The notes below the pieces were generated by a model. The model had not been told where the DNA came from. It saw only the letters and a list, made by a program, of their open reading frames with translations, and ran no database searches. A stretch of 64,000 nt of DNA from an uncultured Neisseriaceae bacterium (GTDB lineage: Bacteria > Pseudomonadota > Gammaproteobacteria > Burkholderiales > UBA11063): NCBI GenBank assembly GCA_937872505.1, contig CALMTA010000137.1:132-64131 (forward strand), in the 5' to 3' direction. Shown piece after piece: positions 1-64,000 of the stretch. Made by a program: the position numbers and the translations under genes. The first letter of the stretch is position 1. The number at the start of each line of letters is the position of its first letter.

Positions 1-85
1 TGAAATAGACATTGAGTGGTTTTTTGGAACAGATGAAGAAATATTCAATATGACGCTATTATACAATACAAAAACAAATTAAACG

Positions 86-625
86 ATGAAATACGAAGTT
101 AATATAAAAAATAACTATGTTTATCTGACTGATGATAAAGGTCAGACTTGTTTCGCAGAAAAAGAACTCAACCTTGAAAATGTACCTATTTTACCTAATT
201 ATAGGGAATGGGAAGTTAAGCAATTAGCTGAAAAAGAATTTAATCTTACTTATACAAAAGAATCTTTAGAAAACACTAATGATGATACTGTATTCTGTGC
301 GTTTTTAGACGGCTTCGTTGCAGGTTACAACCACTTTAAAGTCAAGCACACAGAAGATTTAAGCAAGGCTATACAAATGGCTTGGGAAGCAGACTCTATT
401 GACGGCACTGTCGACTTGAATGTTGTTTTAAAGTATGGTAATAATGATGATTTACGTACCAAATGGACTGAAGAAGAAATTATTCAATCTCTTCAAAAAA
501 TACCTAAGTATATTGTGATGGAGAGTGAGTTAAATTTAAATGGTAAAAATGGTTTAGAAAGAGCATCTTTTATACCAAAATTAACCCCTGATTTAGAGGG
601 AATAATTAAAGAAATAATTTATTAA
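86..625 (+). CDS. hypothetical phage protein
   Basis: 179-aa ORF with A-rich start context; no recognised motif. Confidence 0.6.
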   Translation: MKYEVNIKNNYVYLTDDKGQTCFAEKELNLENVPILPNYREWEVKQLAEKEFNLTYTKESLENTNDDTVFCAFLDGFVAGYNHFKVKHTEDLSKAIQMAWEADSIDGTVDLNVVLKYGNNDDLRTKWTEEEIIQSLQKIPKYIVMESELNLNGKNGLERASFIPKLTPDLEGIIKEIIY

Positions 626-635
626 ATTTATTAAA

Positions 636-986
636 ATGCAAATAAAAAAAGGAGTTACAAGAATAGTATTGTTGATAGGTAATTATGCTATAAAGTTTCC
701 AAATTTTACTTTTTGTCATCTTTACTTTTTGTCAGGATGTTACAATAATTGGAGTGAACGTAATTATTGTAAAGTGTTTAAAAAACATTCTTATATTGAT
801 AAAGTAGCTCCTTGTTATTATTGTTCTATATTTGGATTATTTGCTATATATGCAAGATGTAAGCCTTTAGAAAGGAAGTTAACAGATACAGAAAAAGAAT
901 ATTATAAGCATTTACACGATGGAGATGATAAAAAAGAAAACTTTGGTTATTATAAAAATAGATTAGTATGTTTAGATTATCCTTAA
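636..986 (+). CDS. minimal protein-kinase-like fold protein
   Basis: GVTRIV..YAIK (beta strands plus Lys), HDGDDKKENFG (catalytic-loop-like D...N), LVCLDY (DFG-like). Confidence 0.45.
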   Translation: MQIKKGVTRIVLLIGNYAIKFPNFTFCHLYFLSGCYNNWSERNYCKVFKKHSYIDKVAPCYYCSIFGLFAIYARCKPLERKLTDTEKEYYKHLHDGDDKKENFGYYKNRLVCLDYP

Positions 987-1061
987 CTTATATTAGATAA
1001 AGCATTTGCTTGTTTAATTGAATTTATTTCTAAACAAGTCTATAAAACTCAAAAAATAAAT

Positions 1062-1595
1062 ATGAAAAAAACATTTAAATTGGTTTATATTAAAGAAACA
1101 GCTTATGCTATTTCTAATGAAGAAGAAATTAAAGATGGAGATATTAGATTTACAATTACAAACTCTATTGAATCTCTTTGTAAAGTAGATTTTAAAAGTT
1201 ATGTATATCCAATGGATTTTAATAAAAAAAATAATCCTTTAATTATTGCTACCTCTGATGAAAATAATAAATTCGGACTACCAATTTTTAAAACAGGTAA
1301 GGAAGAAGAAATTAAAAATTATAGTAAAGAAGATTTAATAGAAGGAATGAAATTTATATATGGTTGGATGATACCTGAATCAGGCACAGTTCACCCAAGA
1401 CCTGAAACTTTAGAAGATGCTATGGAATATTATATACAATCACTTAAAAAAACTATTCCTGTTTCAATTGAAATAGAATTCACTACACCACTACCTAATT
1501 TTTATAGTCATGTAGATAATTTTTTAGGAGAATTTAAAAGTACTCCAATTGTAGATTCAAATAATTTTTTAACTAATTACAATTTAATTTATTAA
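1062..1595 (+). CDS. hypothetical protein
   Basis: 177-aa ORF in operon-like array. Confidence 0.6.
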   Translation: MKKTFKLVYIKETAYAISNEEEIKDGDIRFTITNSIESLCKVDFKSYVYPMDFNKKNNPLIIATSDENNKFGLPIFKTGKEEEIKNYSKEDLIEGMKFIYGWMIPESGTVHPRPETLEDAMEYYIQSLKKTIPVSIEIEFTTPLPNFYSHVDNFLGEFKSTPIVDSNNFLTNYNLIY

Positions 1596-1597
1596 TT

Positions 1598-1768
1598 ATG
1601 CAATCATTAAAAGAAATGTTAACAACAATTTCTTGTTTAACTTTAGGATTAACCATAAGTTCGTTATGGTTTAGTGATGATATGAGATGGAAATATTATC
1701 TTCCAATTTGTATATTTTGTATAATATTTCAACAAGCGATTGATAGAATTGAAAAGAAATATAAATAA
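1598..1768 (+). CDS. small membrane protein (56 aa, not in ORF track)
   Basis: ATG1598-TAA1768 fills the gap exactly; MQSLKEMLTTISCLTLGLTISSLWF...YYLPICIFCIIF hydrophobic segments. Confidence 0.55.
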   Translation: MQSLKEMLTTISCLTLGLTISSLWFSDDMRWKYYLPICIFCIIFQQAIDRIEKKYK

Positions 1769-1770
1769 TT

Positions 1771-2646
1771 ATGGCAATAATTGCAATATCGGGAAAAATG
1801 GGGTCTGAAAAAAACTTAGTTGCGTCTATAATTCAATATTTAACAAGTAATGAATATCAAAGAATACAGGATAAATATTCTTGGTCATCTTTTGTAGTGG
1901 ATTCTGTAAACGTTAAATTACATCAAGATGCTTACTCTGTTTGGCAACAAAAATCTTTTGCAGGAAAACTTAAACAGATTGTATCTATACTTACAGGAAT
2001 ACCTGTTAAAGATTTAGAGAAAGAAGAGATTAAAAATAGAGTATTAGGTGACGAATGGGAAGTAAGTTATGTTAATGGTTATAATCCTTCAAAACCTAAT
2101 GGAATGAGAAACTTAACCGTTAAAGAGATACTTCAAAAAATAGATACTAAAGCTATGCGTGATGTTATCCATCCAAATGTTTGGTGCAACGCTTTATTTG
2201 TTGAATATATAAAAGGAAGTCAATGTAATTGTGTAATACACGAAGAGAGCAATGGTTGTTATCATTGTGATGATACAGGATGGGATATACCTCCTTCAAA
2301 ATGGATTATTACAGATATGAAGTATTTAAATGAATTAGATGCTGTAAAAACCAGAGATGGTATTACTATTAGAATAAATAGAGATAATATTTATGAAGAA
2401 TATTGTAAATTTGTTGATTCTGATAAAGCTACTTTTGATGATTTAAATTCTAATCAAGATAAAATGTCTTTTGAACTATTTAATAGACAAAATGATGAAT
2501 TTAAAAAGAGATTTATTAAAGAAGAACATTATTTAAAAACAGCTTCAGATAATGCTACATTTGATTACACAATAGAAAATAATTCAGGTATTCCTGAATT
2601 AATTGAACAAATAAAACAAATTTTAATCAAAGAAAAAATAATTTAA
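1771..2646 (+). CDS. deoxynucleoside monophosphate kinase homolog, conserved motifs eroded
   Basis: IAISGKMGSEKN (P-loop position), SFAGKLK, ILQKIDTKAMR, HPNVWCNAL, WIITDMKYLNE, FDYTIEN follow the phage dNMP kinase motif order. Confidence 0.75.
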   Translation: MAIIAISGKMGSEKNLVASIIQYLTSNEYQRIQDKYSWSSFVVDSVNVKLHQDAYSVWQQKSFAGKLKQIVSILTGIPVKDLEKEEIKNRVLGDEWEVSYVNGYNPSKPNGMRNLTVKEILQKIDTKAMRDVIHPNVWCNALFVEYIKGSQCNCVIHEESNGCYHCDDTGWDIPPSKWIITDMKYLNELDAVKTRDGITIRINRDNIYEEYCKFVDSDKATFDDLNSNQDKMSFELFNRQNDEFKKRFIKEEHYLKTASDNATFDYTIENNSGIPELIEQIKQILIKEKII

Positions 2647-2647
2647 A

Positions 2648-3304
2648 ATGATAGAGCAAATTAAAGAATTTAGAATTAAAATAGACGGTTTATCACAACT
2701 TGTTAAAAATTTAAATTCTCCAACAATAATGATAGATTTACAAAAAGTTAATCATGATATTGATACTGAAAAAATTTTAACGATGTTAAAAAATAGTCCT
2801 TTAACTCTTGTAGATGCTATAAAAACTATTAATGTATATCCACAAAAAGAAATAGAAAAATGTTATGATAATCTTATTTTAGCCAAAGCTTGGTTAGGAG
2901 TGTGTATTCAAGAGTTAGGAGAATCTACTCCTTATGCTAATGATGGTAAAAGAAAAACAGTAGAAGATATTGAACCTGCTGCTGATACTGATAAAAAAGT
3001 TAAATTTCCATATAATCATCATTTAAATAAAAATTTAGAAGTAAAAGATAGGGGAAAAGAATTAAATCATATTGAAAAAGTAGATTGGATACGTGAAGAA
3101 ATTAATCAAATAATTTATCACTTTCAAGGCGCTATGATTAATTGGTCAGAATTTAACTCTGTATTAGAATTTAAGCTTTCACAAGGAAAAATAACAAGTT
3201 TAGGAGATTTTGTTTATCAACATTTATGTGAAGCAAGATTTTGGTTGGGTTTTGAACTTCAAAGAATCAAAGAATCACAAAATGACAGTCAAGCAATTAA
3301 TTGA
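2648..3304 (+). CDS. hypothetical phage protein
   Basis: 218-aa ORF, tightly packed. Confidence 0.6.
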   Translation: MIEQIKEFRIKIDGLSQLVKNLNSPTIMIDLQKVNHDIDTEKILTMLKNSPLTLVDAIKTINVYPQKEIEKCYDNLILAKAWLGVCIQELGESTPYANDGKRKTVEDIEPAADTDKKVKFPYNHHLNKNLEVKDRGKELNHIEKVDWIREEINQIIYHFQGAMINWSEFNSVLEFKLSQGKITSLGDFVYQHLCEARFWLGFELQRIKESQNDSQAIN

Positions 3305-3572
3305 AGAATTACAAAAATATCCAGAAGACTTAGAAATATGGGTTTCTGATAGAGGTGCTTTAGAAGGAGGAACACCTTTAGAAAATGTTAAAGAAATGTT
3401 AGCATGGGATGCTGGTTTAGATGGAGATGATATTGGAGATGAATATATTTATACTGATACTTTAACAACTGAAGAAATAGAAGAATTAATATTAATTAAA
3501 GATTATTATAAAACAGATAGTTTTAAAGATATTATAAGCAAAAAAATATTACTTTTACATGATTATGAATAA
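3282..3572 (+). CDS. hypothetical phage protein (likely start ATG 3282, MTVKQLIEELQKYPED)
   Basis: MTVxxLIExL N-terminus is typical of small phage proteins; the longer ORF call at 3210 overlaps the upstream gene. Confidence 0.6.
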   Translation: MTVKQLIEELQKYPEDLEIWVSDRGALEGGTPLENVKEMLAWDAGLDGDDIGDEYIYTDTLTTEEIEELILIKDYYKTDSFKDIISKKILLLHDYE

Positions 3573-3575
3573 AAA

Positions 3576-4634
3576 ATGAATTTAGAACAACTTAAAAAAA
3601 ACGGTTGGATTATTTATGATGTGATTGTAGGCTCACATTTATACGGTACAAATAAAGAAGGTAGTGATACTGATACAAAAGGTATATTTATTCAACCAAC
3701 TAAAGAAATATTAGCAGGAAACTATATATCTCAAGTATCTGATGATAAACAAGATACTACTTATTATGAAATAGGCAGATTTATTGAATTAATAAGTGGA
3801 TCTAATCCAAACATGTTAGATGTATTAGGTAGCGATAAAATAATTTATGACAACGGATTATTTAGAAAATATTTTCCTGATAATAATAAATTTTTAACTT
3901 CTAAAATTAAACATACTTTTAGCGGTTATGCTTATTCTCAAATACAAAAAGCTAAAGGTTATAATAAGAAAGTTAATTGGGAAAAAAGTAGAACTGAACG
4001 TAAAGATGTTTTAGATTTTTGTTATATATTATTAGATAAAGAAGATAGTATTAAAATTAAAGATTTTTTTGAAGTACCTGAGAATACTTTTATAGAAACT
4101 ACACATTGGGGATTAGCTAAAATAAATAATTTTCCTGATTGTTATTCTATGTATTATTTTCCTGATGGTAATGGTGGTATTATATCTGAAGATTCTAATG
4201 ATGTTCAACTTAGAGAAATTCCTATTAAGTCTCAAAGAAAATACATACTTAGGTTTGATAAAGCAGCATACTCTACACACTGTAAAGATTTTAGAGAATA
4301 TCAACAATGGTTAATAGATAGAAATCCTCTTAGATATGCTGATAATGCTAAAGTAGGTAATGATTTTGATAGCAAAAACATGTCACATTGTATAAGATTA
4401 TTAAATACATCAATAGATTTACTTAGTGACAAAGGTTTAATTTTAAAAAGACCTGAAAAAGATTATTTAATAAGTATTAGAAATGGTGAAGTAAGTTATG
4501 AAACTATAATTAACGAAGCTGAAACAAAAATGGAATTATTAAATTCTTTATATGAAACTACTACATTGCCAAGAGAAGTTGATAGTAAATATATTTCAGA
4601 TTTATTATTACAAATTAGATTAGAGCACTTATGA
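3576..4634 (+). CDS. RlaP-like (Pol-beta superfamily) nucleotidyltransferase
   Basis: VGSHLYGTNKEGSDTDTKGIF = GS..YG....SDxD signature; NPNMLDVL; KNMSHCIRLL. Confidence 0.8.
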   Translation: MNLEQLKKNGWIIYDVIVGSHLYGTNKEGSDTDTKGIFIQPTKEILAGNYISQVSDDKQDTTYYEIGRFIELISGSNPNMLDVLGSDKIIYDNGLFRKYFPDNNKFLTSKIKHTFSGYAYSQIQKAKGYNKKVNWEKSRTERKDVLDFCYILLDKEDSIKIKDFFEVPENTFIETTHWGLAKINNFPDCYSMYYFPDGNGGIISEDSNDVQLREIPIKSQRKYILRFDKAAYSTHCKDFREYQQWLIDRNPLRYADNAKVGNDFDSKNMSHCIRLLNTSIDLLSDKGLILKRPEKDYLISIRNGEVSYETIINEAETKMELLNSLYETTTLPREVDSKYISDLLLQIRLEHL

Positions 4635-4954
4635 TGAAAAGTATAATAGAACTTTTTAATCAAAAAGAAGAAATAGATTTAACTATAAAGTTACAAGTAT
4701 CTCAAATATGCAATTATTTAGGACATAATATTACAGCTAATAATATACAGTCTATAACAAAAAATCATAAAAAAATATTTGTAAAATATAATAATTGTTT
4801 AGGGACAAAATGTAATAAACATAGTGAATTTAGTTTTCCAATTGAATACTGTAATTTATCTCAAGAAGAAATAAAAAACGATTGGGAAAAACGAAAAGAA
4901 TATTTTAATGAAAATAAAAATAATAATTATAAATTAAAAAATGAAAAACATTAA
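4631..4954 (+). CDS. hypothetical protein
   Basis: ORF overlapping the upstream stop. Confidence 0.5.
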   Translation: MMKSIIELFNQKEEIDLTIKLQVSQICNYLGHNITANNIQSITKNHKKIFVKYNNCLGTKCNKHSEFSFPIEYCNLSQEEIKNDWEKRKEYFNENKNNNYKLKNEKH

Positions 4955-5381
4955 GGAACTATCAGAACAAGAAGCAAAAGAAATATTAAATTTTGTATTT
5001 CCTGAAAATAAATTGATATATTTTAAAAATATATCATTTGAGCCAGATATAATAGATGAAAATACTGAACATGTAAGTTTAGGTTTTGAATCAATAATTG
5101 GTATTATATATAATAATGGTCAAGATAATTGTTTATTGAACTTTACTAATACTAAAGTTGTATTATGGTTATATAAACATGACTATAATATTACTAAATT
5201 TCTTGAACTTAATTCTTATTTTACTGAAATGGAATCTAATTTTGATGAAATGGCACATGAAATTAATATATTATCAAGAGGTCATGCTGGAAATAGAAAT
5301 AATAAAGAAGAATTTACACTTGGCTATGTTAAAGATAAATGTAAAGAAATATTAAATAAGTATTATTATAAAAATTATTAA
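4941..5381 (+). CDS. hypothetical protein
   Basis: 146-aa ORF. Confidence 0.55.
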   Translation: MKNIKELSEQEAKEILNFVFPENKLIYFKNISFEPDIIDENTEHVSLGFESIIGIIYNNGQDNCLLNFTNTKVVLWLYKHDYNITKFLELNSYFTEMESNFDEMAHEINILSRGHAGNRNNKEEFTLGYVKDKCKEILNKYYYKNY

Positions 5382-5393
5382 AATAAAAGAAAT

Positions 5394-5858
5394 ATGAAAA
5401 ATCTTAATGAATTTGATGATGATTATATTTTTGGCACAGGAACTATAATTATTATTAAAAATACTGATACTTTAGATAACAAAAATATTAGTTTAGCTCA
5501 CGTTGAACTAAAAGAAGACTGTGCAAATCAGTTTACAATACTTGATTTACATGTAGCTTCTGGTCGTTATACTAATGTAAATCTTCCTATAGAATTTTTT
5601 GAAGGTAATGGTGTGACTAAAAAGTTAATTATATCTTTAGTAAATCAACATATTAAATACTTCTATAAAAATTATATAGAAAAAGACATAAATTCTACAA
5701 ATGGAAATCACGTAAAAAAATTAATGTCTTTAATTAATGATTTAATTTATATCGAAACTTGGGATAATTATATTAAACAAGTTAATCCAGATTTATTCTT
5801 TAAATTACCATCAGTAATTATTCCAGATAATGATTTTATTGATAATTATAAATTATAA
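5394..5858 (+). CDS. hypothetical protein
   Basis: 154-aa ORF. Confidence 0.55.
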   Translation: MKNLNEFDDDYIFGTGTIIIIKNTDTLDNKNISLAHVELKEDCANQFTILDLHVASGRYTNVNLPIEFFEGNGVTKKLIISLVNQHIKYFYKNYIEKDINSTNGNHVKKLMSLINDLIYIETWDNYIKQVNPDLFFKLPSVIIPDNDFIDNYKL

Positions 5859-5863
5859 TTAAC

Positions 5864-6109
5864 ATGAATTCACAAGAAAGATATAATAAAATAACAGAAC
5901 TATTATCTAAATTTAAAAATGGTGAAAAATTATATAATCAAAATGCTACATTTAATTTAATTATAAACCAAATGGTTCATGGTGTTAATGAATTTGAAAT
6001 AATAGAACAACTTGTTTTACAAATTAATACATTACAACAAATATTTGAAGATTATATAAATAGAGATACACGACCTTTTATTATAAATACTGAAATAATT
6101 TTAAAATAA
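5864..6109 (+). CDS. hypothetical protein
   Basis: 81-aa ORF. Confidence 0.5.
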   Translation: MNSQERYNKITELLSKFKNGEKLYNQNATFNLIINQMVHGVNEFEIIEQLVLQINTLQQIFEDYINRDTRPFIINTEIILK

Positions 6110-6184
6110 TATATGATGAAAAAAAATTTAAAGAAGAAGTTTCAAATTTAATTAAGTATTTTAATATAACAGTAGAAAAATAAA

Positions 6185-6346
6185 ATGGCAACAATTTATA
6201 AAATTGAAATTAAAACTGTAAGTGCTTTTTGTGCTTATGATGAAAAATATATTAAAGAAATGTTTGAAAAGTTTCTTAAAGAATATAAAGATAAAAAAAG
6301 CAATTTAGGTTTTGAAAGTACAGAAATTAAAGTAACACGTTCTTAA
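6185..6346 (+). CDS. small hypothetical protein (53 aa, not in ORF track)
   Basis: aaaATG start; MATIYKIEIKTVSAFCAYDEKYIKEMFEK...; fills the gap. Confidence 0.5.
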   Translation: MATIYKIEIKTVSAFCAYDEKYIKEMFEKFLKEYKDKKSNLGFESTEIKVTRS

Positions 6347-6370
6347 TATTTTAATTCAAAAATAAAAAAC

Positions 6371-6694
6371 ATGCAAAAAGTAAAAAACAAACTTAGAGTT
6401 TTACACTATCCACAAGTTCCTTGTGAACCTTTTGTTGTGGATGTTAAAGATGAAGAACAAGCATATTTTGTTCAAGAAACATTGGCAAATCAACATTTAT
6501 TTCTTTTTAAAAATAATATTATTCCTGATTATTCTAATGTTATTGTAGTTTTAATGTTAAATGAAAATTCAGAATGGGTTGATTACTATAATGAAGAAGA
6601 AAATATGGAATTTGATGAATTTGTAGAAACATATTTGTCTTATTTACCTGTTGTAACAAATTTAAATGAGAGTACTTTTAGAAAACAAAACTAA
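6371..6694 (+). CDS. P22 gp17-like (superinfection exclusion gene product 17 family) protein
   Basis: KLRVLHYPQVPCEPFVVDV..EEQ...IIPDYSN resembles the P22 gp17 pattern KLRVWHIPQVP..PF.V.V...PDY.N (recalled, not aligned). Confidence 0.6.
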   Translation: MQKVKNKLRVLHYPQVPCEPFVVDVKDEEQAYFVQETLANQHLFLFKNNIIPDYSNVIVVLMLNENSEWVDYYNEEENMEFDEFVETYLSYLPVVTNLNESTFRKQN

Positions 6695-6696
6695 AA

Positions 6697-6864
6697 ATGA
6701 TTACAGTAGAAATAACAGGATTTAAATCTTTAGAAGATGCTCAAGAATTTATTTCTTGGTATGAAGGACAAGGTGAACAAGATTCAGAATTTTGGCAAAG
6801 AGAACATTCTCCAGACAGTAATTGGTATACAGATGAAGAAGGTTTAACTTTAAAAATAAAATAA
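6697..6864 (+). CDS. small hypothetical protein (55 aa, not in ORF track)
   Basis: MITVEITGFKSLEDAQEFISWYEGQGEQD...; fills the gap between neighbours. Confidence 0.55.
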   Translation: MITVEITGFKSLEDAQEFISWYEGQGEQDSEFWQREHSPDSNWYTDEEGLTLKIK

Positions 6865-6865
6865 A

Positions 6866-7243
6866 ATGGCAAAAAGAACTCATTGTGATATTATCATAGC
6901 TTGGGCTAATGATGATACAATAGAAATAGAAGTCAAATATAATAAAACAGGACAATGGTGTAATATACAGTGTCCTTCTTGGCTTCCTTTAAATGAATAT
7001 AGAATTAAAAAAAAACCTGTGTATAGACCCTTTACTTATGAAGAATTATGTAGTAAAATAGGAATGATTGTTGAAAGTATTTCGGGTATGGGTAATGGTC
7101 AAGGAATAATTGTAGCTGTATCAGAATTAAATTCTAATGAACCCTTTGCTCAAATAGGTTGTGGACAACATCTTAGTGCAGAAAAATTATTAAAACGATA
7201 TAAATTTAAAGAAACAGGTTTACCTTGTGGGGTAAAAATTTAA
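6866..7243 (+). CDS. hypothetical phage protein
   Basis: 125-aa ORF. Confidence 0.55.
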   Translation: MAKRTHCDIIIAWANDDTIEIEVKYNKTGQWCNIQCPSWLPLNEYRIKKKPVYRPFTYEELCSKIGMIVESISGMGNGQGIIVAVSELNSNEPFAQIGCGQHLSAEKLLKRYKFKETGLPCGVKI

Positions 7244-7256
7244 AAAAAACAAACAA

Positions 7257-7529
7257 ATGAAAACAACACTTTCAAAACATCTTATTTTATTGTCATTTAT
7301 TATAATGATAATAATGTTAAACTCTTGCAAACCAAAAACAGATTATTTAGAAACAGTAGACATAACTTATAGTAAAAGTAAAACAGTTATTATTGATGGT
7401 ATAATTTATGCTAATTTTATTGTAATAGATAGCTGTCAATATATAATTGGTAATTATAGTGGAACTAGTAATTATTTTTTAACTCATAAAGGCAATTGTC
7501 AAAATTGCTTAAAAAACAAGTGCAAATAA
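7257..7529 (+). CDS. putative lipoprotein
   Basis: basic N-terminus, hydrophobic stretch, lipobox LNS-C at residue 24. Confidence 0.6.
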   Translation: MKTTLSKHLILLSFIIMIIMLNSCKPKTDYLETVDITYSKSKTVIIDGIIYANFIVIDSCQYIIGNYSGTSNYFLTHKGNCQNCLKNKCK

Positions 7530-7530
7530 A

Positions 7531-8094
7531 ATGGCAATTACTAACAAACAAGTAAAGGCGTGGACTGATTATTTTAACAGTCTATCTAAGGAAGAAAAAA
7601 AAGTAGCTCTTGCAAAAGATGCAATAGCTCAGATAAAAGCTGGTAGAACTATTCCTACTAATGTAACTTATTTTAAAAGTTTGCAAGATGAAGATTTTGA
7701 TATACAAAAAAATATAGATAAAATAAAATGTGAAGTTTGTGCTTTAGGTTGTTTATTTATTTCTTATATTAAATATAATAATAAATATAATACTAAAGAT
7801 TTAGAAGAAGATTTAATAGATGAAATTATTTTGGAAGATTTATCAAAGTATTTTACAGAAAAAGAATTAGTATTAATAGAACTTGCTTTTGAAAAATGGA
7901 GTTATGATGCCTTTTTAGATTTTGATACAAAAATATCACGAGGTATTGCTGCTGACAGGTACGTAGAAGAATTAGATATTACAGACGAAGAAATTGACAT
8001 GGCTTCTGAATTTAATGGTGATAGAAATGCCGATGAAGTATTAATAGAAATTTGTAAAAACATTATTAAAAATAAAGGAAAGTTTGTATTATGA
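7531..8094 (+). CDS. hypothetical protein
   Basis: 187-aa ORF. Confidence 0.55.
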   Translation: MAITNKQVKAWTDYFNSLSKEEKKVALAKDAIAQIKAGRTIPTNVTYFKSLQDEDFDIQKNIDKIKCEVCALGCLFISYIKYNNKYNTKDLEEDLIDEIILEDLSKYFTEKELVLIELAFEKWSYDAFLDFDTKISRGIAADRYVEELDITDEEIDMASEFNGDRNADEVLIEICKNIIKNKGKFVL

Positions 8095-9086
8095 TAAAAA
8101 TAATAGCAATAAAAACAGATACAGATTATTTAATTTCAGATAATACTGAAAATAAAGGATATTATAGTTCTTATTTACACAATTTGTTTTTTGATGGTGT
8201 AAAACCTGAAAAAACATTTAAATCAGATTGGTTTAAAATTAAAAATAAACCTGTTAAAATAGAAAGAGAAGTTATATCTCCATCTATAAATAAAAGATTT
8301 GAATTAAAATCTGAATTTGATAAAGGTGTTTTTAAAAAGGTTTGGTTATATTCTGAAGCTTACGATGAAGATTCTGAAATTGTTGATGAATTTAAAGATA
8401 TTAGAGTATTATATGATTATAAAGAAGATAAACAACCTAATACTTTAGAGAGTATAGAATTTGAATGGAAGACACTATTAGAAATAGAAGTATACACAGA
8501 ACCTCAAGGATTTAGTTATAAAACAATAGGTAAATGGCATAATGATGTTTCTCCATCTGTCACGCAAAGTAATTTAGAATATAATATTTTATCTCAAGTT
8601 TTAACTCCTTCTATACTTTTACATACACAACCTTGTAAATTAAGTAGTAAAGCAACATATGATATTATAAGAGCTTTTATTAAAGAAAATATAAATCCAA
8701 GAGTAGCTGAAATTAAAAGTGATTATGATTTTTGTTTTTCTGTTCATAAAAAAATATCTATAGCAAAACCTTATACTTATCAAATAGATGTAAATTCTTC
8801 TATATTTGGAGGAAGAAAAAAGAAGCCTAAATATGAAACAAGGCTTGTAGATAAAAAAAGTATACAGATATTTGAAATGACCCATAATCAAGCTGGAGGA
8901 AATGGTAGAGGTTATGATAAATATACATTAGTAACTCCTTTTGAAGCTGAAAATCAAGAAGCATTAAAAAAATATATAGATGCTTATTTAGAACATTTAA
9001 TTAATGTTATTAATGAACCTCTTTGTGAATGTGACAAATGTAATGGAACAGGTGTATTATTTGATCAAGAAATTGAGAAAATATGA
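8091..9086 (+). CDS. hypothetical protein with C-terminal CxxCxGxG zinc-binding motif
   Basis: ends LCECDKCNGTG. Confidence 0.55.
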   Translation: MIKIIAIKTDTDYLISDNTENKGYYSSYLHNLFFDGVKPEKTFKSDWFKIKNKPVKIEREVISPSINKRFELKSEFDKGVFKKVWLYSEAYDEDSEIVDEFKDIRVLYDYKEDKQPNTLESIEFEWKTLLEIEVYTEPQGFSYKTIGKWHNDVSPSVTQSNLEYNILSQVLTPSILLHTQPCKLSSKATYDIIRAFIKENINPRVAEIKSDYDFCFSVHKKISIAKPYTYQIDVNSSIFGGRKKKPKYETRLVDKKSIQIFEMTHNQAGGNGRGYDKYTLVTPFEAENQEALKKYIDAYLEHLINVINEPLCECDKCNGTGVLFDQEIEKI

Positions 9087-9089
9087 AAA

Positions 9090-9278
9090 ATGGATAAATT
9101 GAAAAAACTTCAACAAATTATATTAAATTTTACTTATAAATATCCTCTTATTTGTTGGATAATTATATTATTAATATTTAATATAATTTGTTTTCTTATA
9201 AACGAAAGATTATTGAATACATTAACTAATATAATTATTTTATTATGGGGTTCAGCACTCCAATTAAATAGAAATTAA
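9090..9278 (+). CDS. small membrane protein
   Basis: two hydrophobic segments in 62 aa. Confidence 0.5.
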   Translation: MDKLKKLQQIILNFTYKYPLICWIIILLIFNIICFLINERLLNTLTNIIILLWGSALQLNRN

Positions 9279-9282
9279 ACAT

Positions 9283-9513
9283 ATGAGTTTAAGACAAAAA
9301 TATACTGATAAAGAGTGGCAGGATTTTGAAAAAAAAATAAAAGAAGATAGAGAAAATGGAAAACCTGATGAAATATTACTGTATTTATCTGTATGGAATA
9401 AAGATGTAATTGAATTAAGAAAAATTAGAACTGCTCTCTCACCTTTTTATAATGATCATAGTTTATCAATTTTAGATAAATGGATTAATTGGAAAACTAA
9501 TAATAATGATTGA
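9283..9513 (+). CDS. hypothetical protein
   Basis: 76-aa ORF. Confidence 0.5.
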   Translation: MSLRQKYTDKEWQDFEKKIKEDRENGKPDEILLYLSVWNKDVIELRKIRTALSPFYNDHSLSILDKWINWKTNNND

Positions 9514-9706
9514 ATTAATTCCTACTGAAAATTGTCAATGTGGTACATGCAGTCTTTACAGAAAAATTAATACTATTAAGAACTTAGATGATTTATTAAA
9601 ATGTAAAGAAATATATCTTTACTTAAAAAAAGGAGTAGCTGGTCCAAGAATAGACAAAGCTGGTTATTTAATTTCTGAAAAACTAAAACAAATAGAAATA
9701 AAATGA
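9506..9706 (+). CDS. hypothetical protein
   Basis: 66-aa ORF with CQCGTC motif, overlapping neighbours. Confidence 0.45.
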   Translation: MIELIPTENCQCGTCSLYRKINTIKNLDDLLKCKEIYLYLKKGVAGPRIDKAGYLISEKLKQIEIK

Positions 9707-10404
9707 TTGAAAAAATTTGGGTTATTTCTGATACCCATACAAAACATTCAGAATTAAGAATTCCCGATGTTGATATTGTTATTCATGCGGGAGACATGAC
9801 TAATCAAAAAGGACCACTAAATAATAATGAAGCATTTAGTTTTATTAAATGGTTTGATAATTTAAGTATTAATAAAAAAGTATTAATTGCTGGTAATCAC
9901 GATTCAACTTTTTTTAATAAAGAAATTATATTTCCTAAATATTATTTAGAAGACAAATTAATAAAATATAAAAAGTGGTTAATATATGGTACTCCTTATA
10001 CACCTAAATTTTATAATTGGTATTTTATGTTAACTAAAGAGCAAGAAATAACTTGGGCTAAGAATATACCACCTTGTGATATTTTAGTTACACACGGTCC
10101 TCCTAAATTTATATTAGATAGTGTATATAGAGAAGATTATGATTTATATGAACATTGTGGTTCTGTAGAATTATATAATAGAGTTAATAAACTTAAACCT
10201 AAATTACATATAGTAGGACATATTCATAGTTCTTATAATAAAAAGTATCCTGAAAATAATGGAGTGTTTTTTAATGGTAATACTTGGTTTATAAATGCAA
10301 GTTGTTGTAGTGACGGTTATAAGTTACCATTAACTTCGCATGGTTGGATTGTAGAAGTAAACATTGATACTAAAGAAATAGTAAAGATATATAGAAATAT
10401 ATAA
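9703..10404 (+). CDS. calcineurin-like metallophosphoesterase
   Basis: ISDTH, IHAGD, IAGNHD, LVTHGPP, VGHIH: all five motifs. Confidence 0.9.
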   Translation: MIEKIWVISDTHTKHSELRIPDVDIVIHAGDMTNQKGPLNNNEAFSFIKWFDNLSINKKVLIAGNHDSTFFNKEIIFPKYYLEDKLIKYKKWLIYGTPYTPKFYNWYFMLTKEQEITWAKNIPPCDILVTHGPPKFILDSVYREDYDLYEHCGSVELYNRVNKLKPKLHIVGHIHSSYNKKYPENNGVFFNGNTWFINASCCSDGYKLPLTSHGWIVEVNIDTKEIVKIYRNI

Positions 10405-10420
10405 CTTTTTTTAAAAGCTT

Positions 10421-10529
10421 AACACACTTATAATCATAAACAAGGTATGTAAAACCTACGGTTATTGGTTCGAATCCAATATTACTTATTTAAGTAATTA
10501 GATCAATGGTAGATTGTAAAAAGTGTGTT
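10421..10529 (+). ncRNA. circularly permuted tRNA-like RNA (anticodon arm, T arm, acceptor stem closed by loop, D arm) enclosed in a 9-bp terminal stem
   Basis: AGGT-ATGTAAA-ACCT 10443-10457; ATTGG-TTCGAAT-CCAAT 10464-10480; ATTACTT-ATTT-AAGTAAT 10481-10498; TA; GATC-AATGGTA-GATT 10501-10515; outer AACACACTT 10421-10429 / AAGTGTGTT 10521-10529. Confidence 0.75.
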
Positions 10530-10572
10530 TAAATTTACTTAACTTATTTAGCCTAAAATAATATAAATAAAA

Positions 10573-10878
10573 ATGACTAATTTACAACAAGAAGAATATT
10601 TAGAAACTTTAATAACTAAGTTAAAAACTATATTACTTTCTAAAAGAAACGATTATGCATTTGAAACAGATGCTTTGAGCAATTTTAAAGTAGTTGGTAA
10701 TATATGTGGTATAAAACCTGAAATAGCTTGTCTCACTTTAATAGCTACTAAAGTAGCAAGATTAAGTTCTTTATTAAGTGAAAACAAATTACCTAATAAT
10801 GAAAGTATTGATGATAGTATTTTGGATTTAATTAATTACGGAATATTATTATCCATGATTAATTCTGAATCTAAATGA
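10573..10878 (+). CDS. DUF1599 / nucleotide-modification-associated domain protein
   Basis: KRNDYA..D.LSNF, TKVARL, NESIDDSILDLINY. Confidence 0.75.
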   Translation: MTNLQQEEYLETLITKLKTILLSKRNDYAFETDALSNFKVVGNICGIKPEIACLTLIATKVARLSSLLSENKLPNNESIDDSILDLINYGILLSMINSESK

Positions 10879-11123
10879 TACAGCTATTTATAAGAGGATT
10901 TGTGCAAGTATTTTTTATATGTGTTAATACTTTTTTCTTAAGTAAAGAATATTATTGGGGTGTACTAATCTGTGGCTTTGTAATAAGTTATATTTGGTGT
11001 ACAAACGTAGCAAGAGTTTCAGTTAGTACAACTTCAGAAAAATTAATTTATTCACTAGGAGCAGCTATAGGCTCTGTAGCAGGATTATTTATATCAACAC
11101 AAATATTTAAGTTTTTTAATTAA
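10875..11123 (+). CDS. small multi-pass membrane protein
   Basis: three hydrophobic helices in 82 aa. Confidence 0.6.
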   Translation: MIQLFIRGFVQVFFICVNTFFLSKEYYWGVLICGFVISYIWCTNVARVSVSTTSEKLIYSLGAAIGSVAGLFISTQIFKFFN

Positions 11124-11491
11124 TGGGATTACATACTTATTTTTATAAAAGTAAAGAACTTTATGATTTATGTGATAAATTATATAATTCTTTAGATGAT
11201 CATGAATCAGGTAAGTTAAATTTTGATGAAATAATATTAACTCTAATACGTCATAAAATAGAAGATACTGAAAAAGAAAATAAAGCAGATTATATTAATA
11301 TTTTTAAAACTAAAAAACGAGATTTAATTAAAGGTGGATATACAAATGATGTTATATATAGTAAAGAAGAGTGCTTTGAATGGTTGAAAAATAATAAAGT
11401 CACTTATATAAACGATGATATAGAATTAGCTACTAATTTACTCAATGAATTTTGGGACAAGTATCCTCATGGAGTAATAAGTTTTGATTAA
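11123..11491 (+). CDS. hypothetical phage protein
   Basis: MGLHTYF N-terminus; 122 aa. Confidence 0.55.
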   Translation: MGLHTYFYKSKELYDLCDKLYNSLDDHESGKLNFDEIILTLIRHKIEDTEKENKADYINIFKTKKRDLIKGGYTNDVIYSKEECFEWLKNNKVTYINDDIELATNLLNEFWDKYPHGVISFD

Positions 11492-11556
11492 ATTATTTGA
11501 AAAGTAACAAATTATTATTTAATTTCACACCCTTATAAATTATAAAATATGTAATA

Positions 11557-11850
11557 ATGATATATTACCAAAGATTAGAAAGTAATTCAGGAGATTTGTT
11601 TATAGACAATTTCGATAATGATATTGTATTAAGCTCTAATTCTTATAATGATGATATTGGAGGATTAATAATAGAAGATTATGTTTATTTAAAAAATACA
11701 TTATATCCTCTATGTCTAAGATTTAAAAATAATGAATTAACAGACACCGACAAAGAAGAAATAATTGATTTAGAAGTAGATTTTAATGCTTTGCTTGAAA
11801 ATGAAATTATTGAATTATTAGAAGAAGCTATTAAAAAAAATTGGATATAG
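11557..11850 (+). CDS. hypothetical acidic protein
   Basis: 97-aa ORF. Confidence 0.5.
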   Translation: MIYYQRLESNSGDLFIDNFDNDIVLSSNSYNDDIGGLIIEDYVYLKNTLYPLCLRFKNNELTDTDKEEIIDLEVDFNALLENEIIELLEEAIKKNWI

Positions 11851-11887
11851 TTAATTAAAGCATTAAATAATATTAAAATTAATTAAA

Positions 11888-14746
11888 ATGAATAATATAA
11901 TTACACCTTGGGGAGAAATAGGATATATAGTATTTAAAAGAACATATTCAAGGAGACTAAAAGAAGACGATCCCAATAGTGAAACAGAAGAATTTATAGA
12001 TGTTATTAATAGAGAATTATTAGCTATATCTAAACAGTTAAAATTGAAATTAACTGATGATGAAATAGATTTTTATAGAAATACAAGATTATTATTAAAG
12101 TGGTCAGTAGCAGGAAGATTTATGTGGCAATTAGGCACTAAAACAGTTAATGATTTAGGATTAACAAGTTTACAAAACTGTGCTGGTGTAGTAGTAGATA
12201 ATCCTATAAGACCTTTTACTTGGGCAATGGAACTTCTAATGTTGGGTTGTGGTGTAGGCTTCAATATTCAAAAAGAGTATGTTTATCAATTACCTAAACT
12301 TAAGAAAAAAATAAAAATAGAAAGATTAGACACAAAAGATGCTAACTTTATATTACCAGACACACGAGAAGGGTGGGTCAAACTTTTGGGAAAAACATTA
12401 AAAGCACATTTTTATAGTGGAGAAGGATTTACTTATTCTACACAGTTAATTAGAAGTAAAGGAGCTGCTATAAAAGGATTTGGTGGATTATCAAGTGGTC
12501 CAGAAGAATTATGTAATGGCATTAATGATATTCATAATATTTTAAATAGTAGGTCTAATCAAAAATTAAGACCTATAGACTGTTTGGATATAATGAATAT
12601 TATTGGTTCTATTGTAGTAGCTGGTAATGTACGTAGGTCAGCACAAATAGCTATTGGAGATTATGATGATTTAGAGTTTTTAAAAGCTAAAAGATGGGAT
12701 TTAGGACAAATACCTAATTGGCGAGCAATGTCCAATAATTCTGTAGCTTGTGATAATATTGAAAATTTACCCATTGAGTTTTGGCAAACTTACGAACAAG
12801 GTGAACCTTATGGTTTGATTAATCTAAGATTAGCAAGATTAGTTGGTAGAACAGGAGAAACACAATATAGTGATAAAGATACAGTAGTTTTTAATCCTTG
12901 TTTTACATCAGATACAAAAATATTAACACCAGAAGGATATGTTGAAATAGGTAAAAATGTAGGTGAGTTAGAATTAATTAATAAAGAAGGTTTAATTGTG
13001 AATGGAAATATTTGGTCCAATGGTTTTAAAACTGTTATTGAAATACTTACTTCACAAAAAAATAAATTAAAATGTACTCCTGATCACATATTTATGTTAA
13101 ATGACGGTTCTGAATGTACTGCTATAGAATTATTAGGTAAAAGAATTATGCCATATTTTAGTATAAATGAAGAAATTAGTGAGTATACTAAATATGGTTT
13201 TATTCAAGGAGATGGTAATTTAACAAGGTTAAACTCTGAACCTCATAAAGGGCTTGAAATAAATATAGGTGAAAATGATTATGACATTTTTGAGTTATTT
13301 GACATTGAAAAAGAAGAAAATAAAAGAAGTTATTATACATCTGGATTTAATGAAATTTTAAAAATTTTAGGTTTTGACTCTTCTGTATTACCTATAAGAA
13401 GAATGCCAAATACTTTTTCGTTTTGGAGCAATAAAGATAAATTAATGTTTTTAAAAGGAATGTATTCTGCAAATGGCTCCATTATTAAAAATCATAGAAT
13501 TTCATATAAAACAGTTTCTCAAAAACTAGCATTAGAATTACAAGAGGCATTATTGCAATTTGATATATGTTCTTATATAACTATTAATAAGGAAAAAGAA
13601 GTTTTATTTTCAAACGGTAATTACTCTTGTAAAGAATCTTATGATATAAATATTTCTAAATATGATTCAATATTACAATTTGCTAAATTAATAGGATTTG
13701 TCCATAAATATAAAAATGAGTCTTTAAGAGAATTAATTTTAGCAAAATCTCCTAAAGTAATAAGTATTAAAGATGTTGGTTATCAAGAAGTCTTTGATTT
13801 TAACTTACAAGATGACACTCATTGGGGAGTTATAGATGGTTTAATAGCACATAACTGCTCCGAACAGTCTTTACACAATTATGAAACTTGTTGTTTAAGT
13901 GAAGTATTTTTACCTAATATAGAATCTTATGAAGAATTATTAAAAATATTAGAGATTACGTATAAAGTAAATAAACATAGTTTAGCTATATCATGTAATA
14001 TAAAGGAAACAGAAGAAATTGTTCATAAAAATATGAGAATGGGTATTGGAATGACTGGTATTTTACAAGCAACAGAAAAACAAAGAAGTTGGTTAAAAAA
14101 TGCTTATATTTGGTTAAGAGAATTTGATAAAATTTATTCTAAAGAAAATAACTTCCCAACAAGTATTAAACTTACTACTGTAAAACCGAGTGGAAGTCTT
14201 TCTTTACTTGCAGGTGTAACTCCTGGAATACATCCGAATCCTGCTGGTCCTTATTATATAAGGAGAGTTAGAATGGCAGCTAATTCTGTTTTAGTAAACT
14301 CTTGTCGAGAACATGGTTTTTTAACAGAGCATCAAATTAATTTTGATGGTAGTGAAGATAAATCAACTATTGTAGTTAGTTTTCCTTGTAAAGTTTCTGA
14401 AGATACTCCTATTGCAGCAAATTATGGATGGAAAGAACAAATAGAAATGGTTAGGAAAATTCAATCAGAATGGAGTGATAATTCTGTTAGTTGTACAATT
14501 TATTATAAAAAAGAAGATTTAGAAGATATCAAAGCATATTTAAAAACTTATTATGAAGATAACTTTAAAACATTATCTTTTTTATTATATCACGGTCATG
14601 GTTTTATACAAGCTCCTTACGAAACTATAGACAAGGAAACTTATGAAAAAATGGTTAGCACCATTAGACCTATTACCAGTATTAATGTTAAAGAAAAAGA
14701 TTTTAATATAGATGAATGTGAGAATGGTGCATGTCCTATTAAATAA
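11888..14746 (+). CDS. nrdJ: class II (adenosylcobalamin-dependent) ribonucleotide reductase, intein-containing
   Basis: VFKRTYSR, AGRFMWQLG, LQNCA, AGNVRRSA, NP[intein]CSEQ, ETCCLSE, TVKPSGS, C-terminal CENGACPIK. Confidence 0.93.
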   Translation: MNNIITPWGEIGYIVFKRTYSRRLKEDDPNSETEEFIDVINRELLAISKQLKLKLTDDEIDFYRNTRLLLKWSVAGRFMWQLGTKTVNDLGLTSLQNCAGVVVDNPIRPFTWAMELLMLGCGVGFNIQKEYVYQLPKLKKKIKIERLDTKDANFILPDTREGWVKLLGKTLKAHFYSGEGFTYSTQLIRSKGAAIKGFGGLSSGPEELCNGINDIHNILNSRSNQKLRPIDCLDIMNIIGSIVVAGNVRRSAQIAIGDYDDLEFLKAKRWDLGQIPNWRAMSNNSVACDNIENLPIEFWQTYEQGEPYGLINLRLARLVGRTGETQYSDKDTVVFNPCFTSDTKILTPEGYVEIGKNVGELELINKEGLIVNGNIWSNGFKTVIEILTSQKNKLKCTPDHIFMLNDGSECTAIELLGKRIMPYFSINEEISEYTKYGFIQGDGNLTRLNSEPHKGLEINIGENDYDIFELFDIEKEENKRSYYTSGFNEILKILGFDSSVLPIRRMPNTFSFWSNKDKLMFLKGMYSANGSIIKNHRISYKTVSQKLALELQEALLQFDICSYITINKEKEVLFSNGNYSCKESYDINISKYDSILQFAKLIGFVHKYKNESLRELILAKSPKVISIKDVGYQEVFDFNLQDDTHWGVIDGLIAHNCSEQSLHNYETCCLSEVFLPNIESYEELLKILEITYKVNKHSLAISCNIKETEEIVHKNMRMGIGMTGILQATEKQRSWLKNAYIWLREFDKIYSKENNFPTSIKLTTVKPSGSLSLLAGVTPGIHPNPAGPYYIRRVRMAANSVLVNSCREHGFLTEHQINFDGSEDKSTIVVSFPCKVSEDTPIAANYGWKEQIEMVRKIQSEWSDNSVSCTIYYKKEDLEDIKAYLKTYYEDNFKTLSFLLYHGHGFIQAPYETIDKETYEKMVSTIRPITSINVKEKDFNIDECENGACPIK
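12899..13855 (+). mobile_element. intein (319 aa) with LAGLIDADG endonuclease in nrdJ
   Basis: starts CFTSDTKILT, ends GLIAHN followed by +1 Cys; internal YGFIQGDG and FLKGMYSANG; removal restores FNPCSEQ. Confidence 0.92.
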
Positions 14747-14757
14747 ATATATAAACA

Positions 14758-15009
14758 ATGAAATTACATTCTTTTTTAGAAAAGAATAATTTAATAGACC
14801 ACGGTGAATTAGGCTTAATAATTAATTATATTTTGCCTGATTCACTACAAGGCTATTATTTTATAGTTAAAAATGTAGATTTATTAACAGAAGAAAAGTT
14901 AATAATTACAGTGTCAGATGAATTAGAGGATAAACCATTAAATTGTCAAATTACATTTGATATAACGGATAATGGTGATTTGGTTTATAATAATCATATT
15001 GAATTATAA
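14758..15009 (+). CDS. hypothetical protein
   Basis: 83-aa ORF. Confidence 0.5.
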   Translation: MKLHSFLEKNNLIDHGELGLIINYILPDSLQGYYFIVKNVDLLTEEKLIITVSDELEDKPLNCQITFDITDNGDLVYNNHIEL

Positions 15010-15121
15010 AGTTTAATTACAAATATTAAAATTTAAAATTATATTATGTTATTACCTTTAATAATATCAGTTATATTTTGTGCTGCTATAATGTTCTTGG
15101 CAAGCTTTATTAGTTCACATT

Positions 15122-15346
15122 ATGAAAATATTGACGATGACTTGGAAAAATAAAATAAAAGAAAATTGTGTATATAAATTAGGCAATGGTACATATAGTG
15201 GTCCAAAAGGAGCATTACAATATGGTGAAATTCTTGAAAATAATGCTTTTTCGGATATACAAATACAAGAAAATATAGCAATATCAGAAAATAATAATTT
15301 ACTAAAAGATAATGTTTATATAAAATTAATTGATTTAAAATCATAG
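15122..15346 (+). CDS. hypothetical protein
   Basis: 74-aa ORF directly before the glycan cluster. Confidence 0.4.
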   Translation: MKILTMTWKNKIKENCVYKLGNGTYSGPKGALQYGEILENNAFSDIQIQENIAISENNNLLKDNVYIKLIDLKS

Positions 15347-15348
15347 TT

Positions 15349-16185
15349 ATGAAAGTAGATGTAGTTATACATGTTTACGGAAAACCTTGGCAAACTTTAT
15401 GTACTTTAAAAAGTTTGATGCTATATAGTTCTGAACACATAGATAAAATATATTTTGTTACAGAGCCTAAACAACCTTATAACGAAAAAGTAGATTGGGT
15501 TATAGATTATTTTGATAATATTATTCAATATACTCCTATTAAATCTATTTTAATGAATATTTGTAAGAATGTAAATAACGAAATAGAAAGACACAGTATG
15601 TATTGTCAATATGCTTTAGAAAAAACAGATAAACAATATATCTTTGTAACTCATAATGATATATTGTATACTGATGATATTATTGGAGACATGATTAATA
15701 ATATAGAAGACAATATTGCTATAGGGGAATTAGGTCAATGTTGGAATTGTCCCGCTCAACAATTTTGTGGAGGAGGAGCTAAATGGAATAGCTGGAATCC
15801 TACAGAAGAAGAAATTAATCAAATTAAAGAAAAACTTCCTTACGTCAGAACAAGTTTAAATAACTTAACTCCTAATAAATTTAAACTAATGCCTGAATGT
15901 AGATTAAATGAGTGGGCTTGTTTAATTAATGTAGAGTTATCTAATAAAGAAACTTATCCTAATGGTAATACACCTTTTTTTGGAGAATTTCATGTTGATT
16001 CTGGCACTGCTTGGTTTAAAAGTTTATATTTAAAGGGATATAATTTTAAAGATTATAGAAAAAATTATAGTCATACTTATTGGTCTGATTTGTCAAATGG
16101 TTATCAAACTGTGTTAAAAGAAAATTATTATTGGAAAGCAGAACAAAAAGCTGAACAATATTTTAATGAAAACTTTAAAATTTAA
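15349..16185 (+). CDS. GT-A fold glycosyltransferase (family 2-like)
   Basis: N-terminal VDVVIHVY..P...LKSL; KQYIFVTHNDILY (DxD position). Confidence 0.6.
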   Translation: MKVDVVIHVYGKPWQTLCTLKSLMLYSSEHIDKIYFVTEPKQPYNEKVDWVIDYFDNIIQYTPIKSILMNICKNVNNEIERHSMYCQYALEKTDKQYIFVTHNDILYTDDIIGDMINNIEDNIAIGELGQCWNCPAQQFCGGGAKWNSWNPTEEEINQIKEKLPYVRTSLNNLTPNKFKLMPECRLNEWACLINVELSNKETYPNGNTPFFGEFHVDSGTAWFKSLYLKGYNFKDYRKNYSHTYWSDLSNGYQTVLKENYYWKAEQKAEQYFNENFKI

Positions 16186-16193
16186 AAATAATT

Positions 16194-16835
16194 ATGAATA
16201 ATGTACATGATATAACTAAAGATTTTGAAAAAATGTTAGGTGATTACACTAATGCACCTTATGTTATAACTCTTGATAATCAATCTAATGCTTTATTTTT
16301 AGCATTATACTATGAAAAAAATATAGCAAAAACAATTATAAATGATACAATAATAATACCTTCCAGGACATATCCTTCCGTCCCTTGTGAAATAATTCAT
16401 GCTAATTTAAAAGTGCAGTTTAAGAAAGTAACAGGTAAAACTTTAACTGGAGCTTATAATCTTGAAAATAGTAATGTATGGGATTCAGCATTAAGATTTA
16501 CTGCTGACATGTATATGCCTTTTACTTATATGTGTATATCATTTACTGGTCCTTATAAACACTTTAAATTAAGTAAAGGAGGTGCTATACTAACAGACAA
16601 TTATGATGCTTATTTATGGTTTAAACGTGCAAGATATAGTGGTAGAAGAGAGTGTTCTTACCATGATGACCATTTTGATATGTTAGGCTGGAATTTTTAT
16701 ATGATGCCTGAATTAGCAGCAAGAGGAATTTTATTAATGAATCAATTTTATAATATAGATGGTACTAAAAAAAATAATGAAGATTTAACACTACCTTATC
16801 CTGATTTATCAAAATTTGATATATATACAAAATGA
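16194..16835 (+). CDS. DegT/DnrJ/EryC1/StrS-like PLP-dependent sugar aminotransferase (short form)
   Basis: NALFLAL, IIIPSRTYPSVP, VWDSA, SFTGPYKH (PLP Lys), GGAILTD, GWNFYM. Confidence 0.85.
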   Translation: MNNVHDITKDFEKMLGDYTNAPYVITLDNQSNALFLALYYEKNIAKTIINDTIIIPSRTYPSVPCEIIHANLKVQFKKVTGKTLTGAYNLENSNVWDSALRFTADMYMPFTYMCISFTGPYKHFKLSKGGAILTDNYDAYLWFKRARYSGRRECSYHDDHFDMLGWNFYMMPELAARGILLMNQFYNIDGTKKNNEDLTLPYPDLSKFDIYTK

Positions 16836-17425
16836 TAAAAGCATTAATTGGCTATGGTGGACACGCTAAAGAAGTTATGAGACAAATGAATATAATTTTA
16901 CCTTGTTTTGTAAGTGATAATTATTTAACAAATGAAACTATACCATTGTCTAAATTTAATCCTGCTAAATATATAGTTATGATTGCTGTTAGTAATTCAA
17001 TTGATAGATATAATATTGTTAATCAGCTTCCTAAAGAGACTAAATATTTTACATGGATACATAATACAGCTTTAATTATGGATAATAATATTGAAATAGG
17101 TGACGGTAGTTTTATAGGGGCTTACTCTATATTAACAACAAATATAAAATTAGGAAATCATACAATATTAAATAGAGCTAATCATATAGGACATGATTGT
17201 ACTATTGGAAATTATTTTACTGCTTTACCTGGCTCAATTGTTTCAGGAAATGTTAAAATAGGTGATAAAGTGTCTTTAGGAACAAACTCTTCTATAAAAG
17301 AAAAAATAACTATATGTGATAATGTAGTTATTGGTTTAAATTCAGGAGTAGTTAAGAATATTTTGGAACCTGGTATCTATGGTGGAGTTCCTGTTAAATT
17401 ATTAAAAAATGCCTATATTCAATAA
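16832..17425 (+). CDS. PglD/NeuD-like sugar acetyltransferase (hexapeptide repeat)
   Basis: LIGYGGHAK, HIGHDC, left-handed beta-helix repeats, YGGVPVK. Confidence 0.9.
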   Translation: MIKALIGYGGHAKEVMRQMNIILPCFVSDNYLTNETIPLSKFNPAKYIVMIAVSNSIDRYNIVNQLPKETKYFTWIHNTALIMDNNIEIGDGSFIGAYSILTTNIKLGNHTILNRANHIGHDCTIGNYFTALPGSIVSGNVKIGDKVSLGTNSSIKEKITICDNVVIGLNSGVVKNILEPGIYGGVPVKLLKNAYIQ

Positions 17426-17915
17426 ACATAAACTTATTTTTATACATATACCTAAAACAGGAGGAAGTAGTGTGGAAAAGGCTTTTCTTAATAAAGAAGA
17501 TAAATCATTATTTTATAGTGAGACTTATTTTATAAATAATCATAGTCCTCAACACTCTACATATATAGAATTAGAAAAATTAAATTTATTGTTTGAAGAT
17601 TATAAAATATTTACTATTATAAGACATCCTTATGAAAGATTTATAAGTGAATATAACTATTTATATACTAAAAATAATTTAGAAGATATTAATAATTTTG
17701 CTAAAAAGTTTTTAGGCTCTTCTAAAAATAAATATAATTGGGATAATCATCACTTATCTTGCAGCGAATTTATAAAAGAATGTAAAAACATTAATATTTT
17801 AAGATATGAAAACTTGCAAGAAGATTTTAAAAATTTTATAGGATTTAATCTCTTAGAACACGAAAATAAAGGTAATAAAATAATAACATTAGTAAATTTA
17901 ACAAAAAAAAATTAA
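17409..17915 (+). CDS. sulfotransferase family 2 protein
   Basis: FIHIPKTGGSS (5'-PSB) and IRHPYERFIS (3'-PB). Confidence 0.85.
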   Translation: MPIFNKHKLIFIHIPKTGGSSVEKAFLNKEDKSLFYSETYFINNHSPQHSTYIELEKLNLLFEDYKIFTIIRHPYERFISEYNYLYTKNNLEDINNFAKKFLGSSKNKYNWDNHHLSCSEFIKECKNINILRYENLQEDFKNFIGFNLLEHENKGNKIITLVNLTKKN

Positions 17916-18001
17916 AAAACAAATATATAATACTTGGAAAGAAGATTTTATTAATTTTAATTATCAAAAATAAGTTATATAATAATGTATAAAATATAAA
18001 T

Positions 18002-18838
18002 ATGTTAAAATGTATTAATTGGGGCAAAACTTTAAGATTAGGTAACTGGCTTTTTTTATATGCTGGTTTAAATTATTTTAGCAGAAAAAGTAATAACTCC
18101 TTAGTTTTACCAGATTTTTATTTGTGGAATTATTTAGAAAATCCACCTGTTATAAATAACAATAAAGATTTTGATTTAGAACATTCTTGGAGATATTTTG
18201 AGTATTCTGATGAAGAAAAACAGTATCAAATAGATATTTTAACTAAAAATGCAGATAAAATAATTAATATTGTAATGTTTCCTTATTTTCAAACAGAAAA
18301 ATGGTGGAAAGATGAAGAAAATTATATTTTAAATCTTCTTAAATTAAAAACAGATAAAATAGATGAAATTAAACAAAAGTATAAAAATTTGTTTAATACT
18401 TCTAAAGAAACCGTAGCAATTTCAATAAGAAGAGGAGATTTTGTAAAACATGGTGCTTTTTATCAAATACCTGAAAGTTGGTATGAAAAAGCGTTAGATT
18501 CTAATTTTAAAGATTGTAATGTTATAGTTTTTAGTGATGATATAGATTGGTGTAAAAAATATTTTAAGCACAGAAATTTCAATTATGCAGAATGTAATAA
18601 TACTCATTCTTTAAAAGGCTATGAAAATAATCCAATGGAACAATTTATTTTAGCCATTTTATGTGATCATGCAATAATAGGTAATTCTACATTTTCATGG
18701 TGGATAGCTTATTATATAAATAAGTTTAATAATGGAATAATCATTCATACTGGTAAAAACTTAACTAACGAAACAGATAAAATTTATAAAGCAAATAACA
18801 ATTATTATCCTAAAAATTGGAAACTTTTTAATATATAA
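18002..18838 (+). CDS. alpha-1,2-fucosyltransferase-like (GT11) glycosyltransferase
   Basis: RLGNWLF, SIRRGDF, FSDDIDWCK, NSTFSWW. Confidence 0.85.
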   Translation: MLKCINWGKTLRLGNWLFLYAGLNYFSRKSNNSLVLPDFYLWNYLENPPVINNNKDFDLEHSWRYFEYSDEEKQYQIDILTKNADKIINIVMFPYFQTEKWWKDEENYILNLLKLKTDKIDEIKQKYKNLFNTSKETVAISIRRGDFVKHGAFYQIPESWYEKALDSNFKDCNVIVFSDDIDWCKKYFKHRNFNYAECNNTHSLKGYENNPMEQFILAILCDHAIIGNSTFSWWIAYYINKFNNGIIIHTGKNLTNETDKIYKANNNYYPKNWKLFNI

Positions 18839-18840
18839 AT

Positions 18841-19377
18841 ATGAAAATTAAAGAATTATTAGAACAGAGAATTTATAACACAGATAAGTTTACATCTCAT
18901 CAATATTTGAATACTTATGAAGAATTATTCGAGCCTATACAACATAATGTTAAAAATCTATTAGAAGTAGGTGTATTAAGAGGAGAGTCTTTAGAATTAT
19001 GGAAAAATCTTTTTACTAACGCTGAAATATATGGAGCAGAACTTGTATCATCTGAAGTAACAATAAAACAACAAGAAAGAATAGAAATATTTTATGGAGA
19101 TGCCTACAACAAAGATTTTTTAAATAATTTTAAAGATATAAAATTTGATATTATTATAGATGACGGCAGTCATCAGTTTGAACACATGGATTTCTTTTGT
19201 AAATATTATAAAGATTTATTAAATATAAATGGTATTATCATAGTAGAAGATATACCTGCTATGGATTGGGCTGAAAAACTTAAAAAGTCATTAAATTTTA
19301 AAGATTCTTTTATTGTTGATTTAAGACATTTAAATAATAGATGGGATGATATAATGCTTATTGGTAAAAATAATTAA
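18841..19377 (+). CDS. class I SAM-dependent methyltransferase (sugar O-methyltransferase-like)
   Basis: LLEVGVLRGES, FDIIIDDGSH, GIIIVED. Confidence 0.85.
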   Translation: MKIKELLEQRIYNTDKFTSHQYLNTYEELFEPIQHNVKNLLEVGVLRGESLELWKNLFTNAEIYGAELVSSEVTIKQQERIEIFYGDAYNKDFLNNFKDIKFDIIIDDGSHQFEHMDFFCKYYKDLLNINGIIIVEDIPAMDWAEKLKKSLNFKDSFIVDLRHLNNRWDDIMLIGKNN

Positions 19378-19409
19378 CAAACTATTTAAAAGTTGATTAA
19401 AATAAACAA

Positions 19410-21113
19410 ATGATTAAAATATTAGCCTATTACAATAAAATGGTAGGTAGTCATTATCATAGATTACATGTTCCTTTAGAAAATCTTAAAGATAAGTATG
19501 ACATTACTATAGTTGATTCTATAAAAACAGATACTTGGGAAAATTTTGATATATTTATATATAACAGATATGTAAATTTACCAATATATAGTTTAAATCT
19601 ACTAAAAAAAAAATTTGGGTTTAAAATTATAATGGATATGGACGATAAAGTCACTATACCATTTTCTCATTATATGACTAAACTTTATGATACTCAAGCC
19701 ATACCTGAAAAAATAATATTGCACTTAAAAAACGCTGACTATGTAATATGTTCTACTGAATTATTAGCAGATAATTTAAAAAAATATAACAAAAATGTTG
19801 TAGTTATACCTAATGCTATAGATTTTTCAATTGATCAATTTAAATATAAAGAAAAAAAACAGAGTGATAAATTAAGAATAGTTTATCCTTGTTCTTTGAG
19901 TCATGAAAAAGATGTAAGGTTACTTGAGCTTTCTTTTAAAAAATTAGCTCAAGATATAAATTTAAAAGATAAGTATATATTTACTTTAGCGGGATACAGT
20001 GACTTTAATAATAAAAGTAAGCTTATATGGGATAATATGGTAAAAGTATTTAAATTAAGTGGTTCTTATAATATTATACCTAATAAAACAGTATTTGATT
20101 ATATGGAACATTATGATAATCAAGATGTTTGTATAATTCCTTTAATAGATGATTCGTTTAATAGAATGAAATCTGTTTTAAAATTAAATGAATCAGGAGC
20201 TAAAAAATTAGCTGTTATAGCTTCTAATGTACCTCCTTATGATAAAGAATCAGACTATTTTTTACCTGTTGACAAATCGGTAGATTGGTATAATCATGTT
20301 AAATATTTAATAAATAATCCAGAAGAAGTAAAAAATTATGCTAATAAGCTTTATGAATATAATAAAGAGAATTATGATATTAATGTGATTAATAAATTAA
20401 GAATAAATTTATTCGACAATGTTGTTAAATATAAAAAAGAAGAAAGTTTTAAATATAAAATAATTTCTATTACTTATGATACGCAGCAAATTACTGAATA
20501 TGATACATATTTTAATACTATTAATAGTGTGGCTCAAAAAAGTTATTTATTTGAATATAATCCTATAATAGATATTATAGATAATAATAAGTATAATATA
20601 AATTCTTATGATTATTTAGGTATTTTTAGTTGGAAGTTTGCTTTTAAATCTAAAGTTTCTAATATAGAAATTAACGATCATATAGACAATAACTATGATG
20701 CTTATGGATTTAATGCTCCTTTATTTAAAGATGGTAAAGATTACTTTACTCAAAGCAATAAATATCATCCTAACTTATTAAACATTATACGTATATTGTG
20801 TGAGGAAATAGGTATAAAATATACGGATAGTCCTAAATATGCTGTGTGGTCTAATTTTTTTGTAATGAGAACAGAATTATATAAAGATTATATTAATACT
20901 TATGTAAAACCTATTATAAATTTAATGGAAAATAAGTATAAAATTTTAGTATATAAAGATGCTAAATATGGAGGATTAACTAAAGAAAAATTAAAAGCTT
21001 ATACAGGCTTAGATTTTTACACATATCATACATTTATTTTAGAAAGACTAATTAGTCTATATTTACATAATAATCCTCAAATAAAATTTAAAAGTTGCAT
21101 TGGAAAGAAATAA
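19410..21113 (+). CDS. GT-B (family 4-like) glycosyltransferase fused to a second glycan-related domain
   Basis: YHRLHVP, IIMDMDD, VVVIPNAID, KSVLKLNESG..AVIASNV; C-terminal NFFVM...HTFILERL domain. Confidence 0.8.
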   Translation: MIKILAYYNKMVGSHYHRLHVPLENLKDKYDITIVDSIKTDTWENFDIFIYNRYVNLPIYSLNLLKKKFGFKIIMDMDDKVTIPFSHYMTKLYDTQAIPEKIILHLKNADYVICSTELLADNLKKYNKNVVVIPNAIDFSIDQFKYKEKKQSDKLRIVYPCSLSHEKDVRLLELSFKKLAQDINLKDKYIFTLAGYSDFNNKSKLIWDNMVKVFKLSGSYNIIPNKTVFDYMEHYDNQDVCIIPLIDDSFNRMKSVLKLNESGAKKLAVIASNVPPYDKESDYFLPVDKSVDWYNHVKYLINNPEEVKNYANKLYEYNKENYDINVINKLRINLFDNVVKYKKEESFKYKIISITYDTQQITEYDTYFNTINSVAQKSYLFEYNPIIDIIDNNKYNINSYDYLGIFSWKFAFKSKVSNIEINDHIDNNYDAYGFNAPLFKDGKDYFTQSNKYHPNLLNIIRILCEEIGIKYTDSPKYAVWSNFFVMRTELYKDYINTYVKPIINLMENKYKILVYKDAKYGGLTKEKLKAYTGLDFYTYHTFILERLISLYLHNNPQIKFKSCIGKK

Positions 21114-22162
21114 TCAAAATACCTTATATACAAGAACAGATATATAATTATTATATTCCTAATTGTTATTTAACAGGTAAGCCTTTTAAATCTCCATTTA
21201 GAAAAGATAATAATCCTTCATTTAGTATATTGAAAATAGGTAGTTACTATAAATGGGCTGATTGGGGTACAAATGAAAAAGGAAATTGTTTTGATTTTGT
21301 TGCTAAATACTATGGATTAAATGTTAATAAACAATTTAATCTTGTTTTAAAAGCTATAGTGAAAGATTTAAATTATGAACATTTATTTAATACAGATTCT
21401 AAAGTTTTAATTAATTTTATTAAAAATAATGTTCAACTAAACAAAGAATTACATACTATGTATTCTGCTGCTAATAAAGTAAGTTCAGTTAAATTAAAAT
21501 ATAATAAAAAACCTTTTAATCAAAGTGAAATAGATTATTGGAAATCTCAAGGATTAATAAATATAGATACTTTAAAATATTTAAACATACATTCTGTAAG
21601 TAAAGCTTATATTATTATTAATGATTATGTTAAAATGTTTTATAACTATAATGATTATAAATTACACTCTAACGATGAAAATATTAAAAAATTATATTAT
21701 TGTTTTGCATATAATTATGATAATAAATATTTAAAAATTTATAGACCTTATTATATTGATAAATGGAAAAGTACAGTGCCTTTAAATTTAATTTGTACTA
21801 AAACATTATTTGGCAATGATAATTTAATTATAACTAAGGCTAAAAAAGAGCAAGTTCATTTATTAGATATTCAAAGTTATATGATTGATAAATTTGATAT
21901 ACTGCCTTTGAATAATGAAATTACTTTTCCTCATGATTTTATTGAAAGTATTAAAGATAATTATAAAAAAATTATATTATGGTTAGATAATGATAATATA
22001 GGAATTTTTAATATGAAAAAATGGGCAGAACAACATAATTTAACAATGTTTTATAGTAAAAATTTTAAAAACATTACTGATCAATATTCAAATTTATATA
22101 GTATTAATAGCGATATGGCTAAAAATAATTCATTACTAACAATAAAAAACTTATTACAATAA
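21095..22162 (+). CDS. DNA primase (crAss-type)
   Basis: SPFRKDNNPSFSI, WADWG..GNCFDFV N-domain; TOPRIM-like LWLDNDNIG. Confidence 0.8.
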   Translation: MHWKEIIKIPYIQEQIYNYYIPNCYLTGKPFKSPFRKDNNPSFSILKIGSYYKWADWGTNEKGNCFDFVAKYYGLNVNKQFNLVLKAIVKDLNYEHLFNTDSKVLINFIKNNVQLNKELHTMYSAANKVSSVKLKYNKKPFNQSEIDYWKSQGLINIDTLKYLNIHSVSKAYIIINDYVKMFYNYNDYKLHSNDENIKKLYYCFAYNYDNKYLKIYRPYYIDKWKSTVPLNLICTKTLFGNDNLIITKAKKEQVHLLDIQSYMIDKFDILPLNNEITFPHDFIESIKDNYKKIILWLDNDNIGIFNMKKWAEQHNLTMFYSKNFKNITDQYSNLYSINSDMAKNNSLLTIKNLLQ

Positions 22163-22169
22163 TATAATT

Positions 22170-22712
22170 ATGTTCAAAAGCAATGAAGAAAAGTTCTTTA
22201 ATATGTGGTGCAAACAACTCAAAGAATTAGATTATATAATAGATTATTTTTATCAGCCTGAAACTTTGCAAATTACCCCTAAAGCTGAATTATGTTTAAA
22301 TATTAATAAAAAAAATAAATGTTATTTTTTATTACATCCACTGACATATACATATGATTTTAAAATAATATGGAATATAAAGGCTAAAGATGTATTTTAT
22401 AATAATATAGATAATGAATATTATAAAAATAATTGTTATTTTAAAACTAAAGAAGATATAAGCTATATAGATGTAAAAGGAGAATATACTAGAAAAAATA
22501 GAGTTACAGATATATCTTATCCTATTTTACAAAAAATATTATATCATTATAGTAATTTTTATGTACAAAAAATAGTTCCTATAAAATTATTTAAAGATAC
22601 ATTCGCACCCACAGAGTATTTACTAAATAATAATATTTATAAAGTAGGTACTAAAAAAGGGACAAACAAATCAAACTTATTAAATTTAGATGAATACACA
22701 AGAAGTAAATGA
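22170..22712 (+). CDS. PD-(D/E)XK-like nuclease (DUF1064-like)
   Basis: F.S.EE, YTYDF, YIDVKG. Confidence 0.6.
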   Translation: MFKSNEEKFFNMWCKQLKELDYIIDYFYQPETLQITPKAELCLNINKKNKCYFLLHPLTYTYDFKIIWNIKAKDVFYNNIDNEYYKNNCYFKTKEDISYIDVKGEYTRKNRVTDISYPILQKILYHYSNFYVQKIVPIKLFKDTFAPTEYLLNNNIYKVGTKKGTNKSNLLNLDEYTRSK

Positions 22713-22914
22713 ATTATCTATTCATATATCTATGAATTTATTAGTATTTTTAGCTGAAAAAGGATTATTAAGACATAATCAAATATATGATACTATAACA
22801 GAAATGGACAGTAATACTGTTACAAAAGAATATACTAATGAATTTAAAGCAATGATTATGGGTGCAGCAGTTGTTATTAAAAACACATTAACCGACAAAT
22901 ATGAAATTGATTGA
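22690..22914 (+). CDS. hypothetical protein
   Basis: 74-aa ORF. Confidence 0.45.
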   Translation: MNTQEVNELSIHISMNLLVFLAEKGLLRHNQIYDTITEMDSNTVTKEYTNEFKAMIMGAAVVIKNTLTDKYEID

Positions 22915-23215
22915 AACTTTTACATTAGATAAAAATGGTTTAAAATATTTAATGGCTTATTTAGATGAAAAAATTGTGGCAACAAGTGTTAAAGCTTTTT
23001 TTAAAGAAGATATTGTTAATTCTTTACATTATTCTGCTACGCCATATACAGAAAAAGATGTAGAATATTTTATAGATAATATAAGATTGTTTGAAATACC
23101 TAATGTTATAGGAGTTTCTATTAAATATTTCTTAGAAAGAATTATTGTTTATTTTGAAGATTATATTTTAGAGTTTGTTAATGACGAGATTTTTTTATAT
23201 GATATTAATAATTGA
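22901..23215 (+). CDS. hypothetical protein
   Basis: 104-aa ORF. Confidence 0.5.
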   Translation: MKLIETFTLDKNGLKYLMAYLDEKIVATSVKAFFKEDIVNSLHYSATPYTEKDVEYFIDNIRLFEIPNVIGVSIKYFLERIIVYFEDYILEFVNDEIFLYDINN

Positions 23216-23924
23216 TACAGATACTATTATATATTCTATAGCTGTATTAGATTTAGATTTAAAAAGTGTTATAGAAATTTTTGACAAAAAGATTAAGGGA
23301 TTAGTAGATAAATTTAAAGCAGATAATTATATATTAGTAATAGAAGGAAATAGAAACTTTAGAAATAAGTTTGATCCTAATTATAAAAAACATAGATCTA
23401 CAAATAAACCAATACATTATAAAGCTTTAAGACATCATGTTCAAAAACAATATAAATTAAATCATCATTTATCTATTAATGTGGAAACAGATGATGTATG
23501 TTCTATATTAGCTAATATATGCTTAGAAAAGAATATACAATGTGTTATTATACATACTGACAAAGATTTAAATCAAATAGTCGGTCAACATTATAATCCT
23601 AAAACTAAAGAAGAATATTATATAGATGAAAATAATAGCAAATATTTATTATGTTTACAGATATTAATGGGAGACCCTACAGATTCTAAAATAACTGGAA
23701 TATCGGGTATTGGTAAAACAAAAGCTTTTAATATACTAAATAATGCTTTAGACAATAATGTAGAATATATGACAGCAGTTTTTGATGAATTTATAAAAAA
23801 ATATAGTTATGATATAGGTGTAGAAAGATTTTATAATAGTTTTAACATAATTAAGTTATTAACAAACTATTCAAAAATAGATAAAAAATTAATAAAATTT
23901 TTAGATGGATTACAAAGCACCTAA
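23199..23924 (+). CDS. 5'-3' exonuclease / RNase H (T5/T7 gp6-like; likely start 23199)
   Basis: LIIDTD, YKKHR, VETDD, DKDLNQI, GDPTD..GISGIGKTKA (H3TH). Confidence 0.88.
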   Translation: MILIIDTDTIIYSIAVLDLDLKSVIEIFDKKIKGLVDKFKADNYILVIEGNRNFRNKFDPNYKKHRSTNKPIHYKALRHHVQKQYKLNHHLSINVETDDVCSILANICLEKNIQCVIIHTDKDLNQIVGQHYNPKTKEEYYIDENNSKYLLCLQILMGDPTDSKITGISGIGKTKAFNILNNALDNNVEYMTAVFDEFIKKYSYDIGVERFYNSFNIIKLLTNYSKIDKKLIKFLDGLQST

Positions 23925-24486
23925 TTATAATAGTTGGTTATTATTGCCTTTAACAAATATAAAAAATATTAATACCTTATACATTAACAATGTATTTGTA
24001 GGAAAAGAAAAAATAGAAAAGTTTCTCTATATTTTAATAAATAATGATGGTAGTGCAGAGTGTTTAGAATATATTAATACTTTAAAACAAGAGAAAAATT
24101 TTATTAAAAATGAAATAATAGATTATGATTTAATACTATTTAAATTTAAAATAAATTATAATGATGAAAATTATAGTCATTTAATAAATGCTAAATATAA
24201 TTTAGTCAGCTCTGACTATTCATTGTTATTAGCAGAAAGTTTAATTAGTAATTGTAAAAAATTATATAATGAAATATTATCTTTTTACAAAATATTAATA
24301 TATATCGTTAAAAATAGTGAACAATTATTTATAGATTATTATGAGTATAAACTAAAAATAGTTGATGTGAATTTTATAAATCAAATTAAAAGTACTGGCA
24401 TATATTTTTCTAATTTTAATGATAATAATTTTTTTAACGAATATTTAAAAATGAGTAATAAAACTATAAATGAATCTAAATTATAA
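23905..24486 (+). CDS. hypothetical protein
   Basis: 193-aa ORF. Confidence 0.5.
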   Translation: MDYKAPNYNSWLLLPLTNIKNINTLYINNVFVGKEKIEKFLYILINNDGSAECLEYINTLKQEKNFIKNEIIDYDLILFKFKINYNDENYSHLINAKYNLVSSDYSLLLAESLISNCKKLYNEILSFYKILIYIVKNSEQLFIDYYEYKLKIVDVNFINQIKSTGIYFSNFNDNNFFNEYLKMSNKTINESKL

Positions 24487-24859
24487 TGATATAAATATAT
24501 CTATAACCAATGCAAAAGATATAAAACAAGTTAGTGACAGCACTGTCTTTTTAAAAGATTTAAAGTTAGTTAAAACAAAAGGTAAAATTTCTAAAAAGAA
24601 AATTGTTACTAAAGCTAAAAACAGAAAAAGAAGTTATAAATTAGTTTATTATATTATAAATCAAAATGTAACTATACTTAATTATACTAATCCTCACACT
24701 TCTTTAAAAGAAGCTGAAAAATTTGCAAAATCTATTATTAATGAATTTAATAATATTTTATACATTATTCCAGTTAAAATACCAATTACTGGAGATAAAT
24801 TTTGCACAAGAATTGCTTTACAAGCAAATGATGTATTATATGGATTAATAGAAGGTTAA
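24470..24859 (+). CDS. hypothetical basic protein
   Basis: 129-aa Lys-rich ORF. Confidence 0.5.
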   Translation: MNLNYNDINISITNAKDIKQVSDSTVFLKDLKLVKTKGKISKKKIVTKAKNRKRSYKLVYYIINQNVTILNYTNPHTSLKEAEKFAKSIINEFNNILYIIPVKIPITGDKFCTRIALQANDVLYGLIEG

Positions 24860-24861
24860 TT

Positions 24862-25158
24862 ATGATTGGTACAATATTTAAACATCATTCTCAAACTCAC
24901 GGCTATCATAATTGGATAGTTTTGAAAGACGTGAGTAGTAGTAAATATTGTATCTGTGCTATAATATCGAGTAAAAAATCTACACATTCCTTAAAAATAG
25001 GACCCAAAGATTGTAGTTTTTTAAAAAAAGATTCTTACATACAAATAGATAATTTATTATCTATAGATAAAGACATAATTGAAAAAAAAGAAAAAGAGCT
25101 TGTTTGTTCAAGCCTATTGAATAAAATAAAAATAACATTTAATAAATTTTTTACATGA
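24862..25158 (+). CDS. PemK/MazF-fold protein (divergent)
   Basis: WIVL...CICAIISS, LKKDSYIQIDNLLSIDK pattern; 98 aa. Confidence 0.5.
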   Translation: MIGTIFKHHSQTHGYHNWIVLKDVSSSKYCICAIISSKKSTHSLKIGPKDCSFLKKDSYIQIDNLLSIDKDIIEKKEKELVCSSLLNKIKITFNKFFT

Positions 25159-27401
25159 AAGTTAATACACAAGTTTCGTCAATATCTAAATCTTACTCTG
25201 AAAAGAAATTTGAGATAGATTTTAATGATGAAATAAGTTTAGGAAAACTATTCCAAAGTCTTATAATGATATACAAAGATAAATTTTCCTTTGTAAGAGA
25301 GTTTGTACAAAATGCCTATGATGCAGTTGTTGAAGTTTGGGAAACTAATTATGAAAACTCTATAAGTTTAGATGAATTTCTTATTAAAAATCCTATATTA
25401 GTTTCTTTATATAAAGACAGTAAAGGAAATTATTTTGAAGTAAAAGAAACTAAAGGTATAGGAATTTCTCCTGAAAGAATGGATAATATGTTTAGATTTT
25501 TAACTAAATCTACAAAACAAAATAGTATAAATCAAATAGGAGCCAAAGGAATAGGTAAAATGGCTGCATTATCTTATACAGAAGAATATTTTATATCAAC
25601 AGTATATAACTCTATATTATATGAATATAAAATTTCTTGGTATAACCAACAAGGTATTCCTACTATATCAGAACCTGTAATTTCAAAGACAAAAGAACAT
25701 TCAGGTACTACAATAAGAGTTTATTTAAAGACAGAAGAAGATACTTCTAAAATTTTATCTTCTGTTAAAAATTTTTTGTCTTATTTTAATAATATATATT
25801 ACAGTAATATTTATTTAACTAATAAATATTATACAGATTATTTTTATGATAGAAATGGAGGAGTGTATGTAAATAATCTAACAGTAACTAATTCTTTAAA
25901 TGACTGTACTTTACATAATTATAAAACTTTTTTATATAGAGAAACTATAGATATTTTTGACAAAAAAGCTTTTTTAATTGTAGATAGAATTCCTTATGAA
26001 ATAGATTGGAATTTAATAAATATGAATGTTATTTATTTACCCTTTGGTATCAAAGTTTCATCATCTGAAATATTATTAAATGATAATAGAGATAGTATTA
26101 GATACACAGATTCAGTTATACAAATTATTAGAGAGAAAATAATAAATTTTAAAAAAGAATTATTAGATTTTATACAACAAGGCTTTACTACTAATAACGA
26201 TGACTTATCTGCTATTTGGAGAAATAATACTAAACTTATGATAAATAAAGTTTCTTTTACTTTAAGCTCAAACCCACTAGCTTACTGGAAATCTTCTCAA
26301 AAATATGTAGAAAGTATTGATTTTTCGTTAAAAAGTACTCCTTTACTTAATCATCTGTTTAATCCTGTTTTGATTGCAATAAAAGATAAAAATATAATAA
26401 GAACTTCTTTACCTTCTTATAATTCATTATTAAACTCTTCTTATGGTAAGTTTGAAGATGTTTCTAAAAATCATTATTTAGTATTAAAAGATATAGATGT
26501 CAAACTGAATAGTATCGGATTATCTAATTTAGATATATATAGTAATATTGTTGTTGTAGATAAACCTGATTTAGATGTTATAAAAAAAGAAGATATTGGA
26601 GTAACTAATGATAACAATTTAATTCAAATAAAAAAAGAAATAAATTATTATTTTAATAATAAAGTATTTAAATTATCTAAAATATATAATGAAAAAAGAA
26701 AGCCTAAAGCTATTACTAAAAAAAATAATGAGTCGTTTAAAATAAGTACTCTTACTTCTCAAGTAAATTATTATAATTACAATGTTAGTAAAATAGATAG
26801 ATATATTACTTATCCAGAACTAACTGATAAATATATAATTTTTAATACAAATGAAAATGATTCGGCTAAAAACTTAAATGCAATTTTATCTAAATTTGGT
26901 ATACTTAATGAAGTAAGTTTAGTTGCGCCAACTTTTTGTAAAAAAATAAAATATAATTTACAATATTTTTTAAATACTTCTAAGGAGTTTGAATTATTGA
27001 GAATTGCTTTTTTATGTTATAAACTATATGAAGAAAAAAATTCTTATTTTTTTCCTATTATTTATGATGCCCCTTCAATTACTTCAAAAAAACTTTTTAA
27101 AGATACTATAGTTTTAACTATTATAGAAGAAATATTAAGTGATAGGGGTAAATTTTTTATTTACTTAAATATATTTATGTATAGTACTTATATTGTAAAT
27201 ATGGTAAAATCTTTTGAAGATAATTATAAAGATTTATTAGATACATCTATTGTAAATAGTAATGTTTACTCTAAATTTAAAGAGCTTTTGAATATTTTTA
27301 ACAATACACATAAAGAATTAAAAGCTATTAATTATAGAGAAAATAATACTTTAATTAACGAAACCGTCAAAATAATATTAAATAAAAATAAAAATGTATA
27401 A
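25155..27401 (+). CDS. rIIA: rIIA-like protein with GHKL ATPase domain
   Basis: REFVQNAYDA, GIGIS, IGAKGIG, GTTI; adjacent to an rIIB-like gene. Confidence 0.8.
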   Translation: MKVNTQVSSISKSYSEKKFEIDFNDEISLGKLFQSLIMIYKDKFSFVREFVQNAYDAVVEVWETNYENSISLDEFLIKNPILVSLYKDSKGNYFEVKETKGIGISPERMDNMFRFLTKSTKQNSINQIGAKGIGKMAALSYTEEYFISTVYNSILYEYKISWYNQQGIPTISEPVISKTKEHSGTTIRVYLKTEEDTSKILSSVKNFLSYFNNIYYSNIYLTNKYYTDYFYDRNGGVYVNNLTVTNSLNDCTLHNYKTFLYRETIDIFDKKAFLIVDRIPYEIDWNLINMNVIYLPFGIKVSSSEILLNDNRDSIRYTDSVIQIIREKIINFKKELLDFIQQGFTTNNDDLSAIWRNNTKLMINKVSFTLSSNPLAYWKSSQKYVESIDFSLKSTPLLNHLFNPVLIAIKDKNIIRTSLPSYNSLLNSSYGKFEDVSKNHYLVLKDIDVKLNSIGLSNLDIYSNIVVVDKPDLDVIKKEDIGVTNDNNLIQIKKEINYYFNNKVFKLSKIYNEKRKPKAITKKNNESFKISTLTSQVNYYNYNVSKIDRYITYPELTDKYIIFNTNENDSAKNLNAILSKFGILNEVSLVAPTFCKKIKYNLQYFLNTSKEFELLRIAFLCYKLYEEKNSYFFPIIYDAPSITSKKLFKDTIVLTIIEEILSDRGKFFIYLNIFMYSTYIVNMVKSFEDNYKDLLDTSIVNSNVYSKFKELLNIFNNTHKELKAINYRENNTLINETVKIILNKNKNV

Positions 27402-28719
27402 AATAGTTTTTCAAAAAACAATTGTGAATGATAAAACATTATTAGATGTTTTTTTCATTAAAAATGATATAAAAAAAAGTGTTTTTTATTCTTTAAATAT
27501 ACCAAAAGATAAAATTACTTATGTAAATAGTTTAATAGAATTGTGTCAAGTTAATAGTTTAGATAAAAAAACTTATAGCTTTGTAAAAAAAGAAATATCC
27601 AATTTAGTCAATGATATAAATATAGAGATTAGCGAGATTAATAGTAAGATAAATGATTTAAATTTAAAAATGAACTCTGTTAAAAACGAAAATAATTTTT
27701 CAGAAAAACTTATTATTATTCAAAAAGAATTACTAAATAATAATATAGTTTATAACATAGTTAATGAATCTTTGTTTAAGTCTGGCAGTGAAGTAAGAGT
27801 TCCTACTATACTATGTGATTATTTTTACAAAGCTGTTTCTGAAAAAGATATTAGTTATTTAATAAGTTTAGATAAATTTTGGAATAATTGTTTACAAAAA
27901 GAAAATTATTCTAATATTGAAGATTTATTTATTTTTATAGAAGATAATAATTTAACTATTACTCCTAACGGATATTTATTTCTTTTTAGAAGAGTAGTTG
28001 ATAAAAATGAAGAAAATGAAGATAAATTATTTGAGTATGTAAGTAATGAATGGAAAAAATGTATTATTAATAAAATTGACCCTACTTTGTATTTTGTAGA
28101 ATTTGATGGATATGATTATTATTTAAGCGAAAAAAAATCAGAGAACTCTGATTCTTTAGAATCATTAATGCAAGGTTATTTTAGAGATAATATTAATTCT
28201 CCTAAATATACCGATAATCATACTAAAAAATTTCTATATCAATTAGGTAAAACATATATAATTAACAATGTTGACAATAATGTTAATAATTATTGTTCTC
28301 ATGGTCTTCATTTAGGTTCTAAAGATTATGTTAAAAATAATGGTTGGTTAGGTTCTCAAATAGTAGGTTGCATAGTTAATCCACGAGACATTATAGCAGT
28401 AGCTGATTCAGCAAGCAAGTTAAGAGTTAGAAAAATGCACATAGCTTGTACTATTTCTCCAGAAGAGTTAGATAACTTTTCTGCAACAATGTTTAATTAT
28501 GATTACGAAGAATTGTGTAATAGAGATAATGAAGAATATAGCACATTTACTTTTAATGAAAACTTTAATTCTGTAATTGAATATTCTAAAAAATTATCAG
28601 AAATAACAGAAGAAATAAGCTTTTTTCAAAAAAAATTAGATGAATTTGCAACAAAAACTAATTTGAGCAAAAGTAAAATTATATCTTTATTAAATAATAA
28701 TTATAAAACTAATAATTAA
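27394..28719 (+). CDS. rIIB: rIIB-like protein
   Basis: ITPNGY...RRV, YTDNHT, CSHGLHLGS, VNPRDI...KLRV. Confidence 0.8.
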   Translation: MYKIVFQKTIVNDKTLLDVFFIKNDIKKSVFYSLNIPKDKITYVNSLIELCQVNSLDKKTYSFVKKEISNLVNDINIEISEINSKINDLNLKMNSVKNENNFSEKLIIIQKELLNNNIVYNIVNESLFKSGSEVRVPTILCDYFYKAVSEKDISYLISLDKFWNNCLQKENYSNIEDLFIFIEDNNLTITPNGYLFLFRRVVDKNEENEDKLFEYVSNEWKKCIINKIDPTLYFVEFDGYDYYLSEKKSENSDSLESLMQGYFRDNINSPKYTDNHTKKFLYQLGKTYIINNVDNNVNNYCSHGLHLGSKDYVKNNGWLGSQIVGCIVNPRDIIAVADSASKLRVRKMHIACTISPEELDNFSATMFNYDYEELCNRDNEEYSTFTFNENFNSVIEYSKKLSEITEEISFFQKKLDEFATKTNLSKSKIISLLNNNYKTNN

Positions 28720-28746
28720 CAAATTTTTAATATAAATTATAATTAT

Positions 28747-28971
28747 ATGACTACTACAGAGATAAAAGAATTATCAGAATCTATTTTGAACATTCAAAGA
28801 AGTATAAAAGAAAGTGACATTAGATACCATCAAGCTATTATAGATAGTGTTGATAGTATTATTCAAGAAGAAAAAAATGCCATAAAAGAATTAGTATTTA
28901 TAAGAGATAATCTTTTAATGTTATTAGGATATGCTGCTGAAGACCTATCCGCTAAACATTTAACAGTTTAA
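28747..28971 (+). CDS. hypothetical protein
   Basis: 74-aa ORF. Confidence 0.5.
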   Translation: MTTTEIKELSESILNIQRSIKESDIRYHQAIIDSVDSIIQEEKNAIKELVFIRDNLLMLLGYAAEDLSAKHLTV

Positions 28972-28972
28972 T

Positions 28973-30112
28973 ATGAACAATGCACAATTAACCATTAAAC
29001 TAATTAACGTTTCCGATAAAAATAATAATAAGTATTATGATATGATAAATAATGGAAACGGTACATTCACAGTAAAGTTTGGAAGAGTTGGTGCATCTCC
29101 TATGACTAAAAATTATCCTATTAATAGATGGGATACTATTTATAGAGAAAAAATAAATAAAAATTATAAAGATATAACTAGTAATTTTAAAGCTTCCAAT
29201 TCTGAATTTTTATTTAAAAGCGATGATATTAAAGAATTTTATAATATTTTTTCCAAAAATGTAAATAATGTTGTATCAACTAATTATTTAGTAGATAATG
29301 TAAACAAAACTGTTATTGATGAATGCAAAAAATTGATAAAAGATTTATCTTATCATAATATAAATCTTAGTAATGAAGTGTTATTAGAAATATTTAAACT
29401 TATTCCTCGAAAAATGAATAATGTTAATAATTTCTTAGTAAAAGATTTAAAAGACATAAATCTTATTGTTGAAAGAGAAACTGATTTATTAGATACTTTA
29501 TCGAGTAAAATGAATTTACAAATAACTGAAAGTATAGATTTTTGTGATTTTTTCAACATAGAAATGAATATTGTTAATAATGATGAAGTTAATAAATTTT
29601 TAAATAGTACTAATAATACTAGTTCTAAAATTTATAAATTATTTTCTTTTAAGCATAAAGTAACAGAAAATAACTTTGATAATTGGGTAAAAGACCAAGA
29701 AAACAAGACTACTAAGTTATTAATTCACGGAACTAAAAATGGTAATATATTTAATATTTTTAAAACAGGATTGTTAATAAGACCCTCTACAGCTGTGTCA
29801 TTTGCTGGAAGTGCTTATGGAGATGGTATTTATCACAGTTTTCACACCAGTAAATCTTTAGGTTATGCTGATTATTCTAATAATAAATTGTTATTAATTC
29901 AAGATGTTCACTTAGGAAATTATTATACTTATAAAGGATGGTTTAGAGAAAGTAAAGATTTATCAAGAAATGAATTAAACTATAATAGTTTAAAGAATAA
30001 AGGTTATGATAGCTTATATGTAGAAGCAGGAGATGGATTACTCAATTCAGAATATATTGTTTATAACGCACAACAAACAACAACAAAGTACTTAGCATGG
30101 TTACAAAGTTAG
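28973..30112 (+). CDS. WGR-domain PARP-like ADP-ribosyltransferase
   Basis: NNNKYY...FGRVG (WGR); LIPRK (regulatory-domain-like); LLIHGT, YGDGIY, KSLGY, NSEYIVY (H-Y-E triad). Confidence 0.88.
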   Translation: MNNAQLTIKLINVSDKNNNKYYDMINNGNGTFTVKFGRVGASPMTKNYPINRWDTIYREKINKNYKDITSNFKASNSEFLFKSDDIKEFYNIFSKNVNNVVSTNYLVDNVNKTVIDECKKLIKDLSYHNINLSNEVLLEIFKLIPRKMNNVNNFLVKDLKDINLIVERETDLLDTLSSKMNLQITESIDFCDFFNIEMNIVNNDEVNKFLNSTNNTSSKIYKLFSFKHKVTENNFDNWVKDQENKTTKLLIHGTKNGNIFNIFKTGLLIRPSTAVSFAGSAYGDGIYHSFHTSKSLGYADYSNNKLLLIQDVHLGNYYTYKGWFRESKDLSRNELNYNSLKNKGYDSLYVEAGDGLLNSEYIVYNAQQTTTKYLAWLQS

Positions 30113-30534
30113 TGAATTTAGATAAAGCTGTATTAGATAGCTTTATAGACATTTGTTTAAAAAATTATTTGACAGTAAAAGATTCTTTTACAACCTTAGA
30201 TTTTAAGAATTATTTTAGAGAAAATAATAGATTTATAAATATTAGTCAAGATAATATTAGTCAATTTTTAATGAGAAATCATAAAAATTATGATTTATTT
30301 TTTACTGATAATGGGACTTATAGAACTTATTATGTTCAAAAAGAACCTTTATATTTTTCAAAAAGTAAAGGAACTATTAAAATTTCTAGTATGGAAAGTA
30401 CTCATCTTATGAGAGCAATAGCTAAAGAAGTGAGTAATACAGATAAATCAGATTTATTTTTAATGTTAAAATCAAGAGATTTACCTTTATTTGAATTATT
30501 AAAAGAATATATATCCAGAAATGATAGTAAATAG
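30097..30534 (+). CDS. hypothetical protein
   Basis: 145-aa ORF. Confidence 0.5.
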   Translation: MVTKLVNLDKAVLDSFIDICLKNYLTVKDSFTTLDFKNYFRENNRFINISQDNISQFLMRNHKNYDLFFTDNGTYRTYYVQKEPLYFSKSKGTIKISSMESTHLMRAIAKEVSNTDKSDLFLMLKSRDLPLFELLKEYISRNDSK

Positions 30535-31264
30535 AGAATTAGCAGAAATTCTTGATTCAAGAATGTATGAAAACAGTAAAGGAGTAGTTTTTAAATCTCC
30601 TAAAGAAATATTACAACCTTTCTTAGATAAAGTATCGCCTTTTGTAGATAATGATAATTATAGAATAAAATATTCAGTAGGCAGCATTAATAGAAATATA
30701 GATGGAACTTCTAATATAGCTTATGATAAATTAATTACAGAATTTGAGCTATCTGTTAATGGTAATGCAGGTGAATATAGTAATATATGTTTAGCTTATG
30801 ACTTAAACAATAAAGTTCCTATTTATAAAGTAGCATCAGGATATACTATTAGAACTTGCTTAAATATGTGTATAGTTTCTGATTATGATTTATTTGTTAC
30901 TGACGACCATACTAAAGCTTCACAAAAGTTAGTAAGTTATATAAATGAATTAAGTTTAAAAGAGCAAGCTTACTTATCTTTTAAAAATCATTTGGAAAAT
31001 CGTAAAATTGATATAAATCAAGTAGAAAAAGTTATAGGAAATTTAATATACAATATAGAAAATAAATATTTGAAAAGTTTTGTTTTAGAGTCTGTAGATG
31101 ACTTAAAAAACTCAAAATCTAATTATTATATAGAAAATAATGAAACTACTTTATGGAATGTTTATAATTGTATTACTCAACAAATATCTAATCAATTTAA
31201 TAAAAAATATATTGATTATCCTTCTTTGACTACAGCTTTGTCAAATAAAATAATGCTTAACTAA
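30521..31264 (+). CDS. DUF932-like protein
   Basis: SGYTIRTCLNM motif and C-terminal TLWNVYNCIT. Confidence 0.5.
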   Translation: MIVNRELAEILDSRMYENSKGVVFKSPKEILQPFLDKVSPFVDNDNYRIKYSVGSINRNIDGTSNIAYDKLITEFELSVNGNAGEYSNICLAYDLNNKVPIYKVASGYTIRTCLNMCIVSDYDLFVTDDHTKASQKLVSYINELSLKEQAYLSFKNHLENRKIDINQVEKVIGNLIYNIENKYLKSFVLESVDDLKNSKSNYYIENNETTLWNVYNCITQQISNQFNKKYIDYPSLTTALSNKIMLN

Positions 31265-31285
31265 TAGTTATTTTTTTATAACAAT

Positions 31286-31323
31286 AGCACGTTACATAGT
31301 TTAATTATTGTGTAACGTGCTTT
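31286..31323 (+). terminator. intrinsic terminator-like hairpin
   Basis: AGCACGTTACATAG / TTGTGTAACGTGCT 14-bp stem (2 GU) followed by T residues, in an intergenic gap. Confidence 0.65.
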
Positions 31324-31346
31324 ATAATTTGGAATTTATATGATAA

Positions 31347-33176
31347 TTGGAAAAATTAAAATTTGGAGTAGGTGGAAATGCTAAACTTGATAAAAATATA
31401 GCTACTTTTAGCTTACTTAGTGGATATAGTTGCCCTGGAGCAGATAAATGTTATACAAAAGTTATTATTGATAACAATGGTAAAAAGAAAATAGAAGATG
31501 GTAAACATCAAGAATTTAGATGTTTTAGTGCTTCACAAGAAGTGTTATATGCAGGAGTCTATAATAATAGAAGTCATAATTATAATATAATATTAAATAT
31601 AGTTAAAGATAAAAGTAAAACTTATAATGAGAAAGTTGAAACTATACATAATTTGTTAAAAATATCTTTACCACAACTCCATAAATGGGATATACTAAGA
31701 CTTCATGTAGGAGGTGATATATTTTGTCTGGAATACTTTGACGCTCTTATACAGCTTGCCAAAGACTATTCTAATAAATTATTTTATGCTTATACTAAGT
31801 CTGTTCATTTATGGGTTAAAAGATTAAATGAAATTCCTGACAATTTTATTTTAACAGCAAGTTATGGTGGAAAATATGATGATTTAATAGATAAGTATAA
31901 CTTAAAATCTGTTAAAGTAGTTATGAGTAATGAAGAAGCTGAAATGTGGAATTTAGAAATAGACCACGATGATAGTCATGCTTATGAAGGTAAAGATAAT
32001 TTTGCACTTTTATTACATGGTTCTCAAAAAAAAGATACTAACGCATCTAAGGCTTTGTCTGCACTTAAAAAAAGTGGTTGGACAGGATATAATCAAAAAT
32101 CAAAAAACATTATGAATAATAGTATGCTTAATTTAACTCAATATGCTTCTTTAAAATATTATCTAATAGAATTAGGATTGGAATTAAATTTAATTAAAGA
32201 TATAAAAAAAATAAATAATCCTAATAAATATATAACTTTTCATCAGGGTGAAGTTATATATTCAGATGTAACAATATTAAACGGAATTACTTTTTTATAT
32301 AATGATTCTGTTTATGATGTATATAGTGTTCTATTGCCAGGAAGTTCTTTGGTTAAATGGATATGTAATTGTGATATTAATATAAAAGATATGTTCACTT
32401 ATAATGATTTTGTTAATATACCTATTAAAGAAGAAATAGCAGATGAGTCAAAAGTCAATGATTATAATTGGTCTTTAATGAAAAATTATTATTTTATTGG
32501 TGGAAGTATGGTGATGTATATTTTTAAAAAATATCTTATTGGAGATAAATTTTATTATGTTCAATATGGCAAATTAGTAGAAATACCTAACAATAATTAT
32601 GATAGAACTGATTTTGATAATTATTGTAATAAACTAGGAATATTACCTAATCCTATTATACAAAAATTATATACAAACTTTATTAGTTATAATGAAGTTA
32701 ATGTATTTCCTGACAATATTGAAGGACGTGATATTTTAAATTATCCTGTTTATAAAGTAGATGAATTAGTTACATATAACGATACTGAGCAGTTAACTAT
32801 TCTTGATATGAACATTAATAGAAAAAAATCAACAGATGAGTTAACTTGGATTTATAGTTTTTATGAATGTAAAGAATGGTATGATGAATCTTTGTTATCA
32901 AAATGTCCTTTTAACAAAAGTAGACCCGATTTAATAAGTCCTTACTTTTTGAGTTCTTTTGGTAAGTTTTTAAATAATAAAAAAAATTTTAATAAAATTA
33001 ATAATGAAGATATTATTAATCAACATTTAATGCAAAATATTATAGCTTACAATCAACAAAGATTATATGGTTTAGACGATAATTTTAAAAATACAGATTT
33101 TTTATTAGAAATTGCACACAATGTTATGTCTTTAGTACACTTTAGAGAAGTTAAAAAAATTAAAGATGGAATTTAA
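31347..33176 (+). CDS. Gp88-like (radical-SAM-related) protein with long unrelated C-terminal extension; TTG start
   Basis: FSLLSGYSCPGADKC, RCFSA, RLHVGGD, FYAYTKS, TASYGG, FALLLHG. Confidence 0.65.
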   Translation: MEKLKFGVGGNAKLDKNIATFSLLSGYSCPGADKCYTKVIIDNNGKKKIEDGKHQEFRCFSASQEVLYAGVYNNRSHNYNIILNIVKDKSKTYNEKVETIHNLLKISLPQLHKWDILRLHVGGDIFCLEYFDALIQLAKDYSNKLFYAYTKSVHLWVKRLNEIPDNFILTASYGGKYDDLIDKYNLKSVKVVMSNEEAEMWNLEIDHDDSHAYEGKDNFALLLHGSQKKDTNASKALSALKKSGWTGYNQKSKNIMNNSMLNLTQYASLKYYLIELGLELNLIKDIKKINNPNKYITFHQGEVIYSDVTILNGITFLYNDSVYDVYSVLLPGSSLVKWICNCDINIKDMFTYNDFVNIPIKEEIADESKVNDYNWSLMKNYYFIGGSMVMYIFKKYLIGDKFYYVQYGKLVEIPNNNYDRTDFDNYCNKLGILPNPIIQKLYTNFISYNEVNVFPDNIEGRDILNYPVYKVDELVTYNDTEQLTILDMNINRKKSTDELTWIYSFYECKEWYDESLLSKCPFNKSRPDLISPYFLSSFGKFLNNKKNFNKINNEDIINQHLMQNIIAYNQQRLYGLDDNFKNTDFLLEIAHNVMSLVHFREVKKIKDGI

Positions 33177-33888
33177 AATATTGTTAGATTCAGTATCTCC
33201 AATTATAAATTCAAGAATAACAACTATTTATTTAAAAATACCTTTTTATTTATTAACAAATTTATTAACAAATTCCTGTAATTATAATTACAGAATTACT
33301 GATACTGTTTATAATCCTTATTCACACACATCAGATAAGTATTGTTATGACAGTGCTTTAGAATTTTTGTCTTTAAATAATAATAATAATTTAAAAAGCT
33401 TATTTAATTATTGTGAAATAATAATGACTTCTGTAAATTGGTTTAAAATATTTGACAATATATTTAATAATGTTGATAATAAAAACTATTTATATACTAA
33501 GGATTTTTTAGCTTTTATAAGTCATTTAGAAAATCAATATGTTGAAAATACAAATATATATAAAAAAACACACAATCAGTATCACGTTCCTTTTAACAAC
33601 AATGACTACTTACCTGCAAAATTACAGGATTACATATATAGAGTTTCTAATTTTGATGTACACGAAAATGCCGCTTCTTCTCAAAAAAATTTAAATAATA
33701 CAATTTTGACAAACACCAAACCTATATTAAACCACATTGCAAAGCATCCTACAGATAAAGAATTATCTTCTGGTATGTTAAATTATCATTGGAATCAGGA
33801 CATTAAATCTTTTACAAAAGGAAAGTACCATAATGTTTTATATGAAAAATGGATACCTTTGTCTTATTTTTTAAAAAATGATATGTAA
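33166..33888 (+). CDS. degenerate ThyX (flavin-dependent thymidylate synthase)-like protein
   Basis: ILLDSVSP..SRITT..L..P N-terminus, YHVPF, RVS, NHIA in ThyX order; HRxxS...SxR signature absent. Confidence 0.5.
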   Translation: MEFKILLDSVSPIINSRITTIYLKIPFYLLTNLLTNSCNYNYRITDTVYNPYSHTSDKYCYDSALEFLSLNNNNNLKSLFNYCEIIMTSVNWFKIFDNIFNNVDNKNYLYTKDFLAFISHLENQYVENTNIYKKTHNQYHVPFNNNDYLPAKLQDYIYRVSNFDVHENAASSQKNLNNTILTNTKPILNHIAKHPTDKELSSGMLNYHWNQDIKSFTKGKYHNVLYEKWIPLSYFLKNDM

Positions 33889-33918
33889 TTAATATTTATT
33901 TATTATAATAAATAACAT

Positions 33919-33927
33919 TAAATTTGC
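33919..33927 (+). promoter_or_regulatory. Bacteroidota-type -7 promoter element TAAATTTGC upstream of the giant RNAP gene
   Basis: TAnnTTTG match in the short intergenic gap, about 30 nt before ATG 33958. Confidence 0.5.
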
Positions 33928-33957
33928 AAATTAATAATAAAAAACCAAACAACATAT

Positions 33958-36900
33958 ATGAAAAATTGTGGAACTAATTATGTTTCTGTAAATATAGAAA
34001 CTATGAGCAATAGTATCTTTGATACTATTCAAAGAAATATTAACAGTAACTTACCCAGAAGTATTTATAGTTTATTAAAAGAAAATTTAAAAAAACAAGT
34101 TTTAACTGATACTACTTTAAATTTAGAATCTGATAATTTAGAATTAATTCGTTATAAATTCTTTTCTACATATCAAAGAATCTATAATGATTATGTTAAT
34201 GATGGTAAAGCTTTAGATGCTTTTTATATTACTTTATACGATTCTATATATAGTTTAGTGTTAGACAAAATTATAGATATAAAAGACTCTTATAGTATTG
34301 CTATGTATGGAGACATTATAAGTAGTATTATAAACAAGTTTTCCCCTTCCCAAAATGAATTATTAAATTTATCTGAAATTAGTGATTTATCAGAAGATAA
34401 CATAGAAACATTGTTAACAGCTTATAAATCTATTAAAAACAACGAAGAAAGTAATGAAGAATTGTCTTTATTAGATGTAACTGATTTAGAAACTTTAAGT
34501 GCTCCTTTTGATACTTCTGAAGGATTAAATGATTTTAAAGATACTACACCTAATATTTTAAGAAAACTATTTTCATTTATACCTAAAATAACTGTTAAAG
34601 ATGGTAATTTTGTATATAGTTATGAGTCAAAAGAAAAATTATTTTCTTTTTACAACTGGAAAGAAATATATTCTACACTTTTATATATATCTAATGAGGT
34701 TTATAAGCCAAATATAAAAAATGGTAAATTTATAGATACTGTTTTACCTAAAGATTTATCATACGAAGATATTATTTTAGAAATTTTCGAAGTCATTAAA
34801 GATAAAAATCATCCTTATTACAATCATTACTTGAGTTATTTGATAGGATATACTTACAGTGAAAAAGATGGTTATACTAAATTATCTATAAAAAATAATG
34901 AAAATAGTTTTGATGAAATTAGTGGATTAATGTTATCATCTATGATGATAGAAGTTAATTTTGATGAAAAAAATGGTAAAAAAATTAAAGTAAATAGCTT
35001 AAATTTCGATAAAGCTACTGAATCTATTAATTATAGTAAAAGTATTGTTAATTTATTTTTAACAACTTTTGGAAGACATATAGCTAATTGGATAAATATT
35101 GTTCAAAACAATACAGATAACGGAGTTGTTACTGAAGTTTATAATACTAATCAAGAAAATTCTTATACAGTTGTTAAAGACTTATTATTATCAGGATTTA
35201 TTAATAGTAAATATACTGTATTAACTGAGATATCTTCTAATTATAATGTTGAATTAGCTAATAAACTATTAAATAATATAAATAATAGATTAGATACTAT
35301 TGCAGCAATATCAGCCGAAAAAGATGGAAAATCTATTTTTGACCTTAAAAAAGAAGAATTAATAAAGCTAACTGATATAATATTAAGAAAAGAATTTAAT
35401 TTTGTTTTACCTGAAGGTATAAGTAAAGAAACAGTTTATTTTGCTCGTTTTAATAATGATAAAACTTTGTCAAATTCTCTTTTGAAAGATATAATAGAAT
35501 TTTTAACTTATATAACTTCTTTAGACGAAAGTAATAGTACTATTATATTAGAAGACACTGATTTATTTATTAATAAAAATAACTTTAAAAGTTTTATTAG
35601 AAAAACATCTAAAGTTATATTACCAAGAGTTAAGCTAGATTTTATAAGTAAAACTAATAAAAAACTCTATTCTGGTATAAATACTAATCACATATATAAA
35701 GTATATAATGAAATTTTAGGATTAAATATTTCTTATTGGACAGAAGAAAAAAAGAATAATTTAATAAAAGTTTTAGAGTCTTTAAAAAATAGTAGTTATA
35801 CAGACTTATTTAATCTTAATATAATTAATAAATTATTAAGTATAAAGAACAGAGGATTTTTTACGGAAGTTTTAAATCAAATGCAAATTGCTATTTTAGA
35901 TACTGTTTCAGACAATAGAACTACTAGTAATTTTGATGAAGAATTAAATACTAAAAGGATAAAAGCTTTAATGACTGCTTATCAATATAATCCTTTTGTT
36001 GGAACTTCAGAAGAAGAAACTAGTACTGAAACTATTAAGTTTATAATAGTACCATTAATACCTAATTCTGTAAGTAGAATAGTTAGAGTACTAAAAACTA
36101 TAAAATTTTTAGAAATAAAGGGTAATATTTTTGGAAGTACTAATTCTTTAATATCTTTTAATAAAGGCAAATTTGTAATAAACGATGAAAGTTACAATAG
36201 TGATTCTTTATTGCCTTTATACAATGAAAGTTTATCAGAACTTACTCAAGCTGCTCGATTTCAAAAAATGATAAATGATGATGAAAATTTATCTACTTTA
36301 AATGATAAAGAAATTCAAAAAGTAATAAATGGTCTAAATTTTGTATTATATCCTTATCTTAATGATATGGATTATATATATGAAGATGTAAGTGAAAATC
36401 ATCCTTTGTATAAAAGAAATGGTTACACCAGAAAGATAAAAGATTCTATTATTGATTATGTTTTAAATATTAGTACTAAAAATAGTAAACTTAAAGTTCT
36501 TTTGCCTATAAGAAAAAGGTCTTTGGAAAATTTTCTTGATACTATAAATCAGAACTATGAATATTTGTCCAACAATGTTATTTTAGATAATAAATCTGAT
36601 TTTTTAACTACTTCTTACAGAAATAAGTTAATAACGGAAGGAAATGCTTATCCTGTTAATTTTGGAATTAATTTAGAAACTAATAAAGAATTTGATGCTT
36701 TTTATATAAACACATTTAATAAAAGTGTAGGAGAAATAGTTAAAGATTATCAAGGTATAATAGATGCAGTAATTAATAATACAGATATACCATTGGATAA
36801 TTTATATTATTTACCTTTATACAGTAAAGGGAGTAAAGTAATATCTACTTTAGACTCTTTATTTGAAAAAAATATTCCTTTAACTTTAGACCACATTGTT

Positions 36901-39900
36901 AAAAGCATAAATATAGTTAATAACATTTTACAAGGTAAGTTATTATTAGAAATTTCAGAAAGAAAAACTAAAGGAAATGGTTCAGAAATAGAAATAGAAG
37001 AATTATTAAATCTTGAAATAGGGTTTTTTGACAATAAAACTATAGGTGTTTATAATAAACATGAGTTTAATGATGGTTTATTTAAACTGTTAAATTTTGA
37101 ATATACTTTAAACTCAAGATTAACTTTATCAGATCACTTTAAAATGATTTATGGTGAAGCTTTAAACTTTGCTATTTTTGATAAAAATAATAACTTAAAA
37201 ATAGAAGAATATATTTATAATCTTTACAAGAGAAATACTTTAGCACGAGCTCCAAATATACCTCATGGGTCTATAACTGATTCAGGAGAATTTACTAATG
37301 GTTATATTGAAGATTTAGTTGCCCCAAGTAATGAGTTGCGTAAAAATATTATAGTAGCAGAAGATTTTACTCCAGAAATATTTAAAGAAGTAAAACCTTT
37401 ATTATTTCCAGATATAACAGAACAAGACTTATTTCCATATAAGCTAAATGAAAAAGCTGTTAAAGATACTTTAAAAGCTTATAAAAAAATACAAAATAAT
37501 GTAGATAACACTAATTTTTTTGTTTTAAATGGAGAATTAAGTGAAATGTTACAAGATATTTTAGAAAAAAGTATTCAAAAAAATATAAAAAGTATAAGTC
37601 CTTATTTAACTTCATCTAAAAGTTATTTAAAAATAGAACATACTGATGGTTATGATATGGTCACTGTTTCTTTCTTTTTAAAAAGAGCATTATCTTATGG
37701 TTATTTGTCCGAAGAATTAGTTAATAGACTTTTGACAAAAATTAATAAGTCTATTAATAATGCAAAAAGAGCTTTACTAAATGAAGACCTTGTTTCTGTA
37801 GATAAATATCTCGACTATACAATAACTAGTAAAGAAGTATCAGAAATTAAACAAAATTTATTAGAAAACTTAGAAAGTAAATATCAAGATATTATGAATA
37901 TATCTATGATAAAAGATATGAGTTTATCTGATTTAAGTATATTAGTATTAAAAGATGTTTTTGTTGGATTTGTAGATAACCCTAATTTAAATATTAGAGA
38001 ACTTATTTTTGATAAAAATGCTTCAAGAGTATTATTGCCTAATACTATAAAAAATTCTAGATTAGATTTAATTAGAAAATCTATGGAACTTCATAGTATA
38101 GACAGATTATCTCATTTTTCAGCTATAAAAACTAATGTGTCTTTAATTAAAAGAGCTCCTGTAAGTTTTTGGAATTCAGATATAAACTCTACTTTAGATT
38201 CTTTAAAGTGGTTTAATCATGAAGGTTCTGAATTGTATGATAAAATAGTAGCTTTAAATAATGGAGAAACTACAGATAATATATCAGTATTAACTTTGCA
38301 CTCTAATGGTTTTGGAGAACAGACTCCACAATCTGATAGCGATAAATCTATTATGTCTTCACAGGTTAAAGCAGTTATATTTATAGACCAATTAAATAAA
38401 ACATATAATCATAGATATATAAATGGAGAATACGTTGTAGCTAAAAACAGCGGCAAAGATTCCTATAATAGATTTCAAGATTTATGGAAAGAACTATATA
38501 GATATAAATATTTAAAATTTATAAAAAGTATAACTGATCCTGATACTGAAATTATTGATAATAATAAATTATTAAAATATATAGTTAAAAACTTAAGTCA
38601 TAGTCAAAATATATCTCAAAATGATTTAAATTCTTTTTTAACTATTAAAGAAATATTTAAAATTAAATTTCCTAATTCTAATAATTTAGTTGATTCTATT
38701 AATAATTTATTAAGTACTTCTAATGTTAATAGTGAAGAATATACAGAATTAATTAATTATTTTAATAAAGAACAAATAACGGAAGAAGATTTAAATAAAT
38801 TTATGCTTCCTTTATTATTTAGTCCTAATTCTTATAAACTTCAATCTATTTTGAATTCTTTAGTCGAAACAAGATTATCGTCTAAAGGGTTTAAAGGTGT
38901 GTTAACTCCTGATATACAGTATGAAAAAGATATAAATTGGGGAGACTTTAAAAATAGTATAGTTTTTACAGACCCAGAAAAATGGAATAATACTCAACCT
39001 TTAAAAGATATGAGATATGTTAATGGTAAAATAGAGCCTGCGCAAATGGTTGTATCTTGGAATTTTAAATCTTATATTCATAAATATGCTGAAATATTTG
39101 AAGAAGATGGATATTATACAAAAAAAGATATATCTAAAGAAGATATAGAAGATGATTATTTAGAAGATGTTTCTTTAAAATCATTTATAAAAAATAATAG
39201 AAATTCAAATGATAAAGAAGTTATAGATATTATAAATAATATTCCTAAAAAAGGTAAAAATGTTTCTATAAGAAAACACAAAGAAAACAATAGCTATATT
39301 GTTACATATATTAGTAGACAAAAGGAATTAATAAATATAGAAGATTACATAAAAGAAGTTGATGGTAAAAAAATATTAGATACTAAAAATATAGACCCTT
39401 TATTATTACGTGGGCTTAGTAATCGTATTCCTGTTCAGTATCAATCTTCTATAACTTATTTTGAAATAGTAGGATTTATAACTGATTTAGAAAGGTCTAT
39501 TATTATAGCTCCGTCAGACTTTATAGTTAGAATGGGCTCTGACTTTGATATAGACACTCTTTATTCTTTAATTTATAATTTTAATTATGATATAAGAAGT
39601 GGTAAAATAAGTATGGTTAAATATCTTAATGACGACAAAGAATTATATACTAATTATATATTTAGACATGTAGGAAATAAATTAACTACACAATATTATA
39701 AAAAAATATACGAAATAATTAAAGAACAGAAACTTAAAGAAATAACAACTAAAATTATATCTAATATAGACAGTTTAATAAGTAAGCAAGATGCTGAAGA
39801 TATACAAGCTATAAATAGTTTTAATACTTTAAAAGATAAAATTATTTTAGCTGAAAATTCTATTAGCACTTCTTCTGTTGATAACACTTTTAAACATTTA

Positions 39901-42900
39901 ATAAAAATATTAACAGAGTTTAGTAATTTTAAAAGTTTTGGTGGATTAGGTACTATAAATTTATATTCCTTTAATAATGTAGATGTTAAAATAAAAAATA
40001 ATGATGTTGTTAAAAGCATAAATCGTAGATTAAAAAATATAAAGGATAAAAAAGCTAATCCTTTACCAAATGAAGTTTCTACTTTAAATAGTATGTTAGA
40101 AGACAAAAAGTTATTAAAAGAGTTCGTTGATTATAAAAGTATATCTAACATGCTTCAAAGCCTTATAACTATATCTAATTATAGTCAAAAAACTATAAGT
40201 AATTTAACTAATAAAGTTTTATCCAGCCCTACTTCAAAATTTAATATTGCTAAATCTATCTCTAAAAAATATAATAGCTTGTTAAGCTTTGATGATTTTG
40301 TATTAAAAAGTTATTCTTTTAAAAATTCTCCTTTAGCTATAGAAAATGCTATTAAAGATGAGTTTATAACTATTTTAACAGAACCAAGTAATTTAAGACA
40401 AATTATGGCTCCATTAGGATATGGACTTTTTTATAAAGGAAGCCAATCTTTAAATAAAGAAGAGTCTGCAAAAATTAAAAAAGAATTATTATCTAAAACA
40501 AATAACGAATTAAAAGCTTATGTAGACAGCTTATTAGAAAAATATTCTTTAGCAGTTTTAATGGATATTTTTAGAGATAAAACAGTATTTCCTGATCCTT
40601 TAAATTGGTTGTATAATCAAATTTCCTATGACTCTTCAAGAGTAGACTCTGTAATTATTGGGGCTATGGCTTTAAATCAAGTAGGACAATCTTTAATACA
40701 AATTATTAATAAGCCTATTTATTATGACTTTAAAAAATCTATTATAAAAGATAATGTAATTACACTATCTGCAATAGATGAAGATAATATAAAAAAAATT
40801 ATATTTGGTAATAACTATAATGAATCACAATTAGTAAAAGATTTTATTAATAATCATTTTGTATTAAAATTAGAAGAAGGCTCTGTATTTATTTCTTTAG
40901 GGGTAGATGGTCAAAAAATACAAGTACTTCCAAGAATAAGTGCTACTCTTTTAAATTTAAATAGTTATATAGGCTTTATGGCACAAGGTATAAAGTCACA
41001 TTGGATAGTAGCAATAACTAATCAGCCTGCAATAAAAGAATTAAATAATATTTACTTAAACTATATTTCAGACAATACTCCTCGCAAAAAAGCTTTAGAG
41101 TTAGCTTTTTATGATACAATACAACAATACTTTTTTAGTTACTTAGAATTAAACAATTTATCTTTAGAAATAAACAAAACACAAGATATATTTGATTATA
41201 TTAAAAATACTATTATTTCAAGTGTTGAAAATCAAGTAACTTTGTATGATTTATTTAAAGCATTAGCTTTAGGGGAAAGTATAAACAATCCATTAATGTC
41301 TAATTATGAAAAGTCTCAATTTTTAAAAGCACAACTTATATCTTTGTATAATTATATAATGGCTGTGGAACAAGGTCAAGAATTAGGAGATTTTTATAGA
41401 AAAACTAATGTCGATTCTAAAGGTGTTGGATCTTCTTATATATCAGCCGTTGAGTCTTTAAATGCTTTAGAAAGTATATATGAAGGCAGTCCTTTAGTTA
41501 ATATTCAAAGTTTATATGGTGATTATTTTTATATAAAATATAATCCTGTTTTAAACAGTAAAACAGAAGTTAATGGCATTGTAATTTATGATAGATTATA
41601 TGATTTTATTAATGAAATATTAGAAAATAATATATATGCTACAAGTAACACAAGAAGAATTAGATTGTCTTTAATTCACAATGCAGATGAAAGTGTAACC
41701 CTTTCTAATGTTTTAATTAATAAAGAAGAATTTATTTTAAGCATCATAGATAATATAGATTTTAACAGCAATTACTTTTCTTTTTACGAAAAATTATATT
41801 TTGCTAATATTATACTTAAAAGTCAATATAATAATAAATTTTCAAAATTAGAAGAAATATTAAAAGAAGCCAATAAGTTTAATGAATTTGAATCATATAT
41901 ATCATTTACTAAAAAAGATATAGAATTATTTTCAAACCCAGATAATTTTAGTAAAATAACTGATTTTAGATTAGTTCAGTTTTTAACAGAAGAATTTGTT
42001 AAAAAAACATTATTACTAAAAAATATGGAAAACAATATAAAATTTGATAATGTTCTTATTGTTCCTAATAACTATAAATATTATGCATTAAAATACGGTT
42101 CTGATTTAGTTAAAAGAAGCTATAAAGATTTCTTTCCTTATAGCACTAACTTATATAAAGATTTAATAAAAAGATTAAATTTTGTTAATAATGATAATTT
42201 ATATATGGATGAAAATAGAATTAAAATATTTGATAGACATATTTCTTCATATTTAATAGGTCTATTTTCTAGATATTCTTTAGAAAGTAAAAAAGAACTT
42301 CTTGATAAACTTATAGCTTCTTATCAAGAGTTAAAAACTTTAACTTTAAATTCTGATTATAGTTTATTTTTAAAATTTTTAATACCAAGTGTTCAAGACA
42401 ATATAACATACTTAATATTTAACAATAGTGATAGAATTAATTCTGACATAAAATTATATAATATTTATGAAAAAATGTTCTATGACACTGAGCCAAAAAT
42501 AGTAGAATTTGCAGAATTATTGTTAAACTATTGGATGGTATTTAACGGTGCATATACCTCATATAAAAGTATAGGATCTGTTGTTCCTAATAATATTTAT
42601 ATGCAAAATCGTATAGTTTCTTTGTTGAGAAATATTGATTGGAATAATGTTATAAATAATAATGTTATTTTAAAAAATGATATTTCTTATATAATACAGT
42701 TGATACAACATTATCCTACTGAGTTTTTGACTAATAAAAATGTTATAAGAATATCGAAAAATATAGATAATATACTTACTACTTATAATATGCTAGTAGA
42801 TAATGTCTTAGAACCTTATGTTTTTATATTTAAACCTTCATATAAAGAACAGGATTCTGCAGGAAATCCTTTAGAAAGAGAAATTTTTCCTGTAATAAAA

Positions 42901-45900
42901 GCTATTACAAATAGAGATTCTAATAAAAATAATAGATATATATTTATAAATTTAGAATATCTAATGTATAAATTATTTTCATTGAGCGAATATGATTCTC
43001 AAAGTGAGAATAAAGCTAAAGAAATGTTTTTACATTTTTTAATTACTAATAAAAAAACATTAAATGAAACTTTAGGCATTAATTTACAATATTTAATAGA
43101 AAAAATTAAAGATGCTGAAACTTCACTAAAAAAAGTTTATATAAGAATTAATAATTTAGGAACTAATGTTATAGGTCACAAAATATTTGAATTTTCTAAA
43201 AATGAATCAGATGTAGGATTAAGTTTAGTTAATAAAGAGAACTCTTTGTTTAACTTTTTATTTAAAAAACTTATTGAGAATAAATCTAATTTAGATATAT
43301 TTAAAGCTAATATTAAATCTGGTTTAATATCAAGTAGCAATTTTACTAGAAATGAAGATTCTGATAAACAAATGGTAATAACTACTACTGATAGTTTATC
43401 ATTTTTTAAAAAACGAAGTCCTATTACTTTTGGTAAAAATTCTTTTGATACTATAGATAAAATATTTTTACATACTATATTAACTAATCATAGAGGCATA
43501 ACTTCAAATAGTAACTTATATAAAATATCTGAATTATTAACTTTAAACACATCAGAAGCAGATAAAGTAACTACTTGGCAAGAAATAATAAATAAGTTAT
43601 TAATTGTTATTAGTCCTGTAAGTGTTGATGAAACTATTATTAGTAATAATAATTCTTTTTCAGAAGAAAATGTTTTACAACTGGTTAAAGATATATTACA
43701 AAAAGGACCTGTTACTAAAAAATTAATTAGTAATAATTATTTTACTGAAAATGAAATTAATTCTTTAATTAATAATATTGTATATAACTATTCAATTTAT
43801 TTTGATTCTATTTTAAATAGAGATACAGGTTTAGTAAATCATTTAACTCATCCTAAATACGATGAATTAGAATTTGTAATGGAATACGATTTTTTAGATA
43901 GTAAAAAAAGAAGTTTAGTAGGTTATAAAAATCCTGGAGATAAAAATTATTATGGTATATTATTGACTAATTTTAAAGATTCTTTAAAAACTAAAACAGC
44001 TTTTGTATTACCTAAAAATACATTTTTACAAGCTATTAATTCTGATTTTTTTACTGTTAAATCAGGACCAGAAAAACTAAAAAAAGGAGATGTTGTTAAT
44101 ATACAAACTTCCAGAGAAGTTACTAGTAAAAATGACTTTATAGTTAAAAAAGATTTAACTGATAGTAATTCTTTATATGTAACATTAGATAGTTTTGAAG
44201 AAGATGGAATAGAATCTATAGAATTTCCATTAACAGAAGATATTAAAAATATTTATGAAAGATTAAAAAATTCTTCCGACTTAATGGAGCAAATGGAGCT
44301 AAGTGAAACAATTAAAAATTATATAAATTCTGTATTATTAGGAGATAAAAATGTCTTGCAAACTATTGAAACAGACGATAATAACATAGAAATACACATA
44401 GATACTATATCTCCAGATTTTATAGCTATTAAAAATTCTTTTGCTTCTAATGATTTAAAAGTTTCAATATATAGACTAAATAGTATAGAAACTATTAAAA
44501 AAGATAATCCTATAATTTATAACTATTTAATTGAACAATATAACAGAATAAATAGAACATTGGGTCAAAAACCTTTAGACCCTAATGTACCAGCACAAAA
44601 ATATATTTTAGATAATATTTTAAATGAATTATTAAAAGTAAAAAATAGTAATGAGTTAATTATATTTAGTACTATAATTTCTCCAAATAATTATGATATT
44701 TCTAAAACTTATACAGTACAAAATACTAATGATTTTTCTTTAACTTCTTCTAACACTAAATTTGCTTTGTTAGCAGCCATAGAAAAAAATATACCTATAT
44801 TTGTTTATAATAATGTAGAAAACGGTATATATGATATAGGTTGGTATAAATGGGAAAGTACTGTATCTGATTTTGTTAAATCTGAAGTTCCTGTTTTCTT
44901 AAAAAATGTAGCTATATCTGTTGTTAACGAAAACAATTATTTAAACAATAAAGTATTATCAGATTTAATTGATTTTAATACATCTTCTTCTAAAGAAGAT
45001 TATGTAAAAGGTATAAATATTAAAACAGACAAAGAATCGTTTAACTCTCTGGCTAATAGATTAACTAATCCTAATTATTATGCTGATAAATCATTGTTTG
45101 ATGTAGAAACTGAATATAAAGATAAGCAATCTAAAAAAACTCATCCCGAGCTTAATGCAAAAGAAGCATTAAAATATGATATGAACTTAATGTATAATTT
45201 ACAAGTTAAAAAATTTAGACAAAATCCAGAATTAATAGATGAAATAAATGAACAAGGAGGATTAAAGTTTATACAAAACAGTTCACATTGGACACATTAT
45301 ACAGATACAGCAAAAACTATGTTGGACACTGATAAAAATTCAATTAGAAATAGAAATGATAGATGGGTTGGTCAAGGATTAGACAGTAATTTTATTAAAG
45401 TTTTAGCGCAATCTTATACTAAAGTAGCTAAAGAATTAAATAAATTTGTAGAAAGTCCTGTTGATATTAATTCTTCTAAAAAAGATATATTAGTTACAGA
45501 AGAAGATTATACTAAAAATACTCCAGACGATAAGTCCAAAGGATTTTTCTTTACTGAAAATTTACAAGCTTATTTAGCTGCAAGAAATAGATTAAACGAA
45601 GTAGAAGATATTCCTAAAGGATTTCCTATTACATTAAATGTAAAAACTGACAATAATCAAGCAGGTATAAGATATAAATCTAAAGATAAAAGAAACTTAA
45701 ATGCTTTTGCTATAATAAGTAAAAAATACCAACAATCTGATGCTAATTCTTTTGTAGCTAAAGAAGGTCAATTTGCAGATACAGAAGAGGATTTTGAATT
45801 ATTTAAAAAGTATAATACTGAATCTATACAAGAAGCTTTAAGGTATAAAAAACCTTTAGTTATACTTAAAAAAGGTATAGCTACAGGAAAATCGGCTTTA

Positions 45901-48336
45901 CCTTTAAGATTTGCTCAATGGTTAAATGAAGAATTAAAAAGTAAATTAGGTATTCAAGGAATTATAAAAGAAAATACTTCAAGAGATTATGAAGGATTTG
46001 GTATATTTAATTTATTTAAAGTAGAAGCAAAAACATTTAAAAATGAAGAATATTTAATAGCTAAATCAGAAGCAGATAAAAGACCCAATAATACTTTAAT
46101 TCCTCAAAATTTTCAAGGAAAAAAAGATATTAAAGTTAGCGATTTGGTTAAAAAGAATTTAGGTGCAGATGCTTTTTCTATAGACATGATATATTACGGA
46201 TTTCGTACAAGAACTACAAGACAAAAAGAAGAGTTAGATAAATACAATATAAAAGTTGGAAGTTATACTTATATGTTTGGTAAATCTTCTGATGGAACTG
46301 TTAAAAGAATACTTGTAAAAATAACTAAAATAACTAAAGGAATAGATGAAACTTCATGGTTTAAAGAAGGTTGGGATAGTGGAGAAATAAAAAAAGTTAG
46401 AAACTTTAAAGAACCTTATGCTGTAGAATTTGAAAAAGTTGAAGAATTTTTAGCTTCTCCTATAGTTAAAAAAGAATCTGATATAATTTTTGATGTTAAT
46501 GATTTAATAAATCCTCAATATAATAATAAGCCAGAATTTAATAAATTGCCTATTAGAGGAATAAATCCTACATTTACTTATGCAGGTATTGGAAGCAGAG
46601 AAACTCCTGCAAAAATATTAGCTTTAATGACTCAAGTAGCTAAAGAATTAGAAAGTTATTTAACTCTTAATACAGGTAAAAAGAGTGATACTAAAGAAGA
46701 AGGTGCTGATAAAGCTTTTTCAGATGGTACAAAAAGAAAAAATTTATTTTCTCCAAGTAAAGCTAGTGATTTAACAAGAAAAATAGCAGCTGAAATACAT
46801 CCAGATTTAGAAAGAATGGCACAGTCTATATATAATAAATGGGTAAGTACTGTTGGAAAAGATAAAGCTAATATTTATAAACAAGGTGCTATAGATTTAC
46901 AAGCAAGAAATACTTATCAGATATTTGGTGAAAATTTAGATACTCCTGTTGATTTTGTATTATTTTGGGCTAAGGAAACTAAAAATCCTTTAAGACCAGA
47001 AGGGGGTACAGGTCAAGCTGTTGAAATGGCAAGAAGAAAAGGTATCCCTACTATTAATATGGCTGATTCCAATTGGAGAGAACAATTAGATGATATATTA
47101 TCACAAATTAAAAAAGGTAAGCTTACCCCTTCTGCAATAAATATTAATGAAAAATATCAAAAAAGTGATAAATCTCCTGTAGAAGAACTTTTAACTTCTT
47201 TGAGAAATACTAATAAATTTATTATTTTAGATAAACTTATAGACGAACGTTTAATTAAACAGTTATTATCAGATAGTTATTTATCAAGTAAAATGTATGT
47301 TTTAGAAGATAATGGTGATACAGTAAAAATTAGTAAAACTAAACCTACTCCTGCTTTAAATTTAACTATTTCTTTTGGTAAATCATATAATACTATAGTA
47401 GAGATATTAAATGGTAAAACAGAACTTCCTCCTGATTCGGATAAAGAAAAAGAAGCTATATTTATAATTAAAAATTTATTATTAAGTAATAATGAATCTT
47501 TGTTAAAAACAATAGATAGTCAAAAAGATGGTTTAGCATTTTTAGAAAATTCTACTATTAATACTTCTGTATCTAATGAACATAAAAAATATTTTAACAT
47601 TATTAAATCTTATTTAAAATCTGTTTATGCCGAATTAAAAAATATAGATTATATAATACATAGTATTGATTATATTCCATATAAGTTTAAAGACAATTCT
47701 AGTTTTAAAGATGCTACATATATAATGTATGATAAAGAATCTTTAACCACAGGACTTATTTTGAAGTACAGAGATGTATTAAAAATGATTAAAACAATAG
47801 AAAATCCTTTAGACAGTTTTACTAATAGTACAGATAAATTAGAAAATTCTGTAGATATTTATATAAAAGATTTATCTATTTTAGAAAACTTAGACAGTGA
47901 TATTAATTATCATGTGACAGGAGTTAATTATAAGAAAGTTACTAATATTAAGAAGCTTATTAAATCTATTAATAATAAAAAAAATATAACTGTAGAAAAT
48001 TCAGTAAAAAGTTCTATTTTAAAAAGGTATATATCTATTAAAACAAAAATATCTTTAAAGTCTTTAAGTAAAAGAGATATTAATAATATTAGAATATTAG
48101 AACTTCAGCCTGTTAATAAAGGGATAGTTACAGTAAAAAGAGAAAGTGAAATATCAAGTACTTTGTATGAGGATTTTATTACAGCTTTAAATTCTACTTT
48201 ACAAGAAAGTCAGGATATTAGTCAAGAAGATTTAGACAAACTTAAGACAGATTATACTAATTTGTCAGAGGAAGATAAAATTAAATTTAATAATTCAAAT
48301 ATAAACGACACTATTAAATCTTTAATGACATGTTAG
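33958..48336 (+). CDS. giant virion-associated DNA-dependent RNA polymerase (crAss/phi14:2 gp66-like) with C-terminal accessory domains
   Basis: 4792 aa; NRIPVQYQSS at 39421 and MGSDFDIDTL with DFDID at 39541-39555 (residues 1862-1866). Confidence 0.85.
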   Translation: MKNCGTNYVSVNIETMSNSIFDTIQRNINSNLPRSIYSLLKENLKKQVLTDTTLNLESDNLELIRYKFFSTYQRIYNDYVNDGKALDAFYITLYDSIYSLVLDKIIDIKDSYSIAMYGDIISSIINKFSPSQNELLNLSEISDLSEDNIETLLTAYKSIKNNEESNEELSLLDVTDLETLSAPFDTSEGLNDFKDTTPNILRKLFSFIPKITVKDGNFVYSYESKEKLFSFYNWKEIYSTLLYISNEVYKPNIKNGKFIDTVLPKDLSYEDIILEIFEVIKDKNHPYYNHYLSYLIGYTYSEKDGYTKLSIKNNENSFDEISGLMLSSMMIEVNFDEKNGKKIKVNSLNFDKATESINYSKSIVNLFLTTFGRHIANWINIVQNNTDNGVVTEVYNTNQENSYTVVKDLLLSGFINSKYTVLTEISSNYNVELANKLLNNINNRLDTIAAISAEKDGKSIFDLKKEELIKLTDIILRKEFNFVLPEGISKETVYFARFNNDKTLSNSLLKDIIEFLTYITSLDESNSTIILEDTDLFINKNNFKSFIRKTSKVILPRVKLDFISKTNKKLYSGINTNHIYKVYNEILGLNISYWTEEKKNNLIKVLESLKNSSYTDLFNLNIINKLLSIKNRGFFTEVLNQMQIAILDTVSDNRTTSNFDEELNTKRIKALMTAYQYNPFVGTSEEETSTETIKFIIVPLIPNSVSRIVRVLKTIKFLEIKGNIFGSTNSLISFNKGKFVINDESYNSDSLLPLYNESLSELTQAARFQKMINDDENLSTLNDKEIQKVINGLNFVLYPYLNDMDYIYEDVSENHPLYKRNGYTRKIKDSIIDYVLNISTKNSKLKVLLPIRKRSLENFLDTINQNYEYLSNNVILDNKSDFLTTSYRNKLITEGNAYPVNFGINLETNKEFDAFYINTFNKSVGEIVKDYQGIIDAVINNTDIPLDNLYYLPLYSKGSKVISTLDSLFEKNIPLTLDHIVKSINIVNNILQGKLLLEISERKTKGNGSEIEIEELLNLEIGFFDNKTIGVYNKHEFNDGLFKLLNFEYTLNSRLTLSDHFKMIYGEALNFAIFDKNNNLKIEEYIYNLYKRNTLARAPNIPHGSITDSGEFTNGYIEDLVAPSNELRKNIIVAEDFTPEIFKEVKPLLFPDITEQDLFPYKLNEKAVKDTLKAYKKIQNNVDNTNFFVLNGELSEMLQDILEKSIQKNIKSISPYLTSSKSYLKIEHTDGYDMVTVSFFLKRALSYGYLSEELVNRLLTKINKSINNAKRALLNEDLVSVDKYLDYTITSKEVSEIKQNLLENLESKYQDIMNISMIKDMSLSDLSILVLKDVFVGFVDNPNLNIRELIFDKNASRVLLPNTIKNSRLDLIRKSMELHSIDRLSHFSAIKTNVSLIKRAPVSFWNSDINSTLDSLKWFNHEGSELYDKIVALNNGETTDNISVLTLHSNGFGEQTPQSDSDKSIMSSQVKAVIFIDQLNKTYNHRYINGEYVVAKNSGKDSYNRFQDLWKELYRYKYLKFIKSITDPDTEIIDNNKLLKYIVKNLSHSQNISQNDLNSFLTIKEIFKIKFPNSNNLVDSINNLLSTSNVNSEEYTELINYFNKEQITEEDLNKFMLPLLFSPNSYKLQSILNSLVETRLSSKGFKGVLTPDIQYEKDINWGDFKNSIVFTDPEKWNNTQPLKDMRYVNGKIEPAQMVVSWNFKSYIHKYAEIFEEDGYYTKKDISKEDIEDDYLEDVSLKSFIKNNRNSNDKEVIDIINNIPKKGKNVSIRKHKENNSYIVTYISRQKELINIEDYIKEVDGKKILDTKNIDPLLLRGLSNRIPVQYQSSITYFEIVGFITDLERSIIIAPSDFIVRMGSDFDIDTLYSLIYNFNYDIRSGKISMVKYLNDDKELYTNYIFRHVGNKLTTQYYKKIYEIIKEQKLKEITTKIISNIDSLISKQDAEDIQAINSFNTLKDKIILAENSISTSSVDNTFKHLIKILTEFSNFKSFGGLGTINLYSFNNVDVKIKNNDVVKSINRRLKNIKDKKANPLPNEVSTLNSMLEDKKLLKEFVDYKSISNMLQSLITISNYSQKTISNLTNKVLSSPTSKFNIAKSISKKYNSLLSFDDFVLKSYSFKNSPLAIENAIKDEFITILTEPSNLRQIMAPLGYGLFYKGSQSLNKEESAKIKKELLSKTNNELKAYVDSLLEKYSLAVLMDIFRDKTVFPDPLNWLYNQISYDSSRVDSVIIGAMALNQVGQSLIQIINKPIYYDFKKSIIKDNVITLSAIDEDNIKKIIFGNNYNESQLVKDFINNHFVLKLEEGSVFISLGVDGQKIQVLPRISATLLNLNSYIGFMAQGIKSHWIVAITNQPAIKELNNIYLNYISDNTPRKKALELAFYDTIQQYFFSYLELNNLSLEINKTQDIFDYIKNTIISSVENQVTLYDLFKALALGESINNPLMSNYEKSQFLKAQLISLYNYIMAVEQGQELGDFYRKTNVDSKGVGSSYISAVESLNALESIYEGSPLVNIQSLYGDYFYIKYNPVLNSKTEVNGIVIYDRLYDFINEILENNIYATSNTRRIRLSLIHNADESVTLSNVLINKEEFILSIIDNIDFNSNYFSFYEKLYFANIILKSQYNNKFSKLEEILKEANKFNEFESYISFTKKDIELFSNPDNFSKITDFRLVQFLTEEFVKKTLLLKNMENNIKFDNVLIVPNNYKYYALKYGSDLVKRSYKDFFPYSTNLYKDLIKRLNFVNNDNLYMDENRIKIFDRHISSYLIGLFSRYSLESKKELLDKLIASYQELKTLTLNSDYSLFLKFLIPSVQDNITYLIFNNSDRINSDIKLYNIYEKMFYDTEPKIVEFAELLLNYWMVFNGAYTSYKSIGSVVPNNIYMQNRIVSLLRNIDWNNVINNNVILKNDISYIIQLIQHYPTEFLTNKNVIRISKNIDNILTTYNMLVDNVLEPYVFIFKPSYKEQDSAGNPLEREIFPVIKAITNRDSNKNNRYIFINLEYLMYKLFSLSEYDSQSENKAKEMFLHFLITNKKTLNETLGINLQYLIEKIKDAETSLKKVYIRINNLGTNVIGHKIFEFSKNESDVGLSLVNKENSLFNFLFKKLIENKSNLDIFKANIKSGLISSSNFTRNEDSDKQMVITTTDSLSFFKKRSPITFGKNSFDTIDKIFLHTILTNHRGITSNSNLYKISELLTLNTSEADKVTTWQEIINKLLIVISPVSVDETIISNNNSFSEENVLQLVKDILQKGPVTKKLISNNYFTENEINSLINNIVYNYSIYFDSILNRDTGLVNHLTHPKYDELEFVMEYDFLDSKKRSLVGYKNPGDKNYYGILLTNFKDSLKTKTAFVLPKNTFLQAINSDFFTVKSGPEKLKKGDVVNIQTSREVTSKNDFIVKKDLTDSNSLYVTLDSFEEDGIESIEFPLTEDIKNIYERLKNSSDLMEQMELSETIKNYINSVLLGDKNVLQTIETDDNNIEIHIDTISPDFIAIKNSFASNDLKVSIYRLNSIETIKKDNPIIYNYLIEQYNRINRTLGQKPLDPNVPAQKYILDNILNELLKVKNSNELIIFSTIISPNNYDISKTYTVQNTNDFSLTSSNTKFALLAAIEKNIPIFVYNNVENGIYDIGWYKWESTVSDFVKSEVPVFLKNVAISVVNENNYLNNKVLSDLIDFNTSSSKEDYVKGINIKTDKESFNSLANRLTNPNYYADKSLFDVETEYKDKQSKKTHPELNAKEALKYDMNLMYNLQVKKFRQNPELIDEINEQGGLKFIQNSSHWTHYTDTAKTMLDTDKNSIRNRNDRWVGQGLDSNFIKVLAQSYTKVAKELNKFVESPVDINSSKKDILVTEEDYTKNTPDDKSKGFFFTENLQAYLAARNRLNEVEDIPKGFPITLNVKTDNNQAGIRYKSKDKRNLNAFAIISKKYQQSDANSFVAKEGQFADTEEDFELFKKYNTESIQEALRYKKPLVILKKGIATGKSALPLRFAQWLNEELKSKLGIQGIIKENTSRDYEGFGIFNLFKVEAKTFKNEEYLIAKSEADKRPNNTLIPQNFQGKKDIKVSDLVKKNLGADAFSIDMIYYGFRTRTTRQKEELDKYNIKVGSYTYMFGKSSDGTVKRILVKITKITKGIDETSWFKEGWDSGEIKKVRNFKEPYAVEFEKVEEFLASPIVKKESDIIFDVNDLINPQYNNKPEFNKLPIRGINPTFTYAGIGSRETPAKILALMTQVAKELESYLTLNTGKKSDTKEEGADKAFSDGTKRKNLFSPSKASDLTRKIAAEIHPDLERMAQSIYNKWVSTVGKDKANIYKQGAIDLQARNTYQIFGENLDTPVDFVLFWAKETKNPLRPEGGTGQAVEMARRKGIPTINMADSNWREQLDDILSQIKKGKLTPSAININEKYQKSDKSPVEELLTSLRNTNKFIILDKLIDERLIKQLLSDSYLSSKMYVLEDNGDTVKISKTKPTPALNLTISFGKSYNTIVEILNGKTELPPDSDKEKEAIFIIKNLLLSNNESLLKTIDSQKDGLAFLENSTINTSVSNEHKKYFNIIKSYLKSVYAELKNIDYIIHSIDYIPYKFKDNSSFKDATYIMYDKESLTTGLILKYRDVLKMIKTIENPLDSFTNSTDKLENSVDIYIKDLSILENLDSDINYHVTGVNYKKVTNIKKLIKSINNKKNITVENSVKSSILKRYISIKTKISLKSLSKRDINNIRILELQPVNKGIVTVKRESEISSTLYEDFITALNSTLQESQDISQEDLDKLKTDYTNLSEEDKIKFNNSNINDTIKSLMTC

Positions 48337-49442
48337 CTGCTAAATGCGTAAATTTTAATATACCATTTAATAAGCAATTGCTTTATCTATATGGTAAAAA
48401 TACTGCTACTGAACTATCTTCTTTTATAAATAGTAAAGAATTTATAAATTGGTATGGTTCTAATAGTTATCCAATGATAATAAATCACGCTGTTTTTAAC
48501 AGTAAAGGAGAAAAATTAGATTTAAGAAGTAAAATTATATATACTAAAACTATTTATGAAAATAGACTTAATAATATAATTAATGATAATTATGATAGTT
48601 TTGATTTAGATTTAAAAAAGTATTTAAATCCAGAATTTAGTAACTATTCATCTTTAAAAAAAGGTATCATAAATGGTAAATATATTAATAAAAAAATAGG
48701 AGCTTTTAATAAGCTTTTTAATTCTAATGTAAAAAAATTAGACTTAAGTTTAGTTAATACTTCAATGGATAGTCAAACCATTGTTAATATTTTACTAAGT
48801 GATTATTTAGATAAAATAAAAAATAAGTATAATAAAACTTTAACAGAAAAAAATATATTAAATAATGTTGAAGATATTAACAAGTTCTTTGGTTTAAAGG
48901 ATATAAAATTTGAGATTTCAGGAAACATATTAGAAAATGATAGCTATTTTGAAATTTTACAAAAAATAAAATCTTTTATACCTGAAAGTTATGTTAACTA
49001 TTTAAAAAACAATACAAATATTGATAATGTTTATTATGTAAATAATATTGATAAATCTGTAATAAAAGTTAATAATGATTTATATATTAATAAAAATATA
49101 GCTAATTTTGAAAATCTTTCCTTTATTAAAGATTTTTTGAAAATTTTAGTACTTGATAATTTTAATATTTCTGATGAAAGCTTAGCTGCTATTAACACTT
49201 ATTTACCTCAATTTGATAAAACTAAATTTAAGGCTTACTTAACTAATAAGGATTTATTAAAAAGCGGTATATTTGAGAATGACGAGTTTGTACAAAGTTT
49301 AAGAGACAATTCATTATATGATATTATAGACCCTGATAACTACATTAATGAGTTACTAATTACAGATAAAACATTTCCTGATAAAGAAATTTATATTGAT
49401 TTTCAAATAATTCAAAACAAAAAAGAACAATGTCTCCTTTAA
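48330..49442 (+). CDS. hypothetical virion-associated protein
   Basis: overlaps the RNAP stop; SKEFINWYG motif; Cys near both termini. Confidence 0.55.
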   Translation: MLAAKCVNFNIPFNKQLLYLYGKNTATELSSFINSKEFINWYGSNSYPMIINHAVFNSKGEKLDLRSKIIYTKTIYENRLNNIINDNYDSFDLDLKKYLNPEFSNYSSLKKGIINGKYINKKIGAFNKLFNSNVKKLDLSLVNTSMDSQTIVNILLSDYLDKIKNKYNKTLTEKNILNNVEDINKFFGLKDIKFEISGNILENDSYFEILQKIKSFIPESYVNYLKNNTNIDNVYYVNNIDKSVIKVNNDLYINKNIANFENLSFIKDFLKILVLDNFNISDESLAAINTYLPQFDKTKFKAYLTNKDLLKSGIFENDEFVQSLRDNSLYDIIDPDNYINELLITDKTFPDKEIYIDFQIIQNKKEQCLL

Positions 49443-49608
49443 ATACCAAACTTAATTCTAAGAACTACTTTAGAATTAACACAGTTTACATAAGTATAGC
49501 TAAAACCATATATGAAGCATCTTCTTTAATTAAAGATGATAAGATTATAGCAGAAATTAAATTAACTAATAGAGGAATCAATTAAGATTTTCTTGAAAAT
49601 ATAAAAAT

Positions 49609-49791
49609 TTGGTAATGGAAAACAATATAATAACAGCAACTATTTGGCATCCAAAATTAAAAAAATATCAACTTGCTCACTATCAAAACGGTAAATTTAC
49701 TTTTTACACGGGATATATGTATCAAGTAAGATTAAATGATGCTAAATTTAAGTCTCAAGAAGATAAAAAACATTTTTATAGTCAAATCTAG
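49609..49791 (+). CDS. small hypothetical protein
   Basis: 60-aa ORF. Confidence 0.45.
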   Translation: MVMENNIITATIWHPKLKKYQLAHYQNGKFTFYTGYMYQVRLNDAKFKSQEDKKHFYSQI

Positions 49792-49813
49792 AATTAACTT
49801 ATCTTAAATATTT

Positions 49814-50047
49814 ATGTCAGAACGTATTATAAATGAAAAAGATTATTATAGTTTTGTAGAACAGGCAGAAAATCTTGTTATAAATAATCCTTCTTTAAGA
49901 TTAGGTCAATGTTTATTTAATATATTTTTTGAAAACTATCCTGATATTATTAATAAAATAAAAAACACTGATAAAGATCCTTTTTATAACAATAACAATA
50001 TAGTAAAATTTTTAAATTATATAAAAAAACATGTCAATTATTATTAA
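49814..50047 (+). CDS. hypothetical phage protein
   Basis: LRLGQ.LFN..DPFY motif typical of a small phage family. Confidence 0.55.
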   Translation: MSERIINEKDYYSFVEQAENLVINNPSLRLGQCLFNIFFENYPDIINKIKNTDKDPFYNNNNIVKFLNYIKKHVNYY

Positions 50048-50756
50048 AAATAACATAGAAGTACAAGACATAAGATTAGGAAGAATAGAAGAATTTGACC
50101 AAAGAAGTTTAAACTTTCCTATAACTACCGTTTTAAAAACAGGTGTTAAAAGAAATCGCATATGGAGATGTACTGAAAATTATGACCAAGGAAATATTGG
50201 TGCTTGTGTAGCTTTTTCTATAGCTCACGAATTAGCAGCTACTCCAGTTGAAGTATTAGGTCTGAAAAATAACTATATAATAGAACAAATATATTGGGAA
50301 GCTCAAAAAATAGACCCTTGGGCAGGAGGAGCATATCCATCTGCTAGTCCTAAATATGAAGGTACGTCAGTCTTAGCTGGTGTTAAAATTGCACAAAAGT
50401 TAGGATATTTTGAACAATATAGGTGGGCTTTTGGTTTAAATGATGTACTATTAGGTTTATCAAGTAGTGGACCCTGTGTCTTAGGTATTAAATGGTATTC
50501 TAATATGAGCATTCCTGATAGTAAAAACTTTATAACTCCTACAGGTCAACTACAAGGTGGACATGCTATTTTAGCAAGAGGCGTTGATTGGAATAATAAA
50601 CATGTTATTTTACATAACTCTTGGGGAAAGAATTGGGGAGATAAAGGTAATTGCTATATTAAGTTTGAAGATTTAGAATTATTACTAAAAGATAATGGTG
50701 AAGCAGTATTCTTTAGTCAAAGAAAAAATCCTTATATTTTAAAACCTAAAAAATAG
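50031..50756 (+). CDS. papain-like (C1) cysteine peptidase
   Basis: DQGNIGACVAFS (Q/C), GGHAIL (H), HNSWGKNWGDKG (N). Confidence 0.9.
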   Translation: MSIIIKNNIEVQDIRLGRIEEFDQRSLNFPITTVLKTGVKRNRIWRCTENYDQGNIGACVAFSIAHELAATPVEVLGLKNNYIIEQIYWEAQKIDPWAGGAYPSASPKYEGTSVLAGVKIAQKLGYFEQYRWAFGLNDVLLGLSSSGPCVLGIKWYSNMSIPDSKNFITPTGQLQGGHAILARGVDWNNKHVILHNSWGKNWGDKGNCYIKFEDLELLLKDNGEAVFFSQRKNPYILKPKK

Positions 50757-50780
50757 TATATCTAAAAAATATATTTTAAC

Positions 50781-50829
50781 AAAAAATCACCTGTTACTAA
50801 ATAGTTTATTAAGTTTCAGGTGATTTTTT
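50781..50829 (+). terminator. intrinsic terminator-like hairpin
   Basis: AAAAAATCACCTG 50781-50793 / CAGGTGATTTTTT 50817-50829. Confidence 0.65.
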
Positions 50830-50841
50830 AATATAATTATA

Positions 50842-53800
50842 ATGAATTATATAGTAACTAAAAACAAAGAATATTTTCAAAAAATTGGAGAATATTTATA
50901 TTGTAAATTAGAAGATATAGTTTTACCAGATAAAATATCTTTTGATACAGAAACTACTGGATAAATAAAATATAAATATAAACCTAATTTTAATTATTTA
51001 TTATACTTTTAAGCTGTATATTTGTGAATAAATATCACAATTATGCAAGTAGACATAGAAGATAAAAAGAACTTTAAACTAAAAGGAATATATGGAATAG
51101 TAAATATTTTAAATAATAAAATATATATAGGTTCTACTTTAAATTCTTTTTATGATAGGTTCAAAAAGCATAAAAACTTATTATTAAAAAATAAACATCC
51201 CAATAAATATTTACAAAATAGTGTAAATAAACATGGAATAAATAATTTTAAGTTTTTTATAATAGAAATAGAAGATAATATTGAAATTATACGGTTCAGA
51301 GAATCTTTTTACATAGATAATAAAAACAGTGTGAAAAAAGGTTATAATATATCTAATCAAACAACTTGTCCTCCTTCAAACAAAGAAATAAGACTTAAAA
51401 TAAGTGAAACTTTAAAACACAAGCATAAAAATGATTGTGTTTTTAGGCAGGAATTTTTAAAGTTAGCAGAAAAAAGAAAAGGAAAACCTTCTTGGAACAA
51501 AGGTTTAATTTGTTCAAATATCTCCAATGCAAGAAAAAAAATGTTTGATGATATAGAAGTATATGATAATAATATGAAATATTTTGGAACATTTTCAAAT
51601 CCTGTAGAAATAGAAAAATATAGTAAATCTAAAAAAAATGATTTACCTATACCTATTCTTGTAGAACATTTACTTTTTAATCATAAAGATAAAAGTAAAA
51701 AAAGGATTAAAAAATATTTCGTAAATAATATTATTTATTCTCAAAATATACACAGAGCCATAAGAAACAATACTACTTACAAAGGTTTATTTTTTAAAAA
51801 AGTCCCTTATAATAGTAATGTTATAAGAAAAGAGGATGAATTGCTGGAAAAGCTGGAATGCCAATCAGCAGCCAAGCTATAAATACATTTATAGAAGGTT
51901 CAACGACTACCTGAGCAATAAAGTTTGCTTAATAACAGGAAGTAGCTTATCGTAATGTTTAAGTGAAAAAGCGTCCTCCATCCTTATAGGATGATGATAT
52001 AGTCTGGTCTTATATTAATAAAAAGTATAAGTTAACACAACGTAGATTCTAAGAAACATGATATATTTTGTGCGCAAATAGGTACAGGTAAAGATAATTT
52101 TTTGATTAAATTGTATGATGATGATTATGTTATAAAAGATTTAATAGAATTAATAAAAAACAAAACTTTAGTTATTCATAATGCTTTATTTGATTTAGAG
52201 TTTTTATATAAACATAATTTTTATCCTACAGATATTAAAGATACAATGCTAGCTTCTAAAATTATTTACAACGGTGATTATTTTAATATGCAGCATGATT
52301 TTAAATCCTGTATGAAAAGAGAATTAAACATAGAATATGATAAAACAGAACAAAAAAATATATCTACTGTTAAGCTATCTCAAAGTTCTACTATTTCTTA
52401 CAGTTTCAATGATGTAGACAAATTGCTTGAGTTACATGATAAATTGGAAAATAGTATAATAAAAAATAATCAAACGGCAACTTATAATTTACATTGTAAA
52501 TTTATCAGAGCTTTAGCTTATATAGAAAGATGTGGATTACCTATTTCAGTTAAAAAATGGAAAAATAAAATAAAAGAAGACTTACGTTTATCTTTAAAAT
52601 ATGAAAAAGATATAATTAAATATATATATAAAAATATACCTGAGTTTAGACAAAATCAATTAGATTTATTTGATAATAAAGAAACAGTTAAAGTTTTATT
52701 AACTTCTCCATTACAAATGCTAAAGGTTTTTAACAAGCTTAATATTAATACTAAAGATAAAGATAATAAAGACAGTATAAATGAAGCTGTTATTTCTAAA
52801 ACTAAACACGAGTTTGTTGATTTGTGGTTAAAGTTTCAAGAAAGTAAACACAGAGTAACTACCTTTGGTGAAAATATATTATCTCAAGTAGAAAATGATA
52901 GATTATATACTAACTTTAATCCTATGGTAGATACTGCTCGATTATCAACAAGAAAAGGATATATAAATTTTTTAAACTTTCCTGGAGATTTAAACACAAG
53001 AAATTGTTTTGAAGTAAGAGAAGGTAATAAATTAATAGTTTGTGACTTTTCAGGTCAAGAAACAATTTTAGCAGCTGATTTAAGTAATGATGAAGCTATG
53101 GTAGATTCTGTAGTTCATGGTAAAGATTTACATTGTGCTTTTGCTCGTGTTTTATATCCTGAAATAAAAGATTTAGATGACGAAGATATTATGAAAAATC
53201 ATAAGGATAAAAGAAATGCTGCTAAAGTTCCAAGGTTTGCGTTAAACTAATTTGACCGTTTATATAGTAATATATAAAATGAATTCTGTGAATTGTCTGA
53301 GAAGCCCTAAAAAGGGTAATCAGCAGCCAAGCTTTGTAGAAATACATTGAAGGTTCAACGATCAACACGTACTAACTAAACAGATAATGCTGTAGTTTAT
53401 GAGGTGACAAGAGCGCAGAACACCCTACTCTTTACAAGAGGGGTGATGATATGATCTGAGCTACGCATATATATAAAAGCGTAGAAGTTAGGATAAAGAG
53501 CCTAACGATAACAAAACTGTCAATATGGAGGATCGGCATTTACAATACATGAAAGTAAAGGAATACCTTTAGATGAAGCTTATGAAATAGAGAAAGCCTT
53601 TAAAGAGCTACATAGTGGGTTTTATTCTTGGGGTGAAGTTGAATATCAAAAAGCAATTAAAACAGGCTATATAGTCTCCTCTGACGGTTGGAGATTAAAA
53701 TTACCTAAATATGATTACTTTAAAAGTTTATTATCTCAAATATCTAATATAAGCAAAAATGAATGGCTATTATATAGAGATGGAAAATCTGAATTTACAG

Positions 53801-56384
53801 CAGAATTAAAAGCTAAAGAAAATAAGCTGCCTTATAAAATAACTGATATTCAAGCATATAATTTTTATAAAAGTAGAAGAAAAGATGTATCTAACTTTTA
53901 TAAAATGAAATCAGAATATCAGAGATTGTGTTTGAATAATCCTGAAATGTACGGGTGCGTAATAAGCAATTATTACAGTAGAATTGGGTGAATTGCTGGA
54001 ATGCCTCTAAAATAAAATTAGGTTAATCAGCAGCGAAGGTTTGTAAAAGTAATATTTAAATTGTATCTTTACAAAAAATAAGTAACAAACAACGTTCAGA
54101 GACTAGGAAGTGAGAATACTTATCAATAATCTTCCCACGAGTGCCCAATACCTTAATTATGACAAGAAAAGAATTATTATTATTTACAAAAGAGGTTCAA
54201 TTAGATTACTTTGAAAAAAGAATGACTTTAGATGAATTAGTTGAAAAATATAAAAGAAAAAAAGCAACTATACAGTATCATCTTATGAAAGCTGGTATTA
54301 CCAGAGCAGGTTATTTAAAAAAAAGATACACTAAAGAATATCTTGAAAATGCATTAACTACAACAACTTATAAAACATTAGCAAAAAAATTAAATTGTAC
54401 TTTAGGGGAGTTTAGACGTTTAGTACATTTTCATAATATAAAAAGAAATACTGCTCAGTTTTATAAAAAAAATATAGTTAAAGAAGAATTTTATTCTTCT
54501 AAAAAGTTTGAAAAAGAGTTTTACTACTTTGTTGGATTATTTGTTACAGATGGTTGTTTTTCAGGAAAAAACTCTATGAAAATATCAATAAAAAACAAAG
54601 GGGCTAAAGAGTTATTAACAAGTTTGTCTAGTATTATAGGTAATAATAATGTAAAAATTTATAATTCTGAATTTTATACATTAACACTAACTGATAGAAA
54701 CTTAAAAGAAAAGTTACTTTCTTTAGGTATTCCTGAAAAAGAAAAAACATATTTATTACGAGATATTTATATTCCTAATTCTGACTGTCTTTATTCTTTT
54801 TTGGCAGGAGCACTAGATGGTGATGGTCACATAGACTATCAATTATCTTATTTAGGTTATAGAACTAGTATAGGATATGCTTTATGTAATTATAATATTG
54901 AATTTTTAAAAAATCTTAAACTTAAAATAAAAGATATATTAAACTTTAATTGTATAATACATTTTTCATTAAAAGGAGGACTACCAGTTTTAGTAATAGG
55001 AGCAAGAAATAACTCAAAAAAATTTTTTAATAACTTGTATGCAATTTCACCAATCTTTTTGAAATGTAAATATGAAATATATCAAAGTGTCATAAATAAG
55101 GTAATGATATAGTCCAATCTTATAAGATAGTAAATTATAAGAATTAAGAGATAAAGAACTCTTAAGATAATAAAAATGGTACAAACAAGAGGAGCACATC
55201 AATTAAAACTAGCCGCTTATTTATTATTTACTTGGATATTAGAAAATAACTATGTTGGTGAAGTTCTGATATGCAATCTTATACACGATAAACTAAAAAA
55301 CTTGTTGTGTTTAAATCATGTTAATTGCTGGAATCCCCTAAAGACAACTAAACTACAACATAATTAGAAATAATAGGTGTGAATGTTTTAAAAATTAGTT
55401 GTATATTTGTTTATACAAACAAACATATAATATATAAAAAAAACAAATAATGGGCAATCAGCAGCTATATATTTTAAATGAAGATACAAAACAATTATTA
55501 CTAACAGCTAAATTAGGAGATGGTCATTTAACTATTCCTAAAAATAGTAACAGTAATTCTTGTTATTATACAAATTGTATTTATAAAGAATATTTAGAGC
55601 ATAAAAAAAGTATTCTGAGAGATTTAAGTTTTGATATTACTTATGTAGAAAAAAATGGTTATGCAGGAAAACCTATTTTCTGTTTATCATCTAAGAAGCA
55701 TGTAGAAATAACTAAAATAAAAAATATGTCCTTAGAAGATACTTTAAGCAGTTTGAATGATTACGGAATAGCACTATGGTTTTATGATGATGGAAGTTTG
55801 CATAAAGATAAACTTTTTTACAATCTTAACACACATAGCTTTTCAAAAGAAATTCAAGAAAACCTTTTTATACCATTTTTTAATAAATATAATATTTTTC
55901 CAAAAGTTACAAAAGAAATAAAGAAAAATGGAAATATATATTATTATTTAAGAATAAGTAAGTTTGAAGGCGCTTATGAAATATCTGAAATATTAAATAA
56001 ATATAAAATAAATTGTTATTCATATAAAGTATGGAGTTCAGAGACTAGCCAGAAATGGCGTAAATTGCAAGTGCAGTTGAAAAGCATGACGATAGATATT
56101 AGTAATTCTAAAAAAGGTAAACTTTTAGAATTAGATTCTGTCGAAGATATAGTCCGATCTTTAGAGAAATTTAAAGCGAGTAGATGGTACAAAACTCGGG
56201 CACGTAATAACGAAACGTGTTAAACAAAAAAATGGAGTTGGTTTTAGAATGTCCAGAACATTTAGCAGAAATTGTTAGACAAGCGACTGAAACAATTATG
56301 GTAGAAGCTGGAAATTATTATTTAACAAACATGAAAATAAAAGCCTCGGCTCATATAGGTAACTCTTGGGGAGAAGCAAAATAA
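50842..56384 (+). CDS. polA: family A DNA polymerase with 3'-5' exonuclease, five exons: 50842-50962, 52043-53243, 53520-53943, 55179-55289, 56235-56384 (2007 nt, 668 aa)
   Basis: splicing restores DTETTG|LD (Exo I), CDFSGQE (motif A), KVPRFAF|QYGG (motif B), NNP|VQTRGA and IHD|ELV (motif C) in one continuous frame. Confidence 0.92.
51017..51024 (+). promoter_or_regulatory. Bacteroidota-type -7 element TATATTTG inside intron 1
   Basis: 18 nt before the GIY-YIG ATG at 51043. Confidence 0.55.
51043..51882 (+). CDS. GIY-YIG homing endonuclease (intron-encoded)
   Basis: KGIYGIVNILNNKIYIGST, RFKKH, RE..YI, GYN; NUMOD-like RLKISETLK / KGKPSWNKG. Confidence 0.92.
   Translation: MQVDIEDKKNFKLKGIYGIVNILNNKIYIGSTLNSFYDRFKKHKNLLLKNKHPNKYLQNSVNKHGINNFKFFIIEIEDNIEIIRFRESFYIDNKNSVKKGYNISNQTTCPPSNKEIRLKISETLKHKHKNDCVFRQEFLKLAEKRKGKPSWNKGLICSNISNARKKMFDDIEVYDNNMKYFGTFSNPVEIEKYSKSKKNDLPIPILVEHLLFNHKDKSKKRIKKYFVNNIIYSQNIHRAIRNNTTYKGLFFKKVPYNSNVIRKEDELLEKLECQSAAKL
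53244..53519 (+). mobile_element. group I intron 2 in polA, ORF-less (276 nt)
   Basis: P1 GTT|AAA pairs with TTTGAC (U.G wobble); AATTGTCTGAGAA, AATCAGCAG, GTTCAACGATCA / GATATGATC; terminal G. Confidence 0.9.
53944..55178 (+). mobile_element. group I intron 3 in polA, LAGLIDADG ORF in L8
   Basis: CCT|G with IGS CGGG; AATTGCTGGAA, AATCAGCAG, GTTCAGAGACTA, GATATAGTC; terminal G at 55178. Confidence 0.9.
54159..55112 (+). CDS. double-motif LAGLIDADG homing endonuclease (ATG 54159; in-frame GTG 54141)
   Basis: YFVGLFVTDGCF and FLAGALDGDGHI. Confidence 0.9.
   Translation: MTRKELLLFTKEVQLDYFEKRMTLDELVEKYKRKKATIQYHLMKAGITRAGYLKKRYTKEYLENALTTTTYKTLAKKLNCTLGEFRRLVHFHNIKRNTAQFYKKNIVKEEFYSSKKFEKEFYYFVGLFVTDGCFSGKNSMKISIKNKGAKELLTSLSSIIGNNNVKIYNSEFYTLTLTDRNLKEKLLSLGIPEKEKTYLLRDIYIPNSDCLYSFLAGALDGDGHIDYQLSYLGYRTSIGYALCNYNIEFLKNLKLKIKDILNFNCIIHFSLKGGLPVLVIGARNNSKKFFNNLYAISPIFLKCKYEIYQSVINKVMI
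55402..55409 (+). promoter_or_regulatory. Bacteroidota-type -7 element TATATTTG inside intron 4
   Basis: 40 nt before the endonuclease ATG at 55450. Confidence 0.5.
55450..56223 (+). CDS. LAGLIDADG_2-type homing endonuclease
   Basis: LLLTAKLGDGHL and IALWFYDDGS. Confidence 0.88.
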   Translation: MGNQQLYILNEDTKQLLLTAKLGDGHLTIPKNSNSNSCYYTNCIYKEYLEHKKSILRDLSFDITYVEKNGYAGKPIFCLSSKKHVEITKIKNMSLEDTLSSLNDYGIALWFYDDGSLHKDKLFYNLNTHSFSKEIQENLFIPFFNKYNIFPKVTKEIKKNGNIYYYLRISKFEGAYEISEILNKYKINCYSYKVWSSETSQKWRKLQVQLKSMTIDISNSKKGKLLELDSVEDIVRSLEKFKASRWYKTRARNNETC

Positions 56385-56395
56385 TTTCAACTAAA

Positions 56396-57661
56396 ATGAC
56401 TAGATATAAATTGGAAAAACAAAATAGCTTAGAAGGAGAAAGAGATATGAGTGTTTTACTTAAAGACTATGATAATATTGGTCTTGAAAAAGTTAATAAT
56501 GAAACCTATACTCAAAGAGTGATAAAAGTTGACAAACTAAACTTTACCAATTATACAGGAGAACATTTTCCTGTACATTCTTATATGACTAATAAGTTTA
56601 ATATATTTCCATCTAAGCTAGATATTACTTCAGTTAAAGCCAATAAAGATATAAATTTAGTTAATTTCTTTTTAGAAGAAGGCTTTAGTATAATTTTTAA
56701 AAAAATAGAAACTCGTACTACTAAAATTGACATTACTAACAATAAATTTTATATAAATTCTTATGATAATTATTATGAGCATCCTATAAGAAGTATAGTT
56801 TTTGTTAATGAAGATATGAGAATATTAGTAGATTTATATTGTGAAGAAATTAGTAGTAAAGATAAAGAAGAAATACAAGACAATGTATTAGATAATCCTG
56901 TTGTTACTTACAATATAGAAGTATATTATGATGAAAATATAGGAATACATAACTTTTTAGAAAAACTAAAAACTGTTATTACTGATAGTTGTGTAAAAAA
57001 ATTAGTAGATAATAATAATTATATTTATATTATTACTAATGATTTAAGACTAGATAAATGTGAAATTAAAGATATGAAACTAAATTCTGAAAATTTACCG
57101 TTATACTATAATGATGATTTTATTGAAGTTAGTGATTATCTTTTATCAACTCTTAATGAAAACAGTAAAGCAGGTATAATGTTTTTACATGGTGAGCCAG
57201 GAACTGGTAAAACAAGTTATATTAGATATTTAGTTACTCAGTATAAATATAAATCTATATATGTAACTCCTGATAAATTAAATCTATTAGGGGACAGTGC
57301 TTTCTTACAGCTATTAATTAATTATAAAAATTCTCTTTTAATATTAGAAGATTGTGGAAATATTATTAAAAAAGGAAATCATTCTACAATAGTTAATAAT
57401 TTATTAAACTATAGTGATGGCATTTTAGGAGATATAATTAATGTTAAAATTATTATAACTTTTAATGAAGACATTAATGATATTAGTGATGCTTTTTTGC
57501 GAAACGGTAGATGTTTGTTAAAATATAAATTTAATAAATTGTCTGCTAATAAAGTTAATAAGTTAAATCCTAATTATAATGAAGAAATGACTTTAGGAGA
57601 AATATTTAAACCTAAACAAGATTATATTAACAATACTCAAAAAAATAAAATAGGATTCTAA
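56396..57661 (+). CDS. AAA+ ATPase (BCS1-like; likely start ATG 56396)
   Basis: LHGEPGTGKT (Walker A), LILED (Walker B), LLNYSDG, LRNGR (Arg finger). Confidence 0.88.
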   Translation: MTRYKLEKQNSLEGERDMSVLLKDYDNIGLEKVNNETYTQRVIKVDKLNFTNYTGEHFPVHSYMTNKFNIFPSKLDITSVKANKDINLVNFFLEEGFSIIFKKIETRTTKIDITNNKFYINSYDNYYEHPIRSIVFVNEDMRILVDLYCEEISSKDKEEIQDNVLDNPVVTYNIEVYYDENIGIHNFLEKLKTVITDSCVKKLVDNNNYIYIITNDLRLDKCEIKDMKLNSENLPLYYNDDFIEVSDYLLSTLNENSKAGIMFLHGEPGTGKTSYIRYLVTQYKYKSIYVTPDKLNLLGDSAFLQLLINYKNSLLILEDCGNIIKKGNHSTIVNNLLNYSDGILGDIINVKIIITFNEDINDISDAFLRNGRCLLKYKFNKLSANKVNKLNPNYNEEMTLGEIFKPKQDYINNTQKNKIGF

Positions 57662-58230
57662 TGGACATTATAAAAGAAATAAAAGAATATATAGTATATA
57701 ACGATTCGAGAACTACATTAAAGTTTAAAAATGTACAAGAAAAAGAAAGATATTTAAGAAAAACTGACCTATTTTTTGAAAAACTAACTTTAGAAGATTT
57801 AAACTCTGTTATTGACTTAGTGGATTTTGATCAAAAAAGCGGTAAATTTTTCTCTTCTTTATATTCTTCTAAAATTAGTAAATTATATCTAGATATAGAT
57901 GTTACTAAAATATCTTTAAAAGAGACTTATGCTATAATGAATGAAAGAATAGAACATTTGAAAAACAACAGCAGAGCTTCTCAACTTATATATAAAATAA
58001 TAGGTCAAGGAATCTGTACACTATTAAAGTTATTTAAAGACGAAGAAATAATAGAATTTGTTAAAACTGAAAATGAACACTTTAAGTTTATAGCTAATTA
58101 TATTGTTACAATTTATAATGAATATTATGCTTCTGGTAATAAGATTACTTATGGTTTAAGTGAATACACTATAAAAAATGTTTTGTTATTTATACAAGAA
58201 AAATCCGAATCTCTAAATAAACCAATTTAA
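57661..58230 (+). CDS. hypothetical protein
   Basis: 189-aa ORF sharing a base with the upstream stop. Confidence 0.55.
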   Translation: MDIIKEIKEYIVYNDSRTTLKFKNVQEKERYLRKTDLFFEKLTLEDLNSVIDLVDFDQKSGKFFSSLYSSKISKLYLDIDVTKISLKETYAIMNERIEHLKNNSRASQLIYKIIGQGICTLLKLFKDEEIIEFVKTENEHFKFIANYIVTIYNEYYASGNKITYGLSEYTIKNVLLFIQEKSESLNKPI

Positions 58231-58237
58231 ATATATT

Positions 58238-58274
58238 AAAACACGGTAAGTTATTTTATTTGCCGTGTTTTTTT
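58238..58274 (+). terminator. intrinsic terminator
   Basis: AAACACGGTAA / TTGCCGTGTTT stem followed by a T-run. Confidence 0.7.
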
Positions 58275-58277
58275 ATT

Positions 58278-58286
58278 TAATTTTGC
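58278..58286 (+). promoter_or_regulatory. Bacteroidota-type -7 element TAATTTTGC
   Basis: TAnnTTTG immediately after the terminator, upstream of GTG 58333. Confidence 0.5.
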
Positions 58287-58332
58287 AAATGATTATTAAC
58301 AAAATTCGCTATTAAAAAAAAATTTCACAAGC

Positions 58333-61300
58333 GTGAGTAATTGTATTATAGACCCTATTTTAGAAAAAAAATACGGAAAAGAGGTTATAAGTTATATATA
58401 TGACTACAATGGAAAAGAAGACATAGATTTATTTTTTTCTCAAAACAAAAAATATAATGTTAACAAAAATGTATTTGATGTTTATAGTCCTATTTTATTT
58501 ACACCTAATTACTATAAAGATAATGGACATTGGTTTATGTATTATAAATTATTGAACAATATACCATTAACTTTATTTGAAAGAAATATATATAATACTT
58601 CTTTTGATAATAATATTGAAGAGGTAAAAAAAGATATAGATAAAAAAAGATTGAGTTTAAAAACATTAATAGACCCTTTGTTTGAAGAAGAAATTATGTT
58701 ATTAGAAACTTTTAATCAAGCTAAAGAACTAATACCTTATAAAGAACATTTTTTCAAAAAGCTAAATGATGAGTCTGATTTAGTACAATATGTGTCTCAA
58801 ATATATACAAAAGAATTTAAAGATTTTTTTGGAGACTGGCAAAATGAATCAAGTGAAAAAAGTGTAATGATTAATGACGACAATAGTCCTCAATTAGCTT
58901 TTCATATTAATACAACTAATGATGAAGAATTTTTAAGTATTAGAAACTTTTTACATAAAAATAGCGTGTCTGATATTATAGCTAATAAAAAGAAATATGA
59001 AGATAGATTTTACAGAGTATTAGTGAAAGATTATTATTATAATTTTAATTATAGTTTTACAGAATTAACTAAAAAGCTTTTAGAAGCTTTTCCTACTAAT
59101 AAAGAAAAATATGAGTTTTTAATGTCTAGAATTTCACCATCAGATTTATTAATTTATAATATTTCTTCATCTTACTATAAGTCAGCTATTAAGAGAATTG
59201 TGGATAATTTTGATAATAATATTCTTTTAGAAGAGACTGTAGAAGATTTAAAGCAAAACTTAGACGATGCAAACTCTTCTTTGAAACTATTTTTTTCTAA
59301 TGATTTACTTTATATAAATGAATTGTATAAAGAGTTGTTGGGAATCGAAAATGTATATTATATATATCCTGCTTTTTTAAATATAAGAAAACCTTTTACT
59401 AATGTTGACAGAGAAATACATAATAAATATATTCAAGAATTGATAACTGATAATCCTAATATATTAGTAGAAAATGATGCTATTATAGGTTTAGAAGGTG
59501 TTTATGAAGCTACATCTAAAGATGAAGTTTGGGACTATATAATTTTTGATTCTACTCAAATTAAATCTTTGTTTAATAACGGAGAGTATAATAAAGAAAA
59601 TCCTAATATCTACTATAAGAAAATAGATGAAAAAGTATTTGGATTTATTACTTCCGATAATATTATTTTTATAGACAAATCAACACTAGATAATCCTAAT
59701 GTTATGTTCCATGAATTTTATCATTTATTTGATAAAATATTATTAGAAAATAGTAAAACTAATACTAAAGAAAAAATTATAATTGATAAAGCTAATTCTC
59801 TTGTAAAAGAATATGGTTTTTTAGATAAAGTACAAAAAGACCTTAATTACAAAAACCTTTCTTTAGAGGTTCAGTTAATAGAAGCAAGAGCACAAATGAT
59901 AGGAGATTTTGCAGAAGGCAGATTTAAAGATAAAACCTTAATAAATAAAGTAAAACAATTAATTAATAATATATATAATTACATAAAAAGTTTATTTAAA
60001 AATAATATATTAGATAGTTATACTCCAGAACAAATATTTAGCATGAATATGTATGATTTTAACAATGTTATTATTAACACTATGTTGAATACAGATAAAA
60101 GTATATCTAATAATAAATTATTTGATACTTTAAAAGATATATTTGAGCCTTTTTATAAAGAAATTATAACTGATTATGAAGTAGCTAAAGATATTATTGA
60201 AGAAAATGATAAATTAAAATCATTACAATTTATAAATTCTTTGCTTGAAGAAAGTAAAACTAATCATATTAATATTACAATTGATATAAGATTAGGTACT
60301 AAATGGAATCTACCCTATGAAGGTAAAGTTATTACTGATTTGGTTATATATGCTAATGAGATTAAAAATAGTGATAATGATAAATATAAAGCTATATTAG
60401 ATAGTTTATATGAACTCATTATTAACAATAATCCTCTTTTAAAAGATATACCTGTATTAAGCTATATAGATAAAAGAGATGTTGTTGCTGGTGCTGCTTC
60501 TGATTTGTCTTTTGAAGACATAAGTTATTTTATAAGTATAGGTAATTCAGCCTTAAATATGCCTGTTGAAGATAGAGACTTAATGACAGAAGCTCGACAC
60601 GCAGCTCATAAAAAAGGCATTTATAATATTAATTTTGTATTAAGTCCATACACTTCAAATAAAATATTAAAATTAGGAGATAAAGAAACTTTATTAATTG
60701 ATAAAATTAAATATAAAGAATACTTAATCAATTTAATTTCTAAAAAAGAAGATTATAATAAAATTCTAAAAATAAAAGATTATTCTTATTTTAAAAATAT
60801 ATATGATTCTTTAGATTATAATTTTAATTTAAAAAATGTATTAGATTATGGTACTCAAAATAATATAATAAATTTATTAGGATTTATGCCTAATGATAAA
60901 AGTGATATAAATGAGTATTTTTCTAAAGTAGAGTATGAATTAAAAAGTATAAATAATAAAATTAATACTATACAAGATAAATGGGAAAAAGCTATAAATA
61001 AAGAATTTATAAAATATTTAGATTCTATAAACATTAATAGTGATAATATATCTTTAGATGATTATTATTTAAATAAAGAATTTTTTAATCTACAACTACT
61101 TATTAATACAAATGATAATCAATATAATAATATTTATAATTATTTATTTAAAAATATTAATAAATGGAATGGATATAAAAATATAGATAAAACTAATTTA
61201 AGTACAGAAGAAGTAAATAACTTAGCTATAACAGAATTTTTAAAAAACGATTTTAAAAATACTAAAAAAGTAGATATAGTTAATTATGCTAATGAAGCTA

Positions 61301-62328
61301 AAGATTATATGAAAAGTATTATGAATAATTTTAAAGCAGATAAAGATTTAATGTTAATTAATATACTTAATGATTATAAAGTTATGTTTACTCTTACTTT
61401 TTCAACAGAAAAAGATTATAACTTTACGCAACCAATGTGGACAAATATATTTAATAATATACCTTTAAAAACCAAAGGTAATCTTATATCAGAAATTGAA
61501 TATTCTTGGAGAGATTCTAATATTGAAAACATTTTAGATAATAAAAATATTTTTGATAATATATATTTTAATGTAATAGAAGATATATTAGGAAAAGATA
61601 TAGTTTTTGATTTAAATTATATTTTAAGTAAAAGAATAGTCACTTTAAAAAACTTACTTACAGAAGAAATAGAATATATTAATAAAATAATAGTTCCTAT
61701 AATTGATAAAAAATTACAAGATGATAATCAATTTAAGTTTACAATGTTAAACTTTATGAAAAACTCTTTAAAAAAATCTCAAACATTTAATGTTCTTCTT
61801 GGCAAAGACAATAAATATTATTCTAATATCAAAGATATTAATTCTTTTTTAAATAGTGCTTTAACTGATAATACATTTATTAATTACTTAGAGTCTATAG
61901 GTTTATTAGAAGATATTTATACTAATATATATAATAATGTTAAAGATAACACTTCAGAAGTTGATTATAAAGAATTAAGTAATATTATTGCATCTAAGTT
62001 AAATAACATTAAAACATTAAAAGATAACATTTCTTTAATAAAAAAATATCCTGAAAATCTACAATTTTCTAATGAAGAACTTGTCATTAATAATGATAAT
62101 ATTAATTTTCTTGTAAACTTTGATGATATAGGATATAAAATAAGTTCATCAGATAATAATGATAATATAATAGAAAATTTATCTACTTTTGCAGATAAAA
62201 CATTAACTAAGTTTAAAGATTTTAATGTTAATATAGAGCTTAATAAATTAAATTCTTTAGGTATATCTATAGAAGATTGGAACTTACTAACGCAAGAAGA
62301 ACAAAATAATATACTATACTGTCATTAA
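58333..62328 (+). CDS. polyvalent-type virion protein with ART-PolyVal-like and zincin metallopeptidase domains
   Basis: TKEFKDFFGDW...SPQLAFH...YPAFLNIRKP...YIIFDSTQIKS..NNG.Y (58801-59615); HEFYH at 59710 with downstream EARA. Confidence 0.7.
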   Translation: MSNCIIDPILEKKYGKEVISYIYDYNGKEDIDLFFSQNKKYNVNKNVFDVYSPILFTPNYYKDNGHWFMYYKLLNNIPLTLFERNIYNTSFDNNIEEVKKDIDKKRLSLKTLIDPLFEEEIMLLETFNQAKELIPYKEHFFKKLNDESDLVQYVSQIYTKEFKDFFGDWQNESSEKSVMINDDNSPQLAFHINTTNDEEFLSIRNFLHKNSVSDIIANKKKYEDRFYRVLVKDYYYNFNYSFTELTKKLLEAFPTNKEKYEFLMSRISPSDLLIYNISSSYYKSAIKRIVDNFDNNILLEETVEDLKQNLDDANSSLKLFFSNDLLYINELYKELLGIENVYYIYPAFLNIRKPFTNVDREIHNKYIQELITDNPNILVENDAIIGLEGVYEATSKDEVWDYIIFDSTQIKSLFNNGEYNKENPNIYYKKIDEKVFGFITSDNIIFIDKSTLDNPNVMFHEFYHLFDKILLENSKTNTKEKIIIDKANSLVKEYGFLDKVQKDLNYKNLSLEVQLIEARAQMIGDFAEGRFKDKTLINKVKQLINNIYNYIKSLFKNNILDSYTPEQIFSMNMYDFNNVIINTMLNTDKSISNNKLFDTLKDIFEPFYKEIITDYEVAKDIIEENDKLKSLQFINSLLEESKTNHINITIDIRLGTKWNLPYEGKVITDLVIYANEIKNSDNDKYKAILDSLYELIINNNPLLKDIPVLSYIDKRDVVAGAASDLSFEDISYFISIGNSALNMPVEDRDLMTEARHAAHKKGIYNINFVLSPYTSNKILKLGDKETLLIDKIKYKEYLINLISKKEDYNKILKIKDYSYFKNIYDSLDYNFNLKNVLDYGTQNNIINLLGFMPNDKSDINEYFSKVEYELKSINNKINTIQDKWEKAINKEFIKYLDSININSDNISLDDYYLNKEFFNLQLLINTNDNQYNNIYNYLFKNINKWNGYKNIDKTNLSTEEVNNLAITEFLKNDFKNTKKVDIVNYANEAKDYMKSIMNNFKADKDLMLINILNDYKVMFTLTFSTEKDYNFTQPMWTNIFNNIPLKTKGNLISEIEYSWRDSNIENILDNKNIFDNIYFNVIEDILGKDIVFDLNYILSKRIVTLKNLLTEEIEYINKIIVPIIDKKLQDDNQFKFTMLNFMKNSLKKSQTFNVLLGKDNKYYSNIKDINSFLNSALTDNTFINYLESIGLLEDIYTNIYNNVKDNTSEVDYKELSNIIASKLNNIKTLKDNISLIKKYPENLQFSNEELVINNDNINFLVNFDDIGYKISSSDNNDNIIENLSTFADKTLTKFKDFNVNIELNKLNSLGISIEDWNLLTQEEQNNILYCH

Positions 62329-64000
62329 TGGAAAATTGTGTAAATATATCCTCAAGAGAATTTTTAGAATTACAAAATTCTATTAATATAAATAAATACA
62401 TACTTGCTGCTAAAATTAAACTTTGGCAAGATAAAAATGGTTATGATAAATTTCCAGATGCGAAGGAAATAATAGAAAGTGGTAATGTAAATTATGCTTT
62501 AAAAATACTTAGTTCTTTTACTAATTTAACTGAAAGAAAAAATAAATTAATTAATGATTTTAATCTTAATAAAATTAGTGCTGAACAGTTATTATCTAAT
62601 AAGGAATTTGCTATAACTAAATATCAACAAGATTTATTTAAACCTTTTCTAGTTGGAAATTCATTAGAGGAAGCTTTAACAAGTTTTGCTTATAAATATG
62701 TACATGTTATAAAAATAGCGCCTATATTAGATAACAGTGATTATTCTAATTATGATAATTTTATTTATAATGGACTATTATATTTTTATAATGAAGAAGA
62801 AAATAAGTTCTATAAAGATATAGAAGAAATATCTAATAAGGAATATGATAGAGTTTTTGATATTGTAGAAAATATTAATAGAAAAGATTCAAGTAGATTT
62901 AAAGCTTTATCGGCTAAAGATTCTAATAACGTTATAAAGTATGATGATACTTGGAACTATACTGAAAGACAAATAGTATCTCCTTTTATAAATAATTATG
63001 ATAGAAAACATACTACAATTGATTCTTCTGCAATATCTTGGTTTAGATATTGGAGTAAAGGAAATACAGCAGAAGTTAATTTAATTCAATCAGATATTTA
63101 TCAAGATAGAGACATTACATTAAACAATGATTTAGTTAGTTTAATAGGTAAAAATTGGTTAAAATTTTCTTTAGAGAGTATAATAGATTATATGTCTAAA
63201 AAAAATATAGTTACTTTAAGATTTCCTTTAGGAGATAATAGTTTAAGGATTCAAAATTATAATTTAAAAAAAGAACAATTAGCTTCTTTTATAAAAGATA
63301 AAGAAAAATTAGAAACCTATTATAATAATCCTTTAGAAGATAGAGATAATTTTAATATATTAACTATTATATCTAAATATATGAATTTATCTCACAACGA
63401 CACTTCTCAAGAAAGCTTACAATATTATATTGATTCAATTAATTACGATATTAAAAATATCGAAGAATCAATATTAAGCTTAGAAAAAGGAGTTTATAAT
63501 TTTTATGAAGAAGTTATTCCTAATACTTTAAAAAAATTAGGATATAATTTAACTATTTATACAGATGAAGTTGGTAATAATTGGTTTGAAACTGATATAT
63601 CTAAAGCTTCTTCTAATAAGGAAATACTATTTCAAGATGATGTTAAAATAAACATTTTATCTCAAGAAGAGATAGAAGAAGGTAATAAATTATCTGACAA
63701 AATAGCTGATTTGATTATTGAAAATATAGCTAATAGGGAAAATAAAACTAAAGAAGAATTATTAGAAAGACTACAAATTATAACTAATAGTGAGGATGAT
63801 TTAGTTAAAGATAAAAAAGGAGGTATTATAAGATATAAAAATAAATCAATAATACTATTATCTAAATTATCAGACCCTACAACATTATTACATGAATTAG
63901 CACATGAATTTGAAAGAGATTTAACTAATGATGAAATTAATACAGTTTTAAATTGGACTAATCATAAAAGTTGGACAACTGAAACAAGTGAATTATTTGC
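62328..64000 (+). CDS. large virion/polyvalent-type protein, 3'-truncated by the window (not in ORF track)
   Basis: ATG overlaps upstream TAA; MENCVNISSREFLELQ...AAKIKLWQDKN; LIQSDIYQ; HELAH at 63891 in frame; open to window end. Confidence 0.75.
   Translation, partial: MENCVNISSREFLELQNSININKYILAAKIKLWQDKNGYDKFPDAKEIIESGNVNYALKILSSFTNLTERKNKLINDFNLNKISAEQLLSNKEFAITKYQQDLFKPFLVGNSLEEALTSFAYKYVHVIKIAPILDNSDYSNYDNFIYNGLLYFYNEEENKFYKDIEEISNKEYDRVFDIVENINRKDSSRFKALSAKDSNNVIKYDDTWNYTERQIVSPFINNYDRKHTTIDSSAISWFRYWSKGNTAEVNLIQSDIYQDRDITLNNDLVSLIGKNWLKFSLESIIDYMSKKNIVTLRFPLGDNSLRIQNYNLKKEQLASFIKDKEKLETYYNNPLEDRDNFNILTIISKYMNLSHNDTSQESLQYYIDSINYDIKNIEESILSLEKGVYNFYEEVIPNTLKKLGYNLTIYTDEVGNNWFETDISKASSNKEILFQDDVKINILSQEEIEEGNKLSDKIADLIIENIANRENKTKEELLERLQIITNSEDDLVKDKKGGIIRYKNKSIILLSKLSDPTTLLHELAHEFERDLTNDEINTVLNWTNHKSWTTETSELF

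Follow-up and report, generated by a model that had tools for sequence, protein, structure and literature searches.

Phage genes for family A DNA polymerases are known hosts of group I introns. Such introns have been described in SPO1, SP82 and Bastille (I-HmuI, I-HmuII, I-BasI) and further in the T7-like phages PhiI and W31, in Pf-WMP3 and in phiL7 (PMC3428280), and the polymerase genes of Bastillevirinae contain two or three introns (PMC11878797). Among crAss-like phages, the Delta and Zeta groups have intron- and intein-rich genes, and for the Zeta group, genes broken into four to five fragments have been described (Yutin et al. 2021, PMC7886860). Three group I introns are also found in orf142 of the Staphylococcus phage Twort (Landthaler and Shub 1999, cited in PMC11878797).

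The window analysed here is a 64-kb stretch of DNA from a metagenome bin. Its positions 50842–56384 very probably constitute a single crAss-like phage polA gene (3′–5′ exonuclease plus polymerase), expressed as a pre-mRNA of ∼5.5 kb with four self-excising IA2-like group I introns. The predicted exons, introns and intron-encoded ORFs are the following:

50842–50962, plus strand: polA exon 1, codons 1–40 plus 1 nt; carries the Exo I motif DTETTG; terminal base U
50963–52042, plus strand: intron 1, 1080 nt, group I, IA2-like architecture, endonuclease ORF in the P1 loop
51043–51882, plus strand: intron-1 GIY-YIG homing endonuclease ORF, 279 aa, I-TevI-like, in the P1 loop
52043–53243, plus strand: polA exon 2, Exo II, Exo III, motif A and the start of motif B
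53244–53519, plus strand: intron 2, 276 nt, group I, ORF-less
53520–53943, plus strand: polA exon 3, remainder of motif B up to ...LCLNNP; 424 nt
53944–55178, plus strand: intron 3, 1235 nt, group I, ORF in the P8 loop
54159–55112, plus strand: intron-3 LAGLIDADG homing endonuclease ORF, 317 aa from ATG, double-motif, with a helical N-terminal extension
55179–55289, plus strand: polA exon 4, 37 codons, VQTRGA...LIHD; 111 nt
55290–56234, plus strand: intron 4, 945 nt, group I; its ORF begins in P5′ and spans the P6 loop and the 3′ core
55450–56223, plus strand: intron-4 LAGLIDADG homing endonuclease ORF, 257 aa, double-motif
56235–56384, plus strand: polA exon 5, from the E of motif C to the stop codon

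Like the introns of SPO1, SP82 and Bastille, those of this gene appear to be IA2-type introns in conserved polymerase sequence, most of them with an endonuclease in a peripheral loop. The published phage polymerase introns mostly encode HNH nicking enzymes and come one to three per gene, whereas here we count four, with one GIY-YIG and two LAGLIDADG enzymes. With the crAss-like cases (PMC7886860), the locus has in common that core genes are split by group I introns carrying LAGLIDADG or other endonucleases, confounding annotation. Those examples, however, are the genes for MCP, PolB, primase and TerL; stop codons are often recoded in them, and the introns are distributed over many genes. Here the interrupted gene is polA, the standard genetic code holds for the locus, and all four introns detected in the 64 kb lie in polA alone, the ribonucleotide reductase gene being intact. 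Twort orf142 resembles this polA in having several group I introns in one phage gene with short internal exons, but gene and host are different, and exon skipping has been demonstrated for Twort. To our knowledge, the orf142 introns contain no ORFs. The td intron of phage T4, an IA2 intron encoding I-TevI, carries its ORF in the P6 loop. The ORF of intron 1 matches I-TevI and its ribozyme likewise has P7.1 and P7.2; unlike in td, the ORF lies in the P1 loop, and the host gene is also different.

Since multi-intron phage polymerase genes and five-fragment crAss-like genes have already been published, the locus is not new in kind, and it reveals no new mechanism. It is recognisable as a known kind of selfish element, distinguished by its four introns, against zero to two in relatives. 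A sequence-only reading of this DNA had stated that single introns in phage polA genes are established and that four in one gene are unusual. The latter holds within the polymerase clade, where 79 of the 80 best IMG/VR loci are uninterrupted polA genes and other relatives carry one or two introns per gene; as a matter of kind it does not, the arrangement being preceded by those already reported (PMC11878797, PMC7886860).

Conceptual splicing of the five exons gave 2007 nt in frame, which translate into 668 aa without an internal stop, exactly as the sequence-only reading had proposed. The spliced product matched the Pfam domains DNA_pol_A (PF00476, 3.3e-39) and DNA_pol_A_exo1 (PF01612, 2.3e-19), both above the cut-offs, and >100 uninterrupted PolA homologues of 664–686 aa covered 100% of it at 57–63% identity. 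An alignment of 18 sequences was gap-free at every junction and showed D35, E37, D375, R431, K435, Y443, H618, D619 and E620 to be invariant. Comparison with intron-less homologues, which that reading had named as a way of checking its model, was therefore favourable, with end-to-end alignment at ∼60% identity. Exo I–III and motifs A, B and C are all present in a single colinear polypeptide, as in a family A DNA polymerase. The predicted spliced product is a complete enzyme of this family, its catalytic motifs intact and colinear with those of the intron-less homologues. The insertions fall at DTETTG|L in Exo I (junction 1, phase 1), PRFA-F|QYGG in motif B (junction 2, phase 2, within the F441 codon), NNP|VQ (junction 3, phase 0) and HD|E in motif C (junction 4, phase 0), in agreement with the residues first given. 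Together the introns (1080, 276, 1235 and 945 nt) make up 3536 of the 5543 nt, a sum that we recomputed and found correct.

Searches with the Rfam covariance model RF00028 (cut-off 50 bits) recovered intron 1 (87.9 bits at 51777–52025) and intron 2 (60.4 bits at 53233–53479). Introns 3 (41.3 bits, 5′ half, 53982–54149) and 4 (29.9 bits, 56029–56176) stayed below the cut-off; their scores are partial and sub-threshold because ORFs split their cores. Group I models, another check that had been suggested, thus supported the first two introns above the cut-off and gave partial matches to the last two, whose cores were mapped by hand and whose predicted structures are drawn from that mapping and a few homologues. 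In intron 1, helices P1, P2, P3, P4, P6, P7, P7.1, P7.2, P8 and P9 were all complementary by hand mapping. The same procedure identified P1 to P9.1 in intron 2; P1, P2, P3, P4, P5, P6, P7, P7.1, P9 and P9.1 in intron 3, along with a P8 stem that closes the ORF loop (54150–54163 with 55089–55102, 13 of 14 positions paired); and P3, P4, P5, P5a, P5b, P6, P7, P7.1, P8, P9, P9.1 and P9.2 in intron 4.

The P3-P4-P6 and P7-P3′-P8 core domains were found in all four introns, as was the P7 pseudoknot with the J8/7 strand (GAUAUAGUC-type). P7 reads GACUA/UAGUC in introns 1, 3 and 4 and GAUCA/UGAUC, a compensatory variant, in intron 2. P7.1 and P7.2 hairpins between P7 and P3′, a trait of subgroup IA, are present in introns 1, 3 and 4. 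Intron 2 offers two candidates for the P3′ strand, ACAGA at 53380 and CAGAA at 53416. We set aside the truncated placement by Rfam (ACAGA) and favour CAGAA, with which the elements follow in the order P7.1, P3′, P8, although this choice is unproven; the P7.1 of intron 2 (ACAG/CUGU) is present provided that it is correct. The designation IA2-like follows from architecture alone. By Rfam score, hand-mapped core helices, or both, all four interruptions are assigned to the group I introns, and the original proposal of four such introns in polA is upheld by a ribozyme core in each insertion.

Exon position −1 is a U at all four junctions, and every intron closes with an omega G (52042, 53519, 55178 and 56234). 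At the regional base frequencies (U 0.32, G 0.15; G 14.8%), four terminal G's would be met by chance with a probability of ∼5e-4, the junctions having been set independently from the protein alignment. Junction 3 is the sole one at which a 1-base shift yields an identical mRNA, and we placed it as before because the U/G rule picks that position. A P1 that pairs the end of the 5′ exon with an internal guide, with a U.G wobble at the splice site, was recognised in all four introns, so that the exon-terminal U, intron-terminal G and guide claimed for each junction were found throughout. The guide adjoins the 5′ splice site in introns 2, 3 and 4, with P1 formed by GUU|AAA/UUUGAC, CCU|G/CGGG and ACACGAU|AA/UUGUUGUGU (9 bp, U.G at the splice site), respectively. 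That of intron 1, GUCC at 51802–51805, lies ∼840 nt downstream, past the endonuclease ORF, and the resulting P1 (GGAU/GUCC) is long-range and merely 4 bp. This far guide is positioned immediately 5′ of P2, matching introns 2 and 3 and the intron of L089, a relative discussed below. A nearer guide for intron 1 (UAUUUGU at ∼51011, pairing with AU|AAAUA) was rejected; it offers just two exon base pairs, and a similar string is also found upstream of the ribozyme-less endonuclease of another relative, L072. P10 comprises 5 bp in intron 3 and 5 bp in intron 4, and none was recognisable when sought in introns 1 and 2.

Introns 1, 3 and 4 each have an intact endonuclease ORF in a peripheral loop, whereas intron 2 has none. 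The intron-1 ORF matched Pfam GIY-YIG (7.2e-9), phrog_7168 (1.7e-21) and the I-TevI catalytic domain, PDB 1LN0 (3e-12; 42% identity, residues 8–127, tblastn). Its conserved portion stops at ...YKGLFFKKV, and its final 25 codons overlap the ribozyme elements P1′ to P6. The intron-4 ORF matched Pfam LAGLIDADG_2 (6.1e-11) and the intron-3 ORF phrog_4645 (2.4e-20). PDB sequence searches with these two LAGLIDADG ORFs returned no usable match, and by tblastn the intron-3 ORF found no counterpart among phage records. Structure prediction and Foldseek settled the predicted intron-3 protein as a LAGLIDADG enzyme, its AlphaFold model (pLDDT 89.4) matching I-Tsp061I (1.2e-8) and I-SceI (2e-6). Endonuclease activity and homing are predicted from family membership and distribution alone.

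Relatives in IMG/VR were retrieved by alignment-based scans; pattern scans of IMG/VR based on a single protein, either the spliced PolA or the intron-1 endonuclease, found nothing, and megablast of the locus against phage records gave no match. A scan for promoters and terminators contributed no further evidence, and pairwise identities from a global aligner were left out of the comparison, cheap gaps having inflated them. Introns are present or absent at the same sites among homologous genes, as is typical of mobile introns. Site 2 is occupied in Leptolyngbya phage Lbo-JY46 (PP438436) and L089, site 3 in crAss cr116_1 (NC_055882), L094 and L095, and site 4 in crAss cr128_1 (NC_055885) and MT835492. 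The polA genes of Lbo-JY46, cr116_1, cr128_1 and MT835492 contain one homologous intron each, compared with four here, and these introns share terminal sequences with ours (GAAAUG...AAAAUG; AAACUAA...GAUAACAAAACUG). The Lbo-JY46 intron sits at the identical nucleotide position to intron 2 but holds a LAGLIDADG ORF, whereas intron 2 is ORF-less. The cr116_1 intron sits 2 nt further 3′ than intron 3, and homologues of the intron-3 ORF in L094 and L095 are located in polA at the same site. The ORF of the cr128_1 intron is 46% identical to the intron-4 endonuclease.

Compensatory changes in P1 and P3 distinguish the introns of cr128_1 and MT835492 from intron 4. At this site P1 co-varies with the exon (ACACGAU/GUUGUGU, CUACGAU/GUUGUAG, CUACGAU/GUCGUAG), as do the strands of P3 with each other (UCAUG/CAUGA, CAGUG/CACUG, CGAUG/CAUCG). 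In L089 the guide GUCGC is matched to the exon GCGAU. We also found at least nine clusters of truncated proteins ending in ...PRFALN and at least five ending in ...HDRQNCRV or similar. For site 1 the sole relative found, L072, has a free-standing intron-1-type endonuclease with a copied 'exon 1' and without a ribozyme. Rfam detected no group I match in L072, L081 or L083; L081 and L083 clearly hold homologous introns by eye, which were missed because ORF-split cores escape the model.

Could the gene be dead or dying, with at least one intron that no longer splices, no full-length polymerase and a phage that uses another one? The most plausible suspects would be intron 1, with its 4-bp long-range P1, and intron 4, whose ORF overlaps the 3′ core. 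Indeed, the P1 of intron 1 is weak and must form across the ∼840-nt ORF, introns 1 and 2 are without P10, introns 3 and 4 score below the Rfam threshold, and the genome surveyed is the 64-kb window. Within this window, however, no second polymerase was seen, the reading frame is open through all five exons, none of the invariant catalytic residues has been lost, and the core helices are intact in all four introns. Moreover, L089 has an intron built like intron 1 (ORF inside the P1 loop, guide immediately 5′ of P2), and the gene around it is otherwise intact. We therefore consider a decaying gene improbable.

The free-standing, ribozyme-less endonuclease of L072 lends some colour to the idea that certain interruptions are instead inteins, gene splits with free-standing endonucleases or coding gaps bypassed by the ribosome. 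Yet every insertion contains P3-P4-P6-P7-P8 core elements and a terminal G, exons 1 and 4 (40 and 37 codons) have neither their own start codon nor their own ribosome-binding context, and the Exo I motif would be lost without exon 1. In-frame stops occur 0, 2, 15 and 25 codons past exons 1 to 4, beginning with a TAA directly 3′ of exon 1, and the insertions are therefore not inteins. Given stops and core helices in every insertion, we rejected inteins, recoded stop codons, gene splits and ribosome hopping, and regard readings of this type as highly improbable. That the four-intron layout is an assembly chimera of strains with one or two introns each seems extremely unlikely, even though the source is a metagenome bin and relatives contain these intron types one or two at a time. 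MEGAHIT and SPAdes contigs from two other public assemblies under different ENA accessions, which may share reads, match this DNA at 100% identity over 7343 nt that include the whole gene, records of the exon-2 protein come from contigs as long as 93 kb, and the nearest other alleles are ∼60–68% identical, too distant for a chimera to go unnoticed.

On the favoured reading, a functional polA with four self-splicing introns, the ∼5.5 kb pre-mRNA would be transcribed and each intron would have to excise itself, presumably by the standard two-step, guanosine-initiated transesterification. Excision would restore the codons of Exo I, motif B, N-x-P-x-Q and motif C. The three endonucleases are predicted to cut intron-less polA alleles of co-infecting relatives, repair then copying the intron in (homing), and the ORF-less intron 2 could be carried along by co-conversion with neighbouring introns; exons 3 and 4 are just 424 and 111 nt long. 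The sites probably coincide with catalytic motifs because these DNA sequences are the most conserved and thus the most durable endonuclease targets.

More speculatively, a few related IA2 ribozyme chassis may have moved among the four catalytic-motif sites with only the guide changed and the endonuclease cargo exchanged, a scenario that we find conceivable but rather doubtful. The core of intron 1 (site 1, GIY-YIG in the P1 loop) is closest to that of the L089 site-2 intron (LAGLIDADG in the P1 loop), introns 2 and 3 have a common 3′ terminal domain despite their different sites, and in L072 the site-1 endonuclease has moved with a copied 'exon 1', the ribozyme being absent. If such switching did occur, the four-intron gene would represent an accumulated end state, and its three endonucleases would act jointly as a weapon that hits co-infecting relatives at several sites in their polymerase genes.

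The locus combines four related mobile introns and three different endonucleases in one essential gene, which can be compared with natural alleles that have zero, one or two introns. It therefore offers a compact system for studying intron accumulation and the co-conversion of an ORF-less intron, and would also suit work on splicing fidelity across 37- to 40-codon exons and on endonuclease-mediated competition between co-infecting phages. Annotating such phages, and placing their polymerases in phylogenies, requires correct splicing models. In public assemblies, gene callers identify PolA from exon 2 alone, as a 382-aa fragment, and miss exons 1, 3, 4 and 5, the misannotation that had been anticipated for this polymerase. 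The RefSeq/GenBank records of the related crAss-like phages and the cyanophage (cr116_1, cr128_1, MT835492 and Lbo-JY46) likewise do not annotate the introns as such, and their entries consist of a truncated 'DNA polymerase I' and a 'hypothetical protein'.

The ORF list for window positions 50842–56384 contains only fragments, from which the sequence-only reading had assembled a DNA polymerase A gene (polA) of five exons and four group I introns, each inserted at a conserved motif. As it had stated, the exons sum to 2007 nt and encode 668 aa with no internal stop, and the introns account for 3536 of the 5543 nt.

Exons and introns of polA in the window (↓, insertion point)
50842–50962, + strand: exon 1
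50963–52042, + strand: intron 1, 1080 nt, at Exo I (DTETTG↓L; site 1)
52043–53243, + strand: exon 2
53244–53519, + strand: intron 2, 276 nt, at motif B (site 2)
53520–53943, + strand: exon 3
53944–55178, + strand: intron 3, 1235 nt, at NNP↓VQ (site 3)
55179–55289, + strand: exon 4
55290–56234, + strand: intron 4, 945 nt, at motif C (HD↓E; site 4)
56235–56384, + strand: exon 5

The 668-aa product carries both family A polymerase domains (Pfam DNA_pol_A, 3.3e-39; DNA_pol_A_exo1, 2.3e-19). Almost all of the 120 best matches listed from a search of 5.8 billion proteins were 664–686 aa long, and query coverage among them was 100% at 57–63% identity. Alignment to intron-less homologues (18 sequences) left all four junctions ungapped, and the residues spanning them (DTETTG-L, PRFAF-QYGG, LNNP-VQ and HD-E) were conserved or invariant in that alignment, so that the junctions are fixed by protein homology and no RNA rule is needed. 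The predicted splice-site bases, a U at the exon end and a G at the intron end, are present at all four. In-frame stops soon follow exons 1, 2, 3 and 4 (after 0, 2, 15 and 25 codons, respectively), and we therefore rejected the possibility that the insertions are inteins.

By their predicted cores, all four insertions are group I introns. The Rfam model Intron_gpI (cut-off, 50 bits) matched introns 1 and 2 above its cut-off (87.9 bits at 51777–52025 and 60.4 bits at 53233–53479), and a whole-genome search gave partial matches below it in introns 3 (41.3 bits at 53982–54149, model positions 48–158) and 4 (29.9 bits at 56029–56176); the lower scores are expected, because an ORF splits each of these two cores. 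We mapped the helices of all introns by hand and verified their complementarity by script. Common to the four are J3/4-P4 AAUUGCUGG (with one bulged U in the intron 2 copy), P4' UCAGCA, the two-pair base of P6 (GC/GU), J6/7-P7 GUUCA-R-M-GAYYA and J8/7-P7' GAUAU-R-RUC. P7 reads GACUA/UAGUC except in intron 2, where it reads GAUCA/UGAUC, and P3 pairs in every case with a different sequence (GAGGAUG/CGUCCUC, UUCUG/CAGAA, AUUGGG/CCCAAU and UCAUG/CAUGA in introns 1–4, in order). Since hairpins P7.1 and P7.2 sit between P7 and P3', the introns have the IA2-like architecture known from phages. A guide (IGS) had been claimed for each intron, and all four could be assigned.

P1 pairings of the four introns (↓, splice site)
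Intron 1: GGAU with GUCC (51802–51805), 4 bp; guide ~840 nt downstream, directly 5' of P2
Intron 2: GUU↓AAA with UUUGAC
Intron 3: CCU↓G with CGGG; P10 of 5 bp (GUACA/UGUAC)
Intron 4: ACACGAU↓AA with UUGUUGUGU, 9 bp; splice-site U·G; P10 of 5 bp (GAGUU/AACUU)

Introns 1 and 2 show no recognisable P10. With its guide so far downstream, intron 1 holds its endonuclease ORF in the P1 loop. The site-2 intron of a related metagenomic polA locus (L089:8349-9242, on a 117-kb JGI contig) supports this placement: the ORF comes first, followed by a guide, GUCGC, directly 5' of P2 and complementary to the intron's own exon end, GCGAU. Its core is closer to window 51802–52042, at site 1, than to the site-2 intron of the window, with near-identical P7.1, J7.1/7.2 and J7.2/3 strings. 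The P1-loop ORF of L089 is a LAGLIDADG gene, whereas intron 1 has a GIY-YIG gene at the same position, which suggests site switching via guide change, together with cargo exchange.

The intron 1 ORF encodes 279 aa of an I-TevI-like GIY-YIG protein (Pfam, 7.2e-9; PDB 1LN0, 3e-12). Compared with its only full-length relative, the conserved part stops at ...YKGLFFKKV; the final 25 codons (51805–51882) cross the guide (P1') and P2 to P6 before the stop, so that translation of the ORF end competes with ribozyme folding for the same RNA. Intron 2 has no ORF. In intron 3, a 317-aa ORF starts at an ATG at 54159 inside the P8 loop, closed by a stem with 13 of 14 positions paired. With Pfam this ORF is a borderline case; the AlphaFold model (pLDDT 89) matches the LAGLIDADG enzymes I-Tsp061I (1.2e-8), I-SceI and I-AniI, and the modelled protein is a LAGLIDADG enzyme with an extra N-terminal helical domain. 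The intron 4 ORF (257 aa; LAGLIDADG_2, 6.1e-11) begins in P5', spans the P6 loop and overlaps most of the 3' core.

Of the 80 best IMG/VR loci from the same polymerase clade, 79 have an uninterrupted polA; all four sites nevertheless have a counterpart in other sequences. At site 2, Leptolyngbya phage Lbo-JY46 carries an intron with a LAGLIDADG ORF at the identical nucleotide (GCGAU↓AAACUAA...GAUAACAAAACUG↓U); introns also occupy this site in L089 and in another metagenomic locus, L094, and at least nine protein clusters are cut off here, at ...PRFALN or similar endings. A homologue of intron 3 (GAAAUG...AAAAUG; P1 CCGAU/GUCGG) is inserted 2 nt further 3' in crAss cr116_1, and an intron-3-type endonuclease lies at the window's own site in L094 and a further locus, L095; L094 combines introns at sites 2 and 3. 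For site 4, homologous introns are found in crAss cr128_1 and MT835492 (endonucleases 43–46% identical), and at least five protein clusters end in ...HD plus a few intron-encoded residues. The site-4 guide co-varies with the exon by two double compensatory changes (ACACGAU/GUUGUGU, CUACGAU/GUUGUAG and CUACGAU/GUCGUAG), and P3, P7.1 and P9 co-vary likewise among these homologues.

The only relative at site 1 is IMGVR_UViG_3300008448_000014 (L072:7001-9973). There, a 40-aa segment duplicates the N-terminus of polA; it ends exactly at the exon 1 boundary of the window and is only ~60% identical to the resident polA's own N-terminus. Next come a GIY-YIG gene of 253 aa, which shares 56% identity with the intron 1 ORF, and then a full-length polA of 676 aa with no interruption. 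The locus has no ribozyme. The arrangement suggests either an endonuclease that travelled together with exon sequence from a donor, or a state that preceded or followed association with a ribozyme. Separately, four fragments of polA from the clade (P0171, P0161, P0176 and P0156) end in ...CDYSGQ (after motif A) plus unrelated residues, in ...LEGAD or in ...NNHLEIGRAHV; these ends may mark further insertion sites, or simply contig ends.

An assembly artefact was rejected, as window 49942–57284 is 100% identical in MEGAHIT and SPAdes contigs (two ENA accessions, possibly of one sample). The predicted mis-annotation was borne out in both assemblies, whose gene calls recognise only the 382-aa exon 2 ORF as PolA and leave exon 3 uncalled. 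The records of cr128_1 (NC_055885), cr116_1 (NC_055882) and Lbo-JY46 (PP438436) split polA into a truncated product named 'DNA polymerase I' or 'putative DNA polymerase', one named 'endonuclease' or 'hypothetical protein', and either a small 'hypothetical protein' or another 'DNA polymerase I'. By sequence comparison, each of these polA genes in fact contains one group I intron, homologous to introns 4, 3 and 2, respectively. Rfam returned no group I match on the two tested, Lbo-JY46 and cr116_1, because the ORF splits the core.

Structure and comparison together establish the four-intron arrangement. Very probably, this is one essential polA, and four group I introns independently splice themselves out at the junctions of the sequence-only reading to restore its mRNA. 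That the introns are catalytic, that the endonucleases are active and that there is any competitive benefit is our inference; homing would keep and spread the introns, with intron 2 carried along by co-conversion. The alternative, that one intron, most likely intron 1, has stopped splicing and polA is decaying, is improbable, as both exons and cores are intact.

Phage DNA polymerase genes have been known to contain group I introns ever since SPO1. By 2012, the catalogue of insertion sites in such genes listed at least three (PMC3428280). In Delta and Zeta crAss-like phages, group I introns and inteins were described at an 'unprecedented density', with an MCP gene in five fragments and a PolB in four among the examples (Yutin et al., PMC7886860). 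For gut jumbo phages, the mean is 18.5 group I introns per genome, and transcripts supported roughly half of the introns that were tested (PMC12880540). Four introns in one gene are unusual among the relatives, as had been proposed (four here versus none to two). Also distinctive are the three different endonucleases in one polA, the confinement of all introns detected on the 64-kb contig to one gene, and the P1-loop ORF of intron 1 with its 3' end overlapping guide and core.

The contig (CALMTA010000137.1; 64,324 nt, 23% G+C) is the longest and most A+T-rich of a 2.16-Mb metagenome bin. All long ORFs of the window are on the + strand, among them a 4792-aa ORF, ribonucleotide reductase, rIIA/rIIB-like genes and glycosyltransferases. 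The top named-phage matches of the spliced polymerase are Crassvirales (IAS virus, crAss001 and relatives; ~30% identity), and on this basis we call the phage crAss-like. Ribonucleotide reductase genes of phages are classic targets of introns and inteins; the one here (11888–14746; 952 aa) has no interruption, and an Rfam search of the whole contig outside polA gave no further group I match. Directly upstream of the polA start, an inverted repeat at 50786–50829 (AAAAAAUCACCUG ... CAGGUGAUUUUUU) looks like a terminator of the preceding peptidase gene, and polA may therefore start its own transcription unit. Elsewhere in the bin, a second group I intron (68.5 bits; G000:C80:920-1201, − strand; locus L096) lies on an 18.9-kb contig of 38.6% G+C, flanked by small ORFs, one in the uracil-DNA glycosylase superfamily; this element is distinct from the phage contig.
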